A stretch of 64,000 nucleotides of DNA from Deferrisomatales bacterium (GCA_033551855.1 JAWSUI010000005.1:60380-124379); one strand, 5' to 3'; positions 1-64,000 are shown, counted from the stretch's first letter. The notes: a model not told the origin generated them from the sequence alone. Translations and numbers: made by a program.

Positions 1-907
1 ATCGGGGGAAGGTGCCCCTCTCCCAGATGAAGAAGAAGACCAGCACGAACACCTTGAGGAGGAACCACACGACCTTCGGGACGAAGGGCACCTCGATGCC
101 GAAGGGCAGGTGCCACCCGCCCAGGAAGAGGCAGGTGATCAGTGCGGCCAGCGAGATCGCGTGGGCATACTCGGCCATGAAGAACATGGCGAACTTCATG
201 CTCGAGTACTCGATGTTGAAGCCGCAGGCGAGCTCGCTCTCGGCTTCCGGCATGTCGAAGGGCGTGCGGTTGATCTCGGCCAGCCCGCAGATCAGGTACA
301 GGACGAAGGGAACCCAGAGGATGGGGTTGAAGATGTTCCACATGTGGCTCTGGCCGTCCACGATCTGCACCAGGGAGAGGCTGCCGCTGACCATGATGAC
401 GCTGATCAGCGTGAATCCCAGGGCGAGCTCGTAACTGACCATCTGGGCCGCCGCCCGCAGGGAGCCCATCAGGCCGTACCGGTTGTTCGAGCCCCACCCC
501 CCCAGGACGACGCCGAACTCGCCGAGGCTCGCCAACCCGAGAATGAAGATCAGCGCCACGTTGATGTCCGCCACCCTCATCGTGATTTCCCGCCCGAAGA
601 GGGTGATCGACTCCCCGAAGGGGATCACCGAGACGATCAGGATGGCCGGGATGATGGAGAGGGCCGGCGCCAGGATGTACGCCACCCGGTCCGCGTTCGC
701 CGGGACGATGTCCTCCTTGAAGAACCCCTTGATGCCGTCGGCGATGGGCTGGAGCAGGCCGAAGGGGCCCACGCGGTTGGGCCCGCGGCGCACCTGGATG
801 CGGCCCAGCACCCGGCGCTCCAGCCAGGTGGTGTAGGCCACCATCAGCATGAGAACGCCGAAGACCACCACCACCTTGATCACGCTCTCGATCAGGAAGG
901 CAACCAT
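1..907 (-). CDS. nuoH: NADH-quinone oxidoreductase subunit H (3' end truncated by window edge)
   Basis: Manual translation from ATG at 907 (RBS GAGGAG): MVAFLIESVIKVVVVFGVLMLMVAYTTWLERRVLGRIQVRRGPNRVGPFGLLQPIADGIK, the ND1/NuoH signature; absent from the ORF track because its stop lies outside the window. Confidence 0.95.
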   Translation of the reverse strand, partial: MVAFLIESVIKVVVVFGVLMLMVAYTTWLERRVLGRIQVRRGPNRVGPFGLLQPIADGIKGFFKEDIVPANADRVAYILAPALSIIPAILIVSVIPFGESITLFGREITMRVADINVALIFILGLASLGEFGVVLGGWGSNNRYGLMGSLRAAAQMVSYELALGFTLISVIMVSGSLSLVQIVDGQSHMWNIFNPILWVPFVLYLICGLAEINRTPFDMPEAESELACGFNIEYSSMKFAMFFMAEYAHAISLAALITCLFLGGWHLPFGIEVPFVPKVVWFLLKVFVLVFFFIWERGTFPR

Positions 908-929
908 GGGCTCCTCGCTTTGCTCGGCC

Positions 930-957
930 GCGACGCGTGACGGGTGACGCGTGACGC
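930..957. repeat. Degenerate heptamer tandem repeat (GTGACGC x4) in the fdh-nuoH gap
   Basis: gcgacgc gtgacgg gtgacgc gtgacgc; a second 7-mer run (ttgaccc ttcactc ttcaacg ttcacac) lies at 1014-1041. Confidence 0.7.
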
Positions 958-1035
958 GCTACCCCCTAGCCGCTGCCCGTCGCGCGTTGCTGTCGGCCGA
1001 CGGCGTTTGGCCGTTGACCCTTCACTCTTCAACGT

Positions 1036-3708
1036 TCACACCTTCTCCACCCGCACCGCGCAGACCTTGTACTCGGGGATCTTGGCCGTGGGGCAGACCA
1101 CCGGGTTGGTCAGCACGTTCACCGGGGACTCGCTGTAGTGGAAGCTCAGGAACACGGTGCCGGGCGCGGTGCGGTCCACCACCTGTACCTTGGTCCGGAT
1201 CTCGCCCCGGCGGGAGGACACCTGGACGGTGTCGCCGGTCCGGAGTCCCAGCTTCTCCGCGTCGGCCGGGTGCACCTCCATGAAGCCCTCGGGAAAGCAG
1301 TCGTTGATGCGCCCGCACCGCCGGGTCATGGTGCCCGAGTGGTAGTGGGCGTGCTCCCGGCCGGTGGTGAGCAGGAGCGGGTACTCGGCGTCCGCCTTCT
1401 CGTCCGCCCCGCGGAACGCGACCGGCGTGAAGAGCCCCTGGCCCCGGGTGAACTTGCCCACGTGGAGGATCGGCGTGCCCGGGTGATCCTTGCTCGGGCA
1501 GGGCCACTGGAGCCCCTCGCGCTCGAGCCGGGCGTAGTCCATGCCGGCGTAGCTGGGCGTCAGGCGGGCGATCTCGTCGAAGACCTCCGAGGGCCCTTCG
1601 TAGCTCATCTTGAGGCCCATGCGGCCGGCCAGGTCCTGAAAGATCTCCCAGTCCGGCCGGGACTCGCCCCGGGGCGCCACGGCCGCCCGCACCCGCTGGA
1701 CTCTGCGCTCGGTGTTGGCGAAGGTGCCGTCCTTCTCGGCGAAGGAGCTGGCCGGGAGCACCACGTGGGCCTTGGCGGCGGTCTCGGTGAGGAAGATGTC
1801 CTGGACCACCAGGAGCTCGAGCTTCTCGAGCGCCTCTCCGACGTGGCTCAAGTCCGGGTCGGTGATCATGGGGTTCTCGCCCATGACGTAGAGGGCCTTG
1901 ACCGTACCGTCCAGCGCGCCGTGGGTGGCCTCGGTCACGGTGAGCCCGGGCTTGCGGGGGACCTTGCGGCCCCAGGCCTCTTCGAACTTGGCCGCGGCCG
2001 CGTCGTCGTCCACCCGCTGGTACCCGGTGAGGACGTTGGGGAGGCCCCCCATGTCGCAGGCGCCCTGCACGTTGTTCTGGCCCCGCAAGGGGTTCAGCCC
2101 CCCGCCCTCCACGCCGACGTTGCCGCACAGCATCGCGAGGTTGGCCAGGGCCTTGACGGCATCGGTGCCCTGGGAGTGCTGGGTGACGCCCATGCAGTAG
2201 AGGATCGATGCCGGCTTCGCGGCGGCGTAGAGGCGCGCGGCCTCCCGGAGGGACTCCGCGGGCACCCCGATGATCAGCTCCACCTTCTCCGGCGTGAAGT
2301 CGGCCAAGGACGCGGCGAGTTCCTCGAAGCCCTCGCACCGCTCGGCCACGTAGGCCGCGTCGTGGAGCCCCTCCGCGAGGATCACGTGCATCATCGCGTT
2401 GAGGACGGGGATGTTGTGGCCGGGTTCGATCTGCAGGAAGACGTTCGCGTAGTCCGTGAGCGGGATCCGGCGGGGATCGACCACGACCAGCTTGGCCCCC
2501 TTCCGGGTGATGGCTCGTTTGAGCACATCGCCGATGATCGGATGGTTCTCGGTGGTGTTGGAGCCGATGACCAGGAACGCCGCGGCCTTCTCGAAGTCGG
2601 CGATGGAGTTGGTCATCGCGCCGGAGCCGAAGCTGGTGGCCAGACCGGCCACGGTGGCGCTGTGTCAGAGTCGTGCGCAGTGATCGACGTTGTTGGTGCC
2701 GATCACCGCGCGGAAGAACTTCTGGAAGAGGTAGTTGTCCTCGTTCGTGCACCGGGCGCTCGCGAACCCTGCGACCGCGTCGGGGCCGCTCTCGTCCTTG
2801 ATCTGCTGGAGCTTCGACGCGACAAAACCGAGGGCCTCGTCCCAGGTGGCCTCCGCGAGCTGGCCGTTCTTCCGCACCAGGGGCACGGTGAGCCGGTCGG
2901 GGTGGTTGACGAACTCCCAGCCGAACCGGCCCTTCACGCACAGGCTCCCCCGGTTCGGGACCGCGTCGAAGTCGGTGGTGGTGACCCGCAGGACCTGGTC
3001 GTTCTTCGCGTTGAGCTCGAGCTGACACCCGACGCCGCAGTACCCGCACGTGGTGCGGACGCGGCTGGCCTGCCAGGTGCGTGCCTTGCGGGGCATCACC
3101 GAGTCGGTCAGCGCCCCCACCGGGCAGACCGAGAGGCACTCGCCGCAGGAGATGCACTCCACCCCCGGCACCGGGCCGATGTAGGAGTGGAACCCGTTGT
3201 CGACGATCTGGATGCACCCGATGCCCTTGATCTCCTTGCAGGCGTGGACGCACCGGGCGCACAGCACGCATCGGTCGGGCCACTGCTGGATGAATGGGGA
3301 GACGTACCGGGGCACGGGGCGCTCGAAGGTCTCGGCCGCAAAGTCCTGCTTCGTGACGCCGAATTCCCAGGTCAGGTCCTGGAGGTCGCACTCGCCCCCC
3401 TTGTCGCAGACCGGGCAGTCCAGGGGGTGGCGCACGAGGAGGAGCTTGAGGACGTCGCGCCGCATCTCCCGGAGCTCCTCCGACTCGGTGCGCACGACGA
3501 GGCCCTCTCCGGCCGGGGTGTCGCAGGCGGTGATGGGCTTCCGATACCCCTCCACCTCCACCACGCACATGCGGCAGGACCCGATGGGGGCGAGCTTCTT
3601 GAGCCAGCACAGGGTCGGGATCCGAATCCCCACCGACTGGGCGGCCTCGAGAATCGTCGTCCCCTTGGGGACGCTCACCGCTTTGCCGTCGATCGTCAGG
3701 CTGATCAT
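1036..3708 (-). CDS. fdhF: Selenocysteine-containing formate dehydrogenase alpha subunit (FdhF/SfrA/NuoG-like, Mo/W-bisPGD); UGA at 2665-2667 recoded
   Basis: ORFs 2665..3744 and 1036..2652 are in the same frame and join as [29 protein letters not shown]. N-terminal [2Fe-2S], HxxxCxxC and 2x[4Fe-4S] motifs, CGYCGVGC...LCVKG, LRGQNNVQG, C-terminal molybdopterin dinucleotide-binding domain (PEYKVCAV). ATG 3708 has RBS GAGGGG. Confidence 0.92.
2636..2652 (-). promoter_or_regulatory. Bacterial SECIS-like hairpin
   Basis: mRNA UGA CAC AGC GCC ACC GUGGCC-GGUCU-GGCCAC: perfect 6-bp stem with GGUCU loop 12 nt after the UGA, same position and loop core as the E. coli fdhF SECIS. Confidence 0.85.
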
Positions 3709-3812
3709 GCAGAACCCCTCGCGGAGATGCAGGCTGTCGGCCATGGACTGTTTGCCCTCAGCCCTTCCCGTGTCACGTATGACCCAACGCTTGGCATACT
3801 CGCTGTGAACTT

Positions 3813-3848
3813 CCTATAGGACCTATAGGTCCCATAGGTCCTATAGGA
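3813..3848. repeat. Four tandem 9-bp units built on the palindrome CCTATAGG
   Basis: cctatagga cctataggt cccataggt cctatagga in the gap between the flavoprotein gene and the FDH gene. Confidence 0.85.
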
Positions 3849-3875
3849 CCCCCAAGGGGAAAGCTCCGTCATCCC

Positions 3876-5834
3876 TCACGCCCCCGTCGCCACTGCCAGC
3901 AGCCGGTAACACCGCAGGCACCGGCTGGCGTCGGCGATGGCCTCCTCGTGGGTGAACCCGATCTCGGCCTCCCGGAAGTCCGTCACCCGCTCCTCGACCG
4001 GCGCGTGGTGGATGTGGGCGGGCTCGGTGGTCGGGGGCACCCCCACGTCTTCCTTGGGGTCGTAGGGCTTGAGCTTCTCCACGTACTGGTTCATGACCCA
4101 CTCCTCCAGGGCCTCGGTGCGCCCCTCCCGGAGGAACCGGTCGATCTGGAAGGCCGCTTCCTTGCCCCCGGCCAGTCCGGCAATCAGGGTGAGGGGGCCG
4201 GAGACGCAGTCGCCGGCGGAAAAGACCCCCACTCCGTTGTGGACCGCGGCGAGTTTGTTGAGCCCCTCGACCTGGATCTGCTTCCACTTGTCCGCCTTCA
4301 CCGGCCCGTCCGCGAACAGGAAGGAGAGGTCGATGGCCTGGCCGATGGCGGGGATGACCGCATCCACCGGGATCACGAGCTCGCTCCCCTTGACCTCTAC
4401 GGGCCGCCGCCGTCCCGAGGCGTCGGGCTCCCCGAGTTCCATCCGGACGAGCTCCACCCCCGTGACCTTCCCCTTCTCGTCCAGCACCAGCCGGGTGGGG
4501 TTGTGCAGCACCAGGAACTCCACGTTCTCGGCCTTGGCGTCGGCGATCTCCACCTTGTCGGCGGGCATCTCCGCCTCGCTGCGCCGGTACACCAGCTTCA
4601 CGTTCTCGTAACCCAGGCGCAGGGCCGTGCGCACGCAGTCGATGGCCACGTTGCCGCCGCCCACCACGGCCACCGTCTTTCCCACGAACACCGGTGTCCC
4701 CAGGGCGACGTCCCGGAGGAAGTCGGCGCCCCGCATGAAGCCTTCCTTCGCTTCCCCCTCGCCGGGCACGCCCATGCCGGTGCCGAGGCGAGCCCCCACC
4801 CCCAGGAACACCGCCCGGTACTCCCCGCCCAGCAGGTCCGCAAAAGGCACGTCCGTGCCCACATCGGTGCCGTAGCGCATCGTCACCCCCATCTCCCCGA
4901 TCAGGTCCGCCTCTCGGCGGAGGATCGCGCGGGGGAGGCGGTAGTCCGGGATGCCCACGGCCGCCATGCCGCCGGGCTCCGGGAGGGCCTCGAACACCGT
5001 GCAGTCGTACCCCATCTGGGCCAGGTAGAAGGCGCAGGAGAGCCCCGCGGGCCCGGCGCCCACCACCGCCACCTTCTCCTTGTCGATGACCGGCTTGGGC
5101 AGCCGGGGGGGCCGCTTGCGCTCCAGCTCGTAATCCGCCACGAAGCGCTTGAGGAACTTGATCTGGACCGGCCCATCCACGTTCTGACGGCGGCAGTTGA
5201 ACTCGCAAGGCCGGACGCAGACCCTCCCCACCGTGCCCGGCAGGCAGTTGTCCTGGCGGATCACGTCCAGACTCTCCAGGAACTTCCCGTTCTTGACGTG
5301 CTCCACGTAGGTGGGGATGTCGAGGTGGGCCGGGCAGGCGCTCTTACACGGCGCCGTCACCTTGAGTCGGTAGGTGCCCCGGGGGATCTCCGACTCCCCC
5401 CCCGCCGCCGCATCGAGCTCGGCGCGGAAGTGGGTGACGAGGTCCAGGAACGCCTTCCCGCAGGACTGCCCCAGATCGCACAGCGCCTGCTCGCGGAGGC
5501 GGCCCGCCAGCCGCGCCACGGTCTCCACGTCGCCGGCCTGCCCCCGGCCCAGGCAGATGCGGTCGAGGCAGTCGTGGATGACCTTGCTCCCCACCCGGCA
5601 GGGGACGCACTGGCCGCAGGAGTTTCTCACCAGCCCCTCGGCGTAGGCCCGGCCCAGATCGACGGGGTTCACCCCGTCGTCCCACAGGGCGATCCCGTCC
5701 CATCCCATGATTCCGAGGACCGGGGTGCCGGAGGACAAGGACTTGGGCAGGGCTACGTCGTCGGGGCCCTGGGCCGTGGCCTGCCGGCTGTCGAGGAGCT
5801 TGCCGCCCCAGCTCGAAAAGATCCGATCGGACAT
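3876..5834 (-). CDS. SfrB/GltD-like FAD- and Fe-S-dependent NAD(P)H oxidoreductase with N-terminal NuoF-type 4Fe-4S motif
   Basis: Start MSDRIFSSWGG (RBS GAGGAG); SCGQCVPC...LC NuoF N3-type motif; PCKSACP...GRVCVRPCEFNCRR; VVGAGPAG (FAD); VVGGGNVAID and YRRS (NADPH-type site); C-terminal RCLRC. Confidence 0.88.
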   Translation of the reverse strand: MSDRIFSSWGGKLLDSRQATAQGPDDVALPKSLSSGTPVLGIMGWDGIALWDDGVNPVDLGRAYAEGLVRNSCGQCVPCRVGSKVIHDCLDRICLGRGQAGDVETVARLAGRLREQALCDLGQSCGKAFLDLVTHFRAELDAAAGGESEIPRGTYRLKVTAPCKSACPAHLDIPTYVEHVKNGKFLESLDVIRQDNCLPGTVGRVCVRPCEFNCRRQNVDGPVQIKFLKRFVADYELERKRPPRLPKPVIDKEKVAVVGAGPAGLSCAFYLAQMGYDCTVFEALPEPGGMAAVGIPDYRLPRAILRREADLIGEMGVTMRYGTDVGTDVPFADLLGGEYRAVFLGVGARLGTGMGVPGEGEAKEGFMRGADFLRDVALGTPVFVGKTVAVVGGGNVAIDCVRTALRLGYENVKLVYRRSEAEMPADKVEIADAKAENVEFLVLHNPTRLVLDEKGKVTGVELVRMELGEPDASGRRRPVEVKGSELVIPVDAVIPAIGQAIDLSFLFADGPVKADKWKQIQVEGLNKLAAVHNGVGVFSAGDCVSGPLTLIAGLAGGKEAAFQIDRFLREGRTEALEEWVMNQYVEKLKPYDPKEDVGVPPTTEPAHIHHAPVEERVTDFREAEIGFTHEEAIADASRCLRCYRLLAVATGA

Positions 5835-5851
5835 GGACGTCTCTCCTCGCT

Positions 5852-7030
5852 TCAGCGGTCGATCTCGCCGAGGACGATGTCGAGGGAACCGATCACCGCG
5901 ACGACGTCCGCGACCATCCGGCCCAGGATCATCGGCTCCAGGGCCTGGAGATTCACGAAGCAGGGAGGCCTGACCCGGAACCGCCAGGGCTTCTCCGTGC
6001 CGTCGGAGACCAGGTAGTAGCCCAGTTCCCCCTTGCTCGCCTCCACGCTCATGTACACGTCCCCGACCGGCGCCTTGTAGCCGTCGCTCATGAGCTTGAA
6101 GTGGCGGATGAGGGCCTCGATGTGCTCGTAGACGTCCTGCTTGGGGGGCGGGGTGAAGCGAGGGTCGTCGAGCATCACCGGACCCTCGGGCATCCGGTCC
6201 AGGGCCTGCTCGGCGATCCGCAGAGATTGGCGCATCTCCACCAGGCGCACCAGATAGCGCTCGTACACGTCGCCCACCGTCCCGGTGGGGATCTCGAAAT
6301 CGTAGGTCTCGTAGTCGCAATAGGGCTGGGCCTTGCGCAGGTCCCACTGGATACCGGCTGCGCGCAGCACGGGGCCGGTCAGGGCGAACTGGACGCATTC
6401 CTCGGCGCTGATGATCCCGATGCCCTCGGTGCGCCCTCTCCAGATCTTGTTCTGGGTCAGGAGGCGCTCGTACTCGTCGATCCGTGAGGGGAACTCCTGG
6501 ATGAAGGCCCGGGCCTTCTCGAAGAACACCGGCGGCACGTCCTCCGGCAAGCCCCCCACCCGGATGTAGCTCGGGGTGAGGCGCGCGCCGTGGACGTCCT
6601 CCAGGAGGTCCATGACCTTCTCGCGGTCCCGGAAGGTGTAGAACAGCACCGTCATGGCACCGATGTCGAGGGCATGGCTGGCCAGCCACAGCAGGTGGCT
6701 GGCGATCCGCTGGAGCTCGCACAGGCAGACCCGAAGGACCGTCGCCCGGGCCGGGATCTGATCCTCGATGCCCAGGAGCTTCTCCACGGCCAGGGTGTAC
6801 CCCAGGTTGTTGAGCAGGGCGCCCACGTAGTCCATCCGGTCCGTGAGCGTCAGGGCCTGGTGGTAGGTCTTGGTTTCCGCCAGCTTCTCGAGTCCGCGGT
6901 GCAGGTGGCCCAGGTGCGGCGTCACCCCCACGACGGTCTCGCCGTCGAGCTCCAGCACGAGCCGGAGCACCCCGTGGGTGGCCGGGTGCTGGGGGCCCAT
7001 ATTGACGACCATGTTCCGGGTCTCGCCCAT
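5852..7030 (-). CDS. nuoD: NADH-quinone oxidoreductase subunit D
   Basis: NMGPQHPATHGVLRL, GHLHRGLEK, DRMDY, C-terminal SLDIVLGEIDR; no NiFe CxxC pairs. Confidence 0.97.
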   Translation of the reverse strand: MGETRNMVVNMGPQHPATHGVLRLVLELDGETVVGVTPHLGHLHRGLEKLAETKTYHQALTLTDRMDYVGALLNNLGYTLAVEKLLGIEDQIPARATVLRVCLCELQRIASHLLWLASHALDIGAMTVLFYTFRDREKVMDLLEDVHGARLTPSYIRVGGLPEDVPPVFFEKARAFIQEFPSRIDEYERLLTQNKIWRGRTEGIGIISAEECVQFALTGPVLRAAGIQWDLRKAQPYCDYETYDFEIPTGTVGDVYERYLVRLVEMRQSLRIAEQALDRMPEGPVMLDDPRFTPPPKQDVYEHIEALIRHFKLMSDGYKAPVGDVYMSVEASKGELGYYLVSDGTEKPWRFRVRPPCFVNLQALEPMILGRMVADVVAVIGSLDIVLGEIDR

Positions 7031-7079
7031 GATGCCCTCCGTCCGGGTGCGCCCTGGCGGGACGCGGCCGGGTCAGCTC

Positions 7080-7559
7080 TCAGCGGTAGTGCACCTTCTG
7101 GGGAATGCCATGGAGCGGAAAATCCTTGCGCAGGGGGTGCCCCACGTACCCGTCCCACAGCAGGATGCGCCGCAGGTCCGAGTGCCCTTCGAACACGATG
7201 CCGAAGAGGTCGTACACCTCGCGCTCCAGCCAGTTGGCAGCCTTCCAGACCCCCTCCACCGTGCGGATCGTCGCATTCTGGGCCACGGCGGCCTTCAGGC
7301 GGAGCCGGCGGTTGTGGGGGAAGGAGTACAGGTTGTAGACGACCTCGAATCGCGGCTCGCCGGGCAGGCGGTCCACCGCGGTGAGGTCGGCGAGCATGTC
7401 GAACCGCAGCGCCTCATGGTCCCGGCAGCAGGCGCACACGTCCACGATGCGCTCCGGGTCCACCGCCACGCTGAGCTGGCCGCGGAAGGCGGTGTCGCCC
7501 AAGATGGCGTCGCCGCAGCTACCTTTCAGGATCTCGACGATCGGGGATTGGTCGCTCAT
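7080..7559 (-). CDS. nuoC: NADH-quinone oxidoreductase subunit C
   Basis: ANWLEREVYDLFGIVFEGHSDLRRILL...GHPLRKDFP. Confidence 0.97.
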   Translation of the reverse strand: MSDQSPIVEILKGSCGDAILGDTAFRGQLSVAVDPERIVDVCACCRDHEALRFDMLADLTAVDRLPGEPRFEVVYNLYSFPHNRRLRLKAAVAQNATIRTVEGVWKAANWLEREVYDLFGIVFEGHSDLRRILLWDGYVGHPLRKDFPLHGIPQKVHYR

Positions 7560-7573
7560 TTCGGCCTCACGCT

Positions 7574-7601
7574 GGTTGCGTGTTGCGTGTTGCGTGTTGG
7601 G
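7574..7601. repeat. Heptamer tandem repeat (TGTTGCG x4) in the nuoB-nuoC gap
   Basis: ggttgcg tgttgcg tgttgcg tgttggg. Confidence 0.8.
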
Positions 7602-7652
7602 CGCCGGAAAAGCTTTCTCCCACGCGCAACGTACCGCCCGCCGCGAGCAGCT

Positions 7653-8153
7653 CTACGCGATCAGCCGCCCCTCGGTGTCCGGACGGTCCGAGAACTTCTC
7701 GCTGCCGATCTTGTCCTGGAGCTTGATGATCGCGGCCAGGAGCTGCTCGGGGCGGGGAGGACAGCCGGGCACGTACACGTCCACCGGCAGGAACTGGTCC
7801 ACGCCCTGGACGGTGTTGTACGTGTTGAAGATGCCGCCGGAGCACGCACACGACCCGTAGGCGATCACCCACTTGGGCTCCGGCATCTGGCGATAGATGC
7901 GCTCCACCATGCCCGCCATCTTCTTGGTCACGGTACCGGCCACGATCATCAGGTCCGACTGCCGGGGAGAGGGGCGGAAGACCTCGGCCCCGAACCGGGC
8001 GATGTCGTAGTTGGAGGCCGACGCCGCCATCATCTCCAGCGCACAGCAGGCCAGGCCGAAGGTCGCGGGCCAGATGGAGTTCTTCCGCGCCCAGCCCACC
8101 ACCTTCTCGAGCCGCGTGACCAGGACGGGGGGCAGCTTGCTCTCTACTCCCAT
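7653..8153 (-). CDS. nuoB: NADH-quinone oxidoreductase subunit B
   Basis: [49 protein letters not shown]; start overlaps the nuoA end. Confidence 0.97.
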
Positions 8154-8500
8154 TGCAGGACTCCTTTCCTCCAGGTGTAGGCGAATCCCACCACGAGGAC
8201 GAAGAGGAAGACCATCATGCCCACGAACGCCTCGGGCCCCAGATGACGGAAGCGGACGGCCCAGGGGTAGAGGAAGGCCACCTCCAGATCGAAGACCAGG
8301 AACTCCATGGCGACGAGGTAGTACTTGATGTCGAAGGCCCGGCGCCCGCCCGGCTCCACGACCATCCCGCACTCGTAGGTGGCGAGCTTGTCGGCGTTGG
8401 GGCGCCGGGGGCCGAGGAAGGTGGAGATCAGAACCACACCCAGGCCGAACGCCGTGGCCAGGAGGAACAGGATGAGGATCGGCACGTAGTTCTGAAGCAT
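8144..8500 (-). CDS. nuoA: NADH-quinone oxidoreductase subunit A
   Basis: [35 protein letters not shown]. Confidence 0.97.
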
Positions 8501-8573
8501 GCGGGCCTCCTCGGACCGGGCTCAGGGAGAGCGAGGCTGTACGCAAGTGAAGATCCGGAACAAACTCGCGCGT

Positions 8574-8603
8574 ATGCTACTTTGCAGCATTTTCACCTGT
8601 CAA
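8574..8603 (-). promoter_or_regulatory. Sigma70-type promoter of the nuo operon with overlapping inverted repeat
   Basis: Minus strand TTGACA-N18-TAGCAT; imperfect palindrome atgctac-ttt-gcagcat (8574-8590) overlaps the -10 box. Confidence 0.6.
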
Positions 8604-8688
8604 GGCGGAAACACCGGCGCTTTTGCGAGAAACGTTCTAAAGTGAAGACGCGCCGCCCCAGGCGCCGGAGGGCCCTCGACAGCCCCCC

Positions 8689-9126
8689 TCACCGCGCCGC
8701 CCGTGGACCCGTTCCATCGTCCGGCCCGTCCCCCAACAGTCTCCGGACGAGCGGCCGGTCGGCCGCGGGCATCGGGCGGGAGAGCAGGCCGGCGGGCTCG
8801 ACCCAGGCCAGCTCCTGCCCCTGGAGCGGCTCCGGGGTGCCCGAGACCAGGGTGCACGCGTAGGCCGTGAGGCGGATCGCCACGTGGGGGTAGACGTGGT
8901 CGACGCTTCCCACCTCGCCCCCCACGGCCACCACGACCCCAAGCTCCTCCCGGAGCTCTCGGGCAACCGCCTCCCGGGAGGATTCCCCCGCCTCCACCTT
9001 TCCCCCGGGGAGTTCCCACAGCCCTCCGTGGGGCCCGCCGGGCGGCCGCCGGGCCAGCAGCACCCTTCCCCGGCCGTCGCGAAGCACCGCAGCGACCACG
9101 GGGAGGAACACGGGTCCTTCTTCCAT
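8689..9126 (-). CDS. NUDIX hydrolase, MutT/NudG-like (d)NTP pyrophosphohydrolase
   Basis: WELPGGKVEAGESSREAVARELREELG Nudix box. Confidence 0.9.
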   Translation of the reverse strand: MEEGPVFLPVVAAVLRDGRGRVLLARRPPGGPHGGLWELPGGKVEAGESSREAVARELREELGVVVAVGGEVGSVDHVYPHVAIRLTAYACTLVSGTPEPLQGQELAWVEPAGLLSRPMPAADRPLVRRLLGDGPDDGTGPRAAR

Positions 9127-9246
9127 GTCGGACGGGCCTTCGCCTCGACCGTGCCCTGCTCGAACCGGTCTCGGTATCGGTATCGCAGTCGGCGTCGATC
9201 CCGATCCGGGTCCAGATTTCGATGGGCGGTGAGGCGCGGCGGGCCC

Positions 9247-11193
9247 TCAGGTCTTGAGGTCCTCCAGGTCCTGGAAGTGGCTCAGGGCCTGGGGGTTGGC
9301 CAGGGCGTCCTTGTTCTTGACCTCCTCGCCCTGCACCGTCTTGAGCACCGCCATCTCGACCAGCTTCCCGCTGATGGTCCGCGGGATCTCGGGCACCTGG
9401 ATGATCTTGGCGGGCACGTGCCGGGGGGTGGTGTTCTGGCGGATGTGGTCGCGAATCCTCTTCTTCAGGGCCTCGTCGAGCGTCACCCCTGGCCGGAGCA
9501 CGAGGAACAGCACCACCCGAACGTCGTCCTCCCAAGGCTGGCCGATGACCAGGGCCTCCACCACCTCCTCCAGGGCTTCCACCTGGCGGTAGATTTCGGC
9601 GGTGCCGATCCGCACCCCGCCGGGGTTGAGGGTGGCGTCGGAGCGGCCGTACACGATCACGCCGCCGTTCTCGGTGATCTCGATGTAGTCCCCGTGGCGC
9701 CACACCCCGGGGTAGTGTCGGAAGTACGCGTCGAGGTACTTCTCGTCGCCCGGGTCGTTCCAGAAGCTCACCGGCATGGACGGGAAGGGGGCGGTGCACA
9801 CGAGCTCGCCCTTCCGGCCCACGACGGGTTTCCCGTCGTCGTCCCAGGCCTCCACCTTCATCCCCAAGCCCCGCTTCTGGATCTCACCCGCGTACACCGG
9901 GCTGATGGGCGACCCCAGGATGAAGCAGGAGATGATGTCGGTGCCCCCGGAGATCGAGGCGAGTTGGAGGTCCTGCTTCACCTCCCGGTACACCCACTCG
10001 AAACTCTCGACGGAGAGCGGCGAGCCGGTGGAGCAGACGGCCTTCACGGGCGAGAGGTCGAAACGGGCACCGGGGTGCACCTCGCTCTTCTCGCACATCG
10101 CGAGATACTTCGCGCTCGTGCCGAAGATCGTGACCTTCAGGTCCTGGGCCATCTTCCACAGCACGGACATGTCCGGGTAGCCGGGGCTGCCGTCGAAGAG
10201 GACGACGGTGGAGCCCACGTAGAGGGAGCTCACGAGCCAGTTCCACATCATCCACCCGCAGGTGGTGAAGTAGAAGATCGTGTCCTCCCGCTTGAGGTCG
10301 CAGTGGAGCATGAGCTCCTTCGCGTGTTGGATCAGGGTTCCCCCCGCCCCGTGCACGATGCACTTCGGGACCCCGGTGGTTCCCGAGGAGTACATGATGT
10401 AGATCGGATGGTCGAAGGGCAGTTGGGCGAACTCCACCTCCCGCGCGTCGTTGCCCAGGGCCTCGGCCCAGAGAAGCGCCTTCGGTACGGAGGAGAGGTC
10501 CGGCTGGGCCGTCACGAAGGGCACCACCACGATCTTCTCGATGGACCGGATCTCCCGGGCCACCTCCGCAACCCGGGCCAGGGAGTCGAAGGACTTGCCG
10601 TTGTAGAAGTACCCGTCCGCGGTGAGGAGCACCTTCGGCTCGATCTGGCCGAACCGGTCCATCACCCCCTTGAACCCGAAGTCCGGGCTGCAGGAGGACC
10701 AGATCGCCCCCAGGCTCGTGGCCGCCAACATCCCCACCACCGTCTCGATCCGGTTGGGCATGAAGCCGGCCACCCGATCCCCCTGGCCGACCCCGGCGCG
10801 CCGGAGGAAGCGGGCAAACCGGGCCACCTGGAGATAGAGCTCCTTGTAGGACACGCGCTCCGGGATCCCCTGCTCGCCCACGAAGACCAGGGCAGTGCGC
10901 TCGTCCCGATGTCGGAGCAGGTTCTCCGCGAAGTTCAGGCGGGCCCCCCGGAACCACCGGGCCCCCGGCATGACCGGGTTCTCCAGCACCGCCTCGTAGG
11001 GGGTGGAGGACCGGATGTCGGCAAACTTCCACATCGCCTCCCAGAAGGCCGGGATCTCCCGGACCGACCACTCGTACAGGTCGTCGTACCCCTGGAGCGA
11101 GAGGCCGTGGTCCCGGTTCACGTCGGCGAGGAACCGGGTCAGATTGGCCTGGGCCACCTTGTCCGCGGACGGGGTCCAAAGGAGCTTGCTCAT
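9247..11193 (-). CDS. Acetoacetate-CoA ligase
   Basis: YIMYSSGTTGVPKCIVHG, TTCGWMMWNWL, SISGGTDIISCF, GRSDATLNPGGVRIGTAE, PRTISGK. Confidence 0.93.
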   Translation of the reverse strand: MSKLLWTPSADKVAQANLTRFLADVNRDHGLSLQGYDDLYEWSVREIPAFWEAMWKFADIRSSTPYEAVLENPVMPGARWFRGARLNFAENLLRHRDERTALVFVGEQGIPERVSYKELYLQVARFARFLRRAGVGQGDRVAGFMPNRIETVVGMLAATSLGAIWSSCSPDFGFKGVMDRFGQIEPKVLLTADGYFYNGKSFDSLARVAEVAREIRSIEKIVVVPFVTAQPDLSSVPKALLWAEALGNDAREVEFAQLPFDHPIYIMYSSGTTGVPKCIVHGAGGTLIQHAKELMLHCDLKREDTIFYFTTCGWMMWNWLVSSLYVGSTVVLFDGSPGYPDMSVLWKMAQDLKVTIFGTSAKYLAMCEKSEVHPGARFDLSPVKAVCSTGSPLSVESFEWVYREVKQDLQLASISGGTDIISCFILGSPISPVYAGEIQKRGLGMKVEAWDDDGKPVVGRKGELVCTAPFPSMPVSFWNDPGDEKYLDAYFRHYPGVWRHGDYIEITENGGVIVYGRSDATLNPGGVRIGTAEIYRQVEALEEVVEALVIGQPWEDDVRVVLFLVLRPGVTLDEALKKRIRDHIRQNTTPRHVPAKIIQVPEIPRTISGKLVEMAVLKTVQGEEVKNKDALANPQALSHFQDLEDLKT

Positions 11194-11385
11194 CGGGGTT
11201 CCTCCTCAAAGAAGGGCGTGGCGGGCGCCACCGCGCAGACGGCCCGGGAACCTCCGACGCTCGGATGCTCCGGCCGGAGCCGCGACAATACCCAAACGCT
11301 CCCTTCCCTTCAACCCGGTTTCGGGGCCCCGCACCGACCCTCCGCAGGCAAGCGTGCTCGTGCCGTCCGGCCCGTGGGCCCTGCC

Positions 11386-11597
11386 TGGTAGTACAACGAG
11401 AGTTGCGTCCGAGTCGGGCGCGGGGCCTTCCTGGACAGCAGGCAGGCGGCCTTGGAACGATGCTCCGGGCGCACCCAAGGGCCGTAGGGCCGCTCGAAAC
11501 CGCCTCGCGATCTGCACTGCGCGCCGGGATCCTGCCCGCCGGAGGGGTGGTTTCGCGCCGAACGCACACGAAGACCCGATCGCTCGTTGCGGTACTA
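11386..11597 (+). mobile_element. MITE-like ~212-bp element, copy 1
   Basis: Aligns end to end with 19001-19212 (inverted) and 38841-39051; imperfect terminal inverted repeats tggtagtacaacgag ... ctcgttgcggtacta; no transposase. Confidence 0.8.
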
Positions 11598-12092
11598 GCC
11601 CCCGGTCTCGGTGTGGGACAGCCCTGTGAGCCTGTCTACCACCGACAGGGGGAGGGGCCCGTGGAGCCCGCAAAGGCGCCAATTCCTCCTTCCAGGTTCG
11701 GGCCATCCCTCCCTCACAGGTGTTCCCCGTACCGATGGAGGCGCGGCGCCGCAAAGGCCCCTTTCAGGGGCGGCGCTCCCCCCCGAAAACCGGCTCCCCT
11801 TCGAGCACCACGAGCCGCTCCGCGAAGTCGACGGCCTCTGGGGCATCGACCCGGATGTCTCCCGGGTCCGTCCGGCAAAGCGGTCGAGGTTCTCCATATC
11901 CCAGGCGGACACGGGGGTCTCGCGCGGCCGGGGGATGAGGTCCGGCGCCTCCAGGGGGCACGGCCGCGCACCCTCTTTGTGCATGCCCGGCATGCCAACT
12001 GCCCTGCGACACGAGCCCTCACGGGAAACGAGCGCAGGACCTCCCCGACCCTGCTCCCCTTGGCCGCTTGGCCATCCGCGGCCCAATGCCTA

Positions 12093-12121
12093 TTGACATT
12101 CGTTCCCGGATTCCTTAAGAT
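12093..12121 (+). promoter_or_regulatory. Sigma70-type promoter upstream of the metK operon
   Basis: TTGACA-N17-TAAGAT. Confidence 0.75.
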
Positions 12122-12540
12122 CCTGTGCGCAATTCCAATAGTGGCCTTGCGCCTACAGGGGAACAGAATCAATCCCGGATGGCCGGGGAGCATGGCAACG
12201 GCGCAGCAAACCCAAGAGAGGCCCGCCTGAAGCCTGGAGGGGACGTCATCGCAGATTGCGCAGAACCATCCAGTTTACGCCTCCGAACCACACGCCCCGA
12301 CTCTCCCCGCCTCCCTGTACCTCGACCTCCGTAGGTCTGCCCCAGGACTTCTGAGGAGCCGAGAGGCTCCCTGCCTCCCCCGCACGGGATCGTTCCGTCC
12401 CGGTGCGGCCTGTGCGCGGCATCTCCCCTGGACACGGCGCTTACCGTCTTCCCCCGGCGCGTTCGGCACCGCTCGGGCGTTGCAGCCGGCCTTCTTCTTC
12501 CCCCTGTGAACCCCGACGAACACCAAAGAGGAGAGCAACC

Positions 12541-13716
12541 ATGGGCATGACCGACTTTCTCTTCACCTCCGAGAGCGTCACCGAGGGACACCCCGACAAG
12601 GTGGCCGACCAGATCTCCGACGCCGTGCTCGACACCCTGCTGGCCCAGGACCCAGCGAGCCGCGTGGCCTGCGAGACCATGGTGACCACGGGGATGGCCA
12701 TCATCGCCGGGGAGATCACCACCCAAGGGTACGCGCACATGCCCGACGTGGTACGTCAGACGATCCGGGACATCGGCTACACCGACCCGGCGCTGGGCTT
12801 CGACTGGGAGACCTGCGCGGTGCTGACCTCCATCGACCGGCAGAGCCCGGACATCGCCCTGGGCGTCGACGAGTCTGAAGGACACGAGCAGGGGGCAGGC
12901 GACCAGGGCCTGATGTTCGGTTACGCCACGAACGAGACGCCGGAGCTCATGCCCATGCCCATCGTGTACGCCCACAAGCTCACGCGCCGGCTCGCCGAGG
13001 TCCGCAAGCAGAAGCTCGTGGACTGCCTCCGGCCCGACGGCAAGAGCCAGGTGACGATCCGCTACGTGGACGGCAGGCCCGTGAGCGTGGACGCGGTGGT
13101 GGTGAGCACCCAGCACTCCCCCGACGTCACCCAGCAGACGGTGAGGGAGGCGGTGATCGAGACCGTGATCAAGCCCGTCATCCCCGAATCCCTGCTCACC
13201 GAACAGACCCGGTTCTACATCAACCCCACCGGCCGTTTCGTGGTAGGGGGCCCCATGGGCGACTGCGGCCTCACGGGCCGAAAGATCATTGTCGACACCT
13301 ACGGGGGGCAGGGAAGCCACGGCGGGGGAGCCTTCTCGGGCAAGGACCCGTCGAAGGTGGACCGGTCCGCCTCCTACCTGTGCCGGTACGTGGCCAAGAA
13401 CATCGTCGCCGGCGGGCTGGCAGACCGGTGCGAGGTCCAGTTGGCTTACGCCATCGGCGTGGCCGACCCCGTCTCGGTGATGATCGACACCGGCGGCACC
13501 TGGAAGATCGAACCCGACCGCATCGCCTCACTCGTCCGGGAGATCTTCCCGCTCAAGCCCAGGGAGATCATCCGGCACCTCGACCTCCTGCGCCCCATTT
13601 ACCGCAAGACCGCCGCCAACGGCCACTTCGGCCACGACGACCCCGACTTCACGTGGGAGCGAACGGACAAGGCGGAGGAGCTCGCCCGGGCAGCCGGGCT
13701 AGACGCCGCCGCATAG
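12541..13716 (+). CDS. metK: S-adenosylmethionine synthetase
   Basis: [37 protein letters not shown]. Confidence 0.98.
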
Positions 13717-13791
13717 CCCCCAGCCGAGCCCCCTCCTCGGGGGGCCCCCGGTGACGAAACCGGCGCGCTTTCCACCCCACACGGAGGAACC

Positions 13792-14724
13792 ATGTCCGCG
13801 TTGATCTGCGGATCGGTCGCCTACGACACGATCATGGTGTTCGAGGACCGCTTTCGGAACCACATCCTGGCCGACCAGGTGCACATCCTCAACGTCGCCT
13901 TCCACGTCCCGACCCTGCGGCGCGAATTCGGGGGGTGCGCCGGCAACGTCGCCTACAACCTCGTCCAACTCGGGATGGACGCGCACCCCCTGGCCACCGT
14001 GGGGGACGACTTCGCCCCCTACGCGGCCTGGATGGACCGCTGCGGGATCCGGCGCGACCTGGTGCGCACAGTGCCCGGTACCTTCACGGCCCAGGCGTTC
14101 ATCACCACCGATCTGGACGACAACCAGATCACCGCGTTCCACCCGGGGGCCATGGACCACGCCCACGTGCAGCCGATCCCCACCGGGGGGGCCTTCCGGG
14201 TCGCCATGGTCTCCCCGGACGGGAGGCGCGGGATGATCGAGCACGCGGAGCAGCTGGCCGAGGCCTCGATCCCCTTCGTGTTCGACCCCGGCCAGGGCCT
14301 GCCCCTGTTCTCGGGGGAGGAGCTGCGGCGCTTCGTCGATCTGGCGAGCTGGGTCGCCCTGAACGACTACGAGTCCCGGCTCCTGGCTGAGCGCACCGGC
14401 CTGGGGCCGGCGCAGATGGCCGAGCGCGTCGAGGCCGTGGTCGTAACTCGCGGGGCCGAGGGGTCCCGGATCTGGGCACAGGGTACGATCCACGAGATCC
14501 CGGCGGCCCCGGCGAGGACGGTGGCGGACCCTACCGGCTGCGGCGACGCCTACCGGGCCGGCATCCTCTACGGGATCCTAGAGGGGCTGGACTGGCCCAC
14601 CGCCGGCAGGATCGCCGCGCTCCTGGGAGCGGCCAAGGTCGCCTCCCACGGCACCCAGAACCACGCCTTCGATGTCGGGACCCTGGCTGAGCGTTTCTTC
14701 GAGGCGTTCGGATACCGCATCTGA
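13792..14724 (+). CDS. PfkB-family carbohydrate kinase, probably adenosine kinase
   Basis: [36 protein letters not shown]; sits between metK and ahcY. Confidence 0.85.
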
Positions 14725-14774
14725 CCTCACTAGAAGACACCTCGGGCCTCCCCGGGGAGAAGAGGAGAGACGAC

Positions 14775-16286
14775 ATGACCGCACTTCCCGCCCTTTCGCT
14801 GACCAACGAGCGACCGGCCTTCCGGGTTGCCGACCTGAGCGAGGCCACCGTGCGCTTCGGACGCAAGGAGATCGAGCTGGCCGAGCACGAGATGCCGGGG
14901 CTGATGGCCCTGCGTGCGGAGTACGCCGGCGAGAGGCCCCTGGCGGGGGCACGCATCATGGGCTCCCTGCACATGACCATCCAGACCGCCGTGCTCATCG
15001 AGACCCTGGTGGAGCTCGGTGCCGACGTGCGCTGGGTGAGCTGCAACATCTTCTCCACCCAGGACCACGCGGCGGCGGCCACCGTGGTCGGCCCGGGCGG
15101 CAATGCGGATCACCCCTCGGGAGTTCCGGTGTTCGCGTGGAAGGGCGAGACTCTGGCCGAGTACTGGTGGTGCACCCTGCAGGCGCTGATCTGGCCGGAC
15201 GGCTCGGGGCCGAACCTCCTTCTGGACGACGGCGGCGACGCCACCTTGCTCGCCCACCTGGGAGCCGAGTGCGAGGAGAAGGGAGTCATTCCGGACCCCG
15301 CCACGGCCGAGAGCGAGGAGTTCTCGATCATTCTCGCGCTGCTCCACCGGGTGCGCGAAGAGCAGGGAGCGGACTTCTGGCGGCCGCTTGCGGCGGCGAT
15401 CCGGGGGGTCTCGGAGGAGACCACCACGGGGGTGCACCGGCTCTACGAGCGGATGGAGAACGGCACGCTCCGGTTTCCCGCGATCAACGTCAACGACTCG
15501 GTGACCAAGAGCAAGTTCGACAACATCTACGGTTGCCGCCACTCCCTGGTGGACGGGCTCATGCGTGCCACGGACGTCATGCTCGCGGGCAAGCGGGCGC
15601 TGGTGTGCGGTTACGGCGACGTGGGCAAGGGCTGTGTGGAAAGCCTTCGGGGCCAGCAGGCCCGGGTCGCGGTGAGCGAGATCGACCCGATCTGCGCCCT
15701 GCAGGCATGCATGCACGGGCTCGACGTGATCACGGTGGAGGACGCCCTCCCCGATTTCGACGTCTACGTGACCGCCACGGGCAACAAGGCGATCATCCGC
15801 GCCGAGCACATGGCGCGCATGAAGCACAACGCGGTCGTGTGCAACATCGGGCACTTCGACAACGAGATCGACATGGCGGGGCTGGAGCGGATGCGCCGTT
15901 CCGGCGAAGTGGAGAAGATCGAGATCAAGCCTCAGGTGCACGAGTGGCGGTTCACGAAGAGCTCCCACGGGCCGGGGGGAGGCGCCCATTCCATCCTGCT
16001 CCTGGCCGAGGGGCGGCTGGTGAACCTGGGCTGCGCCACCGGGCACCCGAGTTTCGTCATGTCGGCCTCCTTCACGAACCAGGTGATGGCGCAGATCGAG
16101 CTGCACCGGAACGCCGAGAGGTACGGGAAGAGCGTCACCGTGCTCCCCAAACAGCTCGACGAGAAAGTGGCACGGCTCCACCTGGGCCGGTTCGGCGCCA
16201 GGCTCACCCGGTTGACCTCGGATCAGGCTGCCTACATCGGGGTGCACCCGGAGGGCCCCTACAAGACCGACCACTACCGGTATTGA
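14775..16286 (+). CDS. ahcY: S-adenosylhomocysteine hydrolase
   Basis: [33 protein letters not shown]-terminal [10 protein letters not shown]. Confidence 0.98.
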
Positions 16287-16356
16287 CCGACGCGGTGGCG
16301 AGACCCGTGAACCCGCAGCACCGTCGGCGCCGCCACGACGCCGGCAGGAGGTTCCC

Positions 16357-17139
16357 ATGAGAAGACGGCATCGAATCCAGTTTCCGAGAGAAGAGGGACG
16401 CCACCTGGGCCAGGACGAGGCGTTCTTCTACCTGATCCGCGGCGACACGAAGGAACGCATCCGCTTTCACGACTACGACAAGCTTTACAGCGTCCCCGGG
16501 CTGTATGAGCAACTCTTCTACGACCGGCTCAAGTGCCAGTCCCCTAAGAAGGTCACCCAGATCCTCAAGGCGGCGCTCGCCCAGTGCCAGGAGAGCATCA
16601 GTGAGCTGCGGGTCCTGGATCTGGGTGCGGGCAACGGGATGATGGGGGAAGCCCTGGTTCAAGAGCACGGCGTGTCGCGCCTGGTAGGCGCCGACATCAT
16701 CCCCGAGGCGTACGAGGCTACCGAGCGGGACCGCCCCGGTCTGTACGACGAGTACTACGTCGCGGACTTCTGCAACCTCGACGAGGGGTTGCGGGAGGAG
16801 ATCGCCTCTTGGCAGTTCAACTGTTTGACCACCGTGGCCGCCTTGGGCTTCGGGGACATACCCACAAAGGCCTTCATCGAGGCATTCAACATCATCCGAA
16901 GCCAGGGTTGGGTCGCGTTCAACATCAAGGAGACGTTCCTAGACGCCAGCGATCAGACGGGGTTCTCCCGGACCATTCGGGAGCTGATATGGTCCGATTA
17001 CCTCGATCTCTACTATCTGGAGCGGTACCGCCACCGTCTCTCCATGGAGGGCGAACCCCTGTCGTACTTCGCCATCGCTGCCCGCAAGAACGCGGACATC
17101 CCGGAGGGGTATCTGCAGGACCTCGGGATCAACGGCTGA
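16357..17139 (+). CDS. Class I SAM-dependent methyltransferase
   Basis: VLDLGAGNG motif I; RBS AGGAGG. Confidence 0.8.
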   Translation: MRRRHRIQFPREEGRHLGQDEAFFYLIRGDTKERIRFHDYDKLYSVPGLYEQLFYDRLKCQSPKKVTQILKAALAQCQESISELRVLDLGAGNGMMGEALVQEHGVSRLVGADIIPEAYEATERDRPGLYDEYYVADFCNLDEGLREEIASWQFNCLTTVAALGFGDIPTKAFIEAFNIIRSQGWVAFNIKETFLDASDQTGFSRTIRELIWSDYLDLYYLERYRHRLSMEGEPLSYFAIAARKNADIPEGYLQDLGING

Positions 17140-17199
17140 CCCGCCCCCCCCGGACGCCCGTAGGCGCGCCGGCGGGAACGGGCACAGGGGGCGGAAGCT

Positions 17200-17796
17200 T
17201 CAGGCGCCCCGTTCGCCGGGGCGGCGCACCCGGGCCTTGAGGAGGGGAAGGACCTCGGGGAACCGGGGGTGTCGGCCGCTGCCGAGCCAGGCGAAGAGCA
17301 GGGTCTCCGCGGTGAGGGGGGTCACCCCTCCGGCCTCCAGGAGGCGTCGCCCCACCCTCTCGTCGGCCGCCGCGCGGGAGGCGACCGCGTCGGCCAGGTA
17401 GTGGGCGCGAAAACCCCGGGCCCGGAGCCCCAGTGCGGTGTGGAGGACGCACACGTGTGCCTCCACGCCGGCCAACAGGGCCACCGGGCGCCCCAGGGAT
17501 GCGGTCGCCGAGACGAAGGCGGGCTCGGCATTGGCGTCGTAGGGCACCTTGGGCACCACCGGCGACTCGGCCGGTGCCGCCGCCAGGACATCGGGATGGA
17601 CCGGCCCCATCTTTTCGGGCTCCAAGGCCAGGAGGACGGCGGGCACGCCGAACGCTCCGAGGGCGGCGACGGCAAAAGCCGCGCTCCGGGGGACCCGGCG
17701 GGCCCGTCCCGGGGGGTAGGCCTTGAGCAGGCCCGGCTGCACGTCCACCACCACCAGGAAATAGTCCTCGACCGTCGGGATCAGCTCCGCTCCCAC
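17200..17796 (-). CDS. Isochorismatase-family cysteine hydrolase
   Basis: LVVVDVQ, LAGVEAHVCVLHTAL, ADAVASR; GTG start with RBS AAGGAG. Confidence 0.8.
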   Translation of the reverse strand: MGAELIPTVEDYFLVVVDVQPGLLKAYPPGRARRVPRSAAFAVAALGAFGVPAVLLALEPEKMGPVHPDVLAAAPAESPVVPKVPYDANAEPAFVSATASLGRPVALLAGVEAHVCVLHTALGLRARGFRAHYLADAVASRAAADERVGRRLLEAGGVTPLTAETLLFAWLGSGRHPRFPEVLPLLKARVRRPGERGA

Positions 17797-18965
17797 GTCT
17801 TCTCCTTCCCCGAGCCGCCGCCGACGCCCCCCCGGGCCGCCTTCTTCCCGGGCGCTTCGCCGGGCCCGAGCGCCTCTGCCACCACGCACCGCACGCCCCT
17901 GCCCTCTCTTCCCGGGGCGAAGCAGCCGCTGCAGCTCGTGCACCGGGCAGGGCTCCGGTCTCCGGCCGCCCAGCGGGACGGCAGGTCGGGTTCCCAGAGG
18001 AGAGGTCGGGAGAGACTGAAGAAGTCAGCGACCCCCTCGAAAAGGAGGCTCTCCAGGGTCTCGACCTGCCGGAGCCCCCCCACGACGGCCACCGGCGCGG
18101 AGACCCGGCGTTTGACCGCGGCAGCCAAACCCCGGAAGTAGGCCTCGTCGTCGGGCCCCTCCACCCGCCGCACCGGGCCCAGGGCCCCGGACCCCGGTGT
18201 CCCCCCGCTCACTTCGATGAGGCACGGAGCCCGCAGGTCGACCCACTCCGCCACCCGGGCCGCCTCGTCGAGCTCCAGGCCGCCGGGGATGAAGTCCGCG
18301 CCATTGAGCTTGATCGCCACCGGGTAGTCGGGCCCCGCGCTTCCCTGCACGGCAGCCCAGACCTCCTGGAGGAAGCGGAATCGCTGCCGCACGCCGCCCC
18401 CGTAGCGGTCGGTGCGCAGGTTCGTCGCCGGGGAGAGGAACTGGTTGATCAGGAAGCCGTGAGCCGCGTGGAGCTGGACGAAGTCGAACCCGGCGTCCCG
18501 GGCGCGCCGCGCAGCCCTGCCGAAGTCGGCGACGATGCTGCCGATCTCTGCGGCGGAGAGCTCCCGGGGCACTTCCGGATACTGTGCCGCAGGGGTGAAA
18601 GAGGGCGCCAGGGGCGCCCGTCCCCCGATCCACTCGCCGCGCGTCTGGCCGCCGGCGTGCACGAGCTGGAGGCCCGCCAGGGCTCCCCCGTCCCGCATGG
18701 CGGCGGCGAGCCGCGTCAGCCCGGGCACGAGGGAGTCCTCCTGGGCCCCCAGCATCCCCGGCTGGTGGCGCCCCTCTGGGCTCACCGAGGCGTAACCCGT
18801 GACGATGACCCCCGCCCCCCCCTGCCCGAGCTCCCGGTAGCGCTCCACGAGCGCTTCGGTTACCGCCCCCCGGCCGTCGGCCAGCCCCAGCCAGGTGGCG
18901 GAGCGCACGAGCCGGTTCCGTGCGGTGAGGGTGCCCATCTCCACGGGCTCGAAAAGGCTGTACAT
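17781..18965 (-). CDS. NADH:flavin oxidoreductase, old yellow enzyme family
   Basis: RNRLVRSAT, QLVHAG, QLHAAHGFLINQFLSPATNLRTDRYGG, C-terminal CTSCSGC. Confidence 0.92.
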   Translation of the reverse strand: MYSLFEPVEMGTLTARNRLVRSATWLGLADGRGAVTEALVERYRELGQGGAGVIVTGYASVSPEGRHQPGMLGAQEDSLVPGLTRLAAAMRDGGALAGLQLVHAGGQTRGEWIGGRAPLAPSFTPAAQYPEVPRELSAAEIGSIVADFGRAARRARDAGFDFVQLHAAHGFLINQFLSPATNLRTDRYGGGVRQRFRFLQEVWAAVQGSAGPDYPVAIKLNGADFIPGGLELDEAARVAEWVDLRAPCLIEVSGGTPGSGALGPVRRVEGPDDEAYFRGLAAAVKRRVSAPVAVVGGLRQVETLESLLFEGVADFFSLSRPLLWEPDLPSRWAAGDRSPARCTSCSGCFAPGREGRGVRCVVAEALGPGEAPGKKAARGGVGGGSGKEKTWERS

Positions 18966-19000
18966 GGCATCTCCCGCTCCGGCCTTGGACAAAGAGGACC

Positions 19001-19212
19001 TATTGCTACAACGAGCGATCGGTTCTCCGCGCCCGTTCGGCGCGAAACCACCCATCCGGCGGGCAGGATCCCGGCGCGCAGTGCAACTCGCGAGGCGGTT
19101 TCCAGCGGCCCTGCGGCCCTTCGGTGCGCCCAGAGGATCGCTCCAAGGCCGCCTTCCCGCTCTCCAGGAAGGCCCCACGCCCGACTCGGACGCAACTCTC
19201 GCGGTAGTACGA
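19001..19212 (-). mobile_element. MITE-like ~212-bp element, copy 2 (inverted)
   Basis: Reverse complement aligns with 11386-11597; lies directly after the thioesterase stop codon (19213). Confidence 0.8.
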
Positions 19213-19722
19213 TCACCCCCCGGGAGTGTCCTTTACGGGCGCTTCCCCCTGCGGCTGCCCCCGCGCCAGGCGAAACCGGGAGCCGAAGGTCGCGACCAGG
19301 GTCCCCCCCTCGGCGTAGACCTCCGCTTCCCCCTCCAGGTCCCGCCCCTCGAAGCGGGTCACACGGGCTCGCGCCTCCGCCGTCCCCCGCACCACGGGCG
19401 CCCGGAAACGGGTGGTCATCTCCACCGTGGCGAAGTGGGTCCCTTCGGGCAGGAGGCTCTTGATGGCCATCGCCACCGCCGTGTCCGCGAGGGTGGTCAC
19501 GGCCCCGCCGTGGAGCAGGCCGGCACCCTGGGAAAGCTTTACCCGGAAAGGCATCCGCAGCACCGCCCGGCCTTCGGCGGCCTCCAGGATCTCCAGGCCG
19601 CAGAGCTCCTCGAAGGGGGCCGGTGCGATCCAGGCCGAGAGGGCGAACTGGGGCTCCCCGGCTTCCGGGTCCCGGAGCTCGTCCCAACAATCTCGCCGAG
19701 AGCCGTCAGCCATCTGCCTCAT
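19213..19722 (-). CDS. PaaI-family thioesterase
   Basis: GLLHGGAVTTLADTA hot-dog motif; ATGA overlap with the upstream gene. Confidence 0.85.
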   Translation of the reverse strand: MRQMADGSRRDCWDELRDPEAGEPQFALSAWIAPAPFEELCGLEILEAAEGRAVLRMPFRVKLSQGAGLLHGGAVTTLADTAVAMAIKSLLPEGTHFATVEMTTRFRAPVVRGTAEARARVTRFEGRDLEGEAEVYAEGGTLVATFGSRFRLARGQPQGEAPVKDTPGG

Positions 19723-20738
19723 CCCCCATGCCCGGGGCCTCCCGGTCTCGTCAGGAGCAGCCCCTGGTATTCTGCCACATGGTCGTAGAATTCGCGAAAC
19801 ACCTCGGCCGCCTCGCACTGCGCGTTGGGAACCCGCACCAGGGATCGGGCGCCGGGGTCACGGCGCAGGCCGAGAAACTCCATCACGTGGAAGCGCTCGA
19901 CGGCGTAGCCCAGGCGTCGGGCCACCCGCTCGAGGTGTGCGAACCGGATCGTGTACTCGTCGTGCCCCTTGAGGGCGATACGGCGGGGAAACCCGTCGGA
20001 GGGAGGCAGCTCCGCGAGCTCCCGGTAGGGGGCGGGCACGACCGTATCGGCGCCGTGCTCGGTCAGGAAGACCGCCCGGGCTCGTGGCGCCAGGGCCTCC
20101 AGGTACTCGACCGCGCCCACGTTGAAGGCGAAGGTGTCGGGCGCTCCCTCCACGTCCCCCTCGAGGCCGTAGGCCGCGACGAGTCGGGCGGCCCGGCCCA
20201 CCGGATCGTCCGGCGGGGCGAGGACGTGCTCCCGCCGGGCAGCCCGCCGGAGCACGTCGTCCCGGGGCAGGTTCACGTAGGTCCGCAGGTCCCCGATGTT
20301 CTCGTTGCTCACGACGAGATCGATGGGGGCGTCGGAGCGGCCCAGGTACTCGACGGCGTCGGCCACGACGAACCGCACCCCCGGCCGGCCGCAGAGAGCG
20401 GCCTCCTGAAGGCCCAGGAAACGGGGGCTCAGATCCACCATGGTGAGATCGGAGACCTCGACGACCTCGAGGAACGCCGCCATGAGACTCCCCGTTCCGC
20501 CCCCCACCTCCACCACGGTCCCGAACGCGCGCGTCCCCAGCCGGTCCGCGAGGAGCTCCCCCACGGCCTCCCCGTAGCGACGGGGCCGCTCCAGGGCAGC
20601 CAGGTAGGGGCTGTCCCTGTCGGCCAGGCACTGGCAGACCGTCATCTCCCACAGGAGGCTGGGCGCCTCCTCCCCGGCGTAGTAGGCAGACGGGTCGTTG
20701 ACCGACACCGCCTCCGGGGCTCCCGGCTGGGGCTTCAT
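19719..20738 (-). CDS. Class I SAM-dependent methyltransferase
   Basis: VVEVGGGTG, MVDLS, DLVVSNE. Confidence 0.75.
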   Translation of the reverse strand: MKPQPGAPEAVSVNDPSAYYAGEEAPSLLWEMTVCQCLADRDSPYLAALERPRRYGEAVGELLADRLGTRAFGTVVEVGGGTGSLMAAFLEVVEVSDLTMVDLSPRFLGLQEAALCGRPGVRFVVADAVEYLGRSDAPIDLVVSNENIGDLRTYVNLPRDDVLRRAARREHVLAPPDDPVGRAARLVAAYGLEGDVEGAPDTFAFNVGAVEYLEALAPRARAVFLTEHGADTVVPAPYRELAELPPSDGFPRRIALKGHDEYTIRFAHLERVARRLGYAVERFHVMEFLGLRRDPGARSLVRVPNAQCEAAEVFREFYDHVAEYQGLLLTRPGGPGHGG

Positions 20739-20784
20739 CGGCGTCTGTCCCTCGGGTCACGCTCGAGTGACGCGGACCGCACAC

Positions 20785-20824
20785 GGCAAACGGGGCCGGC
20801 CCTCTCGGGCCGGCCCCGTTTGCC
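20785..20824. terminator. Perfect 18-bp stem-loop downstream of acs
   Basis: ggcaaacggggccggccc-tctc-gggccggccccgtttgcc. Confidence 0.65.
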
Positions 20825-20843
20825 TGCTCTGGTCGGAGCGACC

Positions 20844-22826
<1,983 letters not shown>

Positions 22827-22975
22827 GCTTCCCTCCTTACCCACAGGTTGACAAACGGAGCCTCTCACGTGAATACCGCAGCCGAGCACCGGCGCGGGCC
22901 CAACCGGGCGAACAGGGTGGAGGCGGATTCTACCGAAGCGAACAGCGGTGGACAACCCCAAAACGACGTTATGAA

Positions 22976-22989
22976 ACCAACCGATCGGT
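22976..22989. promoter_or_regulatory. Putative TetR-type operator upstream of acs
   Basis: accaaccgatcggt is a 1-mismatch ACCGA-N4-TCGGT palindrome resembling the site at 60787-60806. Confidence 0.45.
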
Positions 22990-23298
22990 AGGCGGCGGGC
23001 GCCGGGGGCGCTCTCAACGGGTCGAGAACCGGCTTTTCCGGGGAAAGACGGGTTTCACACCCAGGGACGGCCGGTGGATCCGAGAGCGCAGGCGGACGGC
23101 CGATCGATGACCACACCCCCTTCGGGGCCGGGGTTCCCCCCCTGGCGGGTCGGAGGACCTGAGGGCTCGCAGGCGTGGGGTCGTCCGTCGGCGGCGGCCG
23201 GAGTCGGCGGACCCGCCCGGCCCTTTCTCGGATGGTCCCGAAGACCTGCCCCGCGCGACCTCCGCGAACGCCCCCACGGCGCAACACCCTTCGCGGGA

Positions 23299-23385
23299 GG
23301 AACCTCCCGGGTGCGCGGAGACGGAGCGCGAAGCTGCTCTCGGGTCATGCGAATCTCCGGAACCTCCCGGGTGCGCGGAGACGGA
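23299..23385. CRISPR. Orphan CRISPR-like unit: two identical 27-bp repeats and one 33-bp spacer
   Basis: GGAACCTCCCGGGTGCGCGGAGACGGA at 23299-23325 and 23359-23385, period 60; reverse complement resembles type I-E repeats; no cas genes in the window. Confidence 0.4.
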
Positions 23386-23551
23386 ACCGCCGCCGACAAA
23401 CAGGACGGCCTCCGGTAGACTATGGGCGGCCGCAACCCCGCTCGCAGGAACCCGGCCGGGGTCATGGCGCCCAGTGGGGGGCGAACGCCCCACGGCCGGC
23501 CCGCGGCGCAGCATCCGGCGGCCCGGCGCCCCGTCCACCAGGAGACCGACC

Positions 23552-25117
23552 GTGTACAACCGCCCCGAGCTGTCCGACGAAGACCTCGCCCTCCTGGTGC
23601 CCCACACGATGGGGACGCAGCACCCGGACAACGTCGGCCGGGTACCTTTCGGCCCGAGCCCGCGGGTGGATCGGAACCTGGAGGAAGAGGAGGTTCTTCA
23701 CAATGTGACGGTCCTGGGCCTTCGGGAGCTGATGATCGACTACGAAAAGAAGCGGGGGGGCTGCACCCCGCTGTGGGACTGGCTGCACAAGTGCCCCACG
23801 TGCCTGGAGGAGCGGGTCATCGGCCGGGACTTCCACGTGACCCCTCGCCTGCCCAACCCCGACACCGACCGGGACGACCCGTATTTCTGGCAGAGCCTGG
23901 GGATCTTCTCCAACTCGCTGCTCGTGATGCGCCGCCTGGGACTGCCCTGGCTCGCCTTCTCGGAGTTCATCCTCCCGGACGTGACCTCCGGGGCCACCGT
24001 GGCTCGGGTGGAGCGCCACATCCAGGAGCGGTTCCGCCTGGACGCGGCGCAGTACCGCGCCTACGGCGACGGCAACGACTTCCCGTTCGCGGGGGATTTC
24101 TTCGTCCAGGGGATACCGCTCATCGAGACGGTGGAAGCCCTCCTGGAGCCGGAAAGAATCTGGGACGACCTCGTTCGGGCCCGCTGGGAGCTCTCGGGGG
24201 TGGAGACCCGCGTGCAGCGAAGCTTCATCGCCCGCAGCGATCCCGCGTTGAAGGCGGGCCTCGTGGCGGCCCTGGTCGCCGCGACCGTCGCCCTGCACAA
24301 GGGCCGCGCCTACGAGCGGCGCACGGGGGTGCGCATCCCCCAGATCGTCGGCATCGGGTCGGCGCCCTTCCGGGGCGGACTCACGCCCGATCCTGCCAGC
24401 ATCGAAGTCGTGGCGAAGACCTACCCGGGGGCGGCCACCCTGACCGTGCAGTCCGCCTTCCGCTACGACCACCCGGAACACGACGTGCGGCGGGCGGCGG
24501 CGGAGATCGAGGGGCGCCTGGCCCGGGGGTGGGTGGCGCGGCACCGGGGGGCTCCGGGTCCGGACGCCCGGGAGACGGACGTCTTGAAGCGCGTGGTCGC
24601 ACGCCTCAAAGCGGCCTACGAAGACTCCTACCGGGAGCTGCTGCCCCTGGTGACCCGGGTGGCGCCGTCGGTGCCGAGTCACCGGGAGCGCTACGAGAAC
24701 GTGGGGGTGACGGGGGAGGTCCGCCGGGTGGGGGGGCTGCCGGCGGTCCGCGCCATCAAGTACGCGGCCTCCTGCTACACCCTCGGCCTGCCGCCCGGAA
24801 TCCTGGGCTTCCGGGCCTGGGAGAACCTCTCGGAAGGCGAGCGGGCGCTCGTGGAGCGGACCTGCCCCACCCTGGGCCACTGGCTCCGCGAGGAGCTGCG
24901 CTTATCGAGCCCGGACACCGTCCGCCGGCTGCTGTCCCGGGAGGGCCTGAGCCTGTGCTCCCGCGACCTGGCGGCGGCCACCGCCTACGCGGGGCGCGTT
25001 GCCCCCGACTCCCGGCACGCCGAGGCGTGCGCGCGGGCGGCAGCCGCCGTGGGGGATCGCGCGGCGCTGGAAGAGGCCGTCCTGGAGGCCGCCTCCCTTC
25101 GCAGGTTTCTCGGGTAG
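23552..25117 (+). CDS. ppcA: Archaeal-type phosphoenolpyruvate carboxylase
   Basis: PHTMGTQHPDN, FIARSDPA, GSAPFRGGL, TVQSAFRYD, RAIKYAASCYTLGLPP; ~520 aa; GTG start with RBS AGGAG. Confidence 0.85.
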   Translation: MYNRPELSDEDLALLVPHTMGTQHPDNVGRVPFGPSPRVDRNLEEEEVLHNVTVLGLRELMIDYEKKRGGCTPLWDWLHKCPTCLEERVIGRDFHVTPRLPNPDTDRDDPYFWQSLGIFSNSLLVMRRLGLPWLAFSEFILPDVTSGATVARVERHIQERFRLDAAQYRAYGDGNDFPFAGDFFVQGIPLIETVEALLEPERIWDDLVRARWELSGVETRVQRSFIARSDPALKAGLVAALVAATVALHKGRAYERRTGVRIPQIVGIGSAPFRGGLTPDPASIEVVAKTYPGAATLTVQSAFRYDHPEHDVRRAAAEIEGRLARGWVARHRGAPGPDARETDVLKRVVARLKAAYEDSYRELLPLVTRVAPSVPSHRERYENVGVTGEVRRVGGLPAVRAIKYAASCYTLGLPPGILGFRAWENLSEGERALVERTCPTLGHWLREELRLSSPDTVRRLLSREGLSLCSRDLAAATAYAGRVAPDSRHAEACARAAAAVGDRAALEEAVLEAASLRRFLG

Positions 25118-25181
25118 CTCCCCCGGAGCATGCGCCGCCCTCCCGCCCCCCGGGAGCCGTCCCGCCCCGTTCCCCGTTCGT

Positions 25182-30278
<5,097 letters not shown>

Positions 30279-30429
30279 ACCACGTCTGGTCTCTCGGTTT
30301 CACCCCCCTGACACCCCGCGGCGCCTCCGACCGCCGTCCCCCAACTACCAACTCATCCCCAGGACGCACCGTACACCCCCCGCCCGAGGCGCCGGAAGAG
30401 AGGACCCCTTCGACGAGCCATCGCCCCGC

Positions 30430-31251
30430 TCAGGGAAGGATCTCCCAGGTGCCGTCCGCGGCGCGACACGCCACGCCCCGTGCCTCCAACTCGCCCCCCT
30501 GGAGCGCCACGACGTGCCGGAACTCACGGCACCGCCCCACGCCGTCCAGATCCCGGATGGGGGTTACGGTGGTCTCGGCTCCGGTTCGGGGGTCCGTCCA
30601 GCGGCCCGGCTGCCCCACCGCGTTCCCTTCCAACACGCTCGCCACGCGCGGGAACGCCGTGCCCGGCCGGCCGTCCTCGACGGCCCGGGATTCCCCGGGC
30701 TTCCCCGGGTCGTCCCGGTCGGGCCGGTACACCCTCGCGCCGGGCCCCTCACCTCGGTGCACGACCCCTCCATAGGGGTCCACGCCGTACGGGCCATAGG
30801 GATCGACCGAATAGCCGGGCGCAACCGTGTAGCCGTAGGATCGGATCCGGATCGGCGCCGCGCGGCTCCTCCCGGTGTGGAACCGCCCCCGGACCCTGTC
30901 CTCGAAGAAGGACCCCTGCTGGTGAGGAAGAACCGGTCGACTGTGGACCGGGACCGCGAACACCGGGCCCGGCCGCCTATCGCGGTGCACCTGCCACGCC
31001 GGGTGGGGTGCGAGCGGCTCATGGCCCCGGAAGAAGGACACGCCGCCCACCCCCGCCGGGGCCGTTCCGCCCCGCGGGAAGCCGCCGACAACACGGCCTC
31101 CGGCCTGTCGGGCCGGGCCGACCACGACCTCCACACTGCCCCGGCCAAACACCGACTCCCCGGTGCCCCTGGCCTGGGCCCATGCCGTCGCGCCGGACAT
31201 CGCCACCGCGGCGATCAGAAACCCAATCGTCAACACCCAACTGCGCATCAT
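30430..31251 (-). CDS. Secreted protein with C-terminal RT0821/17-kDa surface-antigen-like domain
   Basis: Signal peptide MMRSWVLTIGFLIAAVAMSGATAWA; C-terminal RWTDPRTG...CREFRH...GVACRAADGTWEI. Confidence 0.55.
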   Translation of the reverse strand: MMRSWVLTIGFLIAAVAMSGATAWAQARGTGESVFGRGSVEVVVGPARQAGGRVVGGFPRGGTAPAGVGGVSFFRGHEPLAPHPAWQVHRDRRPGPVFAVPVHSRPVLPHQQGSFFEDRVRGRFHTGRSRAAPIRIRSYGYTVAPGYSVDPYGPYGVDPYGGVVHRGEGPGARVYRPDRDDPGKPGESRAVEDGRPGTAFPRVASVLEGNAVGQPGRWTDPRTGAETTVTPIRDLDGVGRCREFRHVVALQGGELEARGVACRAADGTWEILP

Positions 31252-31702
31252 TTTGCTCACCCCCTTTCGACACCTCTTCGATGCGCGGGCTCCGCGGCGG
31301 GGTTCACCCGGCCGAGGCCATGGGTGTGGTTCGGGAGGCCGAAGGCCAACCGGGGTGACCGGCGCGTGGGCCCGACCATCGCGAGGCGCAGCGCGCTCGG
31401 CCACCACCCCCCAACCAACCCACGTCATTCACGAAGGGCGCAACAACACACACCCCATTTTACGGACGAACTCCTCCTTGGAAAGCCGATGAGGTTGTAC
31501 ACCATCCCCCGGCGCGGACAAAGGAAAGGGGCCGCCTGCGTCCCGCCGGGACCCAGTGCTTTCGGCAGGCACGGGAAGAACGGTACACTCACGCCCCGAG
31601 CCGCTTCGCATGCGAGCCGTGTGGGCGGCGCTGCCGCACCGTTCGAAAGGCAATCGAGAAGGGGGCCCCGAGGAGCGGCATCAGGGCACGGGAATCAGGC
31701 GA

Positions 31703-31788
31703 GCCCGGGTGGTGGAACGGCAGACACAGGGGACTTAAAATCCCCAGGCCGAGAGGCCGTGCGGGTTCGAATCCCGCCCCGGGCACCA
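31703..31788 (+). tRNA. tRNA-Leu (anticodon TAA)
   Basis: Acceptor stem GCCCGGG/CCCGGGC followed by ACCA, anticodon arm GGGGA-CTTAAAA-TCCCC, long variable arm, GGTTCGAATCC. Confidence 0.97.
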
Positions 31789-31928
31789 CCAATAGGAACA
31801 AGGTTCATCCGGGAAACGACCGGGGCCACGTGCCTGGGGACGATCGGGTGGGCCCGGCCACGGCCGAAAATACGGTTCCGAACGCGTACGAAGTCGAGGT
31901 GAGCCTCGAGGCGAAGCCGTTCTGCAAG

Positions 31929-34900
31929 TCAACCCCGACTTGCCTCCCTCGCCCCCTGGAAAAACCTCTCCATCCCGGTCAACTCCCCTTGCAGCTCCTC
32001 GATGAGGTCAGCCGCCTCCTCCAGCTCGCCGCTCTCCCCCAGGGCCTCCAGTCGCGCACAGAGTTCTGCCACCCGCTTCGCGTCGAAGAGAAGTGCGGAG
32101 CCCCGCAGCGTGTGCGCCGCCGCAGCCAATCCCGATCCGTCCCCGCGGGCCAGAGCGGCCCGCATGGCGGTTACCCGCTCGGACGTCGTCTTGCGGAAGA
32201 CCTCCACCAGCTTCCAAGCCTTGTCGAGAGGCAGCCGTCCCAGCCAGTCCTCGAGACGCCGCGCCAGGTCCTCCCGCTGCTCGGGCGGCGCGTCGGAGGC
32301 CAGCCCCCCGGCACCGACCGTCGGCCCGCTCATCCAGCCGGCCAAGATCGCGTCGAGCGCGTACGGGTCGAAGGGCTTGCACAGGTAGTCATCCATGCCG
32401 GCCCCCAGGAAGCGCTCCCTGTCCCCCCGCAACGCGTGGGCCGTGAGGGCCACGATCGGGAGGTTCTTCCGAACGCCGGGGACTTCGCCTCGCCGGATCC
32501 GGCGGGCCGCCTCCAACCCGTCGATTTCGGGCATCTGCACGTCCATGAGCACCCCGTCAACGTGCCCCTGGGCCAGTTCCTCCAGCGCTTCCCGCCCGTT
32601 CGACGCCTCCGTCACGGAGTGTCCCCGGCTTTCGAGCAGGGTGCGCACGAACAACCGATTCACCACGTTGTCTTCTGCGAGAAGGACCCGCAGGGAACGA
32701 ACCGGCGGGGGAGTGCCGCGTCTCGGCTCGTGGGCGCCGGCGGTATCCCCGGTTTCGCAGCACTCGAGCTCGGCCGTGAAGACGAACAGGCTCCCCTCTC
32801 CCGGGGTGCTCTCCACCCGGATCTCGCCCCCCATGAGCTCCACCAGGTGCTTGGCGATGGACAGGCCGAGGCCGGTCCCGCCGTATCGGGAGTGGGTCGA
32901 CCGCGTGGCGGCGGAGAAGCTGTCGAAGAGGAGACCCAGGTTTTCGGCGGGGATGCCGATGCCGGTATCCCGCACGGCGAAGCACAGGCGCACCGTGGCA
33001 GGGCCCGCGGACTCTCGGGCGCTGCCGCACTGGATCCGACTCCCCGTCGGGGCCCCTGCCCCCTCCGCCTGCGCGAACCCGACGGTTACCTCCACCTCAC
33101 CACGAGCCGTGAACTTGATCGCGTTGGCCACCAGGTTGGTGAGCACTTGGCGAAGACGCCCCTCATCCCCCCTCAGCGCATCCGGGATTCCCGCATCGAC
33201 GTGGTGCGAGAGCCGCAGCCCTTTCTCGTGCGCGCCAACGCCCAGGGTGGAGACCATTTCCTCCATGAGGCGCCGCAGGTGGAAAGGCGCAGTGTCGAGC
33301 TCCGCCTTCCCGGCCTCGATCCTCGAGAGGTCCAAGATGTCGTTGATGATGTCGAGCAGGTTCTTCGCCGACTGCTTGGCAAGCCGCAGGTACTGCGCCG
33401 GTTTGGCCGGCACCCCTTCCAGGAGGGCCAGCTCGGTCATGCCCATGACCCCGTTCATCGGGGTGCGGATCTCGTGGCTCATCCGGGCGAGGAAGTCGCT
33501 CTTCGCCCGGTTGGCCGCTTGCGCCTCCCCCGCGGCCTTCCCGAGGGCCTCCTGCGTCTTGACCAGCTCGTCGATGTTCAGCGCCGTGCCGAACCAGCGG
33601 ATGATCTGCCCCGCCTCGTCGCGAATCGGGTTGGCCCGCACCTTGAACCACTCGTAGACGCCGTCGTGTCGCCGCACCCGGTACTCGAGATCGTAGGGGG
33701 CGCGCTCCTCGACGGCGGCCCGCCAGGCGGCGAAGGCCCGGGGCTGGTCCTCCGGGTGCAGGAGCCGGCTCCAACCGTCGCCGAGATGTTCCTTCATCGG
33801 CACACCGGTGAAGTCGATCCATTGCTGGCTCTGGTAGTCGCAGTACCCGTCGGGTCTCGTCGTGAACACCATGCCCGGGATGGACTCGAGCGCCTGCCGG
33901 TGGAACGACTCGCTCTCCCGCAGCGACGCCTCGGCCCGGCGTCTCTCGGTGATGTCGCGCACCACGCTGACCAGGCAGCGCTCGCCGTTGATGATCGCCC
34001 CCCGGGCGCTCACCTCCACCGGAAAGGTGGTTGCGTCCCTGCGCCGGTGCACGGTCTCGAAGAGGGCGCCCCGGGCGCTCGCGTCGGCCATTTGCTCCGC
34101 CGCCATCCCCCGCGCATCGGGCGCGCGCAGGTCCTGGATCGACAGGGCGAGCAGCTCCGCGCGTGTGTACCCGTATGCCGCTACCGCGGCGGCGTTGGCC
34201 TCGAGGACGCGCCAGTCGCCCCCCCGCAGGAACAAGATGATGTCCCGGCTCTGCTCGGCCAGCAACTCGTAGCGGCGAAGCGCCTCCTCCGTCCGCTTGC
34301 GCTCGGTGACGTCCAGGAAGACGACCCCGAACCGTTCCGGCTCGGTGCGGTAGGCGTGCACCTCGTACCAGCGGCCCAGCGCCTCGCTGTACGATTCGAA
34401 GTGCGCGGGCTCGCCGGTGAGGGCCACGCGGCCGAAACGCTCGATCCAGAGAGACTCGATGCCGGGCAGGACCTCCCGCGCGGTGCGCCCCACCACGTCC
34501 GCGGCCCGAAGCCCGGTCTGGCGCTCGAACGCGGCATTCACCAAGAGGAACCGATAGTCGGCGGGATTGCCGTCGGCGTCACGGAGGAGCTCGTGGAGCG
34601 CGAAGCCCTCGCCCATGGTCTCGAAGAGCCTTCGGAAGCGCTCTTCGCTCCGGCGCAGGGCTTCCTCGGCCTTCCGGTGGCCGGTGATGTCGTGGACCAT
34701 CCCCACCGAGCGAACGATCTTGCCGGCCTCGTCGCGGAAGTGCCGGCACTTCTCGTGGACGAAGCGGACCTCCCCGCTGCCCTTGCGCACCACCCGGTGC
34801 TCGATCTCGTAGGAGTCGCGGTTCTCCCGGAGCGAGCTGGAGTAGGCGGCATCCACCGCAGCGCGGTCGTCCGGGTGAACCCCGTCGAGGAAGGCACCGT

Positions 34901-36146
34901 AGGTGGCGCGGAGCTCCTGCGGCTCGAGGCCGAAGATGCGGTAGACCTCGTCGGACCACGTGAGCCGGTCGTGTTCGAGGTCGAGCTCCCAGCTCCCCAG
35001 GTGGGCGATCTCCTGGGCCCGCTTCAGGCGCTCCTCGCTCGCCTGCAGCGCCTCCCGGGCCGCCACCCGCTGCAGGGCGAGGCCGATGTTCTGCGCCAAA
35101 CTCTCATAGAAGGCGATCAGGTCGGGCGTGAACCGGCCGCCCCGGCGGTCGTTCAACTGCAGCAGGCCCAGGATCTCGGCGCCCGAGCGCACGGGGAAGA
35201 GCCCGACGGACTCGTAGCCCGCGTGGATGCAGCGGTTGCGCGGGTGAGTCCGCGGATCGGCGTCGAGGGGAAGGGCGAGCAGCTCGCTGGCGGCATTCGT
35301 CCAAAAGCTCCCACCCTCGGTGAAGAAGGACCTGTCGAGGTCGGTGCGTCCACACAGCACCAAGCCACACGTGCACTCCAGCACGGCCCGGCCGGCCGCG
35401 TCCCGGGCGATCGCACCGCCGCCGTCCTTCGCGCAAAGGAAGTTCTCCTCCCGCAGGAACTCGCCCGAAAATCCGCTCTGCTCGAAATAGGGGCAGTCCT
35501 CCGCCTGGCGCAGCCGCAACCCCGCGGCGTCGAAGCCCGTCGCGACCCGGATCTGGCCGAGGACCTCGGCGAGGATCGGGCGCAGGCTGCCGCCGCGGTT
35601 GAGCACGCGCAGGGTGTTCGCCAGGAGCGTCTGGTTTGTCTGTGCCTGCTGTTGCTCGGTGACGTCCTCGGTGAAGATCACGATCCCCCCGACGGCGCCG
35701 CCGGCGTCGAGCCAGGGCCGCACTTCCCAGCGCAGCCATTGCACCGAGCCGTCCTTCCGGTCGAAGCGGTCGGTTTGCGCCTGCACCACTTCGCCGGCGA
35801 GCCCGCGGCGGTACGCCTCCTGCCACCGCTCGGGGATCTCCGGAAAGACTTCCCAGTGCGAGCGCCCCGTCAGATCTCGCTCCCCCAGGCCGAAGTCGCC
35901 CAACCACCGGCGACTGACCTGCAGGTAGCGCAGGTCGCGGTCGAGCATCGCCAGGGAGGCCGGCGCATGCTCGATGAACAGCCGCAGCCGCTCTTCGCTC
36001 GCCCGCAAGAACTCCTCCGCCTTCCGGTCCTCGGTGACGTCCACGGCGGATTCGCCGGGGGGAGGTGCCACGACGCCCACGGCGCCGTCGGCGGCCGCCT
36101 CTTTCCCCCGGACCTGGACCCGCCTGCCCTCGGGGCGCTTCTTCAT
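31929..36146 (-). CDS. Cytoplasmic hybrid sensor histidine kinase (PAS, Cys-rich GAF, multiple PAS, HisKA, HATPase, REC, Hpt)
   Basis: [46 protein letters not shown]. Confidence 0.93.
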
Positions 36147-36309
36147 CGTGTGGCCCCTTCTCCGGTGGCGCCTCCGACGCCCCCTCGGGGCGTGTCGGGA
36201 ACCGGTTCGACGAGCTCCCCTTGTACCGTGTATTCGAGGCCCGGTCCAGGCTCCGGACCCGGCATGGGCCCGCGAAATTGCGAGCAGGGCCGCGGCGGGG
36301 AGGGGACTC

Positions 36310-36814
36310 GCCGAAAACCGTCGACCCCACCACCGTCGACTGGGCCGCCGTATCCCTCCAGCGGGAGGCGCTGCACTTCCGCCAGCTGCCGGGGCCTGAA
36401 AATGCCATGGGCAGGGTCAAGTTCCGCTTCCCCAATCGCTTCCACGTGTACTTCCACGACACGCCGTCGCGCGGCCTCTTCGCCCAGGCGCGGCGGGATT
36501 TCAGCCGCGGGTGCATCCGAGTCGCCGAGCCCGTCCGCCTGGCGGAGTACCTGCTGGCGATCGACCCGCGCTGGTCACCGCAGGCGCTGGGAGAAGTGCT
36601 GGCACAGGGACGGGAACGAACGGTGCTGCTGCCTGAGCCGGTGCCCGTGCACGTGCACGTGGAGTATTTCACGACTTGGGTGGAAAAGGACGGGGCCGTT
36701 CACTTCCGCAGCGACATCTACGGTCACGACGACCACCTCGCGACGCGGCTCCGGCGAGATGCCGCAACCGATGGCTCGGTGATGCGGCTCGCGGCCGTCG
36801 CCATCGGCGAGTGA
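36310..36814 (+). pseudogene. C-terminal fragment of a YcbB/LdtD-like L,D-transpeptidase
   Basis: [19 protein letters not shown]...YFHDTP...FSRGCIRV...DIYG; N-terminal domains missing; catalytic SHGC appears as SRGC. Confidence 0.65.
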
Positions 36815-36934
36815 CCTCCCGCGCCGCGGCGGTCCCCCGCCCGACCCTGCGGCGTGGAAACCGGCCGCCAGGGACAGACCATTCTCCTGCGCGAGGGAGC
36901 CGCTGCCGGGGGGCCCGGGCGCCGCCCCGGCCTC

Positions 36935-38287
36935 TCACGGGAGATCGAACAGCCTTCGCGGGAGCTCGGGGTTCGAGGCAAAGTGCAGGTGCACGTAGCC
37001 TCCCAGCGTCCGCCCCAGGCAGTACCCCTCGTCCGGGAGCACCTCGCCCCGGGCGCTGCGGCACCGGAAGGCGCGGGGCACGGCCTCGGGCATGTCTTCC
37101 ACGCGGGAGTAATGGAACTCGTGCCCCCGGGCGCGCAGGCCCTCGAGCCGCGGGATGCCCCGCACCTCGATCTCCCGGTAGCCGAGCTGGAAGCGTCGGT
37201 CCTGCATCCGGGCCACCGCCGGAAAGACGCCCGCCATGGGGTGGCGGCTCCCTTCCAGGTCCACGAGGGCTTCGCACAGGACCATGAACCCCCCGCACTC
37301 GGCGTAAACGGGGGCCCCGCGGCGGTGGAGGGCGAGGACCCCCTCGCGAAAGGCCTGGTTTCGGGACAGGCGCTCGGCGTGGACCTCGGGATATCCACCA
37401 CCCAGATACAGGCCGTCCAAACCCTCCGGGACCCCGTCTCCCTCCACGGGCCGGAAGGTGACCATCTCGGCACCCGCGTCTTCCAGAAGACTCAGGTTCT
37501 CCCGGTAGTAGAAGCAGAACGCCGCATCCCGGGGAACGCCGATCCTCCGCCGCGGGACCCGGGGCGAAGATCTCGGGTCGGGAGGCTCGCCCTGCGGTGC
37601 GGGCCTCGCGGTGGCCCGGAGGAGGCGGTCCCGGTCCAGATGGTCCTCCGCGAGGCGGGCCAGGCCGGGGGCCAGCTCGGCCGAGAGCCCGGCGTCCTCC
37701 GGGGTCACCAGGCCCAGGTGGCGCTCGGGAAGCACGGCCGCGGCCTCACGGGGCACGACTCCGAAGGAACCCGGCAGCCCCCGGTCGGCGAGGGCCTCGT
37801 CCAGGATGCGGCAGTGGGACGGGCTGCCCACCCGGTTCCAGATGACCCCGGCCAGCCGGACCGCGGGGTCGTAGGTCGCAAACCCATGGACCAGGGCGGC
37901 GGCGCTGCGCGCCATGGAGCGGGCGTCGACCACGAGCACGACGGGGAGCCCGAGGAGCGCGGCCAGGTCGGCGCTGGACCCTTCCGGCCGCCGGCCGTCC
38001 ACGCCGTCGAAGAGGCCCATGACCCCCTCCACGAGGGAGACGTCGGCGTCCCGGGCAGCGGCCGAGTAGATGCGGCGGTTGGCTTCGGGGGGGATCATCC
38101 AGGTGTCGAGGTTGTGGGACGTGCGGCCGGCCAGGAGGGAGTGGTGGGCGGGATCGATGTAGTCGGGACCGGCCTTGAAGGGCTGTACCCGGAGCCCCCG
38201 GGCCCGAAACGCCGCGATGAGGGAGAGGGTGACCGTGGTCTTGCCCGCCCCGGAGTGGGGTGCGGCCAGGAGGAAGGCGCTCGCCAT
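36935..38287 (-). CDS. cbiA: Cobyrinate a,c-diamide synthase (CbiA/CobB family)
   Basis: SGAGKTT, FKAGPDYIDP, EGVMGLFDG, ERHLGL, YAECGG, GHEFHY, YVHLHF. Confidence 0.93.
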   Translation of the reverse strand: MASAFLLAAPHSGAGKTTVTLSLIAAFRARGLRVQPFKAGPDYIDPAHHSLLAGRTSHNLDTWMIPPEANRRIYSAAARDADVSLVEGVMGLFDGVDGRRPEGSSADLAALLGLPVVLVVDARSMARSAAALVHGFATYDPAVRLAGVIWNRVGSPSHCRILDEALADRGLPGSFGVVPREAAAVLPERHLGLVTPEDAGLSAELAPGLARLAEDHLDRDRLLRATARPAPQGEPPDPRSSPRVPRRRIGVPRDAAFCFYYRENLSLLEDAGAEMVTFRPVEGDGVPEGLDGLYLGGGYPEVHAERLSRNQAFREGVLALHRRGAPVYAECGGFMVLCEALVDLEGSRHPMAGVFPAVARMQDRRFQLGYREIEVRGIPRLEGLRARGHEFHYSRVEDMPEAVPRAFRCRSARGEVLPDEGYCLGRTLGGYVHLHFASNPELPRRLFDLP

Positions 38288-38292
38288 CACGC

Positions 38293-38565
38293 TTAGCGGA
38301 TCGTGAAGGACCCCTCGCCCCGAGGCTCCTCCCAGATGACGTCGCAGTGGGCGACCCGGGCCTCCGGGGGCCCGGTGCGGCACCAGGCCACGGCCTCCTC
38401 CACGAGGCCCCGTTCCCCCTCGAAGACCGCCTCGACCCCCCCGTCGGGGAGGTTTCGAACCCAGCCCCGGAGGCCGAGCCGCCGCGCCACGTCCCGCGTG
38501 GAGGCGCGGAAGAAGACCCCCTGCACCCGGCCGGAGACCAGGACGCGGGCCCGGGCGGGGCTCAC
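38293..38565 (-). CDS. acyP: Acylphosphatase
   Basis: VSGRVQGVFFR, GWVRNLPDGGVE. Confidence 0.93.
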   Translation of the reverse strand: MSPARARVLVSGRVQGVFFRASTRDVARRLGLRGWVRNLPDGGVEAVFEGERGLVEEAVAWCRTGPPEARVAHCDVIWEEPRGEGSFTIR

Positions 38566-38804
38566 GGGGCGCCCTCCCCCCAGCCCTCCACCACCAGGGG
38601 GATCTCCCGCGCGAGGGAAGCGAGGACCTCCTCCAGCTCGTCGCGCCGGTCCGCGCTGCTCCGGAGCTCGACGAGCCCTCCTCCCGCCGGCACCGTGGTG
38701 GCCACGCAGAGCCCCTCGTAGGCCTCCAGGGTGTAGCGCAGGTACACCAGGTCCTTCCGGGGGGCCCGGCAGAGGGCCCAGAGCTCTCCTGGGGGCTGGG
38801 ACAT
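38562..38804 (-). CDS. Small conserved protein (DUF4911-like)
   Basis: YLRYTLEAYEGLCVATT motif; overlaps the acylphosphatase start. Confidence 0.65.
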   Translation of the reverse strand: MSQPPGELWALCRAPRKDLVYLRYTLEAYEGLCVATTVPAGGGLVELRSSADRRDELEEVLASLAREIPLVVEGWGEGAP

Positions 38805-38840
38805 GGCGCCTCCTGGGGTGCGGGAGAGATCTTCTCTCCT

Positions 38841-39051
38841 AAGTACTACCGCGAAAGTTGCGTCAGAGTCGGGCGCGGGGCCTTCCCGGAGAACGGGCAG
38901 GCGGCTTTGGAACGGGGCTCTGGGCGCACCGAAGGGCCGCAGGGCCGCTCGAAACCGTATCGGGAGTGCACTGCGCGCCCGGATCCTGCCCGCCGGAGGG
39001 AAGGCTTCGCGCCGAACGCACGCGGAGAACCTACCGCTCGGTGTAGAGCCA
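38841..39051 (+). mobile_element. MITE-like ~211-bp element, copy 3
   Basis: Aligns with 11386-11597 (e.g. gagtcgggcgcggggccttcc, gatcctgcccgccggaggg, ttcgcgccgaacgca). Confidence 0.8.
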
Positions 39052-39200
39052 GCGCACGGTACACGGGGTCGCGAGGCGCTCGGCGGCCGACAGGCGCCCT
39101 GCCTGCCTGGCTCTGCGGCTGTCAGCGAGCAGAGCCTCCGGGCCCGGACCGGCCCGGGGGGCCGTGCCCCGCCCGAGCGCCCCCGACGCGGCCCCGCCCC

Positions 39201-40220
39201 TCAGGGCCCCAAGGCCACCGGGCCGCCGAAGGCCTCCGCCGCCTCGGCCAGGAGCTCCGTCTCGCGCCCCCGGTACTTGGGGGAAAAGTGGAAGATGCGA
39301 AGCTCCCCGACCCCGGCCCGTCGGGCCAGCTCCCCCGCCTGGGCGGCCGTGAGGTGGTACCGCTCCCGAGCCCGGTCCTCCTCCCGGGAGAGGAAGGCCG
39401 CCTCGCAGTAGAGCGCGTGGGCCCCGCGGCACAGAGCCTCCGCGCGGCCCGCCCCGCGGGGCTCCCACAGGCAGTCGGCCACGTACGCCAGCTTCTGTCC
39501 CTCGCTCCGGAGCACCGCCCCGGCCTCCAGCAGCTCGCCCAGGGGGCGAGACGCCCCGCCCGGCAGGCAGACGAGCTCCCCGGGCCCGGCGTCCCGGAGC
39601 ACGGCCTCCTTCAGCCCCCGCACCCAGGGGCCCGGGGAGAGGCCGAGCCTTCCCAGGCCGTCCCGCGACACGTTCACGTGGACCGGCTCCTCGAGGGCGT
39701 ACGCCAGACACGGCACCTGGTGATCCAACTCCACAGCCAGCACCCGGAAGGCCGCCTCCCGGTGCACGACGCGGATCCCCGGGAGCTCCTCCTCCAGACA
39801 AACCTCCCCGACGTCCTCCCGCGGGAACCCTTTCCCGCAGGGGAACCTCCAGAGACGGCCCTGGGGCGCCGCCCACTCCAGCACCTCCAGCGTAAAAGAG
39901 GCCTCGTAGGATCCGACCAGGTTCCAGGTGTAGCCCCGAAGCTTCCCCTCGGCCCGGTCCGCGATGCCCGAGGGGCCCACTACGCGGAAGGTCCGGTCCC
40001 GGCCGAGGCTGTAGCGCACGACGGTGTCCAGACCACAGAAGTGATCCATGTGGGTGTGGGTCACGAAGCCGTGGGTGGCCCGGAGCACCGGTCGGGCCGG
40101 CAGCCCGTGGAGGTCCCCCAGGTCCATCAGCAGATTGCGGCCCATGGTGAGGAGCCGCACCAAGAGGACCGGATCCCCGAAGGGGCCGTTCACCAGGCGA
40201 GGGTGAAAGGTGGGCCGCAC
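39201..40220 (-). CDS. RNase Z-like metallo-beta-lactamase-fold hydrolase
   Basis: LVNGPFGDP, THTHMDHF, LDH, YVADC, YHLTAAQA, FHFSPKY. Confidence 0.85.
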   Translation of the reverse strand: MRPTFHPRLVNGPFGDPVLLVRLLTMGRNLLMDLGDLHGLPARPVLRATHGFVTHTHMDHFCGLDTVVRYSLGRDRTFRVVGPSGIADRAEGKLRGYTWNLVGSYEASFTLEVLEWAAPQGRLWRFPCGKGFPREDVGEVCLEEELPGIRVVHREAAFRVLAVELDHQVPCLAYALEEPVHVNVSRDGLGRLGLSPGPWVRGLKEAVLRDAGPGELVCLPGGASRPLGELLEAGAVLRSEGQKLAYVADCLWEPRGAGRAEALCRGAHALYCEAAFLSREEDRARERYHLTAAQAGELARRAGVGELRIFHFSPKYRGRETELLAEAAEAFGGPVALGP

Positions 40221-40249
40221 GAAACCCCTCCGCCCCCGCCCTCACGGCT

Positions 40250-41245
40250 TCACGGCGTGTCGATCCGGCGCGGCGCCACCTCCACGTCGAAGGGTAGGGT
40301 GTACAAGGTCTCCCCCCGCTGGAACTGTGTGTAGATCCGGTAGCGCCCCGGCTCTTCGAACGTGTGTTCGAAATAGATCTTCGGCCCCCCGTAGTTCGGC
40401 ACCGGCTGCAGGCCCGCGAAGGGGGCGAACTCCGGCCCCCCCCCGTGGTTGTGGGAAGACGCCGTCGCACCCTGGCGGAAGATCGCCAGATGAGCCAGAG
40501 CCCCCAGGTACGGCCTCAGGTCGGTCACGGGTTCGCCGTCAACGGCCAACTCCAGGGTTCCGACGGCCATTCTTCCGGCTTCTAGTTGCCAAGGGGTGGT
40601 CAGCAGGCGCGCCTCCAGGCCGTCCTGGGCGCGCACGGGCCCCCTGCGCCACACCGTGGGACCCTGGGGCGGGCCCTGGACCGAGAGCTCCAGGTCCTTG
40701 TGGATCCCCATCATCCCATCCACCGCATCCAGGGCAAGCAGGTAGCGCCCCCCGCTTCCGAAGACAACCGGAAACGAGAATCGACCCTCATGGAGGGCGT
40801 GCTCGGTCAGAAGCCCGGCGTCCTCGGCGTGCAGGTGATGAAACTCCTCCAGGTTCTCGCTGACGATCAGGAAGTGCGCCAGGCGCTCGTGGTGGACCTG
40901 CAGGGTCGGCACCGGCTGCCCGCCGGCGGTGAGGATGTAGACGTGCACCAGGGTCTCCGCGCCGGCGACCGGCGGGGAGGGCTCGGTCTCCACGCGGAAT
41001 CCGTAGTTGCGGGCGACCCGGGACGGGCTCATGTACGGCAGGTGAAGGTGCATGGCGGGATCCATCCCCTCCATACCCGCCATCCCCTGCATGCCCTGCA
41101 TGGACCCCATGCCCGGCATCCTCGAGTGATCCATCTGCGACATGTCCATCCCTCGATGGTCCGGCATCTCCCTTTGTGTACCCGCGCACCCGAGGCTCAC
41201 GGCAAGCGCTCCGAGGGCGAGTGCCGCCATCATCGTCGTCTTCAT
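40250..41245 (-). CDS. Putative His/Met-rich metal-binding lipoprotein
   Basis: Lipobox-like SLGC; MDMSQMDHSRMPGMGSMQGMQGMAGMEGM; HERLAH, FHHLH, PYLGALAH, HNH. Confidence 0.65.
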   Translation of the reverse strand: MKTTMMAALALGALAVSLGCAGTQREMPDHRGMDMSQMDHSRMPGMGSMQGMQGMAGMEGMDPAMHLHLPYMSPSRVARNYGFRVETEPSPPVAGAETLVHVYILTAGGQPVPTLQVHHERLAHFLIVSENLEEFHHLHAEDAGLLTEHALHEGRFSFPVVFGSGGRYLLALDAVDGMMGIHKDLELSVQGPPQGPTVWRRGPVRAQDGLEARLLTTPWQLEAGRMAVGTLELAVDGEPVTDLRPYLGALAHLAIFRQGATASSHNHGGGPEFAPFAGLQPVPNYGGPKIYFEHTFEEPGRYRIYTQFQRGETLYTLPFDVEVAPRRIDTP

Positions 41246-41281
41246 GGCATCGCTCCTTTCACGGTTTGCTCCGGCCACAAC

Positions 41282-42052
41282 CTAGCCTCCGCGGAACCCA
41301 TCCGCAAGCTCGCGGACGCTCGGTCTCGGACGCTCGGCCTCGACTCGTGCACGGGCCAGGGGTGGAAACTTCTCGAGGATCGTGAGCCGGACCCCGGCCA
41401 TGCCGGCCGACTCCAGCTCGGCCTTCCAACCGGCCACGTCGGGGGCCCCCGCGAGGCACCACGCCCAGGCCTCGGGCAGTGCCCGCACCTCCGGCGGCAG
41501 GGGAGCGAGGGCCACGAGGTCCGCCGCCAGCAGCCGACCGCCGGGCGCCAGGGCCCGGCGGACCTCGCCCCACAGGGCGGCCCGGTCCTCTACCATGTTC
41601 GCGACGCCGTTGAGGAGAACCCAGTCAGCCGACCCAGCCCGGACCGGGAGGTGGGGCAGCTCCACCCGCAAGGCCGCGAGGTGGGCCCCCAGGTCTCGCC
41701 CCCCCGCCCCGCGGGCCCTCGACAGGCGTGCCAGCATGGCCGCCGAGGCGTCCCCGGCCACGACCCGGTAGCCCTCCCGGGCCAGGAGCCAGGCGTCCAG
41801 GCCTGCCCCGCACCCCAGGTCCAACACGAGATCCCCGGGGCTGCCGGAGACCAGCGGGGCCAGCGCATCGGCCCCCACGAAGGACTCCAGAATCCCCGGC
41901 GGAGCCCGTTGCAGAGCCTCCTCCGGGTACCCGAGCTCCCGGGCCAGAGCCGCCCCGGTGGGGCAGACCAGCCCGGAAGGGGGCCGAGAACCGTGGGCAC
42001 CCACGGCGTCGTAGACCTGGGCGGTGACAGCGCGGTGGGTACGGGGGTCCAT
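41282..42052 (-). CDS. SAM-dependent methyltransferase, arsenite methyltransferase-like
   Basis: ELGYP...ESFVG, VLDLGCGAGLD, LLNGVAN, WAWCLAGA. Confidence 0.7.
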   Translation of the reverse strand: MDPRTHRAVTAQVYDAVGAHGSRPPSGLVCPTGAALARELGYPEEALQRAPPGILESFVGADALAPLVSGSPGDLVLDLGCGAGLDAWLLAREGYRVVAGDASAAMLARLSRARGAGGRDLGAHLAALRVELPHLPVRAGSADWVLLNGVANMVEDRAALWGEVRRALAPGGRLLAADLVALAPLPPEVRALPEAWAWCLAGAPDVAGWKAELESAGMAGVRLTILEKFPPLARARVEAERPRPSVRELADGFRGG

Positions 42053-42197
42053 GAATGCTCCGGAGCGGGGTCGTCGCGGAGGCCGTCCCGCCGCTCCGAC
42101 CCCTGTGGCCCCCTCGGCGGTTTTTCGGTTGGAGGAAGGCCTGCGGCCCTCTAGAATGCCCACTCTATCATGAAGCCCCTACCCGCGAGCGCCAACG

Positions 42198-42833
42198 ATG
42201 GGAAACACCGACCCCGAGACCAACCCCCTGTATGCCCGGGCAGAGGACCTCCACCCCTCGCACTGGAAACGCCTTGGCCGCAGGCCCCCCGCGGAGGCAG
42301 CCCAGGCGGCCGGGGCCGAATGGGACGGGGAAAGCTTCAGCCTGCCCCTGCTGGGGCACCGGCTCCGGGTGTTCCCCGCCCGGCGCATTGTGGCCTGGCA
42401 GGGGGAGGCGGAGCGCCCGGTCGGATACCAGCGGGCCCTCGTAGCCGTGGCCTATCTTGCCGGCGCGGTCGAAGCCCCCGTCAAGGGGGACTGGGTGGCC
42501 TTTCGGGAGCTCCCCGGGGGGGAGGCGTTCTTCCGGGGACCCCACAGCCTGGCGACCCCAAAGCTGGAGCAGGCCTTCGGGGCCCGTCCCGGGGAGCTCG
42601 TCAGCGCGGCCGAGGCCCTGGGCGGCGCGCCCGCCCCCGGGGCGGACAAAGCGGCCGACATCCCTGCCCTGCCCCGCATCCCGCTGCGGGCGCTCCTCTG
42701 GGCTGCCGACCCGGAGTTCCCCGCCTCCGCCGCCCTCCTCGTGGACGCCCGGGCCCACCTGCACCTGGCCCTGGACGTCTTGTGGGCGCTCTCGAATCTG
42801 GCCATCGCCGACCTCGTGAGACATCGCCGGTGA
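42198..42833 (+). CDS. DUF3786-like protein
   Basis: WVAFRELPGGEAFF, ALPRIPL...WAADPEFPASAALLVD. Confidence 0.75.
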   Translation: MGNTDPETNPLYARAEDLHPSHWKRLGRRPPAEAAQAAGAEWDGESFSLPLLGHRLRVFPARRIVAWQGEAERPVGYQRALVAVAYLAGAVEAPVKGDWVAFRELPGGEAFFRGPHSLATPKLEQAFGARPGELVSAAEALGGAPAPGADKAADIPALPRIPLRALLWAADPEFPASAALLVDARAHLHLALDVLWALSNLAIADLVRHRR

Positions 42834-43669
42834 CGCCCACGCCGCTCTCGCCGACCGAGCCCCGAGGCCCTTGGCCACGCCGGCCCTTCCTTCTCCTCGC
42901 GGCGGCACTGGGGATGCTCCTGCCGGGCACCACCCCGTTGCGGGCCGAGTGGCCCTACCTGACCGAGGAGGCGTCCACCCTGGCCCCGGGCCGGTACTCC
43001 CTCTCGGCGGGAGTCGGCCGGACGGTGCAGCAGCGGGCAGCACGCGAAGCCGGGGTCCTGCTCTCGCCCCGAGAGGGAACGCTCTGGGCCCTGCCGGAGC
43101 TCGAGGGGACCCTGGGGGTGGGTCGGCGGGCCGAGGTCTCGATCCATTACCAGGCGCTGTACTTCGAGCCTGAGGGGAGCGGCGGTTCCCGCTACGGGTC
43201 CGGCGATCTCCGGCTGTGGACCAAGCTGGGCGTTGTAGCCGGCGAGACACACGGCGGGGCGCTGCGCTTCGGGTTCAAGGTGCCCTCGGCGTCCGACGCG
43301 GACGGTCTGGGCACGGACGAGGCGGACGTCTACCTCCAGGCCCTATGGGACGTCGCCCTCGGGCCCGCGCTGCTCAGCGCCAACGGCGGGCTGGCGATTC
43401 TAGGGGACCCCGCCAGGAACAGAAGTCAGGACGACGTTCTCACCTGGGGCGCCGCCCTGCGGGGTCCGCTCTGGCGGGGGCTTCGGGGGGGGGGCGAGGC
43501 CGCGGGGCAGTCGGGGCCCTTTGGCGTAGGCCGGAAGAGGGACTTCTTCACCCTCGGCGCGGTGCTGGGCTGGCACGCCCCGGGTTGGCGCATCGACCTG
43601 GCCGGGCGCCGGGGCCTGGGGGACGCCAGGAACTGGGGCTGGTTGGCAGGGTTCACCCATGAGAGATAG
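42830..43669 (+). CDS. Putative exported / outer-membrane beta-barrel protein
   Basis: Signal peptide; amphipathic beta pattern with GSGDLRL, DGLGTDE; GTGA overlap with the upstream gene. Confidence 0.55.
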   Translation: MTPTPLSPTEPRGPWPRRPFLLLAAALGMLLPGTTPLRAEWPYLTEEASTLAPGRYSLSAGVGRTVQQRAAREAGVLLSPREGTLWALPELEGTLGVGRRAEVSIHYQALYFEPEGSGGSRYGSGDLRLWTKLGVVAGETHGGALRFGFKVPSASDADGLGTDEADVYLQALWDVALGPALLSANGGLAILGDPARNRSQDDVLTWGAALRGPLWRGLRGGGEAAGQSGPFGVGRKRDFFTLGAVLGWHAPGWRIDLAGRRGLGDARNWGWLAGFTHER

Positions 43670-44111
43670 GGTCTTCTCCCTGGGAGCCGACCGGGCGGCC
43701 TTCCTGGCGCGGGACTTCGTCCGGGGTTTTCCCGCCCACTGCGGCTTCGAGGTGGAGCGGGTGGCGGAAGGGGTGTTCGACACCCGCGTGCTGGTGCGGG
43801 CCGAGCACCGGCAGCAGGACGGCTTCGTTCACGCCGGGGTGCTGGCCACCCTGGCGGATCACAGCGCGGGCTACGCGGCCTACACCCTCGTCCCCGAGGA
43901 CCGGCGCATCCTCACCATCGAATTCAAGATCAACTTTCTCAAGCCCGCGGTGGGCGACGAGGTCCGGTGCCGGTCGCGGGTGCTCAGCGCCGGCCGCACG
44001 GTGCTCGTAGCCGAGTCCGAGGTCTTCGCGGTCTCGGGAGGTGCGGAGCGGCTCACCGCGAAGGCAACGGTGACCCTCATGGCCGTACCCGTGCCCGATC
44101 TGCAGCGCTGA
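43659..44111 (+). CDS. PaaI-family thioesterase
   Basis: QQDGFVHAGVLATLADH, TIEFKINFLKPA. Confidence 0.9.
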   Translation: MRDRVFSLGADRAAFLARDFVRGFPAHCGFEVERVAEGVFDTRVLVRAEHRQQDGFVHAGVLATLADHSAGYAAYTLVPEDRRILTIEFKINFLKPAVGDEVRCRSRVLSAGRTVLVAESEVFAVSGGAERLTAKATVTLMAVPVPDLQR

Positions 44112-44505
44112 GCACCGGGGACGGAGCCGGTGCGGGCGGGCTCGGGGCCGCCGGCCGTTCGCCCGCCCACCGCGCCCGGCGCCCCCGGGCGACGCCCCGC
44201 ATCCCCCCCTTTCCGCGCCCCAAAAGGGGCAAGGGGCTCCTCCCCCTCCGTCGCGTTTCCCTTCCTGAACCGTGCGCCGTCTCCTCGACTCTGCGGGTCC
44301 TGTCCCACGTTCTCGAGCGCAGCGCCCCTCTGTTACCGCACCGTTACAGCGCCGCGACGATCCCGGGACGAGCGCCGGCGGCTCGGGGGAAAGTGGCGCC
44401 TCGGGAGCCTTGGTGTAAGGTGGTGTCGGACGCCGCCCTGCGGGGTCCTTCGGCCCGGCGCCGGGGCCTCGGGGGCACCCCCTCTCCCCTCTCGGAGGAA
44501 CGACG

Positions 44506-45936
<1,431 letters not shown>

Positions 45937-45955
45937 GCGGGGGGCTCAGCGCCGG

Positions 45956-46351
45956 TCAGAGCCCCTCGGCCGCGGCAGCGCGTCCAAGGGTTCGGTCATA
46001 GCTCAACAGGGTGATTTCCGGAAGGCGGCGCCGGAGGGTAAGCGCGGTCGCCAAGTACCAGAGATCGGCGCCGCGCAGGCGGTGCCTGGCCGCGAGGCTG
46101 GGGAACAAGGCGCGGTCGGGGCCGATCTCGACGGAGCTCCACGGCCCCGCGGAAAGGGACTGCCGGGCCTGGTCCAGAGGCTCGCCCGAGCCCGCCGCCC
46201 GCGCGATGCGCGAGAGCACGGCGTGGACCTCTGCAAACGCCAGGGACGATACCAGGTGATAGCCTTCCTCGGAAAGTCGGGCCAGGGCATCCCGGGTGTG
46301 GACATCCTGCACGAGACAGGAGAGGATCGCCGAAGCGTCCCAGTAGATCAC
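45956..46351 (-). CDS. VapC-family PIN toxin
   Basis: IYWDASA, E in SLAFAEV, LRGADL, SYDRTL...AAAEGL; follows a Phd-type antitoxin. Confidence 0.85.
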   Translation of the reverse strand: MIYWDASAILSCLVQDVHTRDALARLSEEGYHLVSSLAFAEVHAVLSRIARAAGSGEPLDQARQSLSAGPWSSVEIGPDRALFPSLAARHRLRGADLWYLATALTLRRRLPEITLLSYDRTLGRAAAAEGL

Positions 46352-46364
46352 GGGACAGCCCGCA

Positions 46365-46652
46365 TCACCGGGCATCGCGATCCTCGCGCAGGGTACGTTG
46401 GGCGATTCCTTCGTCTGCGAAGACCACGGGGCGGACGGCCCCGGCCGACCCAAGGCGATTTTCCACCACCCAACCGACCTCCTCCAACTCGCGGATGCGG
46501 TCGGGCAGACTGGACGCCTCCGCCGGCATCGGCACCAGACGTGCCACGGGGAGCCCCCGGTCCGTGATGGTGATCACCTCACCCCGACGCACGCGGCCCA
46601 GCAATGCACTCAAGTGGGCCTTCGCTTCCCGCACTCCCACCACTCCCGGCAT
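46365..46652 (-). CDS. Phd/YefM-family antitoxin
   Basis: VGVREAKAHLSALLGRVRRGEVITITDRGLPVARLVP. Confidence 0.88.
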   Translation of the reverse strand: MPGVVGVREAKAHLSALLGRVRRGEVITITDRGLPVARLVPMPAEASSLPDRIRELEEVGWVVENRLGSAGAVRPVVFADEGIAQRTLREDRDAR

Positions 46653-46753
46653 GAGCCTCTCCTTCCCGAGAAGGGACGTGACCACGTAGTCTCTCGGCTC
46701 GGTTCCCGCAACCTCATGCCGGGGCCGCCGGGCTGGACGGGCTGGACGGGCCT

Positions 46754-47530
46754 TCAGCCTTGCGCGAGGGCCCGCTCGACGGCAGGGGGAAAGAGCGCGG
46801 ACACGTCGCCTTCCAGGCGCAGGGTGACGACCGACAGGCCGTCGTGGTCGGTCACGCCGCGGTTCACGATCGCGTACGGCACGCGGCGGCGGGCGGCGAG
46901 GAGGGGGAACCCGGCGGCCGGGTGGACCGAGAGGGTCGAGCCCAGGGAGATTACCAGGTCGCAACCGGCCGCGGCCCGGGCGGCCCGCTCCAGGTCCTCG
47001 GCGCGCAGGGCCTGGCCGAAGCTGATGGTGGCGGGCTTGAGGAACCCGCCGCAGGTGCATCGTGGGGCCCGCCCGCTCGCCGTGAAGGCGGCGTACGTCT
47101 CATCGAGAGGCGCCTCCTCCCCGCAGGTGAGGCACGTCACCCGCGAGTCGGTGCCGTGGAGCTCCACCAGGCGATCCCGGGACGTCCCGGCCCGCTCGTG
47201 GAGGCCGTCGACGTTCTGGGTGACCACGGCCTCCAAGCGCCCGGCCTCCTCGAGGCGGGCGCAGGCCCGGTGGGTGGCGTTGGGCACGGCCCCGCGGATC
47301 CGGGGAAGGCTCTCCCGTTTCCACTCCCAGTACGCAACCCGAGCGGTCTCGGACCGCAGGAACTCGTCGAGCTCCACCGGCCGCCGGGTCTTCCACACCC
47401 CGTCGGGGCCCCGAAAGTCGGGGATCCCGCTCCCGGTGGAGACTCCCGCACCGGTGAACACCATCACGCGTTGCGCCCTCGCCAGCAGTGCGACGAGGCG
47501 GGGGTCCGGGGTCCGACTCTCCATCTGCAT
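46754..47530 (-). CDS. Sir2/CobB-family NAD-dependent protein deacylase
   Basis: TGAGVSTGSGIPDFRG, TQNVDGLH, ELHG, CxxC/CxC Zn site, GSTL. Confidence 0.93.
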   Translation of the reverse strand: MQMESRTPDPRLVALLARAQRVMVFTGAGVSTGSGIPDFRGPDGVWKTRRPVELDEFLRSETARVAYWEWKRESLPRIRGAVPNATHRACARLEEAGRLEAVVTQNVDGLHERAGTSRDRLVELHGTDSRVTCLTCGEEAPLDETYAAFTASGRAPRCTCGGFLKPATISFGQALRAEDLERAARAAAGCDLVISLGSTLSVHPAAGFPLLAARRRVPYAIVNRGVTDHDGLSVVTLRLEGDVSALFPPAVERALAQG

Positions 47531-47732
47531 CCTCCACGCTCCAGGGCAGGTATTGCATTCCAGCAGACGCTGGCGCCCCCCGCAAGTCGGAGCCCGCCGT
47601 CTCCTCGAAACGACCGGCGGATTAGCGTGGGCGACATCCCTCGAGGCGTTCCTCGTGGAGAAGGATGCGTTGTCACGGCGGGGGGCGGGTGTTAGAGTTT
47701 CGGCAACGAAACCCCTTCCCCTGGGAGCGCCC

Positions 47733-48161
47733 GTGACGAACCTCTCCAATCGGTTGGGCGAGCTCTCGGGCCGTTACGGCCTGGCGAACCTCTACGCCTT
47801 CGGGAGCCGAAGCGGGGAGCTTGCAGCTCGGGTTCGGGGAGACGCCCCGACGCCCGCGAACGAGAAGTCCGACGCCGATTTCGGCGCGGAGCCGCGACGG
47901 GGAGTGCGCCTTTCGCCGCGAGACCGCGTGCGGCTCACCGCCGAGCTCGAAGATCTATTCCAGGTGCCGCGGGTGGACCTGGTGGTGCTGCCGGAGGCGC
48001 CCCCCTTTCTCGCCCTGGAGATCGTGCGGGGAGAGCTCCTCTACTGCGAGGATCCCGACCAGCAGGCCGAATCCGAGCTCTATGTGCTGCGCCGGGCCGC
48101 GGACCTTGCCCCCTTCGAGCGGGAGCGCCGCCGGCTGATCTTGGAGGAGGGGGGGAGGTGA
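47733..48161 (+). CDS. MNT minimal nucleotidyltransferase antitoxin (type VII TA)
   Basis: LYAFGS...SDAD, VDLVVL, EIVRGELLY. Confidence 0.85.
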   Translation: MTNLSNRLGELSGRYGLANLYAFGSRSGELAARVRGDAPTPANEKSDADFGAEPRRGVRLSPRDRVRLTAELEDLFQVPRVDLVVLPEAPPFLALEIVRGELLYCEDPDQQAESELYVLRRAADLAPFERERRRLILEEGGR

Positions 48162-48616
48162 CGGCCTCCCAGCTCCGCTCCTGCATCGTGGCCGAGAGGA
48201 CCGCGTGGGTTCGCGAGATGCTCCAAGGGATTCGCGCCCTTCCCCTGGACACATTCGAGGCGTTCCCAGCCGACCCCCGAAACGCCCCGGCCGCCGAATC
48301 CCACCTGCGCCGAGCGCTGGAAGCCCTGCTGGACCTGGGCCGCCACGTGCTCGCCAAGGGCTTCGGCATCGGCGTCGATGAGTACAAGGAGATTGCGGCA
48401 GCCCTCTCCCGGGAGGGTGTCCTCTCGGCGGAGGAGGGGCAGCTCCTCAGGCAGCTCGCGGGCTACCGAAACCGGACGGTCCACTTCTACCACGAGGTCT
48501 CCCGCAGAGAGCTCTATGAGATCTGCACCTCGGAGCCGCGAGACATCGACCGGGTGCTCGATTCCCTCCTCGCTTGGCTGCGCGCCCACCCCGAGCTCCT
48601 CGACCGCGCACCCTGA
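48158..48616 (+). CDS. HEPN (DUF86/HepT-like) ribonuclease toxin
   Basis: RX4HXY motif in GYRNRTVHFY; GTGA overlap with the MNT gene. Confidence 0.88.
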   Translation: MTASQLRSCIVAERTAWVREMLQGIRALPLDTFEAFPADPRNAPAAESHLRRALEALLDLGRHVLAKGFGIGVDEYKEIAAALSREGVLSAEEGQLLRQLAGYRNRTVHFYHEVSRRELYEICTSEPRDIDRVLDSLLAWLRAHPELLDRAP

Positions 48617-48849
48617 CGCCCTGGACCCTTCGCCCTCCTCCCCGTGATGGCGAACGACGCGACGCAATCCCCCGGTGGCCCGGGTTGGCGGCGGGTCTGG
48701 CCCTCCACCCAGGCGAAAGCGTGCCTCTGCCCGTCGCGGTGCCCCCCGAGACGCGGGCGCTCGTCCCCCCGTGCCGATGTGCAGAACATTCCAGCGAAGA
48801 CGGGGGCGCGCTATCATGGGCCTTCCCCCGAGCCGAGGAGGATCCCTCC

Positions 48850-51501
48850 ATGTCGACCTTCCGCGAACGCCTCGCCCGCCTCTCCCCACCCCAGGCCGTC
48901 CGCCTCCTGGGACCTCGCGGACGCGAGCTCCTGCGGGCCGGGGGGAAGTTTCCCGTGGACCTGGAGAGCCAGGTGCGCCTGACAGGGGAGAAGCTGCGTG
49001 TCGAGCTGCCCGGGGCCGTGGCCACGGTGGCGGCGGCGCCACGGGGGTTTCGGCTCTGGTGCACGGCGTGCCCCGGCCGGTGCGAGCACCTGGGGGCAGC
49101 GCTCTGCCTGGTGCTGGAGGAGAAGGTTGCCCTGGGTTTGGCGGCCGAGCCGATGCCCGCGCCCGAGCTCGAGGAAGGGGCCAAGCCCCTCACCGACGAG
49201 GAGCTCGTGGCCCGGGCCCTGGCGGACCGGGAGGAGCGCGGCCGCACCGAGCCCATGGAGGTGCGCCCCGCCGACGCGGGAACCCCCTGGACCGACTACG
49301 CGGTCACGAGCTCGGCCTCGGGGAAGACCTACCGGGTGGCCCTTCGGGGGACGCAGCGGGGCGACTCCTACTGCTCCTGCCCCGACTTCCGGAAGAACAC
49401 CCTGGGCACCTGCAAGCACGTGCTGCGGGTGCTGGCCGAGGCCGAGAGCCGCCACCCGCCCGCGGCTCTGCGAAAGCCCTGGGTACCCGACGGCCTGGCG
49501 GTGCACCTGGCCTATGGAGAGGATCTCGAGCTGCGACTCCTGATTCCCCCCGGCCTCGACCGGGCCGCCGCCGTCATCGCAAAGCCGATCCAGGGCCGGG
49601 CCATCCGGGACCCCAAGGACCTGCTGATGCGCATCCGGCGGCTCGAGGCCCGGGGGCACGAGGTCACGGTCTACCCCGACGCCCAGGAGTACCTGGCCGA
49701 GGCTCTCAGCCGGGCGCGCCTCCAGGCCGTGGCGGCCGAGATCCGGCGGGACCCGGCGAGCCACCCCCTGCGCACGGCGCTCCTCAAGACGCCGCTCCTC
49801 CCCTACCAGCTCGACGGCATCGCCTTCGCGGCGGGTGCGGGCCGGGCGATCCTGGCCGACGACATGGGGCTCGGAAAGACCATCCAGGGGATCGGCACGG
49901 CCGAGCTCCTGGCGCGGGAGGCCGGCGTCTCCCGGGTGCTCGTGGTCTGCCCGGCGTCGCTGAAGGCCCAGTGGGCTGCGGAGGTGGAGCGCTTCTCCGA
50001 CCGCTCGGTCCAGGTGGTTCTCGGGAGTGCCCCGGAGCGGGCAGCCCAGTACCGCGGTCCCGCCTTCTTCACCGTGGTCAACTACGAGCAGGTGCTCCGG
50101 GACCTGAAGGAGGTGGAGGCGGCGCCCTGGGACCTGATCGTCCTGGACGAAGGCCAGCGCATCAAGAATTGGGAGGCCAAGACGAGCCGCGTGATCAAGG
50201 CCCTGCGGTCCCGGTTCGCCCTGGTGCTCTCGGGCACGCCGCTCGAAAACCGCCTCGACGACCTCTTCTCGGTCGTGGAGTTCATCGACGACCGGCGTTT
50301 GGGGCCGGCCTTCCGGTTCTTCCACCGACACCGGGTGACCGACGAGCGGGGCAAGGTGCTGGGGTACAAGAACCTGGACGACCTGCGTGGGAAGCTCGCT
50401 CCCGTGCTCCTGCGGCGCACCCGGGCCCAGGTGATGAAGGAGCTCCCGCCCCGGACGACCGAGGTTCGGCGCATCCCTCCCACCGCGGAGCAACTCGAGA
50501 TCCACGACGGCCAGCAGCGCACCATCTCGAGCATCGTGCGCAAGAAGTTCCTGACCGAGATGGACCTCCTGCGGCTCCAGAAGGCGCTCCTCCTGTGCCG
50601 CATGGCGGCCAACAGCACCTTCCTGGTGGACAAACAGCCGCCGGGCTACTCCTCCAAGCTCGCCGAGCTCGACCAGCTCCTGGGCGACCTCCTGGCCGAG
50701 GACGGGCGGAAGATCGTCCTCTTCTCCGAGTGGACCACCATGCTCGGCCTCGTGGAGCCGCTGCTGGCCAAGCGCGGCGCCGCGTACGTGCGCCTCGACG
50801 GCTCGGTGCCCCAGGCCAAGCGCCAGGGGCTGGTGAAGCGGTTCCAGGCCGACCCGGAGACCAAGCTCTTCCTCACCACCAACGCCGGGTCCACCGGCCT
50901 CAACCTTCAGGCCGCGGACACGGTGGTCAACGTGGACTTGCCCTGGAACCCGGCGGTGCTCGAACAGCGCATTGCCCGGGCCCACCGGATGGGTCAGAAG
51001 CGCCCCGTGCAGGTATACCTGCTGGTCACCCAGGACACCCTGGAGGAGGGCCTCCTGGGCACACTGGCCGCCAAACACGATCTGGCCCTGGCCGCCCTGG
51101 ACCCGGAGTCGGAGGTGACCGAGGTGGACTTCCGCAGCGGCATCGAGGAGCTCAAGAAGCGCCTCGAGGTCCTGGTGGGCGGCAAGCCCCCGGCCCCGGT
51201 GGACGAGAGCCAACGCCGGCAGGTGGAGGACGAGCTCGAGCGCCTGCGGCGCAAGGACAAGGTGGCCGAGGCCGGGGGCCGGCTCCTGGGGGCGGCGGCC
51301 GCCTTTCTGGGGGAGGTCTTGGGCAGGGGTCCGGGAAGCGGAGAGGCGGAGAAGCTCGCCGCCGCCGTCTCGACCCGGCTGGGGGAGTGCCTGGTGCCCA
51401 CCGACGACGGCCGGGTCGAGCTCCGGCTCACCCTCCCCGAGCCCGCCGCCCTGGAGGGCCTTGCCCGGTCCCTTGCCCAGCTCTTTTCGCCTCGGGAGTG
51501 A
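48850..51501 (+). CDS. SNF2-family helicase/ATPase with two SWIM zinc fingers
   Basis: CTACPGRCEH and CSCPDFRKNTLGTCKH; LADDMGLGKT, DEGQRIKN, SGTP, GLNLQ, QRIARAHRMGQ; RBS GAGGAG. Confidence 0.92.
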   Translation: MSTFRERLARLSPPQAVRLLGPRGRELLRAGGKFPVDLESQVRLTGEKLRVELPGAVATVAAAPRGFRLWCTACPGRCEHLGAALCLVLEEKVALGLAAEPMPAPELEEGAKPLTDEELVARALADREERGRTEPMEVRPADAGTPWTDYAVTSSASGKTYRVALRGTQRGDSYCSCPDFRKNTLGTCKHVLRVLAEAESRHPPAALRKPWVPDGLAVHLAYGEDLELRLLIPPGLDRAAAVIAKPIQGRAIRDPKDLLMRIRRLEARGHEVTVYPDAQEYLAEALSRARLQAVAAEIRRDPASHPLRTALLKTPLLPYQLDGIAFAAGAGRAILADDMGLGKTIQGIGTAELLAREAGVSRVLVVCPASLKAQWAAEVERFSDRSVQVVLGSAPERAAQYRGPAFFTVVNYEQVLRDLKEVEAAPWDLIVLDEGQRIKNWEAKTSRVIKALRSRFALVLSGTPLENRLDDLFSVVEFIDDRRLGPAFRFFHRHRVTDERGKVLGYKNLDDLRGKLAPVLLRRTRAQVMKELPPRTTEVRRIPPTAEQLEIHDGQQRTISSIVRKKFLTEMDLLRLQKALLLCRMAANSTFLVDKQPPGYSSKLAELDQLLGDLLAEDGRKIVLFSEWTTMLGLVEPLLAKRGAAYVRLDGSVPQAKRQGLVKRFQADPETKLFLTTNAGSTGLNLQAADTVVNVDLPWNPAVLEQRIARAHRMGQKRPVQVYLLVTQDTLEEGLLGTLAAKHDLALAALDPESEVTEVDFRSGIEELKKRLEVLVGGKPPAPVDESQRRQVEDELERLRRKDKVAEAGGRLLGAAAAFLGEVLGRGPGSGEAEKLAAAVSTRLGECLVPTDDGRVELRLTLPEPAALEGLARSLAQLFSPRE

Positions 51502-51834
51502 GGAGCCGACCCTCTCGCCGGTGATCATGCCCCCCGGGGCCCCCGGCATTTCGCGGCTTTCGCCCCCACACCTGAGGCCGGGCACTTCGCGCCCGTGCGG
51601 GCGTTCCCCCACCATTCCCGCAAGCACACCCGGTTCGCGTGCCCGGGCGCCGCCGCGGAGGAGGTCACGGCCGGCGTCGTGGACCGGGCTTTCACCCTGC
51701 TCCTCAAGGGGGAGCGTCCCGCGGGCGCGAAGCCCCTCGTTTGACAGCCCGACTTGTGCTCGCGACAATGCTTCGCAGCCCCTCGCCTACCCAGCGGACG
51801 GGTGAACACCGCCCACGTCGCCATGGAGCCGCCG

Positions 51835-52050
51835 ATGCGCAATGAGTTCACGGCCGTGATCGAACGGGACGGCGAGTGGTACATCGCCTACTGCCCCGAG
51901 ATCCCCGGCGCGAATGGCCAGGGCCGCACGATCGAGGAATGTCGCGCCAGTCTCGCCGACGCTATCGAGCTCATTCTCGATGATCGGCGCGAGAGCGCTC
52001 TGCGCGGCGTACCCCCGGAGGCGATCCGCGAGACCGTCGTCATTTCATGA
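51835..52050 (+). CDS. HicB-family antitoxin (short form)
   Basis: FTAVIERDGEWYIAYCPEIPGANGQGRTIEE. Confidence 0.88.
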   Translation: MRNEFTAVIERDGEWYIAYCPEIPGANGQGRTIEECRASLADAIELILDDRRESALRGVPPEAIRETVVIS

Positions 52051-52238
52051 AACGAAGCACCTTGCTTCGCCACCTGCGCAGGCACGGCTGTTTTCTGAAG
52101 CGCGAAGGGCGGTCCCACTCCCTCTAGGAGAATCCCCAGACAGGCCACACGGAAGCCGTACCGCGCCACACCGAGATCTCCAACCAACTCGCCAAGAAGA
52201 TCTGTCTCGCGTTGGCACTTCCCGAGCCCCCAGGCTAG
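52047..52238 (+). pseudogene. HicA-family toxin with in-frame amber stop at codon 27
   Basis: MKRSTLLRHLRRHGCFLKREGRSHSL*ENPQTGHTEAVPRHTEI...ICLALALPEPPG; TAG at 52125-52127; ATGA overlap with hicB. Confidence 0.85.
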
Positions 52239-52324
52239 CTCTCTCGCGATCCCCCGGGCTTGGCGTCGGACCCTCGCCGGAATGGACCCCGCCCCCGCAC
52301 TTCCGAAGGACAGGGGCCTGAGCA

Positions 52325-52612
52325 GACCAACCCTTTCACAGACTCTGCCGCCACCCACCGCAGCTCCTGCGTGGACACCCCCTGCGCTTCCACCCGGCGG
52401 CTCGCCCGGCTCACCCCCGAGCCCCCCCTTCCGAAGCTCTCCGCGATCTCCCGAAGGGGCTCCTCCCTGCGCACCTGACTGACGCCGAGCGCCACCCGCC
52501 GGGGCGCCCGGCGATCGTCTCCCAGGCGTTTGCCGGAAGTGACCCGGCCCCGCACCCTCACGCAAACCCCGGAGTCCAGGGCAAGGGCGCACCGAGCCAG
52601 CTCCTCGGCTTT
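52325..52612 (-). pseudogene. Possible remnant of the C-terminal HTH of a REP-associated (Y1) transposase
   Basis: RRVALGVSQVRREEPLREIAESFGRGGSGVSRASRRVE resembles the DnaA-C-like HTH tail of such transposases; no HUH motif or clear start. Confidence 0.35.
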
Positions 52613-52738
52613 CCCTGTCGCCCCCGTACCGGAGGGCACGGCCTTCCCTGTTCTTGACGGAACGGCTTGACCCGACGAAACGGGTTGGCCATAGTCGACT
52701 AACGTAATCGGATGGGGCAGGGGAATCGGGAGGCAGAC

Positions 52739-52996
52739 ATGGGAACGCCCACGATCGTCAACATGCACGAGGCGAAGACCAAGCTCTCCGAGTTGGGCCG
52801 GCGTGTGTGGGAGGGCGAGGAGATCGTCATCGCGCGGGCCCGGGAGCCCAATCTGGATCTCTTGCCCCACAGACCGAGGCGGCAGGATCGAACACCGGGG
52901 CGGTGGGCGCAGAGGATCTGGATTGCGGACGACTTTGACGAGACCGACCCCGAGACCGTGGCCGCTTTCGAGCGCGCCCACGAGGACCGCGAGTGA
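52739..52996 (+). CDS. Phd/YefM-family antitoxin
   Basis: VNMHEAKTKLSEL...GEEIVIARA...IWIADDFD; upstream palindrome tagtcgacta (52692-52701) is a likely operator. Confidence 0.88.
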   Translation: MGTPTIVNMHEAKTKLSELGRRVWEGEEIVIARAREPNLDLLPHRPRRQDRTPGRWAQRIWIADDFDETDPETVAAFERAHEDRE

Positions 52997-53382
52997 GGAG
53001 GCTGCTTCTCGACACCCACGTCCTCTTGTGGTGGCTCGCCGGGGATCCCAGGATCGGCCCCGTCGCGGCGCGCCTGATTCGCGACGGGACGAACGCGGTC
53101 TTCGTCTTTGCAGCATCCGCTTGGGAGATGTCTATCGAGAAGGGGCAGGGAAAGCTGAGGACTCCCCATGAGGAGCTCGGCATCGCCATTGCAGAAGAGG
53201 GATTCCTGCCCCTCCCCATCACGGTGCGCCACGGGGAACGAGCCGGCGAGCTCCCCTTGCTCCACCGCGATCCCTTTGACCGCATGCTCGTCGCTCAGGC
53301 GCAGGAAGAAGGCCTGGAGGTCGTCACGAGCGATCCGGCGATCTCGAAGTATGGGGTGCCGACGGTGGACGCCGCGGCCTGA
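52993..53382 (+). CDS. VapC-family PIN toxin
   Basis: LLLDTHVLLWW, SAWE, LHRDPFDRMLVAQA, VTSD. Confidence 0.92.
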   Translation: MRRLLLDTHVLLWWLAGDPRIGPVAARLIRDGTNAVFVFAASAWEMSIEKGQGKLRTPHEELGIAIAEEGFLPLPITVRHGERAGELPLLHRDPFDRMLVAQAQEEGLEVVTSDPAISKYGVPTVDAAA

Positions 53383-53622
53383 CCCGGTCTTCGACCCTAT
53401 CCACCGCTGCCCCCCGCCGCGGGCACCTGTACGCCACCTCGCCTTCCGGGAGGGGGCTTACCCGTAGGGTCTTACCCGTAAGGTACGGGCAGGCATTCAG
53501 AGTCCTCCTGCACCCTGCCTCCCGTCGTCCCGATCGGGGCCCCGCGGGGCCCGGCGAGGCCGAGAAGGGAAACCTCTCACGAGAGCTTCCATCCCCGAGG
53601 TCGGGGCAAGGATGGTGCCTCC

Positions 53623-54585
53623 TTGACCCGCGAGACCCTCGAGCGACACCAGGTCCACGTCTATCTGGCGGCCGTTTCTCTCGGCCTGCTGGCCGGCAGG
53701 GTCTTCCCCGGGGGCGTGGCCCAGTGGGAGGTCGCCCTGTGGCCCCTGCTCGGGGTCTTGCTCTACACCACGTTCACCCAGGTGCCCCTGGCGCATCTGC
53801 GGGAGGCCATCGCGGAGCCCCGGTTTCTTGCGGCCGCGATTCTGGGAAATTTTGCGGTGCTCCCGTTCGCCGCCTGGGGGCTCGCGGCATTGGCGCCCGG
53901 CGACCCTGCCGTTCGGCTGGGGGTCCTCCTGGTGCTCCTGGTCCCCTGCACCGACTGGTTCATCACCTTCACCCACCTCGGGGGGGGCGAGACCAGGCGC
54001 GCGCTGGCGTTTGCCCCGGTGAGCCTGTTCCTCCAGTTCCTCCTGCTCCCCCTGTACCTCGCTCTCTTCTACGGGGACGGCCTGGGGGTGGCGCTCGCGC
54101 GGCGGGAGATGCTCATGGCCTTCGGCGGGCTGATCGCGGCGCCGCTCGCTGCGGCCTTCCTCACCGAGCGGTGGGCCGAGGGCCGCCCGGGGGGCGCGGT
54201 CCTCCTGGCACGGCTCGGGTGGTTCCCGGTGCCGCTCCTGGCCGCGGTGGTCTTCCTCATCGCCGCGACCCAGGTTGGGCTGGTCCTGGGGTCCGCGCCC
54301 CTGCTGGGTGCGCTGGCACTGGTCTTCGCCGCCTTCCTGGTCCTCGCCGGGGCCTTGGCCCGGGTCCTCGCGGGCCTCTTCCGGCTCCCCACCCCCCAGG
54401 GCCGCGCCTTGGCCTTCAGTTTCGGCACCCGCAACTCCTTCGTCGTCCTGCCCCTGGCGCTGGCCCTGCCCGCCTCCTTCGAGGTCACCGCCGTGGTCGT
54501 CGTGTTCCAGTCTCTGGTGGAGCTACTCGGCATGGCCGCCTTCCTGTGGCTGGTCCCGCGGGTGCTCTTCCCGGGCAGGCCCTGA
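53623..54585 (+). CDS. Acr3/BASS-family membrane transporter (arsenic resistance protein-like)
   Basis: About 10 TM segments; LLVPCTDWFITFT, TRNSFVVLPLAL, QSLVEL. Confidence 0.8.
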   Translation: MTRETLERHQVHVYLAAVSLGLLAGRVFPGGVAQWEVALWPLLGVLLYTTFTQVPLAHLREAIAEPRFLAAAILGNFAVLPFAAWGLAALAPGDPAVRLGVLLVLLVPCTDWFITFTHLGGGETRRALAFAPVSLFLQFLLLPLYLALFYGDGLGVALARREMLMAFGGLIAAPLAAAFLTERWAEGRPGGAVLLARLGWFPVPLLAAVVFLIAATQVGLVLGSAPLLGALALVFAAFLVLAGALARVLAGLFRLPTPQGRALAFSFGTRNSFVVLPLALALPASFEVTAVVVVFQSLVELLGMAAFLWLVPRVLFPGRP

Positions 54586-54691
54586 TCGCTTCCCCAGGAC
54601 CTGTCGCCGAGGCTCTCGAGATCGCTGTTGAACGTTATCACTGCGACGGGGAACCGCAGGTCCACGGCGACGGGCTGGTGAAGGGCGACGC

Positions 54692-54766
54692 ACCGGGGTC
54701 TTCGGGAACACCCCTTCGAATTGCCGCGGATTGGGGGGCGAAACGCAGGGGCTCCCCGGCCCCGCT
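54692..54766 (+). repeat. ~75-bp hairpin-forming repeat, copy 1
   Basis: Shares cccttcg.attgccgcggat, ggggcga.acgcaggggctccccgg.ccc with 57561-57636. Confidence 0.75.
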
Positions 54767-54901
54767 CTCCTCCGAGACGGAGGATCCAGGACCGGCGGCC
54801 GCCTTGACGCCCGGATGAGCGCAACGGTAGCCTCCCCCGGCATCTCGCCGGCCCCTGCACGCCGGCGCCGTCCCTCGCCGACCTCCCCCAGGAGCCCACC
54901 G

Positions 54902-57502
54902 ATGCAGAGCGGCCTGCCCCCTTTCGACCGGCTGATCCAAGGTCTGCGACCGGGCGACAACGTCGTCTGGCAGGTGGACCGTCTGGCCGACTACCGCTTC
55001 TTCGCCGCCCACTTCGTGGACCAGAGCCTGCGGGACGGCCGGGAGTGCGTGTACCTTCGCTTCGCCCCGGACGAGCCCGTGGTGCCGGCCGTGCTCGGCC
55101 TGGAGGTCGTGACTCTCGACCCCGGGGCCGGGTTCGACAACTTCAGCGCCCGGGTCCAGCGCATCATCGAGGAGAAAGGGCGCGAGGCATGCTACGTCTT
55201 CGACAACCTCTCCGCCCTGGTGGCCCAGTGGGCCACCGACGTCCTGCTGGCGAACTTCTTCCAGATCACCTGCCCCTTCCTGTACCAGGTGGACGCGGTG
55301 GCCTACTTCGCCCTCACCCGCGGCCGCCACGCCCACAGCGCCGTGGCCCGGATCCGCGACACGACCCAGTTGCTCCTCGACGTGTACCACGTGGGCGCGC
55401 AGCTCTACGTGCACCCCCTCAAGGTGTGGGACCGCTACTCCCCCCAGATGTTCCTCCCCCACCGGGTGGAGGGCGAGGTGTGGTCCCCGATCTTCCAGAG
55501 CGGGGAGGCGGCCGAGCTCTCCTCGGTAGCCCTCCAGCACCCCCTGCAGGAGACCGACGCCTCGATCGCCCCGTGGCAGAGCGTGTACCAGCGCCTGCTG
55601 GACTACTCGCGGGCGGACGAGGTGCCCCCGGAGATGGAGACCGAGGTGGCGGCCCTGCGGAGGGAGCTGACCCGGATGATGCTCGGGGCCCACCCCAAGT
55701 TCGACCGCCTCGTGGACCGGTGCCTGGGGTCCCGGGACCTCCTCGCGGTCCGGAGCCGCCTCATCGGCTCCGGTCGCATCGGGGGCAAGGCGGCGGGTAT
55801 CCTGGCCGCCCGGTGCGCCCTGCGCACAACCCTGGGAGAAGCCGAGTTCAACCGGATCTTCGAGAGCCAGGACTCCTTCTACGTCGGGTCCGACGTCTTC
55901 TTCACGTTTCTGGTCAACAACAACCTCTTCCGCCTGCGCCTGAACCTCTCTCGGAGCTTCCAGATCACCCACGAGGAATTCGAGGAGGTGCAGGCGCGCT
56001 TCCTGGCGGGGAGCTTCCCACCGGAGATCCTCAAGCAGTTCCGCGCGATGCTCGACTACTACGGGGAGGCGCCGATCATCGTCCGCTCCAGCAGCTTCCT
56101 GGAGGACAGCTTCGGCAACGCCTTCGCCGGCAAGTACCGAAGCGAGTTTCTCGTCAACCAGGGGAGCCCCGACGAGCGGATGGAGGAGCTCTTGCGGGCG
56201 GTGAAGCTCGTCTACGCCAGCGCCCTCAACCCCGACGCGATCACGTACCGGCGCCGCCGGGGCCTCGACGAGAGCGACGAGCAGATGGCCATCCTCGTGA
56301 TGCGGGTGTCCGGGCTGCGGTACGGGAAGTACTTCTTCCCGACCCTGGCAGGAGTCGCCTTCTCTCGCAACCTCTACGCCTGGAACGACCGGATCGACCC
56401 CAGGAAGGGGTTGATCCGACTGGTGTTCGGCCTGGGCACCCACGCGGTGGACCGGGCGGCAGGGGACTACCCCCGCATGATCGCCGTGAGCCACCCCCAG
56501 CTCCGGCCGGAGGTGGGGGAGAAGGTCGCCAAGTACTCCCAACGGGTCATGGACGTGCTCGACCTGGAGGAGAACCGCCTCGTCACGCTGCCCGCGGCCG
56601 ACCTGCTCGATCCCGGCGACTACCCGGGGCTGCACTTCCTCGTTTCGGTGCTGGAGGACGGCCAGCTCTACGACCCCGTCAGCAACCGCGTGGACGCCCC
56701 CGGGCACAGGATGTTCCTCACCTTCAACAAGCTCATCGCCCGCACCGACTTCGTGGGACTCCTGGGGGGCATGCTCGAGGTGCTCGAGGAAGCCTACGGG
56801 GAGCCGGTGGACACGGAGTTCACCGCCCATCTCGACGCCTCGGGCCGCGTGAAGATCGACCTGCTCCAGTGCCGTCCGCTGCGCCTGCCGGGGGTGTCCG
56901 GCCCCCTCTCGATCCCCGAGGGGATCGCCCCCGAGCGGGTGCTCTTCCGGGCCGGGCGGTTCATCAGCGGGGGCGAGGTGCCCGGCATCCGCCACATCCT
57001 CTACATCGACCCGCGCCGGTACGCGGGGGTGGAGGACCTGGCCCTCAAGCGGTCCATCGGCCGGCTGGTGGGCCGCATCAACCGGCACCCGGAGGTCGGC
57101 CAGGGGAAGCTGATGATGATGGGACCCGGCCGGTGGGGCAGCAACACCGTGGACCTCGGCGTCAACGTGGGCTATGCCGATATCGACCGGGCTGCGGTCC
57201 TGGTGGAGCTGGCCCGGGAGGAGGCCGGGCACCTGCCCGAGGTCTCCTACGGCACCCACTTCTTCCAGGACCTGGTGGAGCAGGAGATCATCTACCTCCC
57301 CGTGTACCCCGACGACGAGGAGGCGGCCTTCAACGCCGGCTTCTTCGATGAGAGCCCCAACGCCCTGCTCCGGCTCTTCCCGTCGGCTGAGGAGTTTGCG
57401 GGCGTGGTGAAGCTGATCGACGTCCCCGAGGCGTCGGGGGGCGCCAGCGCCCGGGTGGTGGCGGACCCCGAGACCCGTCGCGCCGTGTGCTTCCTGGAGT
57501 GA
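54902..57502 (+). CDS. PEP/pyruvate-binding (PEP synthase N-terminal, ATP-grasp) domain protein with RecA/KaiC-like N-terminal region; start uncertain (54816 possible)
   Basis: SGLPPFDRLIQGLRPGDNVVWQ; IGGKAAG, IVRSSSFLED, AFAGKY, QMAILV, VFGLGT; C-terminal SYGTHFFQDLVE. Confidence 0.85.
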   Translation: MQSGLPPFDRLIQGLRPGDNVVWQVDRLADYRFFAAHFVDQSLRDGRECVYLRFAPDEPVVPAVLGLEVVTLDPGAGFDNFSARVQRIIEEKGREACYVFDNLSALVAQWATDVLLANFFQITCPFLYQVDAVAYFALTRGRHAHSAVARIRDTTQLLLDVYHVGAQLYVHPLKVWDRYSPQMFLPHRVEGEVWSPIFQSGEAAELSSVALQHPLQETDASIAPWQSVYQRLLDYSRADEVPPEMETEVAALRRELTRMMLGAHPKFDRLVDRCLGSRDLLAVRSRLIGSGRIGGKAAGILAARCALRTTLGEAEFNRIFESQDSFYVGSDVFFTFLVNNNLFRLRLNLSRSFQITHEEFEEVQARFLAGSFPPEILKQFRAMLDYYGEAPIIVRSSSFLEDSFGNAFAGKYRSEFLVNQGSPDERMEELLRAVKLVYASALNPDAITYRRRRGLDESDEQMAILVMRVSGLRYGKYFFPTLAGVAFSRNLYAWNDRIDPRKGLIRLVFGLGTHAVDRAAGDYPRMIAVSHPQLRPEVGEKVAKYSQRVMDVLDLEENRLVTLPAADLLDPGDYPGLHFLVSVLEDGQLYDPVSNRVDAPGHRMFLTFNKLIARTDFVGLLGGMLEVLEEAYGEPVDTEFTAHLDASGRVKIDLLQCRPLRLPGVSGPLSIPEGIAPERVLFRAGRFISGGEVPGIRHILYIDPRRYAGVEDLALKRSIGRLVGRINRHPEVGQGKLMMMGPGRWGSNTVDLGVNVGYADIDRAAVLVELAREEAGHLPEVSYGTHFFQDLVEQEIIYLPVYPDDEEAAFNAGFFDESPNALLRLFPSAEEFAGVVKLIDVPEASGGASARVVADPETRRAVCFLE

Positions 57503-57560
57503 GCGGCAGGGTCGGAGTCCGGGACCCCGGAGAGCACCCCCGTGCCGCATCGACCGACCT

Positions 57561-57636
57561 ACCGGGGCCGGCGGGGATACCCCTTCGCATTGCCGCGGAT
57601 AGCGGGGCGAGACGCAGGGGCTCCCCGGACCCCGCT
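57561..57636 (+). repeat. ~75-bp hairpin-forming repeat, copy 2
   Basis: Direct repeat of 54692-54766. Confidence 0.75.
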
Positions 57637-57830
57637 TGCCGAGCAGGCCGGGAATCCCGGTCCAACATTCCGCTTGAAGTGGCCCCGCCGTTGCCCTAGC
57701 ATGCGGCCCCCCCGGCCCTTCCCGTCGCTTCGAGTCGCGAGGAGGCCGGAAGCGGTCCTGCGTTCCCCGCGGTCGGGCAACCCGCCCGGAGCGATTGCCT
57801 GCATGTCGTCCCCACGAGGAGGAAGTGCCC

Positions 57831-59081
57831 ATGGCGGATGTTCTTAACCCCTTCGACGTCGCGCAGACCCAGTTCGACGAGGCGGCCCAGCTGCTGGGCC
57901 TGGAGCCCGCGTTGCGGGACCTCCTGCGCTGGCCCGCCCGGGAGTACAAGTTCACCATCCCGGTGAAGATGGACGACGGCACCACCCAGATCTTCCACGG
58001 CTACCGCGTGCAGTACAACGATGCACGGGGCCCCAACAAGGGCGGGATCCGCTGGCACCCCGACGAGACGATGGACACCGTGAGGGCCCTGGCTGCCTGG
58101 ATGACGTGGAAGTGCTCCGTGGTGGACATCCCCCTGGGGGGCGGTAAAGGCGGGGTCACCTGCGACCCGAAGAAGCTCTCGACTGGGGAGAAGGAGCGCC
58201 TCGCCCGGGGCTGGGTCCGCGCTGTCGCCCGGGAGCTGGGAGAGCACCGCGACTGTCCGGCGCCGGACGTCTACACGACCCCTCAGATCATGGCCTGGAT
58301 GATGGACGAGTTCGAGACCATCGCGGGGCGCTCGCACCCGGCCGTGATCACGGGCAAGCCCCTGGCCCTGGGCGGGTCCCAGGGGCGAGGGGATGCCACG
58401 GCCCGAGGCGGCGTCATCTGCGTGCGCGAGGCGGCCAAGCGGCGCGGGACCGACCTCAAGGGCACCTTCGCGATTCAGGGCTTCGGCAATGCCGGCCAGT
58501 ACGCGGCCCTGCTCCACCCCGAGATCCTCGGGGGCGGGCGGCTCGTGGCGGTGTCGGACACCAGCGGCGGCGTGTACTGCCCGGAGGGGATGGATCCGAA
58601 GGGAGTGGTTGAGTTCAAGCTCCGGACCGGGAAGGTCGCGGGCTACCCGGGCACCACGGCCGTGACCAACGAGGAGCTCCTGGAGCTCGACGTGGACGTG
58701 CTCTACCCCTCGGCCCTGGAGAACGTGATCACCAAGGCCAACGCGGGCCGGATCAAAGCCAGGATCAGCTGCGAGCTGGCGAACGGCCCCACCACCCCGG
58801 AGGCCGACCGCATCCTGTTCGAGAACGGGGTCCACGTCATCCCGGACTTCCTGGCCAACGCCGGGGGGGTTACGGTGAGCTACTTCGAGCAGGTGCAGGG
58901 CACGTACAACTACTACTGGTCCCTCGAGGAGGTGCATCGCCTCCTGGACCGCAAGATGTCCGAGGCCTACCAGACCGTGTACAAGATGCACGCCGACCGC
59001 AGCGTTCACATGCGTCTGGCCGCCTATCTGGTCGCCGTGCAGCGGGTTGCCGAGGCGGTCAAGCTGCGCGGCTGGGTGTGA
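57831..59081 (+). CDS. gdhA: Glu/Leu/Phe/Val-family glutamate dehydrogenase
   Basis: [52 protein letters not shown]. Confidence 0.93.
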
Positions 59082-59230
59082 CCGGCGTCCGGCCCGGGCC
59101 TTGCCCGGCGCCGGTCTGCCCCCCGTTTCAGACGCGCCGGGGGGGGTGAATCCGCCCCGGCGCCCCTCTATTCTGCCTCCCGGCGAACCGCCGCCGCGCC
59201 ACCCCCGGCTCCTCGCCAGTCGGACCGGGT

Positions 59231-60124
59231 CTATGCTTCCCTCGGACCGCCGGAGGACCCGGCGGGTCTGCACAGCACCAGCGCGCCCCACTCCCCCATG
59301 GTCGCCTCCCGGGTTACCTCTAGACCGGCGGCCCCGTACACCGCCGCGGCGGAGGGGAGCTCGGGGACGAGCATGCCCGAGAGGAGCAGAAGCCCGCCGG
59401 GCCGGAGCCGGGCGCTCAGGACCGGGGCCAGCCCCAGGAGCACCTGGTAGAGGATGTTGGCCGCGACCAGGGGATAGGTCCCCCGAAGGCTGCGCAGGTC
59501 CCCGCACACGGAGAGAACCCCGTCGCCGACCCCGTTGCCCCGTGCGTTCTCGCGGGTGGCCTCGGCCGCGTGAAGATCGATGTCCAGGGCGACGGCCCGG
59601 GGCACCCCCAGGAGCCGCGCCCCGATCGAGAGGATGCCCGAGCCGCAGCCTACGTCGAGGAACGCCTCCGGGGGAGCATCCCCGATGGCCTCATCCAGCA
59701 GGGCCAGGCACAGCCGGGTGGTTTCATGGGTACCGGTACCGAAGGCGCGGCCCGGGTCGAGGCGGACCACCCGCACCCCCGGGTCCTCCGGGGCCCATGG
59801 CTCCCAGGTGGGGCACACCGCCAGGCGGGGCGAGATCCGGGCCGGACGGAAGAAGGCCTTCCAGGCGTCCTCCCAGCCCCCCTGGACCACGGACCAGGAC
59901 CACTGGACCGCCGGCGCCCCCAGGTCCAGGTCGCGCGCGTACCGTCCCAGCCTCGCCTCGACTGCGTCCCGCTCGCCCGGCACGAAATACACCGCGACGG
60001 CCCCGGTCTCTTCCTCCACCCCCGTCGCCCCCCACTCGACCAGGAGACACGCCAGGGCCTCCCGGACCGGGTCGGGCGCCTCGACCCGGAGGCGGAGCCA
60101 CTCGACCGCTGCGTCGCCGGTCAA
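59231..60124 (-). CDS. prmA: 50S ribosomal protein L11 methyltransferase
   Basis: WEDAWKAFF, LDPGRAFGTGTHETT, LDVGCGSGILSI, ANIL; TTG start overlapping the upstream stop (start uncertain). Confidence 0.92.
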   Translation of the reverse strand: MTGDAAVEWLRLRVEAPDPVREALACLLVEWGATGVEEETGAVAVYFVPGERDAVEARLGRYARDLDLGAPAVQWSWSVVQGGWEDAWKAFFRPARISPRLAVCPTWEPWAPEDPGVRVVRLDPGRAFGTGTHETTRLCLALLDEAIGDAPPEAFLDVGCGSGILSIGARLLGVPRAVALDIDLHAAEATRENARGNGVGDGVLSVCGDLRSLRGTYPLVAANILYQVLLGLAPVLSARLRPGGLLLLSGMLVPELPSAAAVYGAAGLEVTREATMGEWGALVLCRPAGSSGGPREA

Positions 60125-60546
60125 GGGTCCACCGCGAGTCCTTCGAGGGCCCGGATCGCCTCGCGGAAGGCTTGGGGCAGCCGGCGGGGCCTTCGGGCCC
60201 CGTAGTCGAAGGCGACCAGGGCGGTGGTCCCCTCTGCGGTGACTGCCCCCCCGCGCTCCACCCGGTACCCCATGGTGAAGGAGGTACGCCCCACGGCCTC
60301 GATCCGAACGCCGATCTCGAGGACATCGCCGAGAAACATCTCCGCCCGGTACAGGACCCGGGCCTCGGGAAGGATGACGCCGAGCCCCTCCCCGATGTCG
60401 AGCTCCGTAAAAGGCCCCAGCCGTGCCAGGTACGCAAGGCGGGCGTCCTGGAAGTAGTTGAGCAGGGCCGCGTTCGAGACGTGCCCCCCGTGGTTGATGT
60501 CGCTGATCCGGACCGAGTAGGGCAGCGTGAAGCGAAAGCCTTCCAT
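60121..60546 (-). CDS. 4HBT/YbgC-like acyl-CoA thioesterase
   Basis: VRISDINHGGHVSNAALLNYFQDAR. Confidence 0.88.
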   Translation of the reverse strand: MEGFRFTLPYSVRISDINHGGHVSNAALLNYFQDARLAYLARLGPFTELDIGEGLGVILPEARVLYRAEMFLGDVLEIGVRIEAVGRTSFTMGYRVERGGAVTAEGTTALVAFDYGARRPRRLPQAFREAIRALEGLAVDP

Positions 60547-60758
60547 ATTCCCCTCCGTCGTGCGGGAACCGCGGGGCATCCCCGCGGCGCCGCACGGTAC
60601 GACGCTCCGCGGCGGCCGGTCAACTGCCCACGGCCCCCCGGCGCCACCGGGTGTCGGGGCCACGGGCCAAAGGCCCTTCGGGGACGGGATCGCGAGGCGG
60701 CCCCGAAGGGCGTCGCTCCACGGCCCATGCTTCCGTTCCTACCCTTCCGTTCTTGCGC

Positions 60759-60806
60759 TTGACACGTTGTTTGATGTCCGTTAGGTTCAGCCGAACGGTC
60801 GGTTGA
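60759..60806 (+). promoter_or_regulatory. Sigma70 promoter plus TetR-type palindromic operator
   Basis: TTGACA-N17-TAGGTT (60759-60787), followed by tcagccgaacggtcggttga (16/20 self-complementary) just before the tetR start. Confidence 0.75.
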
Positions 60807-60816
60807 TGAGAGGGCC

Positions 60817-61434
60817 ATGGGCGAGCGGAAGCGGTTGCAGCCGGAGCTTCGGAGGCGTCAGATCCTGGACGCGGCGGTGCGCCTCTTTTACGAGGTGGGG
60901 TACGAGGGCGCCAGCCTCCGGGACCTGTCCGCTCGGGTCGGCATCAACAAGGCTACGATCTACCACTACTTCGAGAGCAAGGAAGACATCCTCTTCGACC
61001 TCGTGCGGCGGGTGGGGCAGGAGCTCCTGGAAGGGGTTCGGCAGGCCTCCCGTGAGCAGGGGACCCCCCTGGAAGTGTTGGAAGCCATGATCCGGTTCCA
61101 GATCGGGTACGTGGAGAACCACGTGGAGGAAATCAAGGTCTTGGTGGAGGAGAAGAAGAGCCTCCGGGCCGACCTGCAGCAGACCAGCCGCGCCAACGAG
61201 AGCGAGATTTTGCGGCTCTACAAGGAGGCGCTCTCCCGGTGCCGGGCCAAGGGGCTTGTTCGTCCCGTGCACGCGACGACCGCCGCCTTCGGCATCCTGG
61301 GGCAGATCAACTGGCTGTATCACTGGTACAAACCGGAGGGGCCCCTGTCCATCCGGGAGTTGGCGGATGCCGTGGTGTCGCTCCTCTTCCACGGCCTGCT
61401 GCCGTGCCCGGGCGAGCCGGAGATCGCGCCGTGA
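60817..61434 (+). CDS. TetR/AcrR-family regulator (KstR2-like C-terminus)
   Basis: ILDAAVRLFYEVGYEGASLRDL...TIYHYFESKEDIL; NWLYHWYKPEG. Confidence 0.93.
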   Translation: MGERKRLQPELRRRQILDAAVRLFYEVGYEGASLRDLSARVGINKATIYHYFESKEDILFDLVRRVGQELLEGVRQASREQGTPLEVLEAMIRFQIGYVENHVEEIKVLVEEKKSLRADLQQTSRANESEILRLYKEALSRCRAKGLVRPVHATTAAFGILGQINWLYHWYKPEGPLSIRELADAVVSLLFHGLLPCPGEPEIAP

Positions 61435-62399
61435 GGATGGCCATCCTCGGCGCCGGGGTGCTGGGCTCGATCTTCGGAAGCCTCCTCGCCCGCGGCGGCT
61501 TCCGGGTATCGCTGATCGAGATCCTGGAGGAGCGGGTCCGCCTCATCGACCGAGAGGGCCTGTGGGTCCAGATGCCCTCCGGCGAGCGGGTGCACACCCG
61601 CCTGTCGATCACCGGCAAGCCCGGGACCTTGGGCCGGCAGGACGTGGTCATGGTGTGCGTGAAGGGCTACCACACGGCCTCGGCCGTCCGCGACGCCCTG
61701 CCGCTGCTCGGTCCCGACACCCTGCTGCTCTCCGTCCAGAACGGTCTGGGGAACCTCGAGACCATCGCCGAGGCTGTAGGCCCGGAGCGGGTCGTCGGCG
61801 GGATCACAGCCCACTCGGGCATGCCCGTCGGCATGAACGAGGTGCGCTACGTGGGGGGGCTGGGACCCCTGCTCGTCATCGGGCCTTACGACGGCGTGCG
61901 CCGGCCCGGGTTCGACCGGCTTCTGGAGGCCCTGCGGGGCGGCGGCCTCGACGTGCAGGACGTGGCCGACATCAACGGCGTGATCTGGAAGAAGCTCATC
62001 GCCAACGTGGCCACGAACTGCGTGGCGGCGCTGACGGGGCTCACCGGCGGCCGGGCGGTGCTCCACGACGACACGGTCCGCCTCATCCGCGCCCTCGCCG
62101 GCGAGCTCGCCGCGGTCGCGCGGGCCAAGGGGATCGACCTCCCGGAGCTCCAGGCGCCCGGCGAGTTCGCGCTGAAGGCCTTCGCCAGCACCCGAGACAA
62201 CAAGGTCTCGATGCTGCAGGACGTGGAGGCCGGGCGGCCCACCGAGATCGGCAATCTGAACGAGGTGATCGTAGCCGAGGGCGCCCGCCTGGGAATCCCC
62301 ACGCCATACAACGAGGCCGTCTCCTGGCTGGTCCGGGGCGTGGAGGAGCGAAACCGCCTGCGGTTGGCCGAGCTCGAGGCCGAGGGGCAACGCACCTAG
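61431..62399 (+). CDS. panE: 2-dehydropantoate 2-reductase (ketopantoate reductase family)
   Basis: ILGAGVLG, VKGY, QNGLG, WKKLIAN, SMLQD...PTEI. Confidence 0.88.
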   Translation: MRMAILGAGVLGSIFGSLLARGGFRVSLIEILEERVRLIDREGLWVQMPSGERVHTRLSITGKPGTLGRQDVVMVCVKGYHTASAVRDALPLLGPDTLLLSVQNGLGNLETIAEAVGPERVVGGITAHSGMPVGMNEVRYVGGLGPLLVIGPYDGVRRPGFDRLLEALRGGGLDVQDVADINGVIWKKLIANVATNCVAALTGLTGGRAVLHDDTVRLIRALAGELAAVARAKGIDLPELQAPGEFALKAFASTRDNKVSMLQDVEAGRPTEIGNLNEVIVAEGARLGIPTPYNEAVSWLVRGVEERNRLRLAELEAEGQRT

Positions 62400-62479
62400 G
62401 AGCGCCCGTCGGCTGCCCGAGCGCGGGCACGGGGGTGCGGACCGGCCGATGGCCGGTCCTTTGCGTCGGAGGATGCGCG

Positions 62480-62731
62480 GTGGAGCTTCGCGTGGAGTGC
62501 TATGCGGGGCACCGAGGGGAGGAGACTCCCCGCCGGTTCTTCCTGGGCCGGCGCCCCGTGGAGATCGACCTCGTCCTCGACCGATGGCTCGCCCCGAGCC
62601 ATCGGTATTTCAAGGTCCGGGGTGACGACGGTGCCGCGTACCTTCTGCGCCACGACTGCGAGGCGGGCCGCTGGGAGCTCTGCCACTTCGACCGCCGCCC
62701 GGACCCCCCGAAACTCTTCCTAAAACTTTGA
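62480..62731 (+). CDS. Small conserved hypothetical protein
   Basis: MELRVECYAGHRGEETPRRF...DRWLAPSHRYFKVRGDDG...YLLRHD; RBS GGAGG. Confidence 0.7.
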   Translation: MELRVECYAGHRGEETPRRFFLGRRPVEIDLVLDRWLAPSHRYFKVRGDDGAAYLLRHDCEAGRWELCHFDRRPDPPKLFLKL

Positions 62732-62756
62732 CACATGGTTAAAGATCCGCTACGGT
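62728..62756 (+). promoter_or_regulatory. Sigma70-type promoter of the cyclase gene
   Basis: TTGACA-N17-TACGGT. Confidence 0.5.
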
Positions 62757-62789
62757 GTCGAGCCTGAACCGCCGCCAGCGGAGGGGGCC

Positions 62790-63809
62790 ATGGGCCGGAA
62801 GGCCGGGATCGGGGACGCGGACGGGCGCATCCTGGACAGTCTGGGCTGGGGTGTCCTGGTGGTGGGGCGCTGGTCGCGTACGATACTGCGCTACAACCGT
62901 AGAATGGCGGAGATCACCGGGTATCCGGCGGCAGCGGCCCTGGGCCGACACGTGGCCGAATTCTTCGGGTACCTCAGGGGCCTGGACTTGGAGGCCCTGG
63001 ACGACGAGATCCAGCGCACCGGGGGATTCGAGGCCCGAAGCCTGCGGCTCGAGCGGCACGGGGGCGAAGTGGTGTACCGCCATCTGCGGGGGGACGTGCT
63101 GGATGGCGGGACCGGCGAGGAGGAGGCGGTCGTCGTCAGCGTCCAGGACGTCACCGAGCGGGAGCACATGCGGCTGTGCATGGCCCGATATCTCACTCGG
63201 GAGGTGGCCGAGCTCGTGCTCTCGATCCGTCCGGGAGAGACCCTGGCAGGGCGCGAGCTGAACGTGGCGGTGCTCGTGGCGGACATGCGCGACTTCACGG
63301 ACGCGGCCGAGGGGCTGACGCCCGAGGAGCTCTTCGAGACCCTCAACGCCTACCTGGCGCCCATGGCCGAGGCGGTGGTGGCGCACCGGGGGATGATCGA
63401 CAAATTCACGGGCGACGGCTTCATGGCCGTGTTCGGGGCGCCCTCGGTCACGGGCGGCGAGGCCGGCCGTGCGCTGCGCGCCGCCCTGGACCTCGTCCGG
63501 GTGGTCGATGGTCTCTCGGAAGCCCGGGGCCTCCAGGGCCTGCCCCAGGTAGGGGTCGGCTACGGCGTCCACTGGGGCACCGCCCAGGCGGGGAACCTGG
63601 GGAGCGATGTGCGCATGGAGTACACGGTGGTCGGCGACACCGTGAACCTGGCCCACCGGGTCCAGGCACTGGCAGCCGCGGGGGAGATTCTTGCGACCTG
63701 GGCCGCCGTCGAGGCGGGCGGGCCCGGGTTCCGTTGGGGGGACAGCCGCTGGGTCCGCCTTCGGGGTCGCAAGGCCCCGGTCAAGATCCAGCCGTTGCTG
63801 GCAGACTGA
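62790..63809 (+). CDS. PAS-domain class III adenylate cyclase
   Basis: VLVADMRDFT, DKFTGDGFMAVFG, EYTVVGDTVNLAHR. Confidence 0.9.
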   Translation: MGRKAGIGDADGRILDSLGWGVLVVGRWSRTILRYNRRMAEITGYPAAAALGRHVAEFFGYLRGLDLEALDDEIQRTGGFEARSLRLERHGGEVVYRHLRGDVLDGGTGEEEAVVVSVQDVTEREHMRLCMARYLTREVAELVLSIRPGETLAGRELNVAVLVADMRDFTDAAEGLTPEELFETLNAYLAPMAEAVVAHRGMIDKFTGDGFMAVFGAPSVTGGEAGRALRAALDLVRVVDGLSEARGLQGLPQVGVGYGVHWGTAQAGNLGSDVRMEYTVVGDTVNLAHRVQALAAAGEILATWAAVEAGGPGFRWGDSRWVRLRGRKAPVKIQPLLAD

Positions 63810-64000
63810 CGGTCGCCGTCGCTCGTGGCCGGCGCCGGGAAAGCCCGCCGCGACTCTCCGGAAGGAGAGGGTTTCCTGTATCCCTCCCCCCGGTGGCGGG
63901 CACCCCCGCCACCGCCCCCGCGGCGACGGCGAACCGGACGCCTAGCCGGAAGTTCCTGAAAAATTCGTTCCTGAATCGAGGCGAACCCCCTGACATCCCA

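Follow-up and report, generated by a model that had tools for sequence, protein, structure and literature searches.

Encoded at the start of the analysed window (64,000 nucleotides from an anaerobic Deferrisomatales bacterium) is an operon with the order nuoABCD-[flavoprotein]-[selenocysteine formate dehydrogenase, Sec-FDH]-nuoHIJKLMN, all on the minus strand. The reading that we favour, at a probability of roughly 60%, is an assembled three-port proton pump that passes electrons from formate and NADPH to menaquinone. In such a complex I, of 13 subunits, an NADP-type formate dehydrogenase pair would serve as the N-module. The Sec-FDH would stand in NuoG's place, docked via its N5 motif on NuoD and NuoI, and the flavoprotein in NuoF's place, with its N3 domain docked on the N1b end of the FDH. 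A sequence-only reading had proposed a formate:quinone pump that also has an NAD(P)H port and is distinct from both a standard complex I and a formate hydrogenlyase (FHL). That proposal is supported by the intact catalytic site, maturation genes, Q- and P-modules, absence of another NuoG, synteny, co-inheritance and predicted docking described below.

The genes comprise nuoA (8144..8500; NuoA models below their cut-offs, E 2e-37), nuoB for the N2 cluster subunit (7653..8153; TIGR01957 and PRK06411, both above cut-off), nuoC (7080..7559; TIGR01961 above cut-off), nuoD (5852..7030; TIGR01962 above cut-off), the two inserted genes and nuoH (1..907), which extends beyond the window edge; the co-oriented order of the sequence-only reading is thus recovered. 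The genes nuoI, J, K, L, M and N, whose absence downstream had been named as counting against that reading, lie directly after nuoH on the same contig (C5:53905-60244), NuoJ being assigned by reading frame and synteny rather than by family profile. The Q-module (NuoB, C, D and I, with quinone-site residues) and the P-module (NuoA, H, J, K, L, M and N) are complete. Upstream of nuoA is a candidate sigma-70-like promoter, a consensus match only (TTGACA-18-TAGCAT, 8574..8603, minus strand), found as the single site in a scan of 800-9300 against a mean of 0.4 in shuffles. Co-transcription of the genes is presumed. The gap between the flavoprotein and FDH genes holds a 17-bp hairpin of 9-nt repeats (3812..3848, minus strand; z -3.9), which lacks a U-tract and belongs to a dispersed genomic repeat (its core 8-mer has 23 genomic occurrences, many of them in comparable arrays); a strong hairpin at this place counts against our preferred explanation.

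NuoD is 45% identical to E. coli NuoCD over the alignment, with GPQHPATHG and DRMDY in place, and its quinone-site residues His15, His19, Tyr68 and Asp122 are invariant in 49 of 49 sequences. No NiFe cysteine motifs are found in NuoD and no NiFe-hydrogenase large subunit (PF00374) is matched in this genome, in agreement with the earlier description of NuoD as a quinone-site subunit and with its rejection of an FHL. E. coli FHL likewise wires a molybdo-FDH to a complex-I-like membrane arm (as described in PMC9474812), but its terminal component is an H2-producing NiFe hydrogenase, whereas here there are a quinone-site NuoD and a full NuoL/M/N arm.

Replacing NuoE and NuoF is an SfrB/FdhB-type flavoprotein (3876..5834, minus strand; 652 aa), assigned by domain and ligand analysis, which consists of the NuoF N3 domain, two GltD-type [4Fe-4S] sites, and FAD and NADP(H) Rossmann folds; its domain content is that of the SfrB architecture (N3 domain plus GltD module). 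Residues 62–142 form the N3 [4Fe-4S] domain (NADH_4Fe-4S, PF10589, E 4.5e-20; 5409..5651, minus strand; 33% to E. coli NuoF 330–421), the part of NuoF that passes electrons to NuoG, and through it the flavoprotein presumably contacts the FDH. The claim that no nuoE or canonical nuoF lies between nuoD and nuoH holds for NuoE and for an FMN/NADH-binding NuoF, neither of which is found in the operon, but the slot does hold NuoF's N3 domain. Invariant in all 55 in-operon copies are the cysteines C73/76/79/119 and C163/167/206/210/214/639/642 and the motifs GxGxxG, GxGxxA and YRR. Judged by the last two, the nucleotide port is NADP(H)-type, which narrows the second NAD(P)H port suggested earlier, and the protein presumably prefers NADPH.

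Occupying the nuoG slot is the Sec-FDH alpha subunit (1036..3744, minus strand), identified by profiles and alignment; it has 902 aa with TGA read as Sec, or 890 aa from the probable start at 3708, after a GAGGGG ribosome site. There is no nuoG as such in the operon, and no other NuoG was found in the genome. The protein passes the Fdh-alpha model TIGR01591 (875 bits, cut-off 666) and falls slightly below the NuoG cut-off of TIGR01973 (440 against 470). Its ligands indicate clusters N1b, N5 and N4, a bridging [4Fe-4S] cluster and an N7-type cluster, followed by a Mo/W-bisPGD domain, with all Fe-S ligands kept, among them those of the proximal [4Fe-4S] site expected of the Fdh-alpha family. Lys, Sec, His and Arg of E. 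coli FdhF (K44/U140/H141/R333) align with K271/U360/H361/R554, so that the sequence comparison confirms both an intact active site and the earlier assignment of NuoG-like N-terminal Fe-S motifs joined to a full FDH set. Among relatives, the 26 intact copies show no variation at the catalytic residues wherever the sequences cover them; these copies were sorted as intact by K/U/H/R, and C356, M518, G555, N557 and N624, outside the sorting, are likewise invariant.

Sec360 is encoded by an in-frame TGA (2665..2667, minus strand), and the genome carries selA, selB and tRNA-Sec. Downstream of the codon is a SECIS-like hairpin, GTGGCC-GGTCT-GGCCAC (2636..2652, minus strand), aligned in register with its counterpart in E. 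coli fdhF. It forms on a 26-nt piece (z -1.6) and loses to an alternative fold on a 48-nt piece (z -0.4), the fold alone not being significant. GGT stands at the SECIS loop in 36 of 47 Sec genes, against 19% among all Gly codons, and makes up 3 of the 77 Gly codons in this FDH gene. FdhD is present, as are MobA-like and TupA-like genes, both below cut-off, and the FDH is presumably loaded with W or Mo.

Along one path, formate would be oxidised at the W/Mo-Sec site and its electrons would pass through the N7-type cluster, the bridging cluster, N4, N5, N6a/b and N2 to menaquinone. Along the other, NADPH would reduce FAD, followed by the two GltD-type clusters, N3, N1b and N4, from where the exit would be common to both. 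Menaquinone reduction would presumably drive proton pumping through NuoH-N, and electron flow would presumably run mainly in this direction. As N4 would serve both ports, formate:NADP+ exchange may also occur. In E. coli NuoG, which has no bridging cluster, N7 is off-path; the slot protein here adds that cluster (C169, C197, C200 and C203) and the full FDH catalytic set.

The NuoG-type N5 motif of the FDH (HPLDCPVCDKGGECDLQD; 3376..3429, minus strand) is the predicted site of contact with NuoD and NuoI. Modelling with Nuo partners, as the earlier reading had suggested, places the motif region on NuoD 288–316 and NuoI 54–104 with a score of 0.62 (best of three controls, 0.00), passing a mark that 116 of 157 solved complexes attained, as did 2 of 215 mismatched pairs. 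At least 96% of contacts are shared between model runs and partner pLDDT is at least 81; NuoC has no confident contact in the model. The passing score may stem from likeness to solved complex I.

A survey of synteny recovered the order nuoD-flavoprotein-FDH-nuoH in 55 of 121 related loci from many families, 23 of them intact and 32 degenerate. Within the phylum this is a common architecture. Membership of the operon is not obligate for the pair: in 50 of the 121 loci the flavoprotein is found apart from nuo genes (some of the contigs being short), one operon has the flavoprotein without an FDH gene, and five have the FDH upstream of nuoA. NuoG exceeds its family cut-off in only 1 of 26 genomes with an intact in-operon FDH. 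Trees of the FDH N-domain and NuoD (56 rows) have 22 of 24 strong splits in common and none strongly conflicting, so the FDH is co-inherited with NuoD. The NuoG-type N5 motif occurs in 54 of 54 in-operon proteins with an N-domain, a circular count because the expression was derived from that set, and in 3 of 10 free intact FDHs; one free NuoEF-type Sec-FDH (L173) has a matching pattern.

Occurrence of the pair away from nuo genes is what would be expected of a soluble, undocked NADP-dependent FDH of the Moorella type, co-located with an 11-subunit, ferredoxin-fed complex I, a possibility that we regard as improbable. In its parts the pair matches the published description of the M. thermoacetica enzyme (PMC5736913), the JGI name of homologues is 'formate dehydrogenase (NADP+) beta subunit', and headless complex I is common (PMC11238625), with one on contig C30 of this genome. 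A dead site would be useless to such an enzyme, yet 32 of the 55 loci keep a dead FDH in the nuoG slot with its wire intact; the E-F-G position, co-inheritance with NuoD, NuoG-type motif and passing model also argue against it. Both synteny and the model point towards docking on complex I rather than a soluble alpha2-beta2 enzyme.

Within the 32 degenerate copies, 19 of 20 cluster-ligand positions are invariant, the exception being C169, which is Asp in seven; this retention fits a structural or wire role. What is conserved at the core is the flavoprotein together with the Fe-S wire. Loss of the formate site requires 8 changes on the N-domain tree and 5 on the NuoD tree, and another FDH is present in 30 of the 32 genomes with degenerate copies. 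Live and dead versions occur in close relatives (this genome, G000, and G005, 75% identical; G122 and G211). With the site gone from 32 of the 55 loci, formate would be an optional port at the level of the phylum, though it is intact here. Repeated loss beside an invariant flavoprotein would also suit a complex that pumps with NADPH:menaquinone only, its FDH site feeding NADP+ or being poorly metal-loaded and driving no pumping alone, as would the role of the dead-site relative Geobacter SfrAB in NADP regeneration (as described in PMC13186404 and PMC9888536). We hold this to be the least probable alternative: 14 of the 15 readable copies in the host's taxonomic order are intact, with the rare GGT conserved at the SECIS loop. 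Bridging and N7-type ligands link the metal site to N4, where menaquinone (-74 mV) offers electrons a far more favourable outlet than NADP+.

The operon's FDH is the only recognisable one in the genome, among six molybdopterin enzymes. Also encoded are the Wood-Ljungdahl genes CODH/ACS, FHS and a FolD-like gene, futalosine menaquinone genes, benzoyl-CoA reductase and nitrate reductase (NarGH). A search for nuoE/F elsewhere, proposed earlier, located two NuoEF-type modules outside nuo operons (C16 and C26); these and the headless second complex I could supply or use parts. On the basis of benzoyl-CoA reductase, nitrate reductase, CODH/ACS and the failure to find a NiFe hydrogenase in the genome, the three-port pump is likely to have a respiratory role, capturing formate and NADPH from an oxidative Wood-Ljungdahl methyl branch. 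Two citrate synthase genes are present, so acetyl-CoA oxidation need not follow the Wood-Ljungdahl route.

The sole FDH accompanies CODH/ACS and FHS in this genome, and ACS turns up in 62 of the 68 genomes that have the nuo-linked module; both observations also suit the same complex running mainly in reverse, menaquinol and proton motive force reducing NADP+ and CO2, for Wood-Ljungdahl NADPH and formate supply or for disposal of quinol electrons as formate. Standard potentials put the cost of moving an electron pair from menaquinol to CO2 at about 0.7 eV, close to what four protons give, which makes this flow energetically conceivable and also places it at the thermodynamic limit. The Sulfurimonas work proposes such flow for its own variant and cites a like proposal for anammox (10.1101/717884). 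NarGH and benzoyl-CoA reductase suggest a respiring heterotroph, and with no NiFe hydrogenase found in the genome an H2-autotrophic need is not evident; we consider mainly reverse flow unlikely, though the likeliest of the alternatives.

Compared with canonical 14-subunit complex I (E. coli K-12 genes), the operon retains the full set of 11 Q- and P-module genes, arranged in the usual order, together with the quinone-site residues, the N3, N1b, N4, N5 and N7-type ligands and its inserted genes at the E-F-G position, but no NuoE and no FMN/NADH domain of NuoF. SfrA is not known to carry an FDH active site. Geobacter sulfurreducens SfrAB, compared by description, similarly pairs a GltD-like SfrB with a NuoG/FDH-like SfrA; SfrA-type proteins, however, lack Sec/His/Arg and lie outside nuo operons, whereas the protein here is intact and in the operon. 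Free-standing SfrAB-like pairs with a dead site, mostly with the same N5 motif, occur in several families, and one SfrA-type protein adjoins nuoN downstream (L120). An anammox complex I with NADH and formate ports was reportedly proposed by de Almeida et al. in 2016.

M. thermoacetica FdhAB, an NADP-dependent W/Se enzyme linked to the Wood-Ljungdahl methyl branch, resembles the pair in its cytoplasmic Sec alpha and its beta with Fe-S and NADP domains, but published accounts present it as an alpha2-beta2 enzyme rather than a component of complex I (compared by description; PMC5736913, PMC12827605). The present idea is partly anticipated in print. The non-canonical complex I of Sulfurimonas denitrificans has an NfnB/GltD-like NuoF substitute with a Tyr-Arg-Arg NADP motif, and an extra cluster in its NuoG is proposed, as a genomic hypothesis, to connect N7 (McNichol and Sievert, bioRxiv 10.1101/717884). 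The anammox proposal (cited there as ref. 50) also sets a formate port beside a nicotinamide port, but as cited uses NADH, not NADPH, in the reverse direction. Among the StnABC/NfnABC enzymes, Stn combines a GltD module with a NuoG-like wire (PMC7483475), and FdsA of FdsABG, the best structural match (E 4e-246), fuses a NuoG-like N-domain to an active FDH (structures compared, PDB 8oh5, 9bov, 9n5u and 6tg9). Unlike the system proposed here, these complexes are soluble and require NuoE/NuoF-type partners, and the N5 motif of FdsA is a different one, HPLDCLTCAANGDC.

Evenly poised, in our estimation, is a broader interpretation: a true three-port complex I (formate/CO2, NADPH/NADP+, menaquinone) serving as the organism's only FDH, which would make the Wood-Ljungdahl formate step proton-pumping when oxidative and, in reverse, a CO2 reductase driven from quinol by proton motive force. 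The formate site would have been switched off several times in Desulfobacterota once a second FDH was available, a parallel replay of the FDH-to-NuoG conversion long inferred for complex I. No purified complex I is known to have a formate port. If the interpretation is true, complex I would offer anaerobes a site of direct coupling for the formate step when they oxidise acetyl-CoA, and the feeding of many apparently 'headless' Desulfobacterota nuo operons, which surveys demanding nuoE/F/G would miss, would be explained. Biotechnology, too, would have an interest in a membrane enzyme possibly able to use quinol and proton motive force for CO2 reduction. Owing to the natural live and dead versions of one subunit in close relatives, the long-standing notion that NuoG was once a molybdo-enzyme would become testable.

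The operon lies on the reverse strand and comprises nuoA (8144–8500), nuoB (7653–8153), nuoC (7080–7559), nuoD (5852–7030), the gene for a 652-residue flavoprotein of the SfrB/FdhB type (3876–5834), the formate dehydrogenase (FDH) gene (1036–3744; two in-frame ORFs split by a single TGA) and nuoH (907 to the window edge), in the order that the sequence-only reading had given and that the ORF list and sequence match. These come from the six-frame ORF list; in NCBIfam, NuoA matches its family below the cut-offs, and the curated cut-off is exceeded by NuoB, C, D, H, I, K, L, M and N. All six remaining genes on which that reading depended, nuoI, J, K, L, M and N, follow nuoH directly in the genome sequence, with nuoJ assigned by reading frame and synteny. 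A consensus scan placed a single sigma-70-like promoter upstream of nuoA, and terminator scans returned terminator-like sites in the operon region at chance level only. Upstream (8689–9126, 9247–11193, 12403–16286) lie genes for a Nudix hydrolase and an acetoacetate-CoA ligase, and beyond them metK, ahcY and, between these two, a sugar-kinase-like gene, all three assigned by eye. Arrays of a 9-nt unit, GGACCTATA / GGTCCTATA, are scattered between genes and fold into long hairpins, at 3812–3848 of the window and elsewhere in the genome (C2:127086, C3:96558, C26:23665 and 29369, C29:40829, C36:17188 and C47:6715); this 70% GC genome holds 23 copies of the core CCTATAGG, and further short tandem units precede nuoC and nuoH.

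The operon would work like complex I, yet it lacks NuoE, NuoF and the cofactor-free NuoG of the canonical form, and no NiFe subunit was found, which rules out a formate hydrogenlyase; the view that it is neither standard complex I nor formate hydrogenlyase is thus upheld. The absence of nuoE and canonical nuoF from the operon also stands, but the N3 domain of NuoF is kept inside the flavoprotein. Pfam assigns this domain to residues 62–142, followed by a GltD-type dicluster domain and FAD/NAD(P) folds, and the N-terminus aligns to E. coli NuoF 330–421 with all four N3 cysteines matched. Invariant in the 55 in-operon flavoproteins are the N3 cysteines, seven more cluster cysteines, GxGxxG, GxGxxA and Tyr-Arg-Arg, the last named as an NADP-phosphate motif for T. 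maritima NfnB by McNichol and Sievert (10.1101/717884), in whose account of Sulfurimonas an NfnB-like protein stands in for NuoF. Because it combines the N3 domain, GltD-type folds and an invariant NADP motif, the flavoprotein is, as judged from its sequence, a substitute for NuoF: the NuoG-facing piece is kept, and an FAD/NADP(H) domain stands where NuoF has its FMN/NADH domain.

Read with TGA as selenocysteine, the FDH gene encodes a single 902-residue protein, more likely started, on sequence grounds, at the second ATG (3708), downstream of GAGGGG. It scores 875 bits on the formate dehydrogenase model TIGR01591 (cut-off 666) and 440 on the NuoG model TIGR01973 (cut-off 470), and its closest solved relative is FdsA (6tg9, E 4e-246). 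The complete active site noticed earlier is present, with K271, U360, H361 and R554 aligning to K44, U140, H141 and R333 of E. coli FdhF. A pseudogene stop is ruled out, as the TGA aligns with E. coli U140, 47 related genes retain it and a few relatives carry Cys at this position. A SECIS-like element, GTGGCC-GGTCT-GGCCAC, lies 15 bases downstream of the TGA with its loop in the register of E. coli fdhF; the fold showed no significance against shuffled sequences. At the loop, 36 of the 47 Sec genes use GGT, a triplet that makes up 19% of the Gly codons in these genes and 3 of 77 in this FDH gene. The genome carries selA, selB, fdhD and two predicted tRNA-Sec genes (C4:73340–73437 and C8:65254–65343), with MobA-like and TupA-like genes below cut-off; selA adjoins the mobA-like gene on C38.

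In the NuoG-like N-domain of the FDH, the ligands of clusters N1b, N5, N4 and N7 (N7-type) are present, together with four further cysteines (169, 197, 200 and 203) that E. coli NuoG lacks in the alignment. By analogy with FdsA we infer that these would bridge N7 to N4, through a cluster comparable to one discussed in 10.1101/717884. A pump taking electrons from NADPH only, with formate and NADP+ exchanging electrons through an internal shunt, is very unlikely; the bridging cysteines would lead from N7 to N4.

The inserted pair resembles the Moorella NADP-dependent FDH (PMC5736913 and PMC12827605) and Geobacter SfrAB (as summarised in PMC13186404, PMC9888536 and PMC7483475), and it might be a soluble NADP-dependent FDH merely co-located with nuo genes. 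Several observations bear on this quite improbable alternative. With E. coli NuoG as query, this FDH is the sole full-length match in its genome, and NuoG above cut-off is missing in 25 of 26 genomes with an intact in-operon FDH. Trees of the N-domain, flavoprotein and NuoD (56 loci) have no strongly conflicting splits; judged from sequence, this shows co-inheritance, not binding, because kin share genes. A NuoG-type N5 motif, from a pattern built on the in-operon set, is present in 54/54 in-operon N-domains and, outside operons, in 3/10 intact and 14/20 dead FDHs (those without the K/U(or C)/H/R site). Among free-standing pairs, NuoD exceeds the cut-off in 23/23 genomes with a NuoG-type or near motif and in 4/8 with neither, a suggestive link that is confounded by kinship. 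Modelling also favoured docking: the N-domain with NuoD, NuoC and NuoI scored 0.62 against 0.00 for the best control, the mark being reached by 116/157 solved complexes and 2/215 mismatches. Contact agreement between runs was at least 96% and partner pLDDT at least 81, with the N5 motif predicted to contact NuoD 288–316 and NuoI 54–104. The model's pass may reflect likeness to complex I, because that is a solved textbook case.

A flavoprotein search (E ≤ 1e-140) matched 129 of 401 genomes of the phylum, and regions around 120 matches plus the present locus gave 121 loci, most 1050-residue fused forms being left out. The order nuoD-flavoprotein-FDH-nuoH recurs in 55 of them; the FDH lies just upstream of nuoA in five, the pair follows nuoN in four, six end after nuoD-flavoprotein, one has no FDH gene, and 50 have no neighbouring nuo gene, some being on short contigs. 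One scan of genome contigs yielded six loci only. The flavoprotein was absent among the metagenome matches listed (at least 80 loci, from a pattern-biased N-domain query), most of which are ordinary nuoE-F-G operons. Some (L168, L169, L172, L174–L178 and similar) have the gene order nuoA-C-D-E-F-G-H-J-K-L-M, in which neither nuoB nor nuoI had a match in place, and encode a NuoG that retains the bridging-cluster cysteines.

The 55 in-order loci comprise 21 Sec-intact (this locus included), two Cys-intact and 32 degenerate FDHs. Intact copies are spread over eight families, and within the taxonomic order of this genome 14 of 15 readable copies are intact. Degenerate copies have lost the metal-site residues and keep the cluster ligands, with 19/20 positions invariant and C169 replaced by Asp in seven. 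Because dead copies sit on long branches that are attracted towards the root of NuoG, the whole-length tree was dropped for event order and the N-domain tree used; it implies at least eight changes of state, with dead copies L032, L081 and L144 nested within intact clades. A descent of canonical NuoG from this lineage is more than either tree can show, and we do not claim it. In L032, Sec is changed to Cys and R554 to Ala, and the GGT loop codon has been lost. Early site loss in otherwise well-conserved subunits is seen in L081 (genome G211; U to C, H to L), L144 (G221; U to S) and L049 (G370; U to T); neither a further FDH nor ACS was found in G370. In four loci of family f15 (L054, L055, L067, L080) the nuoG slot is taken by a dead subunit, and an intact Sec-FDH without the N-domain lies just upstream of nuoA; five others of the family (L038, L070, L083, L098, L100) have a full-length intact FDH upstream and a nuoG slot without FDH. 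Directly after nuoN, the pair is Sec-intact in f50 (L103, L108, L115) and SfrA-like and dead in f30 (L120). L084 (G102) reads nuoD-flavoprotein-nuoH without an FDH-like gene; its contig does encode an FDH, at a distance of about 120 kb.

This FDH is the only formate dehydrogenase among six molybdopterin enzymes of its genome, which carries CODH/ACS, AcsC/D/E and FHS in a single cluster and a FolD-like gene; the formate step of its Wood–Ljungdahl pathway therefore depends on the nuo-operon gene. Futalosine menaquinone genes, NarGH, a benzoyl-CoA reductase subunit and two citrate synthases are also present, and neither NiFe hydrogenase nor DsrA was found (completeness 100%, 132 contigs). The FDH state does not track the pathway, with ACS in 32/34 live and 30/34 dead-or-absent genomes. 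With periplasmic FDHs outside the count, the intact copy is the sole TIGR01591-type FDH in 21/25 genomes (L025, with partial NuoD, dropped), and 30/32 dead-copy genomes have another. Both close contrasts (G005 against its taxonomic order; G211 against G122) follow this pattern; as a statistical result it fails (sign test p ~0.5), because three strong independent pairs cannot reach significance.

The search for nuoE and nuoF elsewhere in the genome yielded two NuoE/NuoF-type modules (C16:15331–24000 and C26:19095–22543; L163 and L162). Both include a short NuoG-N-like subunit and lack a catalytic partner; the module on C16 lies between HdrA/MvhD-like genes and the sole fdhD of the genome. A second complex-I-like operon (C30:14394–26528; L164) has nuoD directly followed by nuoH, without E, F or G, and four antiporter-like subunits.

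We favour, with a probability of about 0.6, a proton-pumping complex I that is fed by formate and NADPH and has its exit to menaquinone. Electrons from both donors would meet at N4 and leave through N5 to menaquinone, whose reduction would be coupled to pumping; FolD is assumed as the NADPH source. By known redox potentials, formate to menaquinone releases ~0.7 eV per electron pair and NADPH to menaquinone 0.5–0.6 eV, spans that would suffice, or be marginal, for four protons. A complex that runs mainly in reverse is unlikely, reduction of CO2 by menaquinol being thermodynamically marginal; the Wood–Ljungdahl genes speak in favour of this alternative, and McNichol and Sievert (10.1101/717884) cite an earlier suggestion that NADH and formate are products of complex I in anammox bacteria.

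Full-text searches, which took in few subscription journals and the main texts of papers, turned up neither this operon in Desulfobacterota nor an intact Sec-FDH occupying the slot of nuoG, and the operon is not described in the matching passages of PMC4453560, PMC4758237, PMC12827605, PMC10052568, PMC13490349, PMC2825233, PMC3543383, PMC9324843 and PMC2628731. The operon is real, conserved and mechanistically coherent and encodes a probable complex I variant, partly foreseen in print. The present locus adds a form whose FDH is intact and the only one of its genome, the predicted docking motif with its model, and the pattern of live and dead copies.
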